64,000 nt of DNA from Eledone cirrhosa. Taxonomy: Eukaryota. Shown piece by piece: positions 1-64,000 of this stretch. Location: positions 34,100,001 to 34,164,000 of the forward strand of contig OZ024750.1 of the NCBI GenBank assembly GCA_964016885.1, written 5' to 3'. The notes beneath the pieces are model-generated. The model saw only the letters and a program-made list of their open reading frames with translations. It ran no database searches and had not been told where the DNA came from. Each line of letters opens with the position of its first letter. Position 1 is the first letter of the stretch. The position numbers were made by a program, and so were the translations under genes.

Positions 1-3000
1 GGACATCCAGTCCAGCCTGTAATGTGGTTGGTATTAGGAAGGACATCCAGTCCAGTCTGTCATGTGGTTGGTATTAGGGAGGACATCCAGTCCAGTCTGT
101 AATGTGGTCGGTATTAGGGAGGACATCCAGTCCAGTCTGTAATGTGGTTGGTATTAGGAAGGACATCCAGTCCAGTCTGTCATGTGGTTTGTATTAGGGA
201 GGACATCCAGTCCAGTCTGTAATGTGGTTGGTATTAGGAAGGACATCCAGTCCAGTCTGTCATGTGGTTGGTATTAGGAAGGACATCCAGTCCAGTCTGT
301 CATGTGGTTGGTATTAGGAAGGACATCCAGTCCAGTCTGTCATGTGGTTGGTATTAGGGAGGACATCCAGTCCAGTCTGTAATGTGGTTGGTATTAGGGA
401 GGACATCCAGTCCAGTCTGTAATGTGGTTGGTATTAGGGAGGACATCCAGTCCAGTCTGTCATGTGGTTGGTATTAGGGAGGACATCCAGTCCAGTCTGT
501 CATGTGGTTGGTATTAGGGAGGACATCCAGTGCAGTCTGTAATGTGGTTGGTATTAGGGAGGACATCCAGTTCAGTCTGTAATGTGGTTGGTATTAGGAA
601 GGACATCCAGTCCAGTCTGTAATGTGGTTGGTATTAGGATGGACATCCAGTCCAGTCTGTCATGTGGTTGGTATTAGGGAGGACATCCAGTCCAGCCTGT
701 AATGTGGTTGGTATTAGGGAGGACATCCAGTCCAGTCTGTCATGTGGTTGGTATTAGGGAGGACATCCAGTCCAGCCTGTAATGTGGTTGGTATTAGGGA
801 GGACATCCAGTCCAGTCTGTCATGTGGTTGGTATTAGGGAGGACATCCAGTCCAGCCTGTAATGTGGTTGGTATTAGGGAGGACATCCAGTTCAGTCTGT
901 AATGTGGTTGGTATTAGGAAGGACATCCAGTCCAGTCTGTAATGTGGTTGGTATTAGGAAGGACATCCAGTCCAGTCTGTAGTGTGGTTGGTATTAGGAA
1001 GGACATCCAGTCCAGTCTGTAATGTGGTTGGTATTAGGGAGGACATCCAGTCCAGTCTGTCATGTGGTTGGTATTAGGGAGGACATCCAGTTCAGTCTGT
1101 CATGTGGTTGGTATTAGGGAGGACATCCAGTCCAGCCTGTAATGTGGTTGGTATTAGGAAGGACATCCAGTCCAGTCTGTCATGTGGTTGGTATTAGGGA
1201 GGACATCCAGTCCAGTCTGTAACGTGGTTGGTATTAGGGAGGACATCCAGTCCAGTCTGTAATGTGGTTGGTATTAGGAAGGACATCCAGTCCAGTCTGT
1301 CATGTGGTTGGTATTAGGGAGGACATCCAGTCCAGTCTGTAATGTGGTTGGTATTAGGAAGGACATCCAGTCCAGTCTGTCATGTGGTTGGTATTAGGAA
1401 GGACATCCAGCCCAGTCTGTCATGTGGTTGGTATTAGGAAGGACATCCAGTCCAGTCTGTCATGTGGTTGGTATTAGGGAGGACATCCAGTCCAGTCTGT
1501 AATGTGGTTGGTATTAGGGAGGACATCCAGTCCAGTCTGTAATGTGGTTGGTATTAGGGAGGACATCCAGTCCAGTCTGTCATGTGGTTGGTATTAGGGA
1601 GGACATCCAGTCCAGTCTGTCATGTGGTTGGTATTAGGGAGGACATCCAGTCCAGTCTGTCATGTGGTTGGTATTAGGGAGGACATCCAGTCCAGTCTGT
1701 CATGTGGTTGGTATTAGGGAGGACATCCAGTCCAGTCTGTCATGTGGTTGTTATTAGGGAGGACATACAGTCCAGTCTGTAATGTGGTTGGTATTAGGGA
1801 GGACATCCAGTCCAGCCTGTCATGTGGTTGGTATTAGGGAGGACATCCAGTCCAGTCTGTCATGTGGTTGGTATTAGGGAGGACATCCAGTCCAGTCTGT
1901 AATGTAATTGGTATTAGGAAGGACATCCAGTCCAGCCTGTCATGTGGTTGGTATTAGGAAGGACATCCAGTCCAGCCTGTCATGTGGTTGGTATTAGGGA
2001 GGACATCCAGTCCAGTCTGTAATGTAATTGGTATTAGGAAGGACATCCAGTCCAGCCTGTCATGTGGTTGGTGTTAGGGAGGACATCCAGTCCAGTCTGT
2101 CATGTGGTTGGTATTAGGAAGGACATCCAGTCCAGTCTGTAGTGTGGTTGGTATTAGGAAGGACATCCAGTCCAGTCTGTAATGTGGTTGGTATTAGGGA
2201 GGACATCCAGTCCAGTCTGTCATGTGGTTGGTATTAGGGAGGACATCCAGTTCAGTCTGTCATGTGGTTGGTATGAGGGAGGACATCCAGTCCAGCCTGT
2301 AATGTGGTTGGTATTAGGAAGGACATCCAGTCCAGTCTGTCATGTGGTTGGTATTAGGGAGGACATCCAGTCCAGTCTGTAATGTGGTCGGTATTAGGGA
2401 GGACATCCAGTCCAGTCTGTAATGTGGTTGGTATTAGGAAGGACATCCAGTCCAGTCTGTCATGTGGTTTGTATTAGGGAGGACATCCAGTCCAGTCTGT
2501 AATGTGGTTGGTATTAGGAAGGACATCCAGTCCAGTCTGTCATGTGGTTGGTATTAGGAAGGACATCCAGTCCAGTCTGTCATGTGGTTGGTATTAGGAA
2601 GGACATCCAGTCCAGTCTGTCATGTGGTTGGTATTAGGGAGGACATCCAGTCCAGTCTGTAATGTGGTTGGTATTAGGGAGGACATCCAGTCCAGTCTGT
2701 AATGTGGTTGGTATTAGGGAGGACATCCAGTCCAGTCTGTCATGTGGTTGGTATTAGGGAGGACATCCAGTCCAGTCTGTCATGTGGTTGGTATTAGGGA
2801 GGACATCCAGTCCAGTCTGTCATGTGGTTGGTATTAGGGAGGACATCCAGTCCAGTCTGTCATGTGGTTGTTATTAGGGAGGACATACAGTCCAGTCTGT
2901 AATGTGGTTGGTATTAGGGAGGACATGCAGTCCAGCCTGTCATGTGGTTGGTATTAGGGAGGACATCCAGTCCAGTCTGTCATGTGGTTGGTATTAGGGA

Positions 3001-3800
3001 GGACATCCAGTCCAGTCTGTAATGTAATTGGTATTAGGAAGGACATCCAGTCCAGCCTGTCATGTGGTTGGTATTAGGAAGGACATCCAGTCCAGCCTGT
3101 CATGTGGTTGGTATTAGGGAGGACATCCAGTCCAGTCTGTAATGTAATTGGTATTAGGAAGGACATCCAGTCCAGCCTGTCATGTGGTTGGTGTTAGGGA
3201 GGACATCCAGTCCAGTCTGTCATGTGGTTGGTATTAGGGAGGACATCCAGTCCAGCCTGTAATGTGGTTGGTATTAGGGTAGGACATCCAGTCCAGTCTG
3301 TCATGTGGTTGGTATTAGGGGAGGACATCCAGTCCTGTCTGTAATGTGGTTGGTATTAGGGAGGACATCCAGTCCAGTCTGTAATGTGGTTGGTATTAGG
3401 AAGGACATCCAGTCCAGCCTGTAATGTGGTTGGTATTAGGGAGGACATCCAGTCCAGTCTGTAATGTGGTTGGTATTAGGGAGGACATCCAGTCCAGCCT
3501 GTAATGTGGTTGGTATTAGGGAGGACATCCAGTCCAGTCTGTAATGTGGTTGGTATTAGGGAGGACATCCAGTCCAGCCTGTAATGTGGTTGGTATTAGG
3601 GAGGACATCCAGTCCAGCCTGTAATGTGGTTGGTATTAGGGAGGACATCCAGTCCAGTCTGTAATGTAATTGGTATTAGGAAGGACATCCAGTCCAGCCT
3701 GTCATGTGGTTGGTATTAGGGAGGACATCCAGTCCAGTCTGTCATGTGGTTGGTATTAGGGAGGACATCCAGTCCAGCCTGTAATGTGGTTGGTATTAGG
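1..3800 (+). repeat. 40-bp tandem minisatellite, ~95 units, open at the window start; consensus GGACATCCAGTCCAG(T/C)CTGT(A/C)ATGTGGTTGGTATTAGG(G/A)A
   Basis: Directly visible 40-bp periodicity with three main polymorphic positions. The array ends at ~3800, running into AACAACATCCAACCATAGAAACC. Confidence 0.98.
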
Positions 3801-3950
3801 AACAACATCCAACCATAGAAACCATACCAAAAGTTTGGAACAAATGAGTGTAATGTGGTCCTCCAACATGTCTATGATGGCAGTAACTCTGAAAAGAACT
3901 GACTCAGTTTATAACCACCCCTACAACCCATATCAACATGGAAAACATAC
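3801..3950 (+). mobile_element. Degenerate 3' half of a family-C SINE, continuous with the last 40-bp unit
   Basis: TTAGGAACAACATCCAACCATAGAAACC...CAACCCATATCAACATGGAAAA resembles TTAGGAAGGGCATCCAGCTGTAGAAATC...TAACCCATGCTAGCGTGGAAGAA at 23784-23910. Confidence 0.6.
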
Positions 3951-4019
3951 ATCAATTGTTAGGGTCAGACGATTGGGGAACAGTTAGAATATCATAAACG
4001 ATTTATCCAATTTTCATCC

Positions 4020-4220
4020 AATATTCTAACAATTCTCTCAATTGACCAGTCTATGTAGAGACTATAGAATATTCTAACAATTCTCTCAATTGACCAGTCT
4101 ATGTAGAGACTATGGAATATTCTAACAATTCTGTCAATTGACTGGTCTATGTAGACTATGGAATATTCTAACAATTCTCTCAATTGACCAGTCTATGTAG
4201 AGACTATAGAATATTCTAAC
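4020..4220. repeat. 48-bp tandem repeat, ~4 copies (AATATTCTAACAATTCTCTCAATTGACCAGTCTATGTAGAGACTATAG)
   Basis: Visible direct repeats. Confidence 0.92.
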
Positions 4221-4394
4221 ATTTTTATATTGAAACAATTCACTATTTCTTTTCTCTGGATGACTTTCTTTGTACAAGAAATGATTTAAGTAATAGTATA
4301 TTTAAGTAATATTTGGGGATGGTCATTTTACCAAAATACATGCACACTATTTGATTTTCACTTCAGCTTTATTATTATTATTATTAGTTGTTGG

Positions 4395-4500
4395 TTATTT
4401 TGTCAAAGCTTTTGTCACCCATTCTGTGACCTCCTCAATGTCTATTTGTTCTATGTGTCTCCTCTTCTTTCTGGTCTTATTCTGATTACTCCATCTTGTC
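4395..4500 (-). mobile_element. Diverged relative of the Penelope-like terminal element at 13746-14257
   Basis: TGTCAAAGCTTTTGTCACCCATTCTGTGACCTCCTCAATG aligns with TGTCAAAGTTCTTTCGTCACACATTCTGTGACCTCTTCAGTG at 13886-13927. The hammerhead core is mutated in this copy. Confidence 0.55.
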
Positions 4501-4539
4501 TTTTTCTGTGATACAATTTCTTGTCTGCACTTACATTTG

Positions 4540-4672
<133 letters not shown>

Positions 4673-4756
4673 ATATTGCAGTTTGTATCTCTTACTTTTT
4701 ATTTCCTCATGTCATACTCTATCTTTTAAGTTGATAAAAGTTTATTCTATTAACAT

Positions 4757-4900
4757 TAAGTAATAGAATATTTAAGATTATAATAGGTTAAATAATAGAA
4801 TATTTAAGGTTATAATGGTTTAAATAATAGAATATTAAAGGTTATAATAGGTTAAGTAATAGAATATTTAAGGTTTTAATGGTTTAAGTAATTGTGTATT
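4757..4900. repeat. Degenerate ~32-bp AT-rich tandem repeat (TAAGTAATAGAATATTTAAGGTTATAATAGGT), ~4 copies
   Basis: Visible imperfect repeats. Confidence 0.7.
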
Positions 4901-5529
4901 TAAATTGATAATGTGAGTAACAGTATATTTAAGAATATAGTGGTTAGAGTAATGATATCTTTAAGTTGAAGTTACAACTGATTCTGTTGGGGACAATGGA
5001 TTATTTTTCATATTATTAAATGAGTATTAGACTTGGATACGACATGAGGGTGAAATATTGGCAATAAATTCTGAAGTTGTGCCACAACTGGAAAGAAAAG
5101 AATTGGTTGTGGTCTATTGGATTGCTGTGTGAATTTATGAGACATTGAGTGGGAGTGAGCTGAGAAAAGAATGAAAAATCAATGGTATTGGCCATGTTGG
5201 AATGGTGAGTGAACTAGGAAGAATATATATAATGGAAATATATGATGGATAAAAAAAAAATGGTTTTGTGTTTTGCTGTAGAGGATGGAAGATTTAAAGT
5301 GTTTGGAGAGATCGACATAGAAATTTCTGTATTCTTGGTTGAATTTAAGCATTCAAGGGTGGCATTTGTTTTTCTGGATGTGAAGAATTTCATGTCGACA
5401 GATGCATTGTAGCTTTCATTCATTGACCGGAGTTAAAACTGGAACTGAATAAAAACTGTTGTTTGAGGACAACAGCTGTACATCATATATTACTTTCTGG
5501 AAGCTAGGTGGACATAGCCAGAAATATTT

Positions 5530-5633
5530 TTAACCCTTTAGCATTTGCATTACTCTGTATTTACTATTATATTTTCACAGTAAACGCTTTATCTCACATA
5601 ATATCAAATCTATGAGATTTTGATATTATTTAT
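5530..5633 (+). mobile_element. Partial piggyBac-type MITE (one end only)
   Basis: TTAACCCTTTAGCATTTGCATTACTCT terminus plus internal sequence shared with the complete copies at 23967, 24585, 33225 and 57261. Confidence 0.7.
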
Positions 5634-5784
5634 GGTAGGGGGGAGGTAGTTTTAGAATATTGCTGTGACATGTGTATCAAGGACTACATTGTTTGATGTG
5701 CTCTTCAAGATGGTAGGAGGGAGGTAGTTTTAGAATATTTGATTACTACATTTGTTCCTTTATTGTGAAATGTTTTTCTTCCTT

Positions 5785-6082
5785 TATTTCACTTCCTATA
5801 TTTCACTTCCTATATTTCACTTCCTATATTTCACCCCCTATATTTCACCCCCTATATTTCACCCCCTATATTTCACGCTCTATATTTCACTCCCTATATT
5901 TCACTCCCTATATTTCACCCCCTATATTTCACTCCCTATATTTCACCCCCTATATTTCACTCCCTATATTTCACCCCTATATTTCACCCCCGATATTTCA
6001 CTCCCTATATTTCACTCCCTATATTTCACTCCCTATATTTCACTCCCCTATATTTCACTCCCCTATATTTCACTCCCTATAT
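5785..6082. repeat. 14-bp minisatellite (TCCCTATATTTCAC), ~21 copies
   Basis: Visible periodicity. It explains the 14-aa periodic ORFs 5752-6157. Confidence 0.95.
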
Positions 6083-6399
6083 TTTGTCTTACTTTATTTC
6101 ACTCTCCATATTCCTAAGACCACACCTTGCTGGGTTATATGGAGCTCAAAATCCTAAACATTTTAGTTGAATTACTAAAATGTCTAAATAGCTTTGTGGT
6201 TAAAACTGGAAATAAACAAATCCTATGATTTATTAAGACATTTAAATCATTTGAAATATTAAAGGTTGGAAGCCAAACACAATCACTGGCTGCTGACCAC
6301 GTTTTTCTCTCCCTAAGCATATTTTACCCAATTTTCTAAAGCTATTTTCATTTATAGTGATTCTGTGTTTGGATTCCATAATTTCAAACTATGTCTTTT

Positions 6400-6730
6400 A
6401 AATATATTTTATGTTGTATTTTTTGCAATAAATATATTTTATGTTGTATTTTTTGCTCAGAAATATATTATATGAGCACAACACAACCACCTGACTTGAC
6501 TTGCTTCTAATGGGACAACTTGTCTAACCCATGCTAACGTGGAAAATAGACGTTAAACAAATGTTGAAGGTGCTGATGATGATATCTTTTGCTCAGAAAT
6601 ATATTTTATATTGTTCTATATGAGAGACACAGTCAACTGACCTGACTCTAATGGGACAACCTGTCTAACCCATGCTAATGTGGGAAATGGACGTTAAACA
6701 ATGATGATGATAATTGTATCTTTTGCTCAA
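6400..6730 (+). repeat. Local tandem duplication containing two family-C SINE/RTE 3' tails
   Basis: ATGGGACAAC(T/C)TGTCTAACCCATGCTAA..GG..AA..GACGTTAAACA..GATGATGAT..ATCTTTTGCTCA occurs twice (~6510 and ~6650). Confidence 0.7.
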
Positions 6731-6964
6731 ATATATTAGTAAATTTATGTAACCCAAAGAATTGAATTGAATTTTTTCAATAATAAATTTGAATTTTGGT
6801 GATTTTTAAAAAACACTATTATTATTTATGTTCACAGAATTGGATTTAAGTAAAATGTAGTAAATGAAATTTTATTTGAAAGAGTGTTATGTTGGCATAA
6901 AACATACATATCAGTTTGACATTTTAAAAAGATTATGTAACTGCTGGCTAAGAACTGTAAAAAC

Positions 6965-7060
6965 ACATGGCTTAGGGGTTAAAGAATTGGATTCACACTC
7001 ATGAGTTTGTTAGTTTGATTCCCAGACCAGGAACTGCGTTATGTTGTTTGAGCAAGACCA
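6965..7060 (+). mobile_element. Degenerate tRNA-derived head of a family-C (CORE-type) SINE
   Basis: ACATGGCTTAGGGGTTA...TTTGAGCAAGAC matches the head at 23510-23590. Confidence 0.6.
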
Positions 7061-7194
7061 GTAGAGTATCAGCAATGGAAAGACCATTGAGGTTTGGGAT
7101 CTTGTTGATCATTAAAAAAAAAAAAAAAAAAGGAACTGTACAATGTGACAATGCCCCAGCATGGCCTCAGCCTCTCGGCTGGAGCACACAACTG

Positions 7195-7515
7195 TCATAG
7201 TTGTAGGGATGCCATAGTGACATTACAGTGTTTCTTGGGCATTAAAACATGGCAGAGCCATCCCTTGTCTCTCCGGGTCTGAACAGGACTGAATTCTTTC
7301 CAAAGAAAGAAAGAAAGAAAGTGATAGAGGAAGTGAGAAAGAGATATAGAGGAAGAATCAACCCCAGTACTAGACTGGTACTTTTTTTTTATTGACTTCA
7401 AAAGGATGAAAGGCGAAGTTGACCTTGGCAGGATATGAACTCAGAGTGCGGAAAACAAGAATGAATGCCGCAAAGTATTTTATCCGATGTTCTAACGACT
7501 CTGACAATTCCCTGC
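7195..7515 (-). mobile_element. Family-A SINE, older variant with an alternative long 3' tail
   Basis: Reverse complement of GAGTTCA..AACTT.GCCTTTCATCCTTT..AAGTACCAGTC.AGTACTGGGGTTGATTCTTCCTCTAT..TTCAGACC.GGAGAG. The same tail occurs at 30800-30940 and 32180-32360. Confidence 0.7.
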
Positions 7516-7577
7516 TTTACAATGTGCTTATACTAATGACTAAAAAATCTGTTGCCATGTGGTAAAAATTTTTTTTG

Positions 7578-7790
7578 TCTAAGAAGATAAAGCTTGTGTT
7601 TCTCTGCCATAATTTAAATAAAGGATTTATTCTATATTCTAAGATAAAGCCTGTCTTCCTCTGCCATAATTTAAATAAAGGACTAATTCTAAGATAAAGC
7701 CTGTCTTCCTCTGCCATAATTTAAATAAAGGACTAATTCTAAGATAAAGCCTGTCTTTCTCTGCCATAATTTAAATAAAAGACCAATTCT
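7578..7790. repeat. 50-bp tandem repeat, ~4 copies (TCTAAGATAAAGCCTGTCTTCCTCTGCCATAATTTAAATAAAGGACTAAT)
   Basis: AAGATAAAGC recurs at 7641, 7691 and 7741. Confidence 0.92.
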
Positions 7791-8020
7791 TTAGTTTATG
7801 AAGGATCCTCCTATGATATCTTTTGTTTAACAATATTGTATTTCTTTGATGCATTTTGTTATCAGGATAAAGAAATATATTTTGAAGAATAGAATGATAC
7901 AATAGTTATTAACATTTACAAAAGATGGTGTATCTGTTTCATGAAATAAAAATAACTTCCTCGTGGTGTGGAAGGAACTAAATTAAGTTTCAATTTATAT
8001 TTGTAGCTAATTTACTTCCC

Positions 8021-8205
8021 TTAACCGGCCGTATCCATCTAGAATTCTCTTACCTCTTTCTATTTAAACCGGCTGTAACTGGCCACTCACACTGATGTCA
8101 AGGTATTGTTCTCAAAATAAATATCAAAATTTCATAGATTCGATATTATGTGAGATAATTATGTAAGATAAAGCCTTTACCGTGAAAATACAATATGTTA
8201 AATGT
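8021..8205 (-). mobile_element. piggyBac-type MITE, internal portion with degraded termini
   Basis: Aligns with the interior of 23967-24194 and 33225-33453. Confidence 0.7.
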
Positions 8206-8614
8206 TTAAATTATACACTATATACACAGTATACAGTTCTTCCCCGGTAACCGCGAATAATGGACGTGGTCTACAAATATGCCTATGAATGTCAAAATAT
8301 AACGTAAAATATAATGAAAAATGAGGAAGCGTCTTATGTGAAGAGACATCCAATAGGCTGGCAAATACAGTATACCGTTATAATTTAGTGTTAAAAAAAT
8401 ATATATATTGCCATGAAAAAAGCCATAAAAAATCATGGAAGATATTTACAATTCCACGAATGTGTGGTGGTTTCCATGAACATTAATTAGGTTCTAAGGA
8501 AAATTCAGCGAATAACTAGGACTGCAAATGCTGGGACCCCGAATGTGTATACAATACATATAGTGTTGTCCAAGGTTAAGGCAAAGGCCGATGCATCTTG
8601 GCACCAATGACATC

Positions 8615-8760
8615 ACAACTCATTTCTACAGTTGAGTGAACTGGAGCAAAATGAAATAGTCTCAGGGACACAACACAACACTGCTTGGTCCAGGAATCGA
8701 ACTCACAACCTCATAATTGTCAGCCTAATGCTTTAACCACTGAACCATGTATCTTCACAT
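8615..8760 (-). mobile_element. Family-C SINE head plus CORE-like domain
   Basis: CTCATTTCTACAGTTGAGTGAACTGGAGCAA...GAATCGAACTCACAACC...TAACCACTGAACCATGT is the reverse complement of the 23503-23630 region. Confidence 0.75.
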
Positions 8761-8776
8761 GTGGTAGATAATTAGA

Positions 8777-8987
8777 TAATGGTTTCTACTATAGGCACAA
8801 GGCCAGCAATTTTGGGTAGAGAGGAAAGTGGATTAAATCAACCCAAGTACGTGACTGGTACTTATTTTATCGGACCTGTAAGGATGAAAGGCAAAACTAA
8901 CCTCGACAGAATTTGAACTCAGAACGTAGAAAGTCATAATTAAACAAAGCATGTTGCCCAATGCTCTACTGATTCTACCTATCCACT
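8777..8987 (-). mobile_element. Family-A tRNA-derived SINE (diverged)
   Basis: Reverse complement of the B box GAGTTCAAAT, the central GCCTTTCATCCTTAC and the tail TGCTGGCCTTGTGCCTA.AGTAGAAAC. Confidence 0.85.
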
Positions 8988-9252
8988 GGGTAGATAATAA
9001 TAGAATAAGTATTGACATAGTTTTTCCGTTGTAAAATCAGTGTGTTGTATCAAGAGAAATATCTCTAAATAATTGGCTATTTAACAATAACTCCCTTTTA
9101 CGTTAAGTATCTATATCCCTTTCCACAATAGAAAAAAAAATGTCTACACCACCTAGATAGTCCATTTTATTTAAATTACTCCAAATTATTAGGCCCTCCC
9201 TCTAGTCTCTTAATCTTCCCTCCAACTAATATTACCTCTACTTTTTCCTACC

Positions 9253-9512
9253 ATTTTCACGCTTAGAGTTGCTGAAGCATGGAACAAACTGCCTGCGTCA
9301 GTTGTTAGCTGCCGAGACACTGCATCCTTTAAAACCCTCATGCTTCCCGAAATTCGCCAAAACTACACCTGATGTCCCCCTTCCATACACATGCACACAT
9401 GTGTATATTATGACTCATGCACTGTTCATTTTCCTGACGTTTGTAAATTACCCTATCTACTATACATACACTTTTGATGAGTTGTAGTGCACCTGAGCAC
9501 TGTACACAATAT
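9253..9512 (+). mobile_element. 3' end of a CR1-clade LINE (ORF2 C-terminus plus 3' UTR), 5'-truncated
   Basis: Frame 9256-9372 reads FTLRVAEAWNKLPASVVSCRDTASFKTLMLPEIRQNYT*, matching the CR1 ORF2 terminal motif F..RV...WN.LP..VV......FK. Confidence 0.8.
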
Positions 9513-9517
9513 TTTCG

Positions 9518-9700
9518 ATTGGCAGTATCGGTGGAGGGACGGATCTGCCATGCTTTCCAGCATAGTTACGTCCCTTTACGATCTGAGTTCAAATCCCGCC
9601 GAGGTTGACTTTGCCTTTCATCCTTACGGGGTCGATAAAATAAAGTACCAGTAATGCACTGGTGAATTGCTGGCCTTGTGCCTAAAGTAGAAACAATTAT
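9518..9700 (+). mobile_element. Family-A tRNA-derived SINE
   Basis: Pol III A box TGGCAGTATCGG, B box GAGTTCAAATCC, body GCCTTTCATCCTTACGGGGTCGATAAAATAAAGTACCAG and an (ATT)n tail. Confidence 0.9.
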
Positions 9701-9785
9701 TTCATTATTATCATTATTATTTCCAATTCAAGAACCACAGCTATGTAGTCATTATTTTATTTTAAACAGGGGGTGGATATAAATA

Positions 9786-9980
9786 GGGCGGAGGATTGGC
9801 ATTATCGTTAGAGGGTAGGACGCCATGCTTTGACACATAGAGTTACGGTCCTTGCCATTCTGAGTTCAAATCCCGCCGAGGTTAACTTTGCCTTTCATCC
9901 TTGCGGGGTCAATAAAATAAAGTACCAGTAATGCACTAGGTAATTGCTGGCCTTGTGCCAAAAGTAGAAACAATTATTTT
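9786..9980 (+). mobile_element. Family-A tRNA-derived SINE
   Basis: Full head, body and tail, flanked by the direct repeat ATTATTTTATTTTAAACA (9751-9768, 9973-9990). Confidence 0.9.
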
Positions 9981-10014
9981 ATTTTAAACATTTTCCATAA
10001 TTATTCATAAATTA

Positions 10015-10320
10015 GCTGTGTTGGTGCCATGAATAAAAACTCTGTCAACCCTGTAAGGTGGTAATGCTGTTGTCACAAAAAAACAAAGCACCCAGTCCCC
10101 ACTGTAAAGCATCCAGTTCACCATGTAAGGTGGTAGTGCTGGTGTCACAAAAAGCACCCAGTCCACTCTGTAAGGTGGTACTGCTGGTATCACAAAAAAG
10201 CACCCAATCCACCCTGTAGGGTGGCAGTGCTGGTGCCACAATTAAAAACACTTGGGCCACTCTGTAAGGTGGAAGTGTTGGTGCCATGATAAATGCACCC
10301 AGTCTACTCTAAGTGGTATT
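10015..10320 (+). repeat. Degenerate ~43-bp tandem repeat (~7 units) derived from an internal segment of SINE family C
   Basis: Units GTGCTGGTG(C/T)CACAAAAAGCACCCAGTCCACTCTGTAAGGTGGTA resemble GGTGCCACGGTAAAAAAGCACCCAGCCCACACTGTAAA at 22695-22732. Confidence 0.8.
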
Positions 10321-10920
10321 TGAGAAGTATGCAGTTCAATTTTTCTTAGCAGCCGCTGGTCACTTTTTTTTCCATCTATTCTGGCTTTTTTTTTATCTGA
10401 TTGTTTAGGCTATTATTGATAACAATTGACTGTGTTTACAGTTATTTTCTGTGCTTGAGATTTCTAGATTTTCAGTTGTTTGGTCCGGAGCAGATTTGTA
10501 TAATGCTCCCACATCACACCAATTTTGCAATTTTGACTATTTCGGTGTGCTCTGAATTACCAACCTCAGAAATGCAGGTTCCGTGAAATCATTGAGTGGG
10601 AAATTTCGATGGGCTAGCACAAACTCAATTTGTCTAGTTCATTATACTTATATACTTATATTAGACATTATATACACTAATTTGAGACAGAGAAGAAAAA
10701 ACAAGCGAACTTATGGGATCCAAATGACAAGTTTTCATCTCATCTTATTCAGCATGTTACTCTTTTCTCTTTCAAAATCTGTTGCTGTGTTTAAATCTGG
10801 CTGTTGTTGTTGTTTAAGCCCAAGGTCAGTACTGTGTCAATATGTACATATGTAAGGAAGAATTCTTATATTTTACAATATAAGTAAATCTATTCCACAT
10901 GTCACCACTGTAAATGAAAC

Positions 10921-11336
10921 TTAACCCTTAACTTAATGTTTACTATTGTATTTTCATGGTAAAGACTTTAACTTACATAATTTTCTCACATAATATCGAG
11001 CCTGAGATTTTGATATTATTTATTATGAGAGGGCAGTGGATTGGCAGTATCGGTAGAGGGTTGGACGCCATGCTTTGCAGCACAGTTATGTCCCTTTACG
11101 GACTGAGTTCAAATCCCGCCAAGGTTAACTTTGCCTTTCATCCTTACGGGGTCGATAAAATAAAGTACCAGTAATACACTGGGATAATTGCTGGCCTTGT
11201 GCCAAAAGTAGAAACAATTATTTATTATGAGAACAATACCTTAACATCACTATGAGTAGCCATATACAGCCGGTTTGAACAGAAAGGTGAGAGAATTCTG
11301 GCCGGATATGGCCCGGTTTAAATGCTAAAGGGTTAA
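10921..11336 (+). mobile_element. piggyBac-type MITE with a nested family-A SINE
   Basis: TTAACCCTT...GCTAAAGGGTTAA termini; interior shared with the other copies. Confidence 0.85.
11031..11220 (+). mobile_element. Family-A SINE inserted in the MITE, with a 16-bp target-site duplication
   Basis: ATTATTTATTATGAGA at 11015-11030 and 11217-11232. Confidence 0.92.
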
Positions 11337-12279
11337 GGAGCCTTGTGGTTCCAGCTGACATGATAAAGAAGACATTGCCTGAGAGGATGGTGAGAGAGAT
11401 GCCATGTTTATGGAAGTAAATCTATTCCACATGTCAACACTATAAATGAAACTTAAGGGTCAGTCCATCTCCGGGTCCTGGTGAATAGGATGGAGAAGAC
11501 ATTACTCTAGAGGATGGTGGGGGAGACATTCTTGATTGGAACAGTCACTCCACCTCACAGAGTTTGCACTTCAGGTAGCTAACTCTGCTCTGATAGCCAG
11601 TGAATAAGGATGTGGTCCAGTGGTGGCCGAAAAACGTCAGAAGTCTCCACTGCTCCAGGCTTAACCACAAACCTATCAGATGCTTTCTATAATGTCCTAA
11701 TAATTATTTATTTTCCAGAAGATATTTTTCAAAAGAACTTCACTAATTTCTTCATCTCTTTCTTAATTATCATGCTAGTGAACCAACAGAAATGGCAGCC
11801 AGCTTAACAGTATTTAATTTCATCACTCTTCTCTATTCAAAATCTATCAAGGTCAGCATTTCCTTTTATCCTTTCAGGATCAATAACATAAATACAATTA
11901 GTGTACTATCCTACTCTTCCCTCCACCCCCTCCACCTACACTCCGCCCCACTCAAGCCCCCACCCACCATTCCATTCCAAATTTCTGGCTTAGTGTTAAT
12001 GTAAGAAGCATTATTGTTGCTTTGATTAAAGTAAAATGTAATGAAGGCTGTTATTAATTTCCTTTGCATAAATGTTCGTTGGTTTAGAGTTTAGTGGTGA
12101 AAAACAAAGTTGAAATATTGCTATTCGTCGTTGAAGCGTATTGATTAGTGATAGCCATTCAATATTCTCACTGAAATATCACTTCTGAAACACTTTTACA
12201 ATATTATTATTTTCTTTTTTTAATACTGATTTGAATGTTTGAATGCCAATATATTTTGGTGTATTGAAAATTTTGAAAG

Positions 12280-12770
12280 TATCATCATTATCATCATCGC
12301 CACCTTCATTATCATCACCATCATCACCATCACCATCATCATCATTATCACCATCACCATCATTATCACCATCACCATCATCATCATCACCATCATCATT
12401 ATCACCATCATCATCATCCCCATCACCATCATTATCACTATCACCATCATTATCACCATCACCATCATTATCACCATCATCACCATCATTATACCATCAT
12501 CACCATCATTATACCATCATCACCATCATCATTATCACCATCACCATCATTATCACCATCACCACCATCATCATTATCACCATCACCATCATTATCACCC
12601 TCATTATCACCATCACCATCATCATCATCACCATCATCATCATTACCATCATCGTCAGTACCATCATCATCATCATCATCACTATCATCAGGATCATTGC
12701 CATCACCATCACTGTTTAACGTCCATTTTCCCCACACCAGCATGGGTTAGACAAATTGTCCCATTGTGAG
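12280..12770 (-). repeat. Compound (CAT/CAC/TAT)n microsatellite forming the expanded (ATG)n tail of a minus-strand family-C SINE/RTE 3' end
   Basis: A ~430-bp triplet tract is followed directly by TTTAACGTCCATTTTCC..AGCATGGGTTAGACAAATTGTCCCAT, the reverse complement of the family tail. Confidence 0.85.
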
Positions 12771-12916
12771 ATAAGTCAGACCAGTTTTATTGATATTGAA
12801 GAAGAATCTGAAGGAAAATTCCATGAGGTGAGGAAAAATAGGACAAATTAATGTTTTTTAAATATTCATTAGTTGAATAAAATTTTGAAGTAGACATGTG
12901 ATCTATTTGAAACACC

Positions 12917-12917
12917 G

Positions 12918-12955
<38 letters not shown>

Positions 12956-13160
12956 ACATACATACATACACACATACACATATACACATATACATATACA
13001 CATATACATATACACATATACACATATACACATATACACATATACACATATACATATACACATATACATATACACATATACATATACACATATACACATA
13101 CACATATACATATACACATATACAGATATACATATATACATATATACATATATATATATA
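12917..13160. repeat. Compound (CA)n/(TACACA)n/(TA)n microsatellite
   Basis: Visible in the sequence. Confidence 0.95.
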
Positions 13161-13369
13161 GTATAGGTAGTACAGTGAAATATTGGTGTTGGTACCAAAT
13201 CAAATACTCTGGGCACATGCAGAGTGTATATAAAAGAAAAAAATGAAGTTTCGTTTATATATGAAAAATATTTTTCTATTATGGAAAAGAATGAAACGAA
13301 ATTTCATTTCTCACTCTTAGTACGGCTGATACTTAAATGTATACATACATTTTTCTATTATATATATAT

Positions 13370-13726
13370 ATCATCATCATCATCATCATCATCATTTTAT
13401 GTCCGCTTTTCCCTGCTTGCAAGGGTGGGACGGGAACTGATTCTGGCTTGATTTCTACAGCTGGATGCCCTTCCTAACACCAACCTCATTTACAGTGAGT
13501 GCTGGGTGCTTTTTTTGCCGTGGCACCTACATGACCACTTTACAGTGGAATGATATGGACCCCAGTCCCTATCATCTCATTTCTACAGCTGAGTAAACTG
13601 GAGCAATGTGAAATAAAGTGTCTTGCTCAAGGAAACAACACATCACCCGGTCTGAGATGTGTTGTTTCCTTGAGCAAGACACTTTATTTCACATTGCTCC
13701 AGTTTACTCAGCTGTAGAAATGAGAT
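13370..13726 (-). mobile_element. Family-C (CORE-type) SINE whose 5' part is folded back as a perfect 71-bp inverted repeat
   Basis: (TCA)n tail at 13370 and body matching the reverse complement of 23570-23930. Arms at 13574-13644 and 13656-13726. Confidence 0.88.
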
Positions 13727-13886
13727 TATATATATATATATATATATATTGTTATGCTTTGGGGGAGCCATGACACGCACCAGTTGCTTTCACTGCAATT
13801 TATTATAAATTAAATTTATAAATTTAAGAATTTATAAATTTCCGGTTGGTTGGTTGGTTCCATAATCGGATGGTTGTTCATATATT

Positions 13887-13929
13887 GTCAAAGTTCTTTC
13901 GTCACACATTCTGTGACCTCTTCAGTGAC
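13887..13929 (-). ncRNA. Minimal type I hammerhead ribozyme motif
   Basis: Minus strand reads GUCA-CUGAAGA-G-GUCACA-GAAUG-UGUGAC-GAAA-GAAC-UU-UGAC. Stem I is GUCA/UGAC, the core is CUGAnGA, stem II is 6 bp, then GAAA, a stunted stem III and an NUH triplet (CUU). Confidence 0.65.
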
Positions 13930-14002
13930 TGGGGATTCTTTTCTTTGTTTTGTGCCTCTCCTTTGTTCTGTCCTACGCCATTTTGTTTTTGTGCGTGTTG
14001 AC

Positions 14003-14045
14003 AACACTGAAGAGGTCACAGAATGTGTGACGAAAGAACTTCGAC
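14003..14045 (+). ncRNA. Second hammerhead core (inverted copy) with a disrupted stem I
   Basis: CUGAAGA (14007-14013), G-GUCACA-GAAUG-UGUGAC, GAAA (14032-14035), GAACUU. The flanks AACA/CGAC do not pair. Confidence 0.45.
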
Positions 14046-14516
14046 AATATATGAACAACCGTCCGGTTATGGAACCAACCAACCAACCGGAAATTTATAA
14101 ACTCTTAAATTTATAAATTTAATTTATAATAAATTGGAGTGAAAGCAACTGGTGCGTGTGTTTCTTATTGGCAACATGACCCTCCCAAAGCATAACAATA
14201 TCGGTTTCAACACACGTTTTCAGATAAATAATCCTGCTAAACAAATTCAGAAACGAAATATATATATATATATATATGTAGATAAATCTACCAAAAGTTT
14301 ACGGTAGTGTCCAATCCGTATGAAGAACTCAATGTAATCCGGATATCATGAAAAGAGAAGATGCATTCAAAAACTACTTTCGGTGAAAAATAAATAATCT
14401 ATAGAATATGCATACCAACTCTAACACATATATATCCTAGAAACGATCGTAAAATAATGAATTTTTTTAAATATAAGGAACTGTTTCTTTGTTTCTTCAT
14501 TATTTTTTTAATAATT

Positions 14517-14547
<31 letters not shown>

Positions 14548-14586
14548 AAATGGGGAGAAGAATACTGCTGGTTGCACATGGATAAC

Positions 14587-14630
<44 letters not shown>

Positions 14631-14883
14631 CACATGAAGTGCTTAATGTTTAGTGATTTGCTTCCTACAGAATAAACTTTAGCTAAGCATATACCCTCCC
14701 CCCTCCCCCCATGATATGGAGACAGCAAAGCAGATAGCTTCCTGTTATTTTCTGGTGTCTAATTTCTATGACTCATAGTTTTCATTTAATATCCTGCTGA
14801 GTTTCACTTTGTTTTTCACCCTTCAGAGATCAATGAATTAAATGCCAACTTATAAACTAAACAAAATAAATAATAATAATGGG

Positions 14884-15061
14884 TTTCATTTATTGGCCAC
14901 AAGGGCTGACATATAGGAAACAATACAAAGACAGGGACAGTGGGTGGGGGTGGTGGGGTGGGGGTGGGGGTTACAATAAGGTTGAGTGAAAATGCACAAT
15001 AATGATTTCATTTATTAGCCACAAGGGCCGACATGTAGGGGACAATACAAAGACAGGGACA
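14884..15061. repeat. ~55-bp direct duplication enclosing a G-run tract
   Basis: TTTCATTTATT(G/A)GCCACAAGGGC(T/C)GACAT..AGG..ACAATACAAAGACAGGGACA at ~14884 and ~15005. Confidence 0.8.
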
Positions 15062-15179
15062 ATAATAAAACCAATTTAACAATGAAAAAAAAAAATCTAT
15101 CTATCTATCTATATACAGGGTGGTCTGAAAGTCTTGTCACCCCCTACCAAAAGGAAAATTATTATTATTATATATTGTA

Positions 15180-15349
15180 AGGCGGTGGATTGGCAGTATC
15201 GGTAGAGGGTCGGATGCCATGCTTTCTATCATAGTTACGTCCCTTAAAGATCTGAGTTCAAATCCCACCGAGGTTAACTTTGCCTTTCATCCTTACGGGG
15301 TCGATAAAATAAAGTACCAGTAATGCACTGGGTAATTGCTCACCTTGTG
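15180..15349 (+). mobile_element. Family-A SINE, 3' tail truncated
   Basis: A box, B box and body are conserved. Confidence 0.88.
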
Positions 15350-15516
15350 GTTACCTCCGATTCAACCCGGAATAACGTACCTATATATATATATATATAT
15401 TTTATTTTCTAACATCTATCTATCTATGAATTGTTTAAAACAATATTTATTTTCTTTTAACTTTTTAAAAAATAAATCTATTCTGATCTGAAATTATTCA
15501 ATTTTATTTCTTTCAA

Positions 15517-15885
15517 AATAATTGTTTCTACTTTTGGTAAAAAGCCAGCAATTACCCCAGTGTATTACTGGTACTTTATTTTATCGACCCCGTAAGGATG
15601 AAAGGCAAAGTTAACCTTGGCGGGATTTGAACTTAGACTGTAAAGGGCTGTAACTCTATGCTGCAAAGTAAGCCTGATACTGCCAAACCACCACCCTTTA
15701 TTTCTTTAATAATAATTGTTTCTACTTTAGGCACAAGGCCAGCAAATACCCAGTGCATTACTGGTACTTTATTTTATCGACCCCGTAAGGATGAAAGACA
15801 AAGTTAACCTCGGCGGGATTTGAACTCAGAATGGCAAGGGCTGTAACTCTTTGCGTAAAAGCATGGCGTCCGACCCTCTACCAAT
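15517..15885 (-). mobile_element. Two adjacent family-A SINEs (~15517-15696 and ~15712-15885)
   Basis: Two reverse-complement copies of the family body and tail. Confidence 0.88.
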
Positions 15886-16611
15886 TCTTTAAAAATAATA
15901 AAATATACCGAAACAAAATGTTGTTTGTGCTGTGTACATAGATTATGAAAAATGGCTTAAAGTCAGATATGTTGTGATCCACTCATTAAATTAAGAATTC
16001 TAAAATTAAATAGAGAAGACAAGCAAGGAGAAAGGAGGTAGTGCTAAATACTGATAGCATATTGTTAACAGTTTGTAGACTTCCTGGCTTTTATATAGGA
16101 ATGCTCTTAATAAGTGCCACTCATACATGCAGGAATACTTTCTCCCTTTACTACTTTCTGCAAGTTCATCTCTTTCTCTTTTTCTAATCACACCTCCCTG
16201 TCTTCTCTTTCTCCACTCACACCTCCCTATCTTTCTCTCTCTCAAACATCCTTCTCTTTGCCACTCACCTCCTTCTCTTTGCCACTCACACTTCCCTTTC
16301 TCACACTTCTCTCACTCTTTCTTCCTCTCAGCTGAAAAACCACCACCACATTAAATAAATTACAAAAAAACAACAAAAACCAACCAACAAAAAGAAGGTA
16401 GTTAATTGGTGTTTGGTGATCAGTGAGTGTTAACTAAATATTTTTTATTAGGACAATTAAAACAGCTGTGGAAACTCAAAGGTCATATTTGTCATTATTT
16501 TCTAGGTTTTTATTTTGGTGAATAGATTTCCTTGAAAGAAAAACTATAGAAGAGTATTTTTGTTTGAAGTAATATCTTTTCTAGCTAACTATTAATCACT
16601 AAATATCAGTT

Positions 16612-16960
16612 TACTAGTACTACTGTTACTGATAATACTACTACTGCTGCTACTACTACTACTACTATTGTTAATACTATCAGCTATTGCTACTACTATT
16701 ACTCTCAGCTATTATTACTACTATTACAGCTACTGCTGCTGTTAATACTATCAGCTATTACTATTATTACTACTACTGCTATAATATCAGCTACTACTAC
16801 TACTACTGCTGCTGCTGCTAATACTACTGCTGCTGCTGCTAATACTATCAGCTACTACTACTACTACTACTGCTGCTGCTAATACTATCAGCTATTACTA
16901 TTACTACTACTGCTGCTAATACTATCAGCTACAACTATTACTACTACTACTACTACTAGT
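16612..16960. repeat. Compound (TAC/TGC/TAT)n trinucleotide tract with recurring AATACTATCAGC
   Basis: Visible in the sequence. Confidence 0.9.
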
Positions 16961-17304
16961 AAGCAGCAGCATATTTTCCATTTTTATTTTAATCTTTCAG
17001 GTGAAGCATTCAATATTTTTTTTTTGTTCAATCCTCACTAAATAGTCATACAATAGTCATACAATATTTTAGATTTTTGAGAGACAAATAAAAAACAACA
17101 CAACACAACAAAATAAAATAGAATAAAAACTGTTTAATATAAAGAAACATCAGGACATAAATAAATAAATAAATAAATGAAAAGGAAATTGTATTTCAGC
17201 TGCTTGATTTTAAATTAATCACTCTGAAGAAGTGTTTAGAATGACCCACATTACTAGATATATCTAATATAATTTACTACCTACATTACTAGATATATAT
17301 AATA

Positions 17305-17640
17305 CTAGCAGTGGTACCCGGCATTGCACGGGATAAGGTATTTTGGAACGCGGGCCGCCAATAGACTTAATCGTGGAAAACCTGCATGCCTGGACAATAT
17401 GTAAAGAAAATAAACCGAATACTCTGATGGCTGGATAATCTTTAAGATTTTCCTCGATGAAGCAGGAAAAATGCAGGTTTTCACCTAATGAGGGCCCAAG
17501 GGGATCAAGAAAATGAATTTTTTTTATGTGCATAATATGCCTTGAAATTTCGGGAAAATCGGTTAGACGTAATGCCTCAAAATAGCCCTAAAAAGCTGAA
17601 AAGATGAAATTTTTCACCTAATGTGGGCCCTAGGCCATAA
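17305..17640 (-). mobile_element. Helitron/Helentron-like non-autonomous element, 3' end
   Basis: Minus strand ends CCCGTGCAATGCCGGG-TACCACTG-CTAG|T, a GC hairpin 8 nt before a CTAG terminus and the established Helitron 3' signature. Internal repeat TTTTCACCTAATG.GGGCCC occurs twice. Confidence 0.65.
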
Positions 17641-17782
17641 ATTACCCACATAACTAGATATACCTAATATAATTTACTACTCACATTCCATACAGTTTCA
17701 ACATTAAAAAAAAAAAACTTTCTATTAATACTTTTCAAAAACCAGTTTAGTTCAAAAGGTAATTTTGGGGGTTATATCTATC

Positions 17783-18350
17783 GCGCCGAGGTTGACTTTA
17801 CCTTTCAACCTTATGGGGGTCGATAAAATAAAGTACCAGTAATGCACTGGGTTTAATTTGTCTTTTCCTTCCCTCCCAAATTGCTGGCCCTATGCTTAAA
17901 TCAGAAATCATATACAAAGGGTGGGGAATTGGCAGTAATCAATAGAGCATCGGACATGTTTTGCAGCATAGAGTTATGACCCTGTGCGTTCTGTGTTCAA
18001 ATCATGCTGAGGTTAGCTTTGCCTTTCATCCTTATGAAGTCGATAAAATAAAGCACCAGTAATACATTGGGGTTGATTTAATTGATTTTTTCCCCCTTCC
18101 TCTCAAATTGTTGGCCTTGTGCCTAAATCAGAAACCATTATTTATATCCAATCCAAGGGCGGTGGATTGACAGTATCGGTAGAGGGTCTGATGCCATGCT
18201 TTGCAGCAAAAAAGTTACGGCCCTTTATGGTCTGAGTTTAAATCCCGCCGAGGTTAACTTTGCCTTTCATCCTTACGGGATTGATAAAATAAAGTACCAG
18301 TAATGCACTGGGATAATTGCTGGCCTTGTGTCAACAGTAGAAACAATTAT
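17783..18350 (+). mobile_element. Cluster of three head-to-tail family-A SINEs (~17783-17910 partial, ~17918-18140, ~18157-18350)
   Basis: Three consecutive bodies. The last is flanked by the direct repeat ATTATTTATATCCAA. Confidence 0.88.
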
Positions 18351-18939
18351 TTATATCCAAATAAAATAAATTAAGATAAATAAAAAGAGAAAAAAATAGA
18401 AAAAAAAAATGAGATAAACTAACATGTATGTCTTAAATCTAATTTACGCAACCAAAGTTTAAACTTATTCTGATTTAATTTCAAAGAAACTAAATGACAA
18501 AAGAATTTGGATCATTAGAATTTTCTCTTACTTTAGGTCACTAATTTTCTTCTACCTGCATTTAGGTTCTGCCAAATGGTTTGATTGATATTTAGAACTG
18601 GCTGTTAGCCAATCATGTAACACCATAGTGTGGATTCAAATGAGCTTTCTAGAAACTTCAGTCTTAATTAAAATCAAATCCCATTTATTTTTATGCTAAT
18701 TAAAATAGAAACTATTATTAACTGGCAATGTTCTTAAGGGTTTAAAAAAAAAAAAAATTCCCCCTCTAGGTAAGCTGACATAAGTATTTTTAATTTTATT
18801 TTTATTTGGAATAGTTTGTACAATCACCAAAAAAATGTATAAATCATTTTTGTTGTTGTGGAATGTATATAAATCATTGTTGTAGAATGTATATAAATCA
18901 GCCTAAAGAATCTTTAAGCCCAACAGCCATCCATAAATA

Positions 18940-19040
18940 CAGGGTGTCCTCAAAAATTGTATACACACTTCAATGGCATTCTAATAAATATTGCTTGTAC
19001 AGGGAATCAAAGTGTGTATACATATTTGGGGGACACCCTG
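18940..19040. mobile_element. Tc1/mariner-type MITE (101 bp)
   Basis: TA|CAGGGTGTCCTCAAAAATTGTATACACACTT...AAGTGTGTATACATATTTGGGGGACACCCTG|TA: ~30-bp terminal inverted repeats with a TA target duplication. Confidence 0.85.
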
Positions 19041-19497
19041 TATATATTAAGTCAATGAACATTATTTTAAAATTCTGTCATGGTTTCCAATTCATTAAAA
19101 TAAAATATATTATAACATGATAATTTGATAAATATATTGAAATTTAATAAAAGGAGTTTTTTTTTGTTTATCATTTTTTTTGTTAGTATTTATCAGGTTC
19201 TAACTGTGGGCTACCCCTTATCAAATGCCTATATTGATAAATGCAATTCATATATTAGTATATTAACACAATTTATATAAAAGAATAGAGGGTAAAAAAA
19301 AGTGTAAGAAGACCTGCATTCATATATTAGTATATAAACAGAATTTATATATAAAAAAGTGAGATCTGCATAGACAATCACATGCCACAACGGGTGCTGG
19401 GGAAGGATAAAAGGTAAAGTTGACCTTACCAGGATTTGAACTTAGAATGTAAAGGGCCACAATTGAATAATAATAATAATTGATAATAATAATAATA

Positions 19498-19686
19498 ATT
19501 ATTATTTCTACTTTAGGCACAAGGACAGCAATTATCCCAGTGTATTACTGGTACTTTATTTTATCGACCCCGTAAGCATGAAAGGCAAAGTTAACCTCGG
19601 CGGGATTTGAACTCAGAATGGCAAGGGCCGTAACTCTATGCGTCAAAGCATGGCGTCCGACCCTCTTCCGATACTGCCAATCCACC
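19498..19686 (-). mobile_element. Family-A SINE, with a second partial copy at ~19405-19460 and a lone piggyBac-MITE end at ~19689-19720
   Basis: Reverse complement of the family consensus. GCTAAAGGGTTAA ends at 19720. Confidence 0.88.
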
Positions 19687-19939
19687 TTTAGTATATATAA
19701 TGTAAATGCTAAAGGGTTAAGTTAGTGAAGTCATCAAAATACAAAACATTAGGTAATTATCTAATAATTTTATATTAACATATATGGCAAAGGTATTGCC
19801 ATGGATAAATGGCCAGCAACACCTGCTTCAGCAGCCACCCCACCTTACAGGGCTTCTTCCTCAGGTGTGTTGCTGTCTTTCTGATTTTGTGGAGGAAATC
19901 AACAGTGGGGACCAAGGATACGAGAGGTGTTGACAGCGA

Positions 19940-20140
19940 CTGCTAGAAATGGGTTAGGCGGGTTGTCCTATTTGAGGTAAGTTGGGTCAGGTGCCTGTGT
20001 CTTACTCATATAGGACTGTTTCTGGCTAGGTTTCTACAGTTGGATGCCCTTCCTCATGCCAACCACATTTAGTGTGTGGACTGGGTACTTTTTGTCGTGA
20101 CCACTTTACAGTGTGGGCTGGGTATATTTTGTTCACAGTG
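19940..20140 (-). mobile_element. Degenerate family-C SINE body and tail
   Basis: ATGGGTTAGGCGGGTTGTCC...TTTCTACAGTTGGATGCCCTTCCTCATGCCAACCAC...GTGGACTGGGTACTTTTT. Confidence 0.7.
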
Positions 20141-20450
20141 CAAGGGTGGTGTGGACAGGAGTGGGTGGGTGTATAATGGTTAAGAGGTGCCTATGTGTAT
20201 GTTTGCGTCTGAGCGTATGGGAAGGTGTATCTTCTTTGTTACATTTCAAAATTTTTGTTGCCATTTCAAATGGTTTTAAAATGTTAAAAAGGATAAACAT
20301 TTTCCCTTTCAGAATAAATAACTAGATAAGAATTAAATTTTAATTTTGTCATTACAGACTATATTTTCTAAGCTAATAAGATATGGGTATTTCTCTAATT
20401 AAAACGAGCAGAAGTATATATTTAATTTCTAACTCCTTTTTATTATTTAT

Positions 20451-20546
20451 TTTAAATAAATAATTGTTTTTACTTTTGGCACAAGGCCAGCAATTACCCA
20501 AATTGCTGGCCTTGTGCCAAAAGTAGAAGCAATTATTTATTTTAAA
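20451..20546. repeat. Palindrome made of two family-A SINE 3' tails (~42-bp arms, 5-nt loop)
   Basis: AAATAAATAATTGTTTTTACTTTTGGCACAAGGCCAGCAATT-ACCCA-AATTGCTGGCCTTGTGCCAAAAGTAGAAGCAATTATTTATTT, with 2 mismatches. Confidence 0.9.
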
Positions 20547-20591
20547 GGGCGATATATCAGTAGTGTCAGACACCATGAGATCCGTTTGAGG

Positions 20592-20850
20592 TCCCTGTTC
20601 TAATTAGTAATTTAAGGACCACATACAGCCTACATATTTGAGATTCCTTGGCAGTATCGTTAGAGCATCACTCACCATGATTTGCAGCTTAGAGTTATGG
20701 CCATTTGCGTTCTGAGTTCAAATCCCACTGAGGTTAACTTTGCCTTTCATTCCTACGGGGCGATCAAATAAAGCACCAGTAATGCACTGGGGTAATTGCT
20801 GGCCATTTATTGTGCCAAAAGTAGAAACAATTAAAAGTAGAAACAATTAT
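20592..20850 (+). mobile_element. Family-A SINE with a ~60-bp 5' extension shared with the copy at 29265-29510
   Basis: TCCCTGTTCTAATTAGTAATTTAAGGACCACATACAGCCTACAT.TTTGAGAT.CTTGGCAGTAT precedes the body in both copies. Confidence 0.85.
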
Positions 20851-21051
20851 TTATTTTAAAGAAAATGATTTCCATCCAATTTTATTTTCATTACAAAATT
20901 AACATGTTACTTCACAAGTGGCACCAAAAGGGTTAACAATTTTTATCCTGGCATTAAACTTGCCCTAGTAATCAGCGATGGATTAAATCCTTTTCAGGTC
21001 ATAAAAACTTGTATATAGTCTGCAAATAATTCTTTTTTTAAATGTAGTGGA

Positions 21052-22032
21052 GTAGTTGATCAGTTTGTCTACCTGGGAAGCACTGTCAATCGATACAGCA
21101 ATCATGATAATGAAATTCCACTCAGGATTAGGAAAGCAAGTGATGCTTTCAGAAAGTTAGAAAGGCACCTCTGGGGTTGGCGAGACACATGCAAGAAGAA
21201 AAAGGTAAAGGTGTACGAGGCATGTGTGCTCTCTTCTCTTCTTTATGCCTGCGTGACCTGGGTCACATATCGACACCACGTTAAACAATTGGAGCATTTC
21301 CATCAGATGTGTCTCAGACGGATCCATGGCGTTCACTGGAAGGACCACATCAGTGATGTTGAGATTTTGGAAAGCTCTCTGTGTGACAGTATAGAAGCTC
21401 TTGTGCTTAAGCAAAGACTCTGATGGAGTGGTCACCTTGCCAGGATGAAGGATTCTAGAATGCCAAAACAACTCTTTTATGGAGAGTTAGTTAAAAGAAA
21501 ACGACCTCCACATAAACCAAAAAAGAGGTATAAGGATTCGTTGAAAGCCTCTTTGAAAGACGCTAACATCTTTGCTGATACATGGGAAAATGTTGCTGCT
21601 GATCGTAATAAATGGAGAAAGACTGTATATAAGGGGAAAGTTGCCTTTGAGGCATCTCGAATCACATACCAGAAAGTAAAAAGGGCTGTGAGGAAAGGCA
21701 TTGCTGTGGCATTTCCAGACAGCGAAGGTCCTCCTATGGCGCTGACATGCAGCGTCTGTACGAGACTCTGCCTCAGCAAAGCTGGACTCGAAAGTCATCT
21801 TTGCAGTCATAAAGTGAGACCAGTGGTTAACTACCAGGCTGCTGTTGGAGATGCTACCCATTATGCCTGCCAAGCATGTGGTAGAGAATGTAGATCAGCA
21901 GGAGGGCTCAAACAACATGCAAAAGTACATGTGAATGTGAATGCCAGTGAATGTTTTGGTTGCCAACTCTGTGCAAGACATTTTAGATTATTGGCTGGGC
22001 TAAAAGGCCACATTCGATTGCAGCACCGTTAA
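21052..22032 (+). pseudogene. 5'-truncated RTE-clade LINE ORF (C-terminal RT/thumb region plus three C2H2 zinc fingers), with one in-frame stop
   Basis: One frame reads VVDQFVYLGS..EIPLRIRKASDAFRKL..KVKVYEACVLSSLLYACVTW..RL*WSGHLARMKDSRMPKQLFYGEL..KRYKDSLK..W...AADRNKWR (RTE motifs). TGA at 21421 replaces the usual Arg. The probable 3' end, with a stem-loop CTCGATAACGAG, is at ~22145-22180. Confidence 0.9.
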
Positions 22033-22037
22033 TTGTT

Positions 22038-22256
22038 ATTGTGCGTGTGTGTTTGTGTGGATGTGTATATGTATATATAGATATGTATATATATGTGTGT
22101 GTGTGTGTGTATAATTTTTTATTACTATTGTTTTTTTTTTTGTGCAATGGTCATACTCGATAACGAGGGGGCAGCCATCATATATATATATACATGTGTG
22201 TGTATATGTGTATGCGTATATATATATGTGTGTGTGTGTGTGTGTATATATGTGTA
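22038..22256. repeat. Compound (TG)n/(TA)n microsatellites in and after the RTE 3' UTR
   Basis: Visible in the sequence. Confidence 0.85.
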
Positions 22257-22614
22257 TGAGGATTATTGCAAGTTGTAATGTCAGTGAAGAACTATTGAAT
22301 ATATGTGTGCAATGCTTACAACAAAGTTTCATATCTGAAATAAAAGCAATTAATTTGACATTGGATATCTGCTGTCTAAAATACAAACCATTTGATATAA
22401 TTTGATATCACTTTCACTGTGTATAAAATGGTGATACAGTGATTTAATCTATAACAAGGTAACTACATTCTAAAGTAAATTATTTCTAGTGAAGTCAGTG
22501 AGTTGGTGGAAATATTAAACAGAAGGAATGATTCATTTGAAAAGAAATTCCATTTTTACTTCTCGGTTTGTTTTTTTCCTGGAAAATATCACATATGGTA
22601 CAATTTGGCTTCAT

Positions 22615-22892
22615 AATTGTTCCAGTTTACTCAGCTGTAGAAATGAGATGATAGGACTGGGGTCCCTATCATTCCACTGCAAAGTGGTCATGGAGGTGCC
22701 ACGGTAAAAAAGCACCCAGCCCACACTGTAAATGAGGTTGGTGTTAGGAAGGGCATCCAGCTGTAGAAATCAAGCCAGAATTAGTTCCTATATGAGCAAG
22801 ACAAGGTCAGCCGACTGGACACTGCCCACAACAGGACAACCCGTCTAACCCATGCTAGTGTGGAAGAACGGACGTAAAAATAGTGATGATGA
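22615..22892 (+). mobile_element. Family-C SINE, 5'-truncated
   Basis: Highly similar to 23600-23935; ends in (GAT)n followed by (TA)n. Confidence 0.88.
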
Positions 22893-23004
22893 TTATATAT
22901 ATATATATATCCAGACATACCTTATACTATGGCCAACCAGCTCCCAAACTATGGTTCTGCTGTGACCAGGGTACAACACTGCCAACTGGCCTGTCCCTCT
23001 TCAT

Positions 23005-23190
23005 AATGGTGCCATCCAGTTCCACACTGTCATTGTGATTGGTGTTAGGAAGAGCATCCAGCTGTAAAAGTTCAGTCTGAGCAAGGTACTGTGCTGCCAA
23101 CTGGCCAGACCTGTCTCATGACACGGGCGACCTGTCTAACCCATGCAAACATTGAAAGTGGACGATAACGGTGATGATGACTTTGATGAC
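23005..23190 (+). mobile_element. Diverged family-C SINE 3' half
   Basis: GGTGTTAGGAAGAGCATCCAGCTGTAAAA...CTGTCTAACCCATGC..GGACGATAACGGTGATGATG. Confidence 0.75.
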
Positions 23191-23406
23191 ACCCTGGGTG
23201 TCACAGTGTCTATAATAGGTACACGGTACCCCCTTTATATCGTAAGTAGTGACTGAAGTGGTTGGCATCAAGGACATTCAGACATAAAACACCACCTCAG
23301 AAAGTTCTGTCCATTCCATGCTAACCAACCAATCAATCATGTTTCTGTAACTGATACAGCCAGTTAGATTCTATCATGCCATTTCAGCAGACCTTGGAAA
23401 TATTTG

Positions 23407-23459
23407 TTGTTCTTCACACAATACTATATATATATATATATATATAGTATTGTGTGAAG

Positions 23460-23464
<5 letters not shown>
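23407..23464. repeat. Perfect palindrome centred on a (TA)n tract
   Basis: TTGTTCTTCACACAATAC-(TA)n-GTATTGTGTGAAGAACAA, followed by another (TA)n. Confidence 0.92.
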
Positions 23465-23502
<38 letters not shown>

Positions 23503-23506
<4 letters not shown>

Positions 23507-23935
23507 GGCACATGGCTTAGTGGTTAGATAATTAAGGTTGTGAGTTCAATTCTCGGACCGAGTGATGTGGTGTTTCCTTGAGCAAGACACTTTATTTCAC
23601 ATTGCTCCAGTTTACTCAGCTGTAGAAATGAGATGATAGGACAGGGCTCCATATCATTCCACTGCAAAGTGGTCGCAGAGGTGCCATGGCAAAAAATCAC
23701 CCACCCTACACTGTAAAGTGGTCGTGGAGGCGCCACGGAAAAAAACAAAAAGCACCCAGCACTCACTGTAAATGAGGTTAGTGTTAGGAAGGGCATCCAG
23801 CTGTAGAAATCAAGCCAGAATCAGTTCCCGTATGAGCAATACAAGGTCAACCGACCGGACACTGTCCACAACAGGACAACCCGTCTAACCCATGCTAGCG
23901 TGGAAGAATGGACGTAAAACGATGATGATGATGGT
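23503..23935 (+). mobile_element. Near full-length family-C SINE: tRNA-like head, CORE-like domain, RTE-derived tail, (GAT)n
   Basis: A box TGGCTTAGTGG and B box GAGTTCAATTC. CCTTGAGCAAGACACTTTATTTCACATTGCTCCAGTTTACTCAGCTGTAGAAATG resembles the MIR/CORE domain (CCTTGGGCAAGT.ACTT...CAGTTTCCTCATCTGTAAAATG, recalled). Confidence 0.88.
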
Positions 23936-23966
23936 GATACTGTTCTATACATAACATTGGCCAGGC

Positions 23967-24194
23967 TTAACCCTTTAATGTTCAAACCGGCCAAAACCGG
24001 CCACAATTCTTTACCTCTTTCTGTTGAAACTGGCTGTAACTGGTCACTCATATTGATGTTAAGGTATTGTTCTCAAAATAAATACTTTCAAAATCTCATA
24101 GATTCGATATTATGTGAGATAATTATGTGAGGTTATGCCTTTACCATGAAAATATAACAGTATATATAGAGTAATGTGAATGCTAAAGGGTTAA
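23967..24194 (-). mobile_element. Complete piggyBac-type MITE (~220 bp)
   Basis: TTAA|CCCTTTA...CTAAAGGG|TTAA. A TTAA target with CCC...GGG termini is the piggyBac superfamily signature. Confidence 0.9.
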
Positions 24195-24295
24195 ATGTAA
24201 CCTCTATGTTGAAGATTGCTCATGAAGTTATTTCACACCAGAAGAGTGACACCAGAAAGTGACCTCCATGTATTATTTCATAATTTGGTGGTCCA

Positions 24296-24515
24296 CATCA
24301 TCATCATCATTTTTACGCCCACTTTTTCACGTTTTGCATAGGTTGGACGAGCCCTCAGCATGGCATCTTTCCACAAGTCGCAATACTTTGTCATTGCCTC
24401 TGTGTGTCTCAGTAATTTGAAGTCAGCTCTCACAACCTCTGCTCAGGTCTTTCTTGGTCTACCTCTACTGCAGCTTCCTTCCACTGGCATTTCCTGGCAC
24501 TTCTTCACCCAACGA
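24296..24515 (-). mobile_element. 3' end of an RTE LINE with an (ATG)n tail
   Basis: Minus frame reads WVKKCQEMPVEGSCSRGRPRKT*AEVVRADF..DLWKDAM (RTE G.R.RGRP.K.W motif). Same family as 57552-57995. Confidence 0.82.
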
Positions 24516-24584
24516 TACCCACCAGGGTATAAAACATTTAGATGTGTTATTTCATAGTTTAGCCCTAAAATTTGTGTTGTCTCC

Positions 24585-25014
24585 TTAACCCTTTAGTGTT
24601 TACATTACTCTATATATACTATATTGGGTGGTGGATTAGTAGTATCGGTAGATGGTCAGACGCCATGCTTTGACTTATCGAGTTACGGCCCTTGCTATTC
24701 TGAGTTCAAATCCCGCCGAGGTTAACTTTGCCTTTCATCCTAACGGGGTTGATAAAATAAAGTACCAGTAATACACTGGAATAATTGCTGGCCTTGTGCC
24801 AAAAGTAGAAACAATTATTGTATATATACTATGGTATTTTTGTAGTAAAGGCTTTGTCTCACATAGTTATCTCACATAATTCCACATCTATGAGATTTTG
24901 ATGTTATTTATTTTGAGAAAAATACCGTAACATCATAACGAGTGGCCAGTTGTGGCCAGAAAGAGGTGAGAAAATTCTGGCCAGATATGGCCGATTTAAA
25001 TGCTAAAGGGTTAA
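24585..25014 (+). mobile_element. Complete piggyBac-type MITE with a nested family-A SINE (~24626-24818)
   Basis: TTAA|CCCTTTAG...CTAAAGGG|TTAA. The SINE is flanked by TATATATACTAT (24611-24622, 24821-24832). Confidence 0.9.
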
Positions 25015-25450
25015 ATGTGTGTATAGTACAGTATTTGTTTATGTAAAGATACATTTATGAGACAAACACATACTAGTAATATTTTGAGGGTTGACTTCTT
25101 TTAACAACATATAATACCAATTTGAATAACATAATTACTTATTACCTATCATCTTCTTTACAAACTAGGATATCAATAGCAAGCTATATCATGCACCACC
25201 CCTGGCAAAATCTTTCCTTGAAGAACATTAGATGATAATAACCTGAACTTATATTATTTCCCTTTTAGACGACAATAGCTAATAAAGGGAATTTATATCT
25301 GAAGACTACCTTCCAATTTAGTCATTGTTCTCAGTCAGTGATTTTAAATGATATTTTCATAATTCTCTCTCCATATTGAAGGATTAAACTCAGTTTTCTG
25401 GCAGTCAGTTGCTAGACGATACTATCACTCAATATTATTATTGGTAGTAA

Positions 25451-25640
25451 AGGGCGGTGAATTGGCAGTATCGGTAGAGGGTCGGACATGCTTTCCAGCA
25501 TAGTTACGTCCCTTTACGATGTGAGTTCAAATCCGGCCGAGGTTAACTTTACCTTTCATCCTTACGGGGTTGATAAAATAAAGTACCAGTAATGTACTGG
25601 GTAATTTCTGGCCTTGTGCTTAAAATAGAAACAATTATTA
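25451..25640 (+). mobile_element. Family-A SINE
   Basis: Head, body and tail are conserved. ATTATTATTGGTA.TAAAG flanks both sides. Confidence 0.88.
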
Positions 25641-26069
25641 TTGGTAATAAAGCAGATGTGATATTCTTCGGAATGTTTTTTTTTTTTTTTTTACCTGGAA
25701 AAATTGGGAAAATTTCTTAAATATTGGGTTATAGTTAATTGATCTGTGAATATACATGGAGGAGAGGAAGAGAGAGATATCGATATCTTTAGGGATTGTG
25801 TGTGTGTAAGAGAGAGAGAGAGAGATGTCTTTATAGATTATCATGTATATATATATATATATATATATAGATTATCATGTATATATATATATATATAAAA
25901 AACATGAGAAGAAAGAAGAATACTGCGTGGTTTGCACATGGGTTACATATAATAAAAATAGTCCTACTTCAGTGATTTTCCAACCACCATTGGTATTTCA
26001 TCGCATTATGCTAAGTCTTGTTACTCTGGCATTTCACTTGTGTACTAATAAATCATCAGATATATATAT

Positions 26070-26222
26070 ATCATCATCATCATTTAACGTCTATCTACCA
26101 CGCTAGCATGGGTTTAGACGGAAGTTGTCCTACTTGAGGCAAGAATGGTCGGGTGACCATGTCTCGCTCATATAGGTTTTCTACGGCTGAATGCCTTTCC
26201 TAACACCAACCACGTTTACAGT
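26070..26222 (-). mobile_element. Family-C SINE 3' half between (TA)n tracts
   Basis: (TCA)n-TTTAACGTC..GCTAGCATGGGTTTAGACGG..TTTCTACGGCTGAATGCCTTTCCTAACACCAACCAC. Confidence 0.78.
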
Positions 26223-26324
26223 ATATATATATATATATATATATATAACGAAGGAAATGTGGTAAGGAACCAGGTGGACCATAACGCACCAAAGTACTCA
26301 ATACTTAGGGTAGTAGAGTGGGTA

Positions 26325-26452
26325 ATAGGAGCGAGTAGGACCCCGACGGCTGAGCTCAAGCTGTTTCGACGGCTAATTCTGGACTAAAATGATTTTAGTC
26401 CAGAATTAGCCGTCGAAACGGCTTGAGCTCAGCCGTCTAGGTCCTACTCGTT

Positions 26453-26457
<5 letters not shown>
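26325..26457. repeat. GC-rich palindrome (66-bp arms, 1-nt centre at 26391, 4 mismatches) within a (TA)n-flanked ~210-bp insert (26248-26457)
   Basis: ATAGGAGCGAGTAGGACCCCGACGGCTGAGCTCAAGCTGTTTCGACGGCTAATTCTGGACTAAAAT-G-ATTTTAGTCCAGAATTAGCCGTCGAAACGGCTTGAGCTCAGCCGTCTAGGTCCTACTCGTTCCTAT. Confidence 0.92.

Positions 26458-26549
<92 letters not shown>
26455..26549. repeat. (TA)n(TG)n microsatellite
   Basis: Visible in the sequence. Confidence 0.95.
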
Positions 26550-26787
26550 ATCACTGTATCATACAAAAACAAAACAAAACAAACAACCTGTAGTATTCAG
26601 ATATAACTCCAAACAAAGGGAGATTTTGCCATTCAGTAATTGGATGAAACATTTGAAAGTATTGCCCCAGTATCAGGGGCTTATTAAGGTCCAAGCTGAA
26701 ATGTTCTCCTGGGCCCTTCTGTATTATTTTTGGTAGTAAAAATATTAATTTTCAGCTAGTTGAATATTGCAGAGCCCCTGTCTAGAA

Positions 26788-27078
26788 ACCAGCCAATCAG
26801 TCCATGCCCCCTTAACCTACATACTGCTACAACCCAGCCAATCAGTCCATGCCCCTTAACCTACATACTGCTACAACCCAGCCAATCAGTCCATGCCCCC
26901 TTAACCTACATACTGCTACAACCCAGCCAATCAGTCCATGCCTCTTTAACCCACATACTGCTACAACCCAGCCAATCAGTCCATGCCCCTTTAACCCACA
27001 TACTGCTACAACCCAGCCAATCAGTCCATGCCCCTTTAACCTACATACTGCTACAACCCAGCCAATTAGTCCATACTG
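26788..27078. repeat. 45-bp minisatellite, ~6 copies (CAGCCAATCAGTCCATGCCCCTTTAACCTACATACTGCTACAACC)
   Basis: Visible in the sequence. It produces the 15-aa periodic ORFs. Confidence 0.93.
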
Positions 27079-27139
27079 CTTGGCATCTGATTAGCCCAAA
27101 GAAAGAAAAAGTAGTAAAAAATGTTAAATATATACATTA

Positions 27140-27540
27140 TTGTATACAAGCGGCCAAAATAGGGTTCCTCCGAAGGGTCTTTGGAGTAACGTTACTCAAT
27201 AAAGTGTGTAGCTCAAAGTTCAGAGAGTCACTTCAGGTAGAGCCCCCACTTCTCGGAATTGAGATATCACAGCTCTGATACTATGGGCATGTGGTTAGAA
27301 TGTCCGAAGAAAGAATCTCTGGACATATTTTACAGGCAAAACCAACTGACAGGAGACCCAGGGGTAGACCCGAAGCAAGCTGTTTGGATAACATCCATGA
27401 GTTCTGCTGGTCTTGCTTGGGGATCCAGTCAGATCAATTGGAGACAGTTGCATCTGACAGGACCTGCTGGAAGAAGTGTTTGAGGACACTTCCTCCATGA
27501 CCCCTATCAAGAATAAATGGGAGAAGAACAACAACAACAT
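27140..27540 (+). mobile_element. 5'-truncated RTE LINE 3' end (second RTE family)
   Basis: Reads IQAAKIGFLRRVFGVTLLNKVCSSKFRESLQVEPPLLGIEISQL*YYGHVVRMSEERISGHILQAKPTDRRPRGRP..DRTCWKKCL, followed by a (GAA/CAA)n tail. Confidence 0.88.
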
Positions 27541-27637
27541 AAAGATATACATTATTGTAGTTTTAAAAATATATTTAGTTGAATTCTCATTTTATTCAAG
27601 GTGAAAGAAAACTGAAAATAAAAAGAATAATAATAGT

Positions 27638-27821
27638 AATAATTGTTTCTACTTTTGGCACAAGGCCAGCAATTATCCCAGTGTATTACTGGTACTTTAT
27701 TTTATCGACCCCGTAAGGATGAAAGGCAAAGTTAACTTCGGCGGGATTTGAACTCAGAATGGCCAGGGCCGTAACTCTATGCATCAAAGCATGGTGTCCG
27801 ACCCTCTACCGATACTGCCAA
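27638..27821 (-). mobile_element. Family-A SINE
   Basis: Reverse complement of the consensus; AATAGTAATAAT on both sides. Confidence 0.9.
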
Positions 27822-28172
27822 TAGTAATAATATAGGCCAGATCAATAAATAAATATTGTCCTATCGATATTATTATTATTAATCCAGACACAATAGTTGC
27901 TTTATTTAACTGAACTGTGTTAATCTTATTCAGTTGAGCTTTCAAAATAGCAATCAATAGCAATCAAAATAAGATTGCATGTTGTTAACATTTCATGTAT
28001 TTTAGCTAACACTATCCTAATCTCTATTATTTAACCTGTAAAAATTAATACTTCTAGTTTTTTTTTTGCATTATCCCCCCCCCCCATTTTATTAATCCTG
28101 TATAGTTGAGAATTATCTATATATCTCTGATTTAACATTTCATTTTTAAATTATCTTTTGCCTGTTGTTTTG

Positions 28173-28432
28173 TTAACTCTTTAGTTACAAACCCAGTAGA
28201 ATTTAGTTACCAACCCATAGAACCAGCTCTGATTCTATGAAATAAAACCACATATTTAAAAAGGTTCCAATTTAAATAAATAAAAATATGTTTGAAGATT
28301 TTTAAGAACCTTATATTAAGTTAATATCTTAGTTATGAAATAATTAATAATTTTAGTAAATCTCTCAAAATTCTTCACTAATTACTTAAAATAGAATGTA
28401 GTTCATTTGAAATGCAGTCATTAAAGGGTTAA
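28173..28432. mobile_element. Possible second piggyBac-type MITE family
   Basis: TTAACTCTTTAGTTAC ... GTCATTAAAGGGTTAA imperfect termini. A related end, TTAACCTCTTCGTGACTGTATTT, lies at ~32579. Confidence 0.5.
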
Positions 28433-28804
28433 AGAAACAACTACACTAAACTGTTCTTTTTATTTCAATATATATATCAACTGTATTTCTATTCAATTTT
28501 GTTATTTATTATTAACTTGTAAAATGTGACAATCTGTAAAATTTTAATTTTGTATGGAACTTTTAGGTAGAAATAGGATTGTGAAAAAAAGTTATACGCA
28601 AATTGGCAATTTTTTTTTTTATCAGAAAGAAAGTTATTAAAAATCGCCAGCTTCCATATAATAATTGTTAGACTTGAATCTAATAGTTGTATTTATTTAT
28701 TTAAACGTCCGTATAGAGCTAGTAAGTCATGACAGATTAGAAGTATCTAGTAGTTCTTAGAGTTGAAAAACAAAATAAAAAGTAAAATTAAAAAGTAAAT
28801 AAGA

Positions 28805-28922
28805 TAAAAAATAAAAAATAAAAAATAAAAAATAAAAAATAAAAAATAAAAAATAAAAAATAAAAAATAAAAAATAAAAAATAAAAAATAAAAAATAAAA
28901 AATAAAAAATAAAAAAAATAAA
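28805..28922. repeat. (TAAAAAA)n heptamer microsatellite
   Basis: Visible in the sequence. Confidence 0.95.
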
Positions 28923-28927
28923 ATAGG

Positions 28928-29172
28928 GAAGACTTGTGGTTAGAATGTCTCAGGAAAGAATAGCTGGACAGATTTTATGGGTAAAACCAACTGGCAGGAG
29001 ACCCTGGAGTAGACCCTGAGCAAGATGGTTGGATAACATCCATGAACTTGGCTGGTCTCACTTGGGGATCCAGTTGGATCAGTTGGAGACAGTTACTTCT
29101 GACAGGACCCACTGGAAGGAGGGTTTGAGGACTCTGCCCTCATGACCCTCTCAGGAATAAGTGGGAGAAGAA
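28928..29172 (+). mobile_element. RTE LINE 3' fragment, same family as 27140-27540
   Basis: TGTGGTTAGAATGTC..GAAAGAAT..CTGGACA.ATTTTA..AAAACCAACTG.CAGGAGACCC.GG.GTAGACCC aligns with 27290-27530. Confidence 0.85.
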
Positions 29173-29264
29173 AATAAATATGGAAGGTCAGAGGGAGGCA
29201 AAATAAGAATAAAAGAAATTAAAAAAAAATTTGGAAAATCAATAAAATTTACGTAATGTTTCAA

Positions 29265-29510
29265 AATAATTGTTTCTACTTTTGGCACAAGGCCAGCAAA
29301 TTACCCCAGTGCATTACTGGTATTTTATTTTATCGACCCTTTAAGGATGAAAGGCAAAGTTAACCTCCACGGGATTTGAACTCGGAACATAAAGGGCCAT
29401 AACTCTATGCTGCAAAGCATGGTGTCTGATGCTCTAACAATACTGCCAAGTGATCTCAAACATGTAGGCTGTATGTGGTCCTTAAATTAGTAATTAGAAC
29501 AGGGATCACA
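29265..29510 (-). mobile_element. Family-A SINE with the shared 5' extension (see 20592)
   Basis: Reverse complement of 20592-20850. Part of the extension is duplicated at 29519-29541. Confidence 0.85.
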
Positions 29511-29708
29511 AACATGGGGGCTGTATGTGGTCCTTAAATTACTTCCCTATGGCCCACAGAAGAACAATTTCTGTGACTAATTAAGGAAAATTTGAAACAG
29601 AAAATTTGTCCCCTACATTTTGTACTAATTCCCATATCCCACTTACTAACATGTGTGTATTTATTTTGAGGAATAAAAGAAATAACTGCCTATTAACTGA
29701 GTTGTAGT

Positions 29709-30026
29709 CAGGGGTTCTCAACCTGGTCCATGTGGACCACTAGTGGTCCACAGGAAAATTCAGGTGGTCCACAGAAAACTTTCTGACATGCATTTGACTT
29801 AAAGCGCTGTTCTTATTCTTCACATAGGTACGACTTCAGCTGTTTATTTGCGTAGATTTTTAGGCACTGCGACATGATAATAACATTTTCTAATTCATTG
29901 AAAAAAACATCTACTGATGCTTATAAGTAGCAGTTCTATTACAAAAGATTTCAAAGTTTAGGTGGTCCACAGGAAAAAATTACTTATTTTGGTGGTCCAC
30001 AGCGAAAAAAAGGTTGAGAACCCCTG
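29709..30026. mobile_element. hAT (Charlie-like) MITE
   Basis: Terminal inverted repeats CAGGGGTTCTCAACCT / AGGTTGAGAACCCCTG, near-duplicated target TTGTAG(A)T, and repeated subterminal GTGGTCCAC motifs. Confidence 0.85.
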
Positions 30027-30049
30027 TTGTAGATGACTGTCATAATTGC

Positions 30050-30208
30050 TAGGTGGATTAGCAGTAAATGGTAGAGCACTGGACATGCTTTGTGGCATAT
30101 AGTTACAGCCCTTTACATTCTGAGTTTAAATCCTACCAAGGTTCGCTTTGCCTTTCATCCTTACTGGATCAATACAATAAAGTACCAGTAATGCACTGCA
30201 GAAACTAT
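30050..30208 (+). mobile_element. Family-A SINE (diverged)
   Basis: Body GCCTTTCATCCTTAC..AAAGTACCAGTAATGCACTG is retained. Confidence 0.8.
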
Positions 30209-30286
30209 TATTATTATTATTATCACTAGGTGATGAAGTGGTAGAAATAGTAGTATGTCAACTTAAATCATTTTAAAGTATTTAGT

Positions 30287-30681
30287 TTTATCCCTCTATA
30301 TATGGCTTGTGTTTGGCTTTCAGCCTTATTTATCCCTCTATATATGGCTTGTGTTTGCCTTTCAGTCTTATTTATCCCTCTATATATGGCTTGTGTTTGC
30401 CTTTCAGTCTTATTTATCCCTCTATATATGGCTTGTGTTTGCCTTTCAGTCTTATTTATCCCTCTATATATGGCTTGTGTTTGCCTTTGTCTTATTTATC
30501 CCTCTATATATGGCTTGTGTTTGCCTTTCAGTCTTATTTATCCCTCTATATATGGCTTGTGTTTGCCTTTCAGTCTTATTATCCCTCTTTATATGGCTTG
30601 TGTTTGGCTTTCATCCTTATTTATCCCTCTATATATGGCTTGTGTTTGCCTTACAGCCTTATTTATCCCTCTATATAGCTT
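30287..30681. repeat. 42-bp minisatellite, ~9 copies (TATATGGCTTGTGTTTGCCTTTCAGTCTTATTTATCCCTCTA), with further degenerate units at 30950-30970 and 31310-31416
   Basis: Visible in the sequence. It produces the 14-aa periodic ORFs. Confidence 0.93.
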
Positions 30682-30940
30682 GACAGTCGTTAAGACATCC
30701 GATAGAATGTTTATGGTATTTATCCCACCTCATTACGCGTTCTGAGTTCAAATCCTACCAGGGTCAACTTTGCCTTTCATCCTTTTGAGGTCGATAAAAT
30801 AAGTACCAGTCCAGTACTGGGGTCGATTCTTCCTCTATAGAAAAAATCAGCTGTGTTCAGACCTGGAGAGGGTTGGGCTCCACCAGGTTTAAAATGTGTC
30901 CTTGACACACCATATGACGGTGACTATGACTCCACAAGGA
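30682..30940 (+). mobile_element. Family-A SINE variant with the alternative long tail
   Basis: Body plus GATTCTTCCTCTAT..CTGTGTTCAGACCTGGAGAGG..TGGGCTCCACCAGGTTT, shared with 32180-32300. Confidence 0.78.
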
Positions 30941-30969
30941 GTTATGGGATCTTTATCCTTTATTATAGC

Positions 30970-31314
30970 TTGGATGGATGCTGCATGAGACTGTTGAGGA
31001 TGGCTCTGAACATTAATCAGTATACAATAAGGAAGAACTCAGAGCTGTATGTGAGCCTCCCAGAAATCAGCTCAAAAGTAACACAGAGGAGACTGAGGTT
31101 AGCAGGACATGCTCACTGACATTCAGAGTTGACACTGCACTCAGTGGTCCCCTACACTAGAAGAGGGAGACCGAGGTTGACTTATATTGATGCCCTAAGG
31201 ACAGACACTAGTCTCTGGGAGACACAGGACATGGCGGCAATGATGAAGGACAGAGACTGCTGGAGAGAACTCAACCATGGATCTCGGGGAATGTTACCCA
31301 CCCTAGATAGATAG
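30970..31314 (+). mobile_element. 5'-truncated RTE-like LINE 3' end (third family) with a (TAGA)n tail
   Basis: Reads LDGCCMRLLRMALNI..NSELYVSLPEISSKVTQRRLRLAGHAH*..RRGRPRLTYIDALRTDT..MMKDRDCWRE; ATAGCTTG on both sides. Confidence 0.82.
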
Positions 31315-32056
31315 CTTGTTTGCCTTTCAGACTTACTTGTCCTTCTATATATAGCTTGTTTACCTTTCAGCCTTATTTATCCCTCAGTTTATGGCTTGTA
31401 TTTGCCTGTCAGCCTTAAACAGGTTGGCAAGATAATTACGACACGTGTTCTGGACTTGATGTTAATGCAGCTAATGGTTAAGATATGTATGTGTAGAGAA
31501 CCAAAAATAGATATTTCAACATATATTATTTATGATTGAAAGAAGGCATAAATTCTTATTCATATGTGTGTGAAGTATTCGTGCTCTATTATACAGAGAA
31601 AATATTTACAGTGTTTAAGTAGCAAAATACTATAAGCGAAAAAAAAAATATATATATTTCGTGTATAATTTCACAAGCTAGATAATGTATTAGGTTACTA
31701 AAATGTAGGATATTTAATGTAGGGTATACACGAAAAGTATGTTGTCTAACTGATTCAATTATTACTAGTCCAGAGTTGTGCATAATTGAACAGTTCCTAA
31801 AAATATGTTTAAAATATGTTAAAATGTTGAGTGAATGACATAATTATGCTATGTAAATGATTGGTGGGAGATATTAGCATTATGGGAGTGTGGGGGGATG
31901 GAGGCATTTAATCTTAGTTTCATCAGACTGAAAATGAATTAATGAGTCTAATAATGTAATGGAATGAGTTAGATGCTTAATAAATATGAGAAACATTTGG
32001 ACTAGAACAATAGAAAACTAGTTGAAGATAATTTATTCAGGATTATATTTCAAGTA

Positions 32057-32575
32057 AGGCAGTGAATTGGCAGAGTTGTTAGAACATGAGATAGAATACT
32101 TTGCAGTATTTATTCCACTTTTCTGCTCATTGAGGTCAACTTTGCCTTTCATTTTTTTGAGGTTGATAAAAAAAAAAAAATGTACCAGTCTTGTACTGGA
32201 GTTGATTCTTCCTCTATGTCTCATTCTCACTTTCAATCCCCCTCTAGAAGAAATCTGCTGTATTCAGACCTGGAGAGGAGATGGGCTCCACCAGGTTTTA
32301 AAAAATGCTTCCCAAAATGCTATATGCCACCACAGCGCCTCTATGACTCCATCAGAAGTTACAGTACCATACCATATTTCATGTCATTGGTGTATTGGCA
32401 GTATCGGTAGAGGGTCGGACGCCATGCTTTCCAGCATAGTTATGTCCCTTTACGGTCTGAGTTCAAATCCTGCCGAGGTTAACTTTGCCTTTCATCCTTA
32501 CGGGGTCGATAAAATAAAGTACCAGTAATGTACTCGGTAATTGCTGGGCTTGTGCCAAAAGTAGAAACAATTAAT
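32057..32575 (+). mobile_element. Two family-A SINEs: a long-tail variant (~32057-32360) and a young copy (~32395-32575)
   Basis: Alignment to the other copies in the window. Confidence 0.82.
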
Positions 32576-33224
32576 TATTTAACCTCTTCGTGACTGTATT
32601 TTCAATAAAATACACTGAATTTGTATTCCAACTTATTTTGAAAATAGTCAAGAATTTTGAACAATTCAGTAAAATTGTTTAATATTTTCTTTATTAGGTT
32701 AATGAAAATAATTTAACAAATGTTTCTTACATATAATTATGGTGGCAAGTTGTAATTTAATCACGAACACGTCAAAACAAATGGTTTTGTATGATAGAAC
32801 CAGAGGCAATTCCAGGCAGGTTGATATTGGAAGAATTAATACACTCAAGTCTTTTTTTCTTTCTTTCATATTAACAAATAATTTCTTGTTTTGTTTGCTA
32901 AAGGCTGATATCATGATGTCTATAGAAATTGTATTGCTTTGAAAGATAAATAACATTAATAAGAAGTTTGTCTGTTTATGTAATTTAAATTTGAAGTGTT
33001 TAGTTGAAATAATGTAAAAGTGGATGTGATCTGTAGCTATTTACACAAAAGCATTCGAAGACATATTTTAGGGATCTGAAAAGTTGAGTGAATCTCTGTA
33101 GAGCAAAAACGAAAACGAGAAGAAATAAACAAAAAAGACAGACAAACCCAGAATAACATAGTTGATAAAATAAATGTCAAGAAATATTGTAATGTGATGA
33201 GGTGAGATAAAATATGTAAGCAGA

Positions 33225-33453
33225 TTAACCCTTTAGCATTCAAACCGGCCATATCCGGCCAGAAATGTCTCCCCTCTTTCTGTTCAAATCGGCTGTAACT
33301 GGCCACACATACTGATGTTAAGGTATTGTTCTGAAGATAAATAATATCAAAATCTCATAGATTCGATATTATATGAGATAATTATGTAAGATAAAGTGTT
33401 TACTACCAAAATACAATAGTATATATAGAGTAATGTGAATGCTAAAGGGTTAG
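33225..33453 (-). mobile_element. Complete piggyBac-type MITE
   Basis: TTAA|CCCTTTAGCATTCA...TGAATGCTAAAGGG|TTAG. Confidence 0.88.
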
Positions 33454-33621
33454 AGAAATATCAAAAATTTAGTTGAAGGAAAAACAATATCCTGAATGAA
33501 ACTTTAGTATCAATAATTCTCATAATTATATTTCTATTTCTTGAATGACATTATTAATTGGCTCAGGTGAGATATATAGGTAATATAGAAGTATAAAGTA
33601 GGGATTGAAATTCCTGAATTA

Positions 33622-33890
33622 GGTAGAGCCACTGCTTCTCCGAATTGAGAGATCACGGCTCCGATACTATGGGCATGTGGTTAGTATGTCTTAGGAATGA
33701 ATCGCTGGACGGATTTTATTGGCAAACCAACCTGCAGGAGACCCAGGGGTAGACCATGAATTCAGCTGGTCCTGCTTGGGGATCCAGCCGGGTCAGTTGG
33801 AAACGGATGTTTCTGACAGGACCTGCTGGAAGGAGTGTTTGAGGACTCTGCCCCCACGACGCTCTCTAGCATAAGTGGGCGAAGAAGTAG
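33622..33890 (+). mobile_element. RTE LINE 3' fragment (family of 27140), abutting the 30-bp satellite
   Basis: GGTAGAGCCACTGCTTCTCCGAATTGAGAGATCACGGCTCCGATACTATGGGCATGTGGTTAG encodes VEPLLLRIERSRLRYYGHVV. The fragment ends ATAAGTGGGCGAAGAAGTAG. Confidence 0.85.
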
Positions 33891-36800
33891 TTTATGGTCT
33901 TACAGGGTAAAGTTAGTAAGGTTATGTTCTTACAGTATAAAATTAGTAATGTTATGGTCTTAGAATGTAAAGTTAGTAATGTTATGGTCTTACAGAGTAA
34001 AGTTAGTGAGGTTGTGGTCTTACAGGGTAAAGTTAGTGAGGATGTGGTCTTACAGGATAAAGTTAGTGAGGTTGTGGTCTTACAGGGTAAAGTTAGTGAG
34101 GTTGTGGTCTTACAGGGTAAAGTTAGTGAGGTTGTAGTCTTACAGGGTAAAGTTAGTGAGGTTGTGGTCTTACAGGGTAAAGTTAGTAATGTTATGGTCT
34201 TACAGGGTAAAGTTAGTGAGGTTGTAGTCTTACAGGGTAAAGTTAGTGAGGTTGTGGTCTTACAGGATAAAGTTAGTGAGGTTGTGGTCTTACAGGGTAA
34301 AGTTAGTGAGGTTGTGGTCTTACAGGGTAAAGTTAGTGAGGTTGTGGTCTTACAGGGTAAAGTTAGTGAGGTTGTGGTCTTACAGGGTAAAGTTAGTGAG
34401 GTTGTAGTCTTACAGGGTAAAGTTAGTGAGGTTGTGGTCTTACAGGGTAAAGTTAGTGAGGTTGTGGTCTTACAGGGTAAAGTTAGTGAGGTTGTGGTCT
34501 TACAGGGTAAAGTTAGTGAGGTTGTGGTCTTACAGGGTAAAGTTAGTGAGGTTATGGTCTTACAGGGTAAAGTTAGTGAGGTTGTGGTCTTACAGGGTAA
34601 AGTTAGTGAGGTTGTGGTCTTACAGGGTAAAGTTAGTGAGGTTGTGGTCTTACAGGGTAAAGTTAGTGAGGTTATGGTCTTACAGGGTAAAGTTAGTGAG
34701 GTTGTGGTCTTACAGGGTAAAGTTAGTGAGGTTGTGGTCTTACAGGGTAAAGTTAGTGAGGTTGTGGTCTTACAGGGTAAAGTTAGTGAGGTTGTGGTCT
34801 TACAGGGTAAAGTTCGTGAGGTTGTAGTCTTACAGGGTAAAGTTAGTGAGGTTGTGGTCTTACAGGGTAAAGTTAGTGAGGTTGTGGTCTTACAGGGTAA
34901 AGTTAGTGAGGTTGTGGTCTTACAGGGTAAAGTTAGTGAGGTTATGGTCTTACAGGGTAAAGTTAGTGAGGTTGTGGTCTTACAGGGTAAGTTAGTGAGG
35001 TTGTGGTCTTACAGGGTAAAGTTAGTGAGGTTGTGGTCTTGCAGGGTAAAGTTAGTGAGGTTGTGGTCTTACAGGGTAAAGTTAGTGAGGTTGTGGTCTT
35101 ACAGGGTAAAGTTAGTGAGGTTGTGGTCTTACAGGCTAAAGTTAGTAATGTTATGGTCTTACAGGGTAAAGTTAGTGAGGTTGTGGTCTTACAGGGTAAA
35201 GTTAGTGAGGTTGTGGTCTTACAGGGTAAAGTTAGTGAGGTTGTGGTCTTACAGGGTAAAGTTAGTGAGGTTATGGTCTTGCAGGGTAAAGTTAGTGAGG
35301 TTGTGGTCTTACAGGATAAAGTTAGTGAGGTTGTGGTCTTACAGGGTAAAGTTAGTGAGGTTGTGGTCTTACAGGGTAAAGTTAGTGAGGTTGTGGTCTT
35401 ACAGGATAAAGTTAGTGAGGTTGTGGTCTTACAGGGTAAAGTTAGTGAGGTTGTGGTCTTACAGGCTAAAGTTAGTAATGTTATGGTCTTACAGGGTAAA
35501 GTTAGTGAGGTTGTGGTCTTACAGGGTAAAGTTAGTGAGGTTGTGGTTTTACAGGGTAAAGTTAGTGAGGTTGTGGTCTTACAGGGTAAAGTTAGTGAGG
35601 TTGTAGTCTTACAGGGTAAAGTTAGTGAGGTTGTGGTCTTACAGGGTAAAGTTAGTAATGTTATGGTCTTACAGGGTAAAGTTAGTGAGGTTGTAGTCTT
35701 ACAGGGTAAAGTTAGTGAGGTTGTGGTCTTACAGGGTAAAGTTAGTAATGTTATGGTCTTACAGGGTAAAGTTAGTGAGGTTGTAGTCTTACAGGGTAAA
35801 GTTAGTGAGGTTGTGGTCTTACAGGGTAAAGTTAGTGAGGTTGTGGTCTTACAGGGTAAAGTTAGTGAGGTTGTAGTCTTACAGGGTAAAGTTAGTTAGG
35901 TTGTGGTCTTACAGGGTAAAGTTAGTAATGTTATGGTCTTACAGGGTAAAGTTAGTAATGTTATGGTCTTACAGGGTAAAGTTAGTAATGTTATGGTCTT
36001 ACAGGGTAAAGTTAGTGAGGTTGTGGTCTTACAGGGTAAAGTTAGTAATGTTATGGTCTTACAGGGTAAAGTTAGTGAGGTTATGGTCTTACAGGGTAAA
36101 GTTAGTGAGGTTGTGGTCTTACAGGGTAAAGTTAGTGAGGTTGTGGTCTTACAGGGTAAAGTTAGTAATGTTATGGTCTTACAGGGTAAAGTTAGTGAGG
36201 TTATGGTCTTACAGGGTAAAGTTAGTGAGGTTGTGGTCTTACAGGGTAAAGTTAGTGAGGTTGTGGTCTTACAGGGTAAAGTTAGTGAGGTTGTGGTCTT
36301 ACAGGGTAAAGTTAGTGAGGTTGTGGTCTTACAGGGTAAAGTTAGTAATGTTATGGTCTTACAGGGTAAAGTTAGTGAGGTTATGGTCTTACAGGGTAAA
36401 GTTAGTGAGGTTGTGGTCTTACAGGGTAAAGTTAGTGAGGTTGTGGTCTTACAGGGTAAAGTTAGTGAGTTGTGGTCTTACAGGGTAAAGTTAGTGAGGT
36501 TATGGTCTTACAGGGTAAAGTTAGTGAGGTTGTAGTCTTACAGGGTAAAGTTAGTGAGGTTGTAGTCTTACAGGGTAAAGTTAGTGAGGTTGTGGTCTTA
36601 CAGGGTAAAGTTAGTGAGGTTGTAGTCTTACAGGGTAAAGTTAGTAATGTTATGGTCTTACAGGGTAAAGTTAGTGAGGTTGTGGTCTTACAGGGTAAAG
36701 TTAGTGAGGTTGTGGTCTTACAGGGTAAAGTTAGTAATGTTATGGTCTTACAGGGTAAAGTTAGTAATGTTATGGTCTTACAGGGTAAAGTTAGTGAGGT

Positions 36801-39800
36801 TGTGGTCTTACAGGGTAAAGTTAGTGAGGTTGTGGTCTTACAGGGTAAAGTTAGTAATGTTATGGTCTTACAGGGTAAAGTTAGTGAGGTTATGGTCTTA
36901 CAGGGTAAAGTTAGTGAGGTTGTGGTCTTACAGGGTAAAGTTAGTGAGGTTGTGGTCTTACAGGGTAAAGTTAGTAATGTTATGGTCTTACAGGGTAAAG
37001 TTAGTGAGGTTGTAGTCTTACAGGGTAAAGTTAGTGAGGTTGTGGTCTTACAGGGTAAAGTTAGTGAGGTTGTGGTCTTACAGGGTAAAGTTAGTGAGGT
37101 TGTGGTCTTACAGGGTAAAGTTAGTGAGGTTGTGGTCTTACAGGGTAAAGTTAGTGAGGTTGTGGTCTTACAGGGTAAAGTTAGTAATGTTATGGTCTTA
37201 CAGGGTAAAGTTAGTGAGGTTGTAGTCTTACAGGGTAAAGTTAGTGAGGTTGTGGTCTTACAGGGTAAAGTTAGTGAGGTTGTGGTCTTACAGGGTAAAG
37301 TTAGTGAGGTTGTAGTCTTACAGGGTAAAGTTAGTTAGGTTGTGGTCTTACAGGGTAAAGTTAGTAATGTTATGGTCTTACAGGGTAAAGTTAGTAATGT
37401 TATGGTCTTACAGGGTAAAGTTAGTAATGTTATGGTCTTACAGGGTAAAGTTAGTGAGGTTGTGGTCTTACAGGGTAAAGTTAGTAATGTTATGGTCTTA
37501 CAGGGTAAAGTTAGTGAGGTTGTGGTCTTACAGGGTAAAGTTAGTGAGGTTGTAGTCTTACAGGGTAAAGTTAGTGAGGTTGTGGTCTTACAGGGTAAAG
37601 TTAGTGAGGTTGTGGTCTTACAGGGTAAAGTTAGTGAGGTTGTGGTCTTACAGGGTAAAGTTAGTAATGTTATGGTCTTACAGGGTAAAGTTAGTGAGGT
37701 TGTAGTCTTACAGGGTAAAGTTAGTGAGGTTGTGGTCTTACAGGGTAAAGTTAGTGAGGTTGTAGTCTTACAGGGTAAAGTTAGTGAGGTTGTGGTCTTA
37801 CAAGGTAAAGTTAGTGAGGTTATGGTCTTACAGGGTAAAGTTAGTAATGTTATGGTCTTACAGGGTAAAGTTAGTGAGGTTGTGGTCTTACAGGGTAAAG
37901 TTAGTAATGTTATGGTCTTACAGGGTAAAGTTAGTGAGGTTGTGGTCTTACAGGGTAAAGTTAGTAATGTTATGGTCTTACAGGGTAAAGTTAGTGAGGT
38001 TGTGGTCTTACAGGGTAAAGTTAGTAATGTTATGGTCTTACAGGGTAAAGTTAGTGAGGTTGTAGTCTTACAGGGTAAAGTTAGTGTGGTTATGGTCTTA
38101 CAGGGTAAAGTTAGTAATGTTATGGTCTTACAGGGTAAAGTTAGTGAGGTTGTAGTCTTACAGGGTAAAGTTAGTGAGGTTGTGGTCTTACAGGGTAAAG
38201 TTAGTAATGTTATGGTCTTACAGGGTAAAGTTAGTAATGTTATGGTCTTACAGGGTAAAGTTAGTGAGGTTGTGGTCTTACAGGGTAAAGTTAGTGAGGT
38301 TGTGGTCTTACAGGGTAAAGTTAGTAATGTTATGGTCTTACAGGGTAAAGTTAGTGAGGTTATGGTCTTACAGGGTAAAGTTAGTAATGTTATGGTCTTA
38401 CAGGGTAAAGTTAGTGAGGTTGTGGTCTTACAGGGTAAAGTTAGTGAGGTTGTAGTCTTACAGGGTAAAGTTAGTAATGTTATGGTCTTACAGGGTAAAG
38501 TTAGTAATGTTATGGTCTTACAGGGTAAAGTTAGTGAGGTTGTAGTCTTACATGGTAAAGTTAGTGAGGTTGTAGTCTTACAGGGTAAAGTTAGTGAGGT
38601 TATGGTCTTACAGGGTAAAGTTAGTAATGTTATGGTCTTACAGGGTAAAGTTAGTGAGGTTGTAGACTTACAGGGTAAAGTTAGTGAGGTTGTGGTCTTA
38701 CAGGGTAAAGTTAGTAATGTTATGGTCTTACAGTGTAAAGTTAGTGAGGTTGTGGTCTTACAGGGTAAAGTTAGTGAGGTTGTGGTCTTACAGGGTAAAG
38801 TTAGTGAGGTTGTGGTCTTACAGGATAAAGTTAGTGAGTTTGTGGTCTTACAGGGTAAAGTTAGTGAGGTTGTGGTCTTACAGGATAAAGTTAGTGAGGT
38901 TGTGGTCTTACAGGGTAAAGTTAGTGAGGTTGTGGTCTTACAGGGTAAAGTTAGTAATGTTATGGTCTTACAGGGTAAAGTTAGTGAGGTTATGGTCTTA
39001 CAGGGTAAAGTTAGTGAGGTTGTGGTCTTACAGGGTAAAGTTAGTGAGGTTGTGGTCTTACAGGGTAAAGTTAGTGAGGTTGTGGTCTTACAGGGTAAAG
39101 TTAGTGAGGTTATGGTCTTACAGGGTAAAGTTAGTGAGGTTGTAGTCTTACAGGGTAAAGTTAGTGAGGTTGTAGTCTTACAGGGTAAAGTTAGTGAGGT
39201 TGTGGTCTTACAGGGTAAAGTTAGTGAGGTTGTAGTCTTACAGGGTAAAGTTAGTAATGTTATGGTCTTACAGGGTAAAGTTAGTGAGGTTGTGGTCTTA
39301 CAGGGTAAAGTTAGTGAGGTTGTGGTCTTACAGGGTAAAGTTAGTAATGTTATGGTCTTACAGGGTAAAGTTAGTAATGTTATGGTCTTACAGGGTAAAG
39401 TTAGTGAGGTTGTGGTCTTACAGGGTAAAGTTAGTGAGGTTGTGGTCTTACAGGGTAAAGTTAGTAATGTTATGGTCTTACAGGGTAAAGTTAGTGAGGT
39501 TATGGTCTTACAGGGTAAAGTTAGTGAGGTTGTGGTCTTACAGGGTAAAGTTAGTGAGGTTGTGGTCTTACAGGGTAAAGTTAGTAATGTTATGGTCTTA
39601 CAGGGTAAAGTTAGTGAGGTTGTAGTCTTACAGGGTAAAGTTAGTGAGGTTGTGGTCTTACAGGGTAAAGTTAGTGAGGTTGTGGTCTTACAGGGTAAAG
39701 TTAGTGAGGTTGTGGTCTTACAGGGTAAAGTTAGTGAGGTTGTGGTCTTACAGGGTAAAGTTAGTGAGGTTGTGGTCTTACAGGGTAAAGTTAGTAATGT

Positions 39801-42800
39801 TATGGTCTTACAGGGTAAAGTTAGTGAGGTTGTAGTCTTACAGGATAAAGTTAGTGAGGTTGTGGTCTTACAGGGTAAAGTTAGTGAGGTTGTGGTCTTA
39901 CAGGGTAAAGTTAGTGAGGTTGTAGTCTTACAGGGTAAAGTTAGTGAGGTTGTGGTCTTACAGGGTAAAGTTAGTAATGTTATGGTCTTACAGGGTAAAG
40001 TTAGTAATGTTATGGTCTTACAGGGTAAAGTTAGTAATGTTATGGTCTTACAGGGTAAAGTTAGTGAGGTTGTGGTCTTACAGGGTAAAGTTAGTAATGT
40101 TATGGTCTTACAGGGTAAAGTTAGTGAGGTTGTGGTCTTACAGGGTAAAGTTAGTGAGGTTGTAGTCTTACAGGGTAAAGTTAGTGAGGTTGTGGTCTTA
40201 CAGGGTAAAGTTAGTGAGGTTGTGGTCTTACAGGGTAAAGTTAGTGAGGTTGTGGTCTTACAGGGTAAAGTTAGTAATGTTATGGTCTTACAGGGTAAAG
40301 TTAGTGAGGTTGTAGTCTTACAGGGTAAAGTTAGTGAGGTTGTGGTCTTACAGGGTAAAGTTAGTGAGGTTATGGTCTTACAGGGTAAAGTTAGTAATGT
40401 TATGGTCTTACAGGGTAAAGTTAGTTAGGTTGTGGTCTTACAGGGTAAAGTTAGTAATGTTATGGTCTTACAGGGTAAAGTTAGTGAGGTTGTGGTCTTA
40501 CAGGGTAAAGTTAGTAATGTTATGGTCTTACAGGGTAAAGTTAGTGAGGTTGTGGTCTTACAGGGTAAAGTTAGTAATGTTATGGTCTTACAGGGTAAAG
40601 TTAGTGAGGTTGTAGTCTTACAGGGTAAAGTTAGTGTGGTTATGGTCTTACAGGGTAAAGTTAGTAATGTTATGGTCTTACAGGGTAAAGTTAGTGAGGT
40701 TGTAGTCTTACAGGGTAAAGTTAGTGAGGTTGTGGTCTTACAGGGTAAAGTTAGTAATGTTATGGTCTTACAGGGTAAAGTTAGTAATGTTATGGTCTTA
40801 CAGGGTAAAGTTAGTAATGTTATGGTCTTACAGGGTAAAGTTAGTAATGTTATGGTCTTACAGGGTAAAGTTAGTAATGTTATGGTCTTACAGGGTAAAG
40901 TTAGTAATGTTATGGTCTTACAGGGTAAAGTTAGTGAGGTTGTGGTCTTACAGGGTAAAGTTAGTGAGGTTGTGGTCTTACAGGGTAAAGTTAGTAATGT
41001 TATGGTCTTACAGGGTAAAGTTAGTGAGGTTATGGTCTTACAGGGTAAAGTTAGTAATGTTATGGTCTTACAGGGTAAAGTTAGTGCGGTTGTGGTCTTA
41101 CAGGGTAAAGTTAGTGAGGTTGTGGTCTTACAGGGTAAAGTTAGTGAGGTTGTGGTCTTACAGGGTAAAGTTAGTAATGTTATGGTCTAAAAGGGTAAAG
41201 TTAGTGAGGTTGTAGACTTACAGGGTAAAGTTAGTGAGGTTGTGGTCTTACAGGGTAAAGTTAGTAATGTTATGGTCTTACAGGGTAAAGTTAGTAATGT
41301 TATGGTCTTACAGGGTAAAGTTAGTGAGGTTGTAGTCTTACAGGGTAAAGTTAGTGAGGTTGTAGTCTTACAGGGTAAAGTTAGTGAGGTTATGGTCTTA
41401 CAGGGTAAAGTTAGTAATGTTATGGTCTTACAGGGTAAAGTTAGTGAGGTTGTAGACTTACAGGGTAAAGTTAGTGAGGTTGTGGTCTTACAGGGTAAAG
41501 TTAGTAATGTTATGGTCTTACAGTGTAAAGTTAGTGAGGTTGTGGTCTTACAGGGTAAAGTTAGTGAGGTTGTGGTCTTACAGGGTAAAGTTAGTGAGGT
41601 TGTGGTCTTACAGGATAAAGTTAGTGAGGTTGTGGTCTTACAGGGTAAAGTTAGTGAGGTTGTGGTCTTACAGGATAAAGTTAGTGAGGTTGTGGTCTTA
41701 CAGGGTAAAGTTAGTGAGGTTGTGGTCTTACAGGGTAAAGTTAGTGAGGTTGTGGTCTTACAGGGTAAAGTTAGTGAGGTTGTGGTCTTACAGGATAAAG
41801 TTAGTGAGGTTGTGGTCTTACAGGGTAAAGTTAGTGAGGTTGTGGTCTTACAGGGTAAAGTTAGTAATGTTATGGTATTACAGGGTAAAGTTAGTGAGGT
41901 TGTAGTCTTACAGGGTAAAGTTAGTGAGGTTGTGGTCTTACAGGGTTAAAGTTAGTAATGTTATGGTCTTACAGGGTAAAGTTAGTGAGGTTGTGGTCTT
42001 ACAGGGTAAAGTTAGTGAGGTTGTGGTCTTACAGGGTAAAGTTAGTGAGGTTGTGGTCTTACAGGGTAAAGTTAGTGAGGTTGTAGTCTTACAGGGTAAA
42101 GTTAGTGAGGTTGTGGTCTTACAGGGTAAAGTTAGTGAGGTTGTGGTCTTACAGGATAAAGTTAGTGAGGTTGTGGTCTTACAGGGTAAAGTTAGTGAGG
42201 TTGTGGTCTTACAGAGTAAAGTTAGTGAGGTTGTGGTCTTACAGGGTAAAGTTAGTGAGGTTGTGGTCTTACAGGCTAAAGTTAGTAATGTTATGGTCTT
42301 ACAGGGTAAAGTTAGTGAGGTTGTGGTTTTACAGGGTAAAGTTAGTGAGGTTGTGGTCTTACAGGGTAAAGTTAGTGAGGTTGTGGTCTTACAGGATAAA
42401 GTTAGTGAGGTTGTGGTTTTACAGGGTAAAGTTAGTGAGGTTGTGGTCTTACAGGGTAAAGTTAGTGAGGTTGTGGTTTTACAGGGTAAAGTTAGTGAGG
42501 TTGTGGTCTTACAGGGTAAAGTTAGTGAGGTTGTGGTCTTACAGGGTAAAGTTAGTGAGGTTGTGGTTTTACAGGGTAAAGTTAGTGAGGTTGTGGTCTT
42601 ACAGGGTAAAGTTAGTGAGGTTGTGGTCTTACAGGGTAAAGTTAGTGAGGTTATGGTCTTACAGGGTAAAGTTAGTGAGGTTGTGGTCTTACAGGGTAAA
42701 GTTAGTGAGGTTGTGGTCTTACAGGGTAAAGTTAGTGAGGTTGTGGTCTTACAGGGTAAAGTTAGTGAGGTTGTGGTCTTACAGGGTAAAGTTAGTGAGG

Positions 42801-45800
42801 TTGTGGTCTTACAGGGTAAAGTTACTGAGGTTATGGTCTTACAGGGTAAAGTTAGTGAGGTTGTGGTCTTACAGGGTAAAGTTAGTGAGGTTGTGGTCTT
42901 ACAGGGTAAAGTTAGTGAGGTTGTGGTCTTACAGGGTAAAGTTAGTGAGGTTGTGGTCTTACAGGGTAAAGTTAGTGAGGTTGTGGTCCTACAGGGTAAA
43001 GTTAGTGAGGTTGTGGTTTTACAGGGTAAAGTTAGTGAGGTTGTGGTCTTACAGGGTAAAGTTAGTGAGGTTGTGGTTTTACAGGGTAAAGTTAGTGAGG
43101 TTGTGGTTTTACAGGGTAAAGTTAGTGAGGTTGTGGTCTTACAGGGTAAAGTTAGTGAGGTTGTGGTCTTACAGGGTAAAGTTAGTGAGGTTGTGGTTTT
43201 ACAGGGTAAAGTTAGTGAGGTTGTGGTCTTACAGGGTAAAGTTAGTGAGGTTGTGGTCTTACAGGGTAAAGTTAGTGAGGTTGTGGTTTTACAGGGTAAA
43301 GTTAGTGAGGTTGTGGTCTTACAGGGTAAAGTTAGTGAGGTTGTGGTTTTACAGGGTAAAGTTAGTGAGGTTGTGGTCTTACAGGGTAAAGTTAGTGAGG
43401 TTGTGGTCTTACAGGGTAAAGTTAGTGAGGTTGTGGTTTTACAGGGTAAAGTTAGTGAGGTTGTGGTCTTACAGGGTAAAGTTAGTGAGGTTGTGGTCTT
43501 ACAGGGTAAAGTTAGTGAGGTTGTGGTCTTACAGGGTAAAGTTAGTGAGGTTATGGTCTTACAGGGTAAAGTTAGTGAGGTTGTGGTCTTACAGGGTAAA
43601 GTTAGTGAGGTTGTGGTCTTACAGGGTAAAGTTAGTGAGGTTGTGGTCTTACAGGGTAAAGTTAGTGAGGTTGTGGTCTTACAGGGTAAAGTTAGTGAGG
43701 TTGTGGTCTTACAGGGTAAAGTTAGTGAGGTTGTGGTCTTACAGGGTAAAGTTAGTGAGGTTGTGGTTTTACAGGGTAAAGTTAGTGAGGTTGTGGTCTT
43801 ACAGGGTAAAGTTAGTGAGGTTGTGGTCTTACAGGGTAAAGTTAGTGAGGTTGTAGTCTTACAGGGTAAAGTTAGTGAGGTTGTGGTCTTACAGGGTAAA
43901 GTTAGTAATGTTATGGTCTTACAGGGTAAAGTTAGTAATGTTATGGTCTTACAGGGTAAAGTTAGTGAGGTTATGGTCTTACAGGGTAAAGTTAGTGAGG
44001 TTGTGGTCTTACAGGGTAAAGTTAGTGAGGTTGTGGTCTTACAGGGTAAAGTTAGTGAGGTTGTGGTCTTACAGGATAAAGTTAGTGAGGTTGTGGTCTT
44101 ACAGGGTAAAGTTAGTGAGGTTGTGGTCTTACAGGATAAAGTTAGTGAGGTTGTGGTCTTACAGGGTAAAGTTAGTGAGGTTGTGGTCTTACAGGGTAAA
44201 GTTAGTGAGGTTGTGGTCTTACAGGGTAAAGTTAGTGAGGTTGTGGTCTTACAGGATAAAGTTAGTGAGGTTGTGGTCTTACAGGGTAAAGTTAGTGAGG
44301 TTGTGGTCTTACAGGGTAAAGTTAGTAATGTTATGGTATTACAGGGTAAAGTTAGTGAGGTTGTAGTCTTACAGGGTAAAGTTAGTGAGGTTGTGGTCTT
44401 ACAGGGTTAAAGTTAGTAATGTTATGGTCTTACAGGGTAAAGTTAGTGAGGTTGTGGTCTTACAGGGTAAAGTTAGTGAGGTTGTGGTCTTACAGGGTAA
44501 AGTTAGTGAGGTTGTGGTCTTACAGGGTAAAGTTAGTGAGGTTGTAGTCTTACAGGGTAAAGTTAGTGAGGTTGTGGTCTTACAGGGTAAAGTTAGTGAG
44601 GTTGTGGTCTTACAGGATAAAGTTAGTGAGGTTGTGGTCTTACAGGGTAAAGTTAGTGAGGTTGTGGTCTTACAGAGTAAAGTTAGTGAGGTTGTGGTCT
44701 TACAGGGTAAAGTTAGTGAGGTTGTGGTCTTACAGGCTAAAGTTAGTAATGTTATGGTCTTACAGGGTAAAGTTAGTGAGGTTGTGGTTTTACAGGGTAA
44801 AGTTAGTGAGGTTGTGGTCTTACAGGGTAAAGTTAGTGAGGTTGTGGTCTTACAGGATAAAGTTAGTGAGGTTGTGGTTTTACAGGGTAAAGTTAGTGAG
44901 GTTGTGGTCTTACAGGGTAAAGTTAGTGAGGTTGTGGTTTTACAGGGTAAAGTTAGTGAGGTTGTGGTCTTACAGGGTAAAGTTAGTGAGGTTGTGGTCT
45001 TACAGGGTAAAGTTAGTGAGGTTGTGGTTTTACAGGGTAAAGTTAGTGAGGTTGTGGTCTTACAGGGTAAAGTTAGTGAGGTTGTGGTCTTACAGGGTAA
45101 AGTTAGTGAGGTTATGGTCTTACAGGGTAAAGTTAGTGAGGTTGTGGTCTTACAGGGTAAAGTTAGTGAGGTTGTGGTCTTACAGGGTAAAGTTAGTGAG
45201 GTTGTGGTCTTACAGGGTAAAGTTAGTGAGGTTGTGGTCTTACAGGGTAAAGTTAGTGAGGTTGTGGTCTTACAGGGTAAAGTTACTGAGGTTATGGTCT
45301 TACAGGGTAAAGTTAGTGAGGTTGTGGTCTTACAGGGTAAAGTTAGTGAGGTTGTGGTCTTACAGGGTAAAGTTAGTGAGGTTGTGGTCTTACAGGGTAA
45401 AGTTAGTGAGGTTGTGGTCTTACAGGGTAAAGTTAGTGAGGTTGTGGTCCTACAGGGTAAAGTTAGTGAGGTTGTGGTTTTACAGGGTAAAGTTAGTGAG
45501 GTTGTGGTCTTACAGGGTAAAGTTAGTGAGGTTGTGGTTTTACAGGGTAAAGTTAGTGAGGTTGTGGTTTTACAGGGTAAAGTTAGTGAGGTTGTGGTCT
45601 TACAGGGTAAAGTTAGTGAGGTTGTGGTCTTACAGGGTAAAGTTAGTGAGGTTGTGGTTTTACAGGGTAAAGTTAGTGAGGTTGTGGTCTTACAGGGTAA
45701 AGTTAGTGAGGTTGTGGTCTTACAGGGTAAAGTTAGTGAGGTTGTGGTTTTACAGGGTAAAGTTAGTGAGGTTGTGGTCTTACAGGGTAAAGTTAGTGAG

Positions 45801-48800
45801 GTTGTGGTTTTACAGGGTAAAGTTAGTGAGGTTGTGGTCTTACAGGGTAAAGTTAGTGAGGTTGTGGTCTTACAGGGTAAAGTTAGTGAGGTTGTGGTTT
45901 TACAGGGTAAAGTTAGTGAGGTTGTGGTCTTACAGGGTAAAGTTAGTGAGGTTGTGGTCTTACAGGGTAAAGTTAGTGAGGTTGTGGTCTTACAGGGTAA
46001 AGTTAGTGAGGTTATGGTCTTACAGGGTAAAGTTAGTGAGGTTGTGGTCTTACAGGGTAAAGTTAGTGAGGTTGTGGTCTTACAGGGTAAAGTTAGTGAG
46101 GTTGTGGTCTTACAGGGTAAAGTTAGTGAGGTTGTGGTCTTACAGGGTAAAGTTAGTGAGGTTGTGGTCTTACAGGGTAAAGTTAGTGAGGTTGTGGTCT
46201 TACAGGGTAAAGTTAGTGAGGTTGTGGTTTTACAGGGTAAAGTTAGTGAGGTTGTGGTCTTACAGGGTAAAGTTAGTGAGGTTGTGGTCTTACAGGGTAA
46301 AGTTAGTGAGGTTGTAGTCTTACAGGGTAAAGTTAGTGAGGTTGTGGTCTTACAGGGTAAAGTTAGTAATGTTATGGTCTTACAGGGTAAAGTTAGTAAT
46401 GTTATGGTCTTACAGGGTAAAGTTAGTGAGGTTGTGGTCTTACAGGGTAAAGTTAGTGAGGTTGTGGTCTTACAGGGTAAAGTTAGTAATGTTATGGTCT
46501 TACAGGGTAAAGTTAGTGAGGTTATGGTCTTACAGGGTAAAGTTAGTAATGTTATGGTCTTACAGGGTAAAGTTAGTGAGGTTGTGGTCTTACAGGGTAA
46601 AGTTAGTGAGGTTGTAGTCTTACAGGGTAAAGTTAGTAATGTTATGGTCTTACAGGGTAAAGTTAGTAATGTTATGGTCTTACAGGGTAAAGTTAGTGAG
46701 GTTGTAGTCTTACATGGTAAAGTTAGTGAGGTTGTAGTCTTACAGGGTAAAGTTAGTGAGGTTATGGTCTTACAGGGTAAAGTTAGTAATGTTATGGTCT
46801 TACAGGGTAAAGTTAGTGAGGTTGTAGACTTACAGGGTAAAGTTAGTGAGGTTGTGGTCTTACAGGGTAAAGTTAGTAATGTTATGGTCTTACAGTGTAA
46901 AGTTAGTGAGTTTGTGGTCTTACAGGGTAAAGTTAGTGAGGTTGTGGTCTTACAGGATAAAGTTAGTGAGGTTGTGGTCTTACAGGGTAAAGTTAGTGAG
47001 GTTATGGTCTTACAGGGTAAAGTTAGTGAGGTTATGGTCTTACAGGGTAAAGTTAGTGAGGTTGTAGTCTTACAGGGTAAAGTTAGTGAGGTTGTGGTCT
47101 TACAGGGTAAAGTTAGTGAGGTTGTGGTCTTACAGGGTAAAGTTAGTGAGGTTGTGGTCTTACAGGGTAAAGTTAGTGAGGTTGTGGTCTTACAGGGTAA
47201 AGTTAGTGAGGTTGTGGTCTTACAGGGTAAAGTTAGTAATGTTATGGTCTTACAGGGTAAAGTTAGTGAGGTTGTAGTCTTACAGGATAAAGTTAGTGAG
47301 GTTGTGGTCTTACAGGGTAAAGTTAGTGAGGTTGTGGTCTTACAGGGTAAAGTTAGTGAGGTTGTAGTCTTACAGGGTAAAGTTAGTGAGGTTGTGGTCT
47401 TACAGGGTAAAGTTAGTAATGTTATGGTCTTACAGGGTAAAGTTAGTAATGTTATGGTCTTACAGGGTAAAGTTAGTAATGTTATGGTCTTACAGGGTAA
47501 AGTTAGTGAGGTTGTGGTCTTACAGGGTAAAGTTAGTAATGTTATGGTCTTACAGGGTAAAGTTAGTGAGGTTGTGGTCTTACAGGGTAAAGTTAGTGAG
47601 GTTGTAGTCTTACAGGGTAAAGTTAGTGAGGTTGTGGTCTTACAGGGTAAAGTTAGTGAGGTTGTGGTCTTACAGGGTAAAGTTAGTGAGGTTGTGGTCT
47701 TACAGGGTAAAGTTAGTAATGTTATGGTCTTACAGGGTAAAGTTAGTGAGGTTGTAGTCTTACAGGGTAAAGTTAGTGAGGTTGTGGTCTTACAGGGTAA
47801 AGTTAGTGAGGTTATGGTCTTACAGGGTAAAGTTAGTAATGTTATGGTCTTACAGGGTAAAGTTAGTTAGGTTGTGGTCTTACAGGGTAAAGTTAGTAAT
47901 GTTATGGTCTTACAGGGTAAAGTTAGTGAGGTTGTGGTCTTACAGGGTAAAGTTAGTAATGTTATGGTCTTACAGGGTAAAGTTAGTGAGGTTGTGGTCT
48001 TACAGGGTAAAGTTAGTAATGTTATGGTCTTACAGGGTAAAGTTAGTGAGGTTGTAGTCTTACAGGGTAAAGTTAGTGTGGTTATGGTCTTACAGGGTAA
48101 AGTTAGTAATGTTATGGTCTTACAGGGTAAAGTTAGTGAGGTTGTAGTCTTACAGGGTAAAGTTAGTGAGGTTGTGGTCTTACAGGGTAAAGTTAGTAAT
48201 GTTATGGTCTTACAGGGTAAAGTTAGTAATGTTATGGTCTTACAGGGTAAAGTTAGTAATGTTATGGTCTTACAGGGTAAAGTTAGTAATGTTATGGTCT
48301 TACAGGGTAAAGTTAGTAATGTTATGGTCTTACAGGGTAAAGTTAGTAATGTTATGGTCTTACAGGGTAAAGTTAGTAATGTTATGGTCTTACAGGGTAA
48401 AGTTAGTGAGGTTGTGGTCTTACAGGGTAAAGTTAGTGAGGTTGTGGTCTTACAGGGTAAAGTTAGTAATGTTATGGTCTTACAGGGTAAAGTTAGTGAG
48501 GTTATGGTCTTACAGGGTAAAGTTAGTAATGTTATGGTCTTACAGGGTAAAGTTAGTGAGGTTGTGGTCTTACAGGGTAAAGTTAGTGAGGTTGTAGTCT
48601 TACAGGGTAAAGTTAGTAATGTTATGGTCTTACAGGGTAAAGTTAGTAATGTTATGGTCTTACAGGGTAAAGTTAGTGAGGTTGTAGTCTTACAGGGTAA
48701 AGTTAGTGAGGTTGTAGTCTTACAGGGTAAAGTTAGTGAGGTTATGGTCTTACAGGGTAAAGTTAGTAATGTTATGGTCTTACAGGGTAAAGTTAGTGAG

Positions 48801-51800
48801 GTTGTAGACTTACAGGGTAAAGTTAGTGAGGTTGTGGTCTTACAGGGTAAAGTTAGTGAGGTTGTGGTCTTACAGGGTAAAGTTAGTGAGGTTGTGGTCT
48901 TACAGGATAAAGTTAGTGAGGTTGTGGTCTTACAGGGTAAAGTTAGTGAGGTTGTGGTCTTACAGGATAAAGTTAGTGAGGTTGTGGTCTTACAGGGTAA
49001 AGTTAGTGAGGTTGTGGTCTTACAGGGTAAAGTTAGTGAGGTTGTGGTCTTACAGGGTAAAGTTAGTGAGGTTGTGGTCTTACAGGATAAAGTTAGTGAG
49101 GTTGTGGTCTTACAGGGTAAAGTTAGTGAGGTTGTGGTCTTACAGGGTAAAGTTAGTAATGTTATGGTATTACAGGGTAAAGTTAGTGAGGTTGTAGTCT
49201 TACAGGGTAAAGTTAGTGAGGTTGTGGTCTTACAGGGTAAAGTTAGTAATGTTATGGTCTTACAGGGTAAAGTTAGTGAGGTTGTGGTCTTACAGGGTAA
49301 AGTTAGTGAGGTTGTGGTCTTACAGGGTAAAGTTAGTGAGGTTGTGGTCTTACAGGGTAAAGTTAGTGAGGTTGTAGTCTTACAGGGTAAAGTTAGTGAG
49401 GTTGTGGTCTTACAGGGTAAAGTTAGTGAGGTTGTGGTCTTACAGGATAAAGTTAGTGAGGTTGTGGTCTTACAGGGTAAAGTTAGTGAGGTTGTGGTCT
49501 TACAGAGTAAAGTTAGTGAGGTTGTGGTCTTACAGGGTAAAGTTAGTGAGGTTGTGGTCTTACAGGCTAAAGTTAGTAATGTTATGGTCTTACAGGGTAA
49601 AGTTAGTGAGGTTGTGGTTTTACAGGGTAAAGTTAGTGAGGTTGTGGTCTTACAGGGTAAAGTTAGTGAGGTTGTGGTCTTACAGGATAAAGTTAGTGAG
49701 GTTGTGGTTTTACAGGGTAAAGTTAGTGAGGTTGTGGTCTTACAGGGTAAAGTTAGTGAGGTTGTGGTTTTACAGGGTAAAGTTAGTGAGGTTGTGGTCT
49801 TACAGGGTAAAGTTAGTGAGGTTGTGGTCTTACAGGGTAAAGTTAGTGAGGTTGTGGTTTTACAGGGTAAAGTTAGTGAGGTTGTGGTCTTACAGGGTAA
49901 AGTTAGTGAGGTTGTGGTCTTACAGGGTAAAGTTAGTGAGGTTATGGTCTTACAGGGTAAAGTTAGTGAGGTTGTAGTCTTACAGGGTAAAGTTAGTGAG
50001 GTTGTGGTTTTACAGGGTAAAGTTAGTGAGGTTGTGGTCTTACAGGGTAAAGTTAGTGAGGTTGTGGTTTTACAGGGTAAAGTTAGTGAGGTTGTGGTCT
50101 TACAGGGTAAAGTTAGTGAGGTTGTGGTTTTACAGGGTAAAGTTAGTGAGGTTGTGGTCTTACAGGGTAAAGTTAGTGAGGTTGTGGTCTTACAGGGTAA
50201 AGTTAGTGAGGTTGTGGTTTTACAGGGTAAAGTTAGTGAGGTTGTGGTCTTACAGGGTAAAGTTAGTGAGGTTGTGGTTTTACAGGGTAAAGTTAGTGAG
50301 GTTGTGGTCTTACAGGGTAAAGTTAGTGAGGTTGTGGTCTTACAGGGTAAAGTTAGTGAGGTTGTGGTTTTACAGGGTAAAGTTAGTAATATTATGGTCT
50401 TACAGGGTAAAGTTAGTAATGTTATGGTCTTACAGGGTAAAGTTAGTGAGGTTGTGGTCTTACAGGGTAAAGTTAGTGAGGTTGTAGTCTTACAGGGTAA
50501 AGTTAGTAATGTTATGGTCTTACAGGGTAAAGTTAGTAATGTTATGGTCTTACAGGGTAAAGTTAGTGAGGTTGTAGACTTACAGGGTAAAGTTAGTGAG
50601 GTTGTGGTCTTACAGGGTAAAGTTAGTAATGTTATGGTCTTACAGTGTAAAGTTAGTGAGTTTGTGGTCTTACAGGGTAAAGTTAGTGAGGTTGTGGTCT
50701 TACAGGATAAAGTTAGTGAGGTTGTGGTCTTACAGGGTAAAGTTAGTGAGGTTATGGTCTTACAGGGTAAAGTTAGTGAGGTTGTAGTCTTACAGGGTAA
50801 AGTTAGTGAGGTTGTGGTTTTACAGGGTAAAGTTAGTGAGGTTGTGGTCTTACAGGGTAAAGTTAGTGAGGTTGTGGTTTTACAGGGTAAAGTTAGTGAG
50901 GTTGTGGTCTTACAGGGTAAAGTTAGTGAGGTTGTGGTTTTACAGGGTAAAGTTAGTGAGGTTGTGGTCTTACAGGGTAAAGTTAGTGAGGTTGTGGTCT
51001 TACAGGGTAAAGTTAGTGAGGTTGTGGTTTTACAGGGTAAAGTTAGTGAGGTTGTGGTCTTACAGGGTAAAGTTAGTGAGGTTGTGGTTTTACAGGGTAA
51101 AGTTAGTGAGGTTGTGGTCTTACAGGGTAAAGTTAGTGAGGTTGTGGTCTTACAGGGTAAAGTTAGTGAGGTTGTGGTTTTACAGGGTAAAGTTAGTAAT
51201 GTTATGGTCTTACAGGGTAAAGTTAGTAATGTTATGGTCTTACAGGGTAAAGTTAGTGAGGTTGTGGTCTTACAGGGTAAAGTTAGTGAGGTTGTAGTCT
51301 TACAGGGTAAAGTTAGTAATGTTATGGTCTTACAGGGTAAAGTTAGTAATGTTATGGTCTTACAGGGTAAAGTTAGTGAGGTTGTAGTCTTACATGGTAA
51401 AGTTAGTGAGGTTGTAGTCTTACAGGGTAAAGTTAGTGAGGTTATGGTCTTACAGGGTAAAGTTAGTAATGTTATGGTCTTACAGGGTAAAGTTAGTGAG
51501 GTTGTAGACTTACAGGGTAAAGTTAGTGAGGTTGTGGTCTTACAGGGTAAAGTTAGTAATGTTATGGTCTTACAGTGTAAAGTTAGTGAGTTTGTGGTCT
51601 TACAGGGTAAAGTTAGTGAGGTTGTGGTCTTACAGGATAAAGTTAGTGAGGTTGTGGTCTTACAGGGTAAAGTTAGTGAGGTTATGGTCTTACAGGGTAA
51701 AGTTAGTGAGGTTATGGTCTTACAGGGTAAAGTTAGTGAGGTTGTAGTCTTACAGGGTAAAGTTAGTGAGGTTGTGGTCTTACAGGGTAAAGTTAGTGAG

Positions 51801-54800
51801 GTTGTGGTCTTACAGGGTAAAGTTAGTGAGGTTGTGGTCTTACAGGGTAAAGTTAGTGAGGTTGTGGTCTTACAGGGTAAAGTTAGTGAGGTTGTGGTCT
51901 TACAGGGTAAAGTTAGTAATGTTATGGTCTTACAGGGTAAAGTTAGTGAGGTTGTAGTCTTACAGGATAAAGTTAGTGAGGTTGTGGTCTTACAGGGTAA
52001 AGTTAGTGAGGTTGTGGTCTTACAGGGTAAAGTTAGTGAGGTTGTAGTCTTACAGGGTAAAGTTAGTGAGGTTGTGGTCTTACAGGGTAAAGTTAGTAAT
52101 GTTATGGTCTTACAGGGTAAAGTTAGTAATGTTATGGTCTTACAGGGTAAAGTTAGTAATGTTATGGTCTTACAGGGTAAAGTTAGTGAGGTTGTGGTCT
52201 TACAGGGTAAAGTTAGTAATGTTATGGTCTTACAGGGTAAAGTTAGTGAGGTTGTGGTCTTACAGGGTAAAGTTAGTGAGGTTGTGGTCTTACAGGGTAA
52301 AGTTAGTGAGGTTGTGGTCTTACAGGGTAAAGTTAGTGAGGTTGTGGTCTTACAGGGTAAAGTTAGTGAGGTTGTGGTCTTACAGGGTAAAGTTAGTAAT
52401 GTTATGGTCTTACAGGGTAAAGTTAGTGAGGTTGTAGTCTTACAGGGTAAAGTTAGTGAGGTTGTGGTCTTACAGGGTAAAGTTAGTGAGGTTATGGTCT
52501 TACAGGGTAAAGTTAGTAATGTTATGGTCTTACAGGGTAAAGTTAGTTAGGTTGTGGTCTTACAGGGTAAAGTTAGTAATGTTATGGTCTTACAGGGTAA
52601 AGTTAGTGAGGTTGTGGTCTTACAGGGTAAAGTTAGTAATGTTATGGTCTTACAGGGTAAAGTTAGTGAGGTTGTGGTCTTACAGGGTAAAGTTAGTAAT
52701 GTTATGGTCTTACAGGGTAAAGTTAGTGAGGTTGTAGTCTTACAGGGTAAAGTTAGTGTGGTTATGGTCTTACAGGGTAAAGTTAGTAATGTTATGGTCT
52801 TACAGGGTAAAGTTAGTGAGGTTGTAGTCTTACAGGGTAAAGTTAGTGAGGTTGTGGTCTTACAGGGTAAAGTTAGTAATGTTATGGTCTTACAGGGTAA
52901 AGTTAGTAATGTTATGGTCTTACAGGGTAAAGTTAGTAATGTTATGGTCTTACAGGGTAAAGTTAGTAATGTTATGGTCTTACAGGGTAAAGTTAGTAAT
53001 GTTATGGTCTTACAGGGTAAAGTTAGTAATGTTATGGTCTTACAGGGTAAAGTTAGTAATGTTATGGTCTTACAGGGTAAAGTTAGTGAGGTTGTGGTCT
53101 TACAGGGTAAAGTTAGTGAGGTTGTGGTCTTACAGGGTAAAGTTAGTAATGTTATGGTCTTACAGGGTAAAGTTAGTGAGGTTATGGTCTTACAGGGTAA
53201 AGTTAGTAATGTTATGGTCTTACAGGGTAAAGTTAGTGAGGTTGTGGTCTTACAGGGTAAAGTTAGTGAGGTTGTAGTCTTACAGGGTAAAGTTAGTAAT
53301 GTTATGGTCTTACAGGGTAAAGTTAGTAATGTTATGGTCTTACAGGGTAAAGTTAGTGAGGTTGTAGTCTTACAGGGTAAAGTTAGTGAGGTTGTAGTCT
53401 TACAGGGTAAAGTTAGTGAGGTTATGGTCTTACAGGGTAAAGTTAGTAATGTTATGGTCTTACAGGGTAAAGTTAGTGAGGTTGTAGACTTACAGGGTAA
53501 AGTTAGTGAGGTTGTGGTCTTACAGGGTAAAGTTAGTGAGGTTGTGGTCTTACAGGGTAAAGTTAGTGAGGTTGTGGTCTTACAGGATAAAGTTAGTGAG
53601 GTTGTGGTCTTACAGGGTAAAGTTAGTGAGGTTGTGGTCTTACAGGATAAAGTTAGTGAGGTTGTGGTCTTACAGGGTAAAGTTAGTGAGGTTGTGGTCT
53701 TACAGGGTAAAGTTAGTGAGGTTGTGGTCTTACAGGGTAAAGTTAGTGAGGTTGTGGTCTTACAGGATAAAGTTAGTGAGGTTGTGGTCTTACAGGGTAA
53801 AGTTAGTGAGGTTGTGGTCTTACAGGGTAAAGTTAGTAATGTTATGGTATTACAGGGTAAAGTTAGTGAGGTTGTAGTCTTACAGGGTAAAGTTAGTGAG
53901 GTTGTGGTCTTACAGGGTAAAGTTAGTAATGTTATGGTCTTACAGGGTAAAGTTAGTGAGGTTGTGGTCTTACAGGGTAAAGTTAGTGAGGTTGTGGTCT
54001 TACAGGGTAAAGTTAGTGAGGTTGTGGTCTTACAGGGTAAAGTTAGTGAGGTTGTAGTCTTACAGGGTAAAGTTAGTGAGGTTGTGGTCTTACAGGGTAA
54101 AGTTAGTGAGGTTGTGGTCTTACAGGATAAAGTTAGTGAGGTTGTGGTCTTACAGGGTAAAGTTAGTGAGGTTGTGGTCTTACAGAGTAAAGTTAGTGAG
54201 GTTGTGGTCTTACAGGGTAAAGTTAGTGAGGTTGTGGTCTTACAGGCTAAAGTTAGTAATGTTATGGTCTTACAGGGTAAAGTTAGTGAGGTTGTGGTTT
54301 TACAGGGTAAAGTTAGTGAGGTTGTGGTCTTACAGGGTAAAGTTAGTGAGGTTGTGGTCTTACAGGATAAAGTTAGTGAGGTTGTGGTTTTACAGGGTAA
54401 AGTTAGTGAGGTTGTGGTCTTACAGGGTAAAGTTAGTGAGGTTGTGGTTTTACAGGGTAAAGTTAGTGAGGTTGTGGTCTTACAGGGTAAAGTTAGTGAG
54501 GTTGTGGTCTTACAGGGTAAAGTTAGTGAGGTTGTGGTTTTACAGGGTAAAGTTAGTGAGGTTGTGGTCTTACAGGGTAAAGTTAGTGAGGTTGTGGTCT
54601 TACAGGGTAAAGTTAGTGAGGTTATGGTCTTACAGGGTAAAGTTAGTGAGGTTGTAGTCTTACAGGGTAAAGTTAGTGAGGTTGTGGTTTTACAGGGTAA
54701 AGTTAGTGAGGTTGTGGTCTTACAGGGTAAAGTTAGTGAGGTTGTGGTTTTACAGGGTAAAGTTAGTGAGGTTGTGGTCTTACAGGGTAAAGTTAGTGAG

Positions 54801-56420
54801 GTTGTGGTTTTACAGGGTAAAGTTAGTGAGGTTGTGGTCTTACAGGGTAAAGTTAGTGAGGTTGTGGTCTTACAGGGTAAAGTTAGTGAGGTTGTGGTTT
54901 TACAGGGTAAAGTTAGTGAGGTTGTGGTCTTACAGGGTAAAGTTAGTGAGGTTGTGGTTTTACAGGGTAAAGTTAGTGAGGTTGTGGTCTTACAGGGTAA
55001 AGTTAGTGAGGTTGTGGTCTTACAGGGTAAAGTTAGTGAGGTTGTGGTTTTACAGGGTAAAGTTAGTGAGGTTGTGGTCTTACAGGGTAAAGTTAGTGAG
55101 GTTGTGGTCTTACAGGGTAAAGTTAGTGAGGTTGTGGTCTTACAGGGTAAAGTTAGTGAGGTTATGGTCTTACAGGGTAAAGTTAGTGAGGTTGTGGTCT
55201 TACAGGGTAAAGTTAGTGAGGTTGTGGTCTTACAGGGTAAAGTTAGTGAGGTTGTGGTCTTACAGGGTAAAGTTAGTGAGGTTGTGGTCTTACAGGGTAA
55301 AGTTAGTGAGGTTGTGGTCTTACAGGGTAAAGTTAGTGAGGTTGTGGTCTTACAGGGTAAAGTTAGTGAGGTTGTGGTTTTACAGGGTAAAGTTAGTGAG
55401 GTTGTGGTCTTACAGGGTAAAGTTAGTGAGGTTGTGGTCTTACAGGGTAAAGTTAGTGAGGTTGTGGTTTTACAGGGTAAAGTTAGTGAGGTTGTGGTCT
55501 TACAGGGTAAAGTTAGTGAGGTTGTGGTCTTACAGGGTAAAGTTAGTGAGGTTGTGGTTTTACAGGGTAAAGTTACTGAGGTTGTGGTCTTACAGGGTAA
55601 AGTTAATGAGGTTGTGGTCTTACAGGGTAAAGTTAGTGAGGTTATGGTCTTACAGGGTAAAGTTAGTGAGGTTGTGGTCTTACAGGGTAAAGTTAGTGAG
55701 GTTGTGGTCTTACAGGGTAAAGTTAGTGAGGTTGTGGTCTTACAGGGTAAAGTTAGTGAGGTTGTGGTCTTACAGGGTAAAGTTAGTGAGGTTGTGGTCT
55801 TACAGGGTAAAGTTAGTGAGGTTATGGTCTTACAGGGTAAAGTTAGTGAGGTTGTGGTCTTACAGGGTAAAGTTAGTGAGGTTGTGGTCTTACAGGGTAA
55901 AGTTAGTGAGGTTGTGGTCTTACAGGGTAAAGTTAGTGAGGTTGTGGTCTTACAGGGTAAAGTTAGTGAGGTTATGGTCTTACAGGGTAAAGTTAGTGAG
56001 GTTGTGGTCTTACAGGGTAAAGTTAGTGAGGTTGTGGTCTTACAGGGTAAAGTTAGTGAGGTTGTGGTCTTACAGGGTAAAGTTAGTGAGGTTATGGTCT
56101 TACAGGGTAAAGTTAGTGAGGTTGTGGTCTTACAGGGTAAAGTTAGTGAGGTTGTGGTCTTACAGGGTAAAGTTAGTGAGGTTGTGGTCTTACAGGGTAA
56201 AGTTAGTGAGGTTGTGGTCTTACAGGGTAAAGTTAGTGAGGTTGTGGTCTTACAGGGTAAAGTTAGTGAGGTTATGGTCTTACAGGGTAAAGTTAGTGAG
56301 GTTGTGGTCTTACAGGGTAAAGTTAGTGAGGTTGTGGTCTTACAGGGTAAAGTTAGTGAGGTTGTGGTCTTACAGGGTAAAGTTAGTGAGGTTGTGGTCT
56401 TACAGGGTAAAGTTAGTGAG
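33891..56420 (+). repeat. ~22.5-kb 30-bp satellite array (~750 units); consensus TACAGGGTAAAGTTAGTGAGGTTGTGGTCT, major variant ...GTTAGTAATGTTATGGTCT
   Basis: Strict 30-bp periodicity with single-base indels near 34990, 36470, 41946 and 44407. The first few units are more diverged, and the array ends abruptly at 56420. Confidence 0.99.
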
Positions 56421-57260
56421 ATATTTAACTATTAAACTGCATAAATTAGAAGATATGGGAAGGATGAAAAATTATTCACCAATTTAGAAAATAATCTAAG
56501 ACAAGAGAAAAATGGATACTTTGTTTTGATTGACTGTAATTGAGTAAATAAGTTTTCCTCGTTAAATAACATTTAATGAGAAATTATTATTTCAAAATTA
56601 CATCTGATCTGACCAATATTGTTTATGGTTCTCTGATGTAGAAATCTGAAATCAGAAGAAAAAAAGAGAAAGAAAAATAGTTGATACCACAGTTTATTAT
56701 TATTTTGGTGTGTGTGGGTGGGTGAGGGTGGGGTGATGGTGGTGGTGGGTATTTTGATTGTTTTCTGAAGAATTCCACATTTTTTTTTTCTTAATTTGAA
56801 AAAATTGTTGTCTGCTGATTTGAGATGTTATTAATGGAAATGCACCCACAGAAGAGTTGGGAAGAAAAGAAAAATTAATATCACAAACTAAATTGTTTTT
56901 TTTTTCTTCTTCAAAATGTTAATTTTCCTCCCATAAAGATCAATGAGTTCTTCCTAAAAATATGGATTATATTGTTACTCTCAAGCTGTTCTTTCAGTGG
57001 AGAAAATTTAAGTTAAACTTGCTCACCTTTTATTTTAATTTTCTCAGGTTTACAGTTTCTGATCATCAACTTAAAAAGAAATTCTGCCTGGGTTCATTTA
57101 AATAAAATAATCTGCAATGTTCACACATCTTTACAGAATGAATAAATTACTGCAAGAGAAATTTACACACTGAATTTGAATACAGAAGAAATTACAATTA
57201 TGACTTCATAGCATGCGCTGATGGATAACTTCTGCCTGTATTTAAACTTAGTTTATTTTT

Positions 57261-57477
57261 TAAACTCTTTAGCATTTACATTAATCTATATTTACTATTA
57301 TATTTCATTGGTAAAGTCTTTATCTCATATAATAGCGAATCTATGAGATTTTGATATAATTTATTTTGAGAACAATACCTTAACGTCAGTATGAGTGGCT
57401 GGTTACGGCTGGTTTGATCAGCAAAAGGTGACAGAATACTGGCCGGATTTCAGCTGGTTTAAATGCTAAAGGGTTAA
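57261..57477 (+). mobile_element. piggyBac-type MITE
   Basis: TAAACTCTTTAGCATTTACA...AAATGCTAAAGGGTTAA. Confidence 0.85.
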
Positions 57478-57551
57478 TGTAGATAAGGAAGCATTTATAG
57501 AAGATTTGACTGCTATTTCTTGCACATAGTGACTGCATAGCGGCTTCTTTG

Positions 57552-57995
57552 AATCATCATCATAGTTTTTACATCTGTTGTTCCACGCTTGCATGAGTTG
57601 GATGGGTCTTTCTCAGCAGCTCTCCACTTGCTGCACTCCTTCGCCATCTTCTCTGTGAGTCTCAGTGATTTGAGATCAGCTGTCACACCTGCTCAGGTCT
57701 TCCTTGGTCTTCCTCTATTGCGGCTTCCTTCCACCGGCATTTCCTGGCCCTTTCTCACCTAGCGATCATTCTCCATGTGCATCACATGTCCAAACCAATG
57801 CAGTCTTCTCCTCTGCATACTCTCTCTCTCACTCACTCACTCCCTCACTCACTCACTCACTCACTCACTCACTCACTCACTCACTCACTCACTCACTCAC
57901 ACTTGTGTTCTCATTCTCACTCACACTTGTGTTCTCACTCTCACTCAGCTAAGTCCCCTAACATGTCTGGCCAAGCAGTTGTCAACATCATGTCC
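57552..57995 (-). mobile_element. RTE LINE 3' end (family of 24296) interrupted by a (TCAC)n expansion at ~57820-57946
   Basis: Minus frame reads MQRRRLHWFGHVMHMENDR*VRKGQEMPVEGSRNRGRPRKT*, with an (ATG)n tail. Confidence 0.85.
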
Positions 57996-57996
57996 C

Positions 57997-58183
57997 AACC
58001 TTTACCATTTACATTACTCTATGTATACTATTATATTTTCATGGTAAAGGCTTTACCTCACATAATATCGAATCTACGAGATTTTGAGAATAATACCATA
58101 AATCAGTACGAGTGGCTGGTTTGAATAGAAAGGGGTCAGAGAATTCTGGCTGGATATGGCTGGTTTAAATGCTAAAGGGTTAA
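57997..58183 (+). mobile_element. piggyBac-type MITE, internally deleted
   Basis: AACCTTTACCATTTACATTACTCT...AAATGCTAAAGGGTTAA. Confidence 0.8.
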
Positions 58184-58407
58184 ACATTTTCTTCTGTTTG
58201 ACGAATCAATAGTTAATTTGTTTTCTGTTCTCTAGAACTTATACTAACATGACATTTCAATTTATTTGTAATATATCACAGTTTATCCATATCACTGGGC
58301 CAAATGAACTAAACTAATTATTAGTTAACACTCTTACTATATTATGGGCTTTTCTTTTCTTCAGAACTGTATATTTAAATGTAAATAAAACAAAGTGCTT
58401 ATATTTA

Positions 58408-58500
58408 AACTATAAAGTGGTAGTGCTGCTGCCACAACACACAGTCCCGCCTGTACAGTGGTAGTGCTGGTGCCACAGCAACACGTAGTCCACCCTGTAA
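58408..58500 (+). mobile_element. Family-C SINE internal segment leading into the 40-bp array
   Basis: GTGGTAGTGCTG(C/G)TGCCACA occurs twice, then AGTCCACCCTGTAATGTGGTTGG. These are the same units as at 10015-10320. Confidence 0.7.
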
Positions 58501-61500
58501 TGTGGTTGGTATTAGGAAGGACATCCAGTCCAGTCTGTAATGTGGTTGGTATTAGGGAGGACATCCAGTCCAGCCTGTAATGTGGTTGGTATTAGGGAGG
58601 ACATCCAGTCCAGTCTGTAATGTGGTTGGTATTAGGAAGGACATCCAGTCCAGTCTGTCATGTGGTATTAGGGAGGACATCCAGTCCAGCCTGTAATGTG
58701 GTTGGTATTACGGAGGACATCCAGTCCAGTCCAGTCTGTCATGTGGTTGGTATTAGGGAGGACATCCAGTCCAGCCTGTAATGTCGTTGGTATTAGGGAG
58801 GACATCCAGTCCAGTCCAGTCTGTCATGTGGTTGGTATTAGGGAGGACATCCAGTCCAGCCTGTAATGTGGTTGGTATTAGGAAGGACATCCAGTCCAGT
58901 CTGTAATGTGGTTGGTATTAGGGAGGACATCCAGTCCAGCCTGTAATGTGGTTGGTATTAGGAAGGACATCCAGTCCAGTCTGTAATGTGGTTGGTATTA
59001 GGGAGGACATCCAGTCCAGTCTGTCATGTGGTTGGTATTAGGAAGGACATCCAGTCCAGCCTGTAATGTGGTTGGTATTAGGGAGGACATCCAGTCCAGC
59101 CTGTAATGTGGTTGGTATTAGGAAGGACATCCAGTCCAGCCTGTAATGTGGTTGGTATTAGGGAGGACATCCAGTCCAGTCTGTAATGTGGTTGGTATTA
59201 GGGAGGACATCCAGTCCAGTCTGTAATGTGGTTGGTATTAGGGAGGACATCCAGTCCAGCCTGTAATGTGGTTGGTATTAGGAAAGACATCCAGTCCAGT
59301 CTGTAATGTGGTTGGTATTAGGGAGGACATCCAGTCCAGTCTGTCATGTGGTTGGTATTAGGGAGGACATCCAGTCCAGCCTGTAATGTGGTTGGTATTA
59401 GGGAGGACATCCAGTCCAGTCTGTAATGTGGTTGGTATTAGGGAGGACATCCAGTCCAGTCTGTAATGTGGTTGGTATTAGGGAGGACATCCAGTCCAGT
59501 CTGTAATGTGGTTGGTATTAGGAAGGACATCCAGTCCAGTCTGTAATGTGGTTGGTATTAGGAAGGATATCCAGTCCAGTCTGTCATGTGGTTGGTATTA
59601 GGAAGGACATCCAGTCCAGTCTGTCATGTGGTTGGTATTAGGAAGGACATCCAGTCCAGTCTGTCATGTGGTTGGTATTAGGAAGGACATCCAGTCCAGT
59701 CTGTAATGTGGTTGGTATTAGGAAGGACATCCAGTCCAGTCTGTAATGTGGTTGGTATTAGGAAGGACATCCAGTCCAGTCTGTAATGTGGTTGGTATTA
59801 GGAAGGACATCCAGTCCAGTCTGTAATGTGGTTGGTATTAGGAAGGACATCCAGTCCAGTCTGTCATGTGGTTGGTATTAGGAAGGACATCCAGTCCAGT
59901 CTGTCATGTGGTTGGTATTAGGAAGGACATCCAGTCCAGTCTGTAATGTGGTTGGTATTAGGAAGGACATCCAGTCCAGTCTGTAATGTGGTTGGTATTA
60001 GGGAGGACATCCAGTCCAGTCTGTAATGTGGTTGGTATTAGGAAGGACATCCAGTCCAGTCTGTCATGTGGTTGGTATTAGGGAGGACATCCAGTCCAGT
60101 CTGTAATGTGGTTGGTATTAGGGAGGACATCCAGTCCAGTCTGTAATGTGGTTGGTATTAGGAAGGACATCCAGTCCAGTCTGTCATGTGGTTGGTATTA
60201 GGGAGGACATCCAGTCCAGTCTGTAATGTGGTTGGTATTAGGGAGGACATCCAGTCCAGCCTGTAATGTGGTTGGTATTAGGAAGGACATCCAGTCCAGC
60301 CTGTAATGTGGTTGGTATTATGGAGGACATCCAGTCCAGTCTGTCATGTGGTTGGTATTAGGGAGGACATCCAGTCCAGTCTGTAATGTGGTTGGTATTA
60401 GGGAGGACATCCAGTCCAGCCTGTAATGTGGTTGGTATTAGGGAGGACATCCAGTCCAGCCTGTAATGTGGTTGGTATTAGGGAGGACATCCAGTCCAGC
60501 CTGTAATGTGGTTGGTATTAGGGAGGACATCCAGTCCAGTCTGTCATGTGGTTGGTATTAGGAAGGACATCCAGTCCAGCCTGTAATGTGGTTGGTATTA
60601 GGAAGGACATCCAGTCCAGCCTGTAATGTGGTTGGTATTAGGAAGGACATCCAGTCCAGTCTGTCATGTGGTTGGTATTAGGAAGGACATCCAGTCCAGT
60701 CTGTAATGTGGTTGGTATTAGGAAGGACATCCAGTCCAGTCTGTAATGTGGTTGGTATTAGGAAGGACATCCAGTCCAGTCTGTCATGTGGTTGGTATTA
60801 GGAAGGACATCCAGTCCAGTCTGTCATGTGGTTGGTATTAGGAAGGACATCCAGTCCAGTCTGTCATGTGGTTGGTATTAGGGAGGACATCCAGTCCAGC
60901 CTGTAATGTGGTTGGTATTAGGGAGGACATCCAGTCCAGTCTGTCATGTGGTTGGTATTAGGGAGGACATCCAGTCCAGCCTGTAATGTGGTTGGTATTA
61001 GGGAGGACATCCAGTCCAGCCTGTAATGTGGTTGGTATTAGGGAGGACATCCAGTCCAGCCTGTAATGTGGTTGGTATTAGGGAGGACATCCAGTCCAGC
61101 CTGTAATGTGGTTGGTATTAGGGAGGACATCCAGTCCAGTCTGTCATGTGGTTGGTATTAGGAAGGACATCCAGTCCAGCCTGTAATGTGGTTGGTATTA
61201 GGAAGGACATCCAGTCCAGCCTGTAATGTGGTTGGTATTAGGAAGGACATCCAGTCCAGTCTGTCATGTGGTTGGTATTAGGAAGCACATCCAGTCCAGT
61301 CTGTAATGTGGTTGGTATTAGGAAGGACATCCAGTCCAGTCTGTAATGTGGTTGGTATTAGGAAGGACATCCAGTCCAGTCTGTCATGTGGTTGGTATTA
61401 GGAAGGACATCCAGTCCAGTCTGTCATGTGGTTGGTATTAGGAAGGACATCCAGTCCAGTCTGTCATGTGGTTGGTATTAGGGAGGACATCCAGTCCAGC

Positions 61501-64000
61501 CTGTAATGTGGTTGGTATTAGAGAGGACATCCAGTCCAGCCTGTAATGTGGTTGGTATTAGGAAGGACATCCAGTCCAGTCTGTCATGTGGTTGGTATTA
61601 GGAAGGACATCCAGTCCAGTCTGTCATGTGGTTGGTATTAGGAAGGACATCCAGTCCAGTCTGTCATGTGGTTGGTATTAGGGAGGACATCCAGTCCAGT
61701 CTGTCATGTGGTTGGTATTAGGGAGGACATCCAGTCCAGTCTGTCATGTGGTTGGTATTAGGGAGGACATCCAGTCCAGTCTGTAATGTGGTTGGTATTA
61801 GGAAGGACATCCAGTCCAGTCTGTAATGTGGTTGGTATTAGGAAGGACATCCAGTCCAGTCTGTAATGTGGTTGGTATTAGGAAGGACATCCTGTCCAGT
61901 CTGTAATGTGGTTGGTATTAGGGAGGACATCCAGTCCAGTCTGTCATGTGGTTGGTATTAGGAAGGACATCCAGTCCAGTCTGTCATGTGGTTGGTATTA
62001 GGGAGGACATCCAGTCCAGTCTGTAATGCGGTTGGTATTAGGGAGGACATCCAGTACAGTCTGTAATGCGGTTGGTATTAGGGAGGACATCCAGTCCAGT
62101 CTGTAATGTGTTTGGTATTAGGGAGGACATCCAGTCCAGTCTGTAATGTGGTTGGTATTAGGAAGGACATCCAGTCCAGCCTGTAATGTGGTTGGTATTA
62201 GGAAGGACATCCAGTCCAGTCTGTCATGTGGTTGGTATTAGGAAAGACATCCAGTCCAGTCTGTAATGTGGTTGGTATTAGGAAGGACATCCAGTCCAGT
62301 CTGTCATGTGGTTGGTATTAGGAAAGACATCCAGTCCAGCCTGTAATGTGGTTGGTATTAGGAAGGACATCCAGTCCAGTCTGTAATGTGGTTGGTATTA
62401 GGAAGGACATCCAGTCCAGTCTGTCATGTGGTTGGTATTAGGGAGGACATCCAGTCCAGTCTGTAATGTGGTTGGTATTAGGGAGGACATCCAGTCCAGT
62501 CCAGTCTGTCATGTGGTTGGTATTAGGGAGGACATCCAGTCCAGCCTGTAATGTGGTTGGTATTAGGAAGGACATCCAGTCCAGCCTGTAATGTGGTTGG
62601 TATTAGGAAGGACATCCAGTCCAGCCTGTAATGTGGTTGGTATTAGGGAGGACATCCAGTCCAGCCTGTAATGTGGTTGGTATTAGGAAGGACATCCATT
62701 CCAGCCTGTAATGTGGTTGGTATTAGGGAGGACATCCAGTCCAGTCTGTAATGTGGTTGGTATTAGGAAGGACATCCAGTCCAGCCTGTAATGTGGTTGG
62801 TATTAGGGAGGACATCCAGTCCAGCCTGTAATGTGGTTGGTATTAGGGAGGACATCCAGTCCAGTCTGTCATGTGGTTGGTATTAGGAAGGACATCCAGT
62901 CCAGTCTGTCATGTGGTTGGTATTAGGAAGGACATCCAGTCCAGTCTGTCATGTGGTTGGTATTAGGGAGGACATCCAGTCCAGTCTGTAATGTGGTTGG
63001 TATTAGGGAGGACATCCAGTCCAGTCCAGTCTGTCATGTGGTTGGTATTAGGGAGGACATCCAGTCCAGCCTGTAATGTGGTTGGTATTAGGAAGGACAT
63101 CCAGTCCAGCCTGTAATGTGGTTGGTATTAGGGAGGACATCCAGTCCAGCCTGTAATGTGGTTGGTATTAGGAAGGACATCCAGTCCAGCCTGTAATGTG
63201 GTTGGTATTAGGGAGGACATCCAGTCCAGTCTGTAATGTGGTTGGTATTAGGAAGGACATCCAGTCCAGCCTGTAATGTGGTTGGTATTAGGGAGGACAT
63301 CCAGTCCAGCCTGTAATGTGGTTGGTATTAGGGAGGACATCCAGTCCAGTCTGTCATGTGGTTGGTATTAGGGAGGACATCCAGTCCAGTCTGTCATGTG
63401 GTTGGTATTAGGGAGGACATCCAGTCCACCCTGTCATGTGGTTGGTATTAGGGAGGACATCCAGTCCAGTCTGTAATGTGTTTGGTATTAGGAAGGACAT
63501 CCAGTCCAGTCTGTCATGTGGTTGGTATTAGGAAGGACATCCAGTCCAGTCTGTCATGTGGTTGGTATTAGGAAGGACATCCAGTCCACCCTGTCATGTG
63601 GTTGGTATTAGGGAGGACATCCAGTCCAGTCTGTCATGTGGTTGGTATTAGGGAGGACATCCAGTCCAGTCTGTAATGTGGTTGGTATTAGGAAGGACAT
63701 CCAGTCCACCCTGTCATGTGGTTGGTATTAGGGAGGACATCCAGTCCAGTCTGTCATGTGGTTGGTATTAGGGAGGACATCCAGTCCAGTCTGTAATGTG
63801 GTTGGTATTAGGGAGGACATCCAGTCCAGTCTGTCATGTGGTTGGTATTAGGAAAGACATCCAGTCCAGTCTGTCATGTGGTTGGTATTAGGAAGGACAT
63901 CCAGTCCAGTCTGTAATGTGGTTGGTATTAGGAAGGACATCCAGTCCAGTCTGTCATGTGGTTGGTATTAGGGAGGACATCCAGTCCAGTCTGTAATGTG
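58487..64000 (+). repeat. 40-bp tandem minisatellite, ~138 units, open at the window end; same unit and orientation as 1-3800
   Basis: Same consensus as 1-3800, with occasional CCAGT 5-bp duplications (~58731, 58811, 62501, 63021). Confidence 0.98.

What the first reader, a model, noticed from the sequence alone, without database searches (positions are those of the whole stretch)
13746..14257. (TA)n-flanked inverted-repeat element carrying back-to-back hammerhead ribozyme cores
Seen: ~180-bp arms fold on each other around a 77-bp spacer. The minus strand at 13887-13929 reads GUCA CUGAAGA G GUCACA GAAUG UGUGAC GAAA GAAC UU UGAC, a full hammerhead core with stems I and II and a minimal stem III. 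The plus arm repeats the core at 14007-14041 with stem I broken, and a decayed relative at ~4400 keeps a palindromic AAAGCTTT in the stem III position. Established: Penelope-like retroelements carry minimal type I hammerheads in their terminal repeats, often form inverted-end insertions and may cleave as dimers. Inference: this is a non-coding PLE terminus or a small ribozyme-bearing (retrozyme-like) family targeting (TA)n. No RT or GIY-YIG ORF is present here.
Basis: partly seen in the sequence, partly recalled or inferred. Interest (0 to 1): 0.75.

Follow-up and report, generated by a model that had tools for sequence, protein, structure and literature searches.

The report
Penelope retrotransposon end copied from mRNA
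This is an ordinary two-armed fragment of a very abundant Penelope-type jumping gene with a known kind of self-cutting RNA motif, but the ends of its many copies suggest that they were likely copied from capped RNA that the motif had not yet cut.

Summary
The inverted repeat and one complete minimal hammerhead are real. They are two head-to-head, 5'-truncated ends (pseudo-LTRs) of a young, high-copy Penelope-like element: 5,085 exact copies of the 43-nt hammerhead in this genome, and a 4,035-bp unit with RT and C-terminal GIY-YIG elsewhere. The '77-bp spacer' is element sequence. The two cores lie on opposite strands and cannot dimerise in one RNA. This class, opposite-strand pairs included, was described in 2014, so it is a new member of a known kind; the scan noted the two fixed ends on other Penelope-type families of this genome. 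What is added: arms stop in a 25-nt zone just upstream of a YY1-like motif (39 of 94 arms reaching it), usually after a G (21 of 24 junctions; control 1 of 5), and not at the ribozyme cut site (0 of 84). This points to a capped, sense, uncut mRNA as template, against the antisense self-priming model. The core is nevertheless conserved, with compensatory stem II changes in a sister family. Cleavage and transcription are untested: no RNA run was listed.

The parts
13727..13749 (.). left (TA)n target
   Evidence: sequence; a target-site duplication cannot be resolved inside (TA)n
13746..14000 (-). inverted short arm: pLTR from element position -326 to -60 (0 = last base of the element), with a private 15-nt deletion
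   Evidence: 46 alignment ends fall exactly at -60 in other copies
13887..13929 (-). complete minimal type I hammerhead: stem I 4 bp, extra G between A9 and G10.1, stem II 6 bp, helix III A-U (G-C) with AA loop, predicted cut after U17 (13891)
   Evidence: 5,085 exact copies; features as in PMC4209133
13976..13985 (-). YY1-like motif (core GCCAT on the plus strand), 8-20 nt downstream of the zone where arms end; likely promoter element
   Evidence: family form matches the last 10 nt of the mouse L1 Tf motif; kept in sister family and in the 4400 relative
13995..14007 (.). head-to-head junction; the G at 14000 is shared by both arms and is the likely cap-derived base; the right arm starts at -327 and jumps by a CAC overlap to -250 (about 70 nt deleted)
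   Evidence: sequence read against the unit in L031; the parse is inference
14001..14261 (+). direct long arm of the pLTR, to the fixed 3' end
   Evidence: 97-98% identical to the 39 other scored copies
14007..14045 (+). second hammerhead core, stem I broken (5' strand deleted, U1.1 to C at 14042)
14176..14261 (+). first 86 nt of the element's ORF (ATG at 14176); copies L007, L012, L064 run on into the ORF
14202..14261 (+). about 60-bp 'tail' between the two fixed ends (-60 and 0), the likely two reverse-transcription start sites
   Evidence: loose ends followed by (TA)n at both places in public contigs; tail model from PMC11167929
14258..14277 (.). right (TA)n target
   Evidence: sequence
4396..4443 (-). 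decayed hammerhead of an older related copy (C3 and G12 lost), YY1-like motif about 60 nt upstream

Best explanation
The locus is a dead, two-armed insertion of the pseudo-LTR of a young Penelope-like retrotransposon in (TA)n, likely made by the element's RT-endonuclease copying one capped, sense RNA, whose hammerhead was still uncut, from both ends of a DNA break. Shown: identity with the end of an RT + GIY-YIG element, two fixed 3' ends, head-to-head arms, (TA)n targets, a zone of 5' ends with a G bias, a conserved hammerhead. Inferred: Pol II starts at C|A sites near -330..-310, positioned by the YY1-like motif; the protein nicks (TA)n on both strands; RT starts inside the ORF at 0 on one strand and at -60 on the other, runs through the hammerhead, copies the cap as a C and stops; the two cDNA ends join head to head, often by a 1-nt C:G overlap; the long palindrome is then often made asymmetric by a microhomology deletion, as in the right arm here. 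The hammerhead is under selection in the master lineages and likely cuts slowly or only with protein help, at another step (processing of read-through or 3' pLTR RNA, circles).
For: Unit of 4,035 bp between two pLTRs in L031; RT RVT_1 E=6e-4, GIY-YIG E=1e-5 above cut-off; 99 relatives, best 45% over 497 aa. 135 of 163 alignment ends in the last 130 nt at just two positions, 46 of them at the unselected -60. 32 of 77 long arms have an inverted -60 end within 1.4 kb upstream, 70 of 77 a TA-like flank. 39 of 94 arms that reach -305 end by -330, against 47 of 582 in nine other 25-nt bins; none of 42 such arms continues upstream; exact 20-mers drop from 6,689 to 3,409 across the zone; the zone is unstructured. 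Junction base G:T = 21:3 at two C|A sites in the zone against 1:4 at a matched site outside it, p=0.007; about 95 junctions per site against 5. 0 of 84 unselected arms end at the cut site. 0 shared variants in 31 core and stem sites against 12 in 72 flank sites; sister family with the same core and two compensatory stem II pairs.
Against: 15 of the 21 junction Gs also fit the partner arm, so only 6 are clearly untemplated; the pattern allowed only G or T, and 60 of 478 matches were read. RTs can add an untemplated C at any run-off, so G shows a template end more than a cap. About half of the arms run past the zone, so other templates (read-through, tandem or circular RNA) supply them. 3-4 junctions do sit at the cut site, each explainable by stem I overlap; that search missed T-flanked junctions. 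Two arms of one insertion are not independent counts. Private changes in stems are as frequent as in flanks (2.5% against 1.8%). Stem I of the sister family is imperfect, the triplet is CUU and helix III is unstable, so cleavage may be very weak. No intact ORF was found in the six long loci read.
Confidence: 0.72

Rival explanations
1. Same element, but the head-to-head arms arise by self-priming on an antisense RNA (or fold-back of one cDNA), as proposed in PMC3846280; the zone of ends marks an antisense 3' end or a place that folds back easily.
For: Many junctions are small palindromes with 1-5 nt loops; 15 of 21 Gs fit the partner arm; the paper reports the same palindromic junctions.
Against: The two arms end at different fixed outer sites (0 and -60) that match the two start sites of a sense template in vitro; single arms that abut (TA)n or unrelated DNA also end in the zone, some with an extra G (L163, L090, L057); a YY1-like motif lies just inside in the L1-like orientation.
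Confidence: 0.12
2. The short arms are made from a hammerhead-cut and re-ligated circular RNA or from cut linear RNA, as proposed in PMC4209133; the 5' zone is a stall or joining hot spot in (CA)n-rich sequence.
For: The core is under selection; half the arms run through the zone into the endonuclease gene, which a circle would allow.
Against: Cut linear RNA would leave ends at -215 (0 of 84); a circle has no end at -320; no structure there; a G bias is not expected.
Confidence: 0.1
3. A separate non-autonomous, retrozyme- or SINE-like family of about 320 bp that propagates itself from solo copies.
For: Short copies far outnumber the ORF (contig depth over the pLTR is hundreds of times that over the ORF start, a rough figure); solo copies keep the YY1-like motif.
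Against: No separate subfamily or fixed 5' base; sequence is collinear with the coding element; solo copies hold only 86 nt of the ORF, whereas the anole element needs 172 nt; no short tandem arrays in the loci read.
Confidence: 0.05
4. A DNA transposon or MITE with terminal inverted repeats, or a chance or assembly palindrome.
For: Long inverted arms in (TA)n; no public contig bridged this locus's junction (inconclusive).
Against: Arm lengths differ from copy to copy, most copies are single-armed or unequal, and they run into RT and GIY-YIG; the two arms differ at several sites.
Confidence: 0.01

Closest known systems
Minimal hammerheads of metazoan Penelope-like elements (Cervera and de la Pena 2014, PMC4209133; parts 1-2 of 4 read)
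   Same: Type I core in the pLTR, stem I 4-5 bp, long stem II, extra base between 9 and 10.1, G10.1-C11.1, mostly solo copies, pairs 100-700 bp apart on opposite strands.
   Different: Loop 3 is not palindromic here, the triplet is CUU, and copies are very uniform (5,085 identical), more like D. virilis Penelope than the variable families described.
C-terminal EN+ PLEs of the Neptune / Nematis groups (Craig et al. 2021, PMC8557442; sections 3 and 11, passages, supplement table rows)
   Same: RT then GIY-YIG with CCHH, CX4CxxC linker finger, partial tandems, inverted 5'-truncated copy, tail at one end, (TA)n targets.
   Different: Tail about 60 bp rather than 30-40; DKS for DKG; short linker (7 aa against 23-29 in long-linker relatives). 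The supplement table searched lists only Naiad families for octopus in the rows shown; its alignments were not held.
Poseidon of Anolis carolinensis (Frangieh et al. 2024, PMC11167929; parts 1-2 of 4 read)
   Same: Two RT start sites inside the ORF that bound the tail, both strands nicked and extended, AT-rich target, uncut RNA as main substrate, no RNA reads ending at the cut site.
   Different: That was in vitro; here the evidence is a genomic footprint. The ORF starts 165 nt downstream of the core here, inside stem II there.
LINE-1 / SVA full-length 5' ends (PMC11602158, PMC4859970; passages read)
   Same: YY1 motif just downstream of the start; untemplated G read as the copied cap.
   Different: Non-LTR elements prime at the poly(A) 3' end and give no two-armed insertions; this is a likeness of footprint, not kinship.
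Animal non-LTR retrozymes (10.64898/2026.07.22.740005; abstract and passages read)
   Same: Type I hammerhead, related to pLTRs.
   Different: Retrozymes are tandem arrays of a non-coding unit; this is the end of the coding element.

Membership tests
Penelope-like element (EN+, C-terminal) | Single ORF with PLE-type RT followed by GIY-YIG endonuclease | tested here: met
   L031, L033, L035; ORF broken by frameshifts and stops in the copies read
Penelope-like element (EN+, C-terminal) | CCHH motif within the GIY-YIG domain | tested here: met
   two Cys between the VVY and YIG motifs and two later His, L033 frame
Penelope-like element (EN+, C-terminal) | pLTRs from partial tandems, 5' truncation, inverted 5' copy, tail at one end | tested here: met
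Penelope-like element (EN+, C-terminal) | Target-site duplication | tested here: inconclusive
   both flanks are (TA)n
Neptune / Nematis group | CX2-5CxxC finger in the linker | tested here: met
   CX4CxxC in L035
Nematis clade | Reduced linker and RT grouping with Nematis references | tested here: inconclusive
   7-aa spacing and a clade apart from long-linker PLEs in a quick tree of 24 rows, but no labelled Nematis or Neptune sequence was on hand
Naiad / Chlamys / Hydra | N-terminal endonuclease (Naiad, Chlamys) or loss of CCHH (Hydra) | tested here: not met
   endonuclease is C-terminal with CCHH
Minimal type I hammerhead of PLEs | CUGAnGA / GAAA / UH core, stems I and II, extra base at 9a, G10.1-C11.1 | tested here: met
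   85 of 92 spanning arms with intact core (partly selected for it)
Minimal type I hammerhead of PLEs | Conservation above flanks and stem covariation | tested here: met
   0 shared variants in 31 core and stem sites against 12 in 72; two compensatory stem II pairs, one event between two families
Minimal type I hammerhead of PLEs | Palindromic 15.2-16.2 / loop 3 for dimer formation | tested here: not met
   AA or AG loop, no stable self-dimer
Minimal type I hammerhead of PLEs | Self-cleavage | not testable with these tools
   needs a bench assay
Rfam hammerhead families | Match to a covariance model | tested here: not met
   no hammerhead hit at E up to 1 (window) or 10 (512 nt)
Non-LTR retrozyme | Tandem arrays of a non-coding 150-400 nt unit with one hammerhead each | tested here: not met
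   no such arrays in the 40 loci or the 29; sequence is the end of a coding element
MITE / TIR transposon | Fixed terminal inverted repeats and fixed length | tested here: not met
   arm lengths vary from about 30 to 3,200 nt

The most novel reading that the evidence does not exclude
Thousands of insertions of this family record the 5' cap and start site of a sense mRNA that was reverse-transcribed through an uncut hammerhead from both ends of one break. Penelope inverted ends would then be two-ended target-primed copies of one capped RNA, not antisense self-priming, the pLTR promoter would be YY1-positioned as in LINE-1, and the conserved hammerhead would act at a step other than making the template.
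Probability: 0.6. Interest if true: 0.58.

Novelty: new member of a known kind. Interest (0 to 1): 0.4.

Why it matters
The element and ribozyme type are known. The value is as a natural data set: which strand Penelope elements copy, how their inverted ends form and whether the hammerhead cuts before integration are open (PMC3846280 favours antisense self-priming, PMC4209133 cut and circular RNA, PMC11167929 uncut RNA in vitro). A family with more than 6,000 young arms, two fixed outer ends and a G-marked inner zone lets these models be told apart by a genome-wide parse plus one CAGE library. Searches 'Penelope, untemplated, cap, pLTR' and 'Penelope-like, YY1' listed no paper whose listing reports this footprint; subscription papers on the D. 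virilis promoter were not searchable.

Tried and rejected
Rfam: no hammerhead hit; only low-complexity miRNA matches. RNA evidence: no RNA holder listed; contigs of coded runs hold the family with the same two ends but none bridged this locus, which proves nothing. Dimer between the two cores of the locus: rejected, opposite strands. Palindromic helix III as family trait: rejected. A-to-I editing scars, a lead from earlier notes: the window arms carry only 2-3 private changes of that type each and the pooled spectra show no A>G excess. A 5'-UTR intron ending at the AG before stem I: no such joint among those listed (list cut) and the stretch is purine-rich; not pursued. BLAST break in the (CA)n run as cause of the 5' zone: rejected, 0 of 42 arms continue. 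Core-versus-flank figures were set aside because the sets were selected on the core; one search repeats them on 63 unselected arms. The site B row was a script error and was redone. Clade naming by tree: no labelled references, careful tree unfinished. Loci dropped before the counts: 11 that repeated places already held or were the reference, alignments under 45 nt, arms cut by a locus edge.

Full report
Observation. A type I descriptor (core, stem II of 4 or more pairs with an optional extra base, A15.1-U16.1, stem I of 4 or more pairs) hits once in the window, at 13887-13929, against 2 of 200 shuffles of the 30-kb non-satellite part, and 0 of 200 with the stricter settings that the hit meets. 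Rfam finds no hammerhead. The plus core lacks the 5' strand of stem I.

What it is. A search of the own genome with the right arm gave 1,867 candidates, of which 40 were scored, at 97-98% identity. The exact 43-nt hammerhead occurs 5,085 times and a 20-mer upstream of it 6,689 times. Copies share the 3' end, vary at the 5' end, and the long ones run upstream into a GIY-YIG endonuclease and an RT. L031 holds a whole unit of 4,035 bp between two repeats; its ORF is broken, and no intact ORF was seen in the six long loci read. RT scores RVT_1 at E=6e-4 (below cut-off), the endonuclease of L033 GIY-YIG at E=1e-5 (above cut-off); 99 unnamed proteins of 870-1,500 aa are related, the best at 45% identity over 497 aa. 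A CX4CxxC finger and the CCHH motif place it with Neptune or Nematis by the criteria of PMC8557442; the short linker and a separate clade in a quick tree make Nematis likely, but no labelled reference was on hand. That the genome is an octopus rests on earlier scan notes and recall, not on a call of mine.

Anatomy of the locus. With 0 as the last base of the element, the left arm is -326..-60 on the minus strand (13746-14000) and the right arm -252..0 on the plus strand (14005-14261). The 'spacer' is thus the upstream part of the left arm. The seven bases at 14001-14007 match -327..-321, so the right arm most simply began at -327 and lost about 70 nt by a CAC overlap (inference from the sequence). 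The ORF starts at -85, so both outer ends lie inside the ORF's first codons. Of 163 alignment ends in the last 130 nt, 89 fall at 0 (selected for) and 46 at -60 (not selected for); contigs of coded public runs show loose (TA)n ends at the same two places. Of 77 long arms, 32 have an inverted -60 end within 1.4 kb upstream, 70 a TA-like flank, and 3 run on into the ORF. This is the tail and inverted-copy pattern of PMC8557442, and matches the two internal RT start sites, used on both nicked strands, of PMC11167929.

The ribozyme. It has the traits listed for metazoan PLE minimal hammerheads in PMC4209133, which also reports pairs on opposite strands 100-700 bp apart. In 63 arms not selected for the motif, no variant shared by three or more copies falls in 11 core or 20 stem sites, against 12 in 72 flank sites; private changes are 0.6% in the core, 2.5% in stems and 1.8% in flanks. 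A sister family (60-69% protein identity) keeps the core and G10.1-C11.1 and changes two stem II pairs on both sides; a branch of it changes only the free positions 9a, loop 3 and 17. The ten aligned rows were hand-picked from patterns that asked for change, so the covariation stands for one or two events. Against strong activity: the triplet is CUU, helix III is not palindromic and gives no stable dimer, and stem I of the sister family is imperfect. The two cores of this locus are on opposite strands, and a read-through RNA folds into one long hairpin, so the locus itself is unlikely to cleave.

The template. If cut linear RNA were copied, arms would end at -215: 0 of 84 unselected arms do. 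A genome-wide pattern for ends at that site with non-T flanks gave 14 matches, of which 7 keep the hammerhead upstream, 3 are deletions or junctions further upstream, and 4 are junctions at the site, each through a 4-5 nt overlap; T-flanked junctions were not visible to it. Instead 39 of 94 arms that reach -305 end by -330, against 47 of 582 in nine other bins; exact 20-mers halve across the zone; it is not a BLAST break or a hairpin. A YY1-like motif lies 8-20 nt downstream; the family form equals the last 10 nt of the mouse L1 Tf motif, and human L1 uses such a site to fix its start; the motif is kept in the sister family and in the 4400 relative. Upstream ETS- and NRF1-like words are recalled motifs, not tested. 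At two C|A sites in the zone I read 30 of 217 and 30 of 261 matches: 24 are junctions, 21 with G and 3 with T before the first base; at a matched site outside, all 78 matches gave 5 junctions, 1 G and 4 T (p=0.007). An extra G at full-length L1 and SVA ends is read as the copied cap. Limits: 15 of the 21 Gs also fit the partner arm (expected if the cap-derived C anneals to a G, but not proof), A and C were excluded by the pattern, and about half of all arms run past the zone and need longer or circular templates.

Verdict. Membership of the Penelope-like elements and of their minimal hammerheads is secure (about 0.97). The mechanism, two-ended copying of a capped, uncut, sense RNA, is the best reading (0.72) and bears on the antisense self-priming model of PMC3846280 (discussion read) and the cut-and-circle model of PMC4209133. 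Earlier scan notes report two fixed ends and two-armed insertions for retrozymes of this genome; none listed mentions the cap footprint, and none matched this sequence. Supplementary alignments of PMC8557442 and figures of PMC4209133 could not be seen and may already hold this family or its hammerhead. Interest 0.4.

Noticed in passing
window 13572-13726: A 71-bp perfect fold-back of a common SINE-like repeat abuts the left (TA)n; hairpins of 25 bp or more occur in 4 of 118 arm flanks against 5 of 908 control windows, so insertion may sometimes fold back the target DNA.
   Followed up: partly
L117-L145; L147, L149, L153, L155: Sister PLE family and a sub-branch with the same hammerhead core, YY1-like motif and -60 end; the sub-branch differs almost only at free positions of the ribozyme.
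   Followed up: partly
element -258..-250 and -170..-135: Two smaller clusters of 5' ends, at a short palindrome in stem I and at an AT-rich palindrome.
   Followed up: no
L036:3708-6032: An open 775-aa frame of a different, long-linker PLE (RT and GIY-YIG) 1.5 kb from a copy of this family.
   Followed up: partly
L031:1470-2050: The ORF has a long Thr/Asn/His-rich, repeat-derived stretch before the RT, like the N-rich inserts described for rotifer PLEs.
   Followed up: no
L034:2183-4763: Two long frames that look like a Helitron-type helicase (by eye, recalled).
   Followed up: no
window 33895-56420; 1-3811; 58487-64000: A 22.5-kb array of a 30-bp unit (751 copies, 95% alike) and arrays of a 40-bp unit at both ends of the window.
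   Followed up: no
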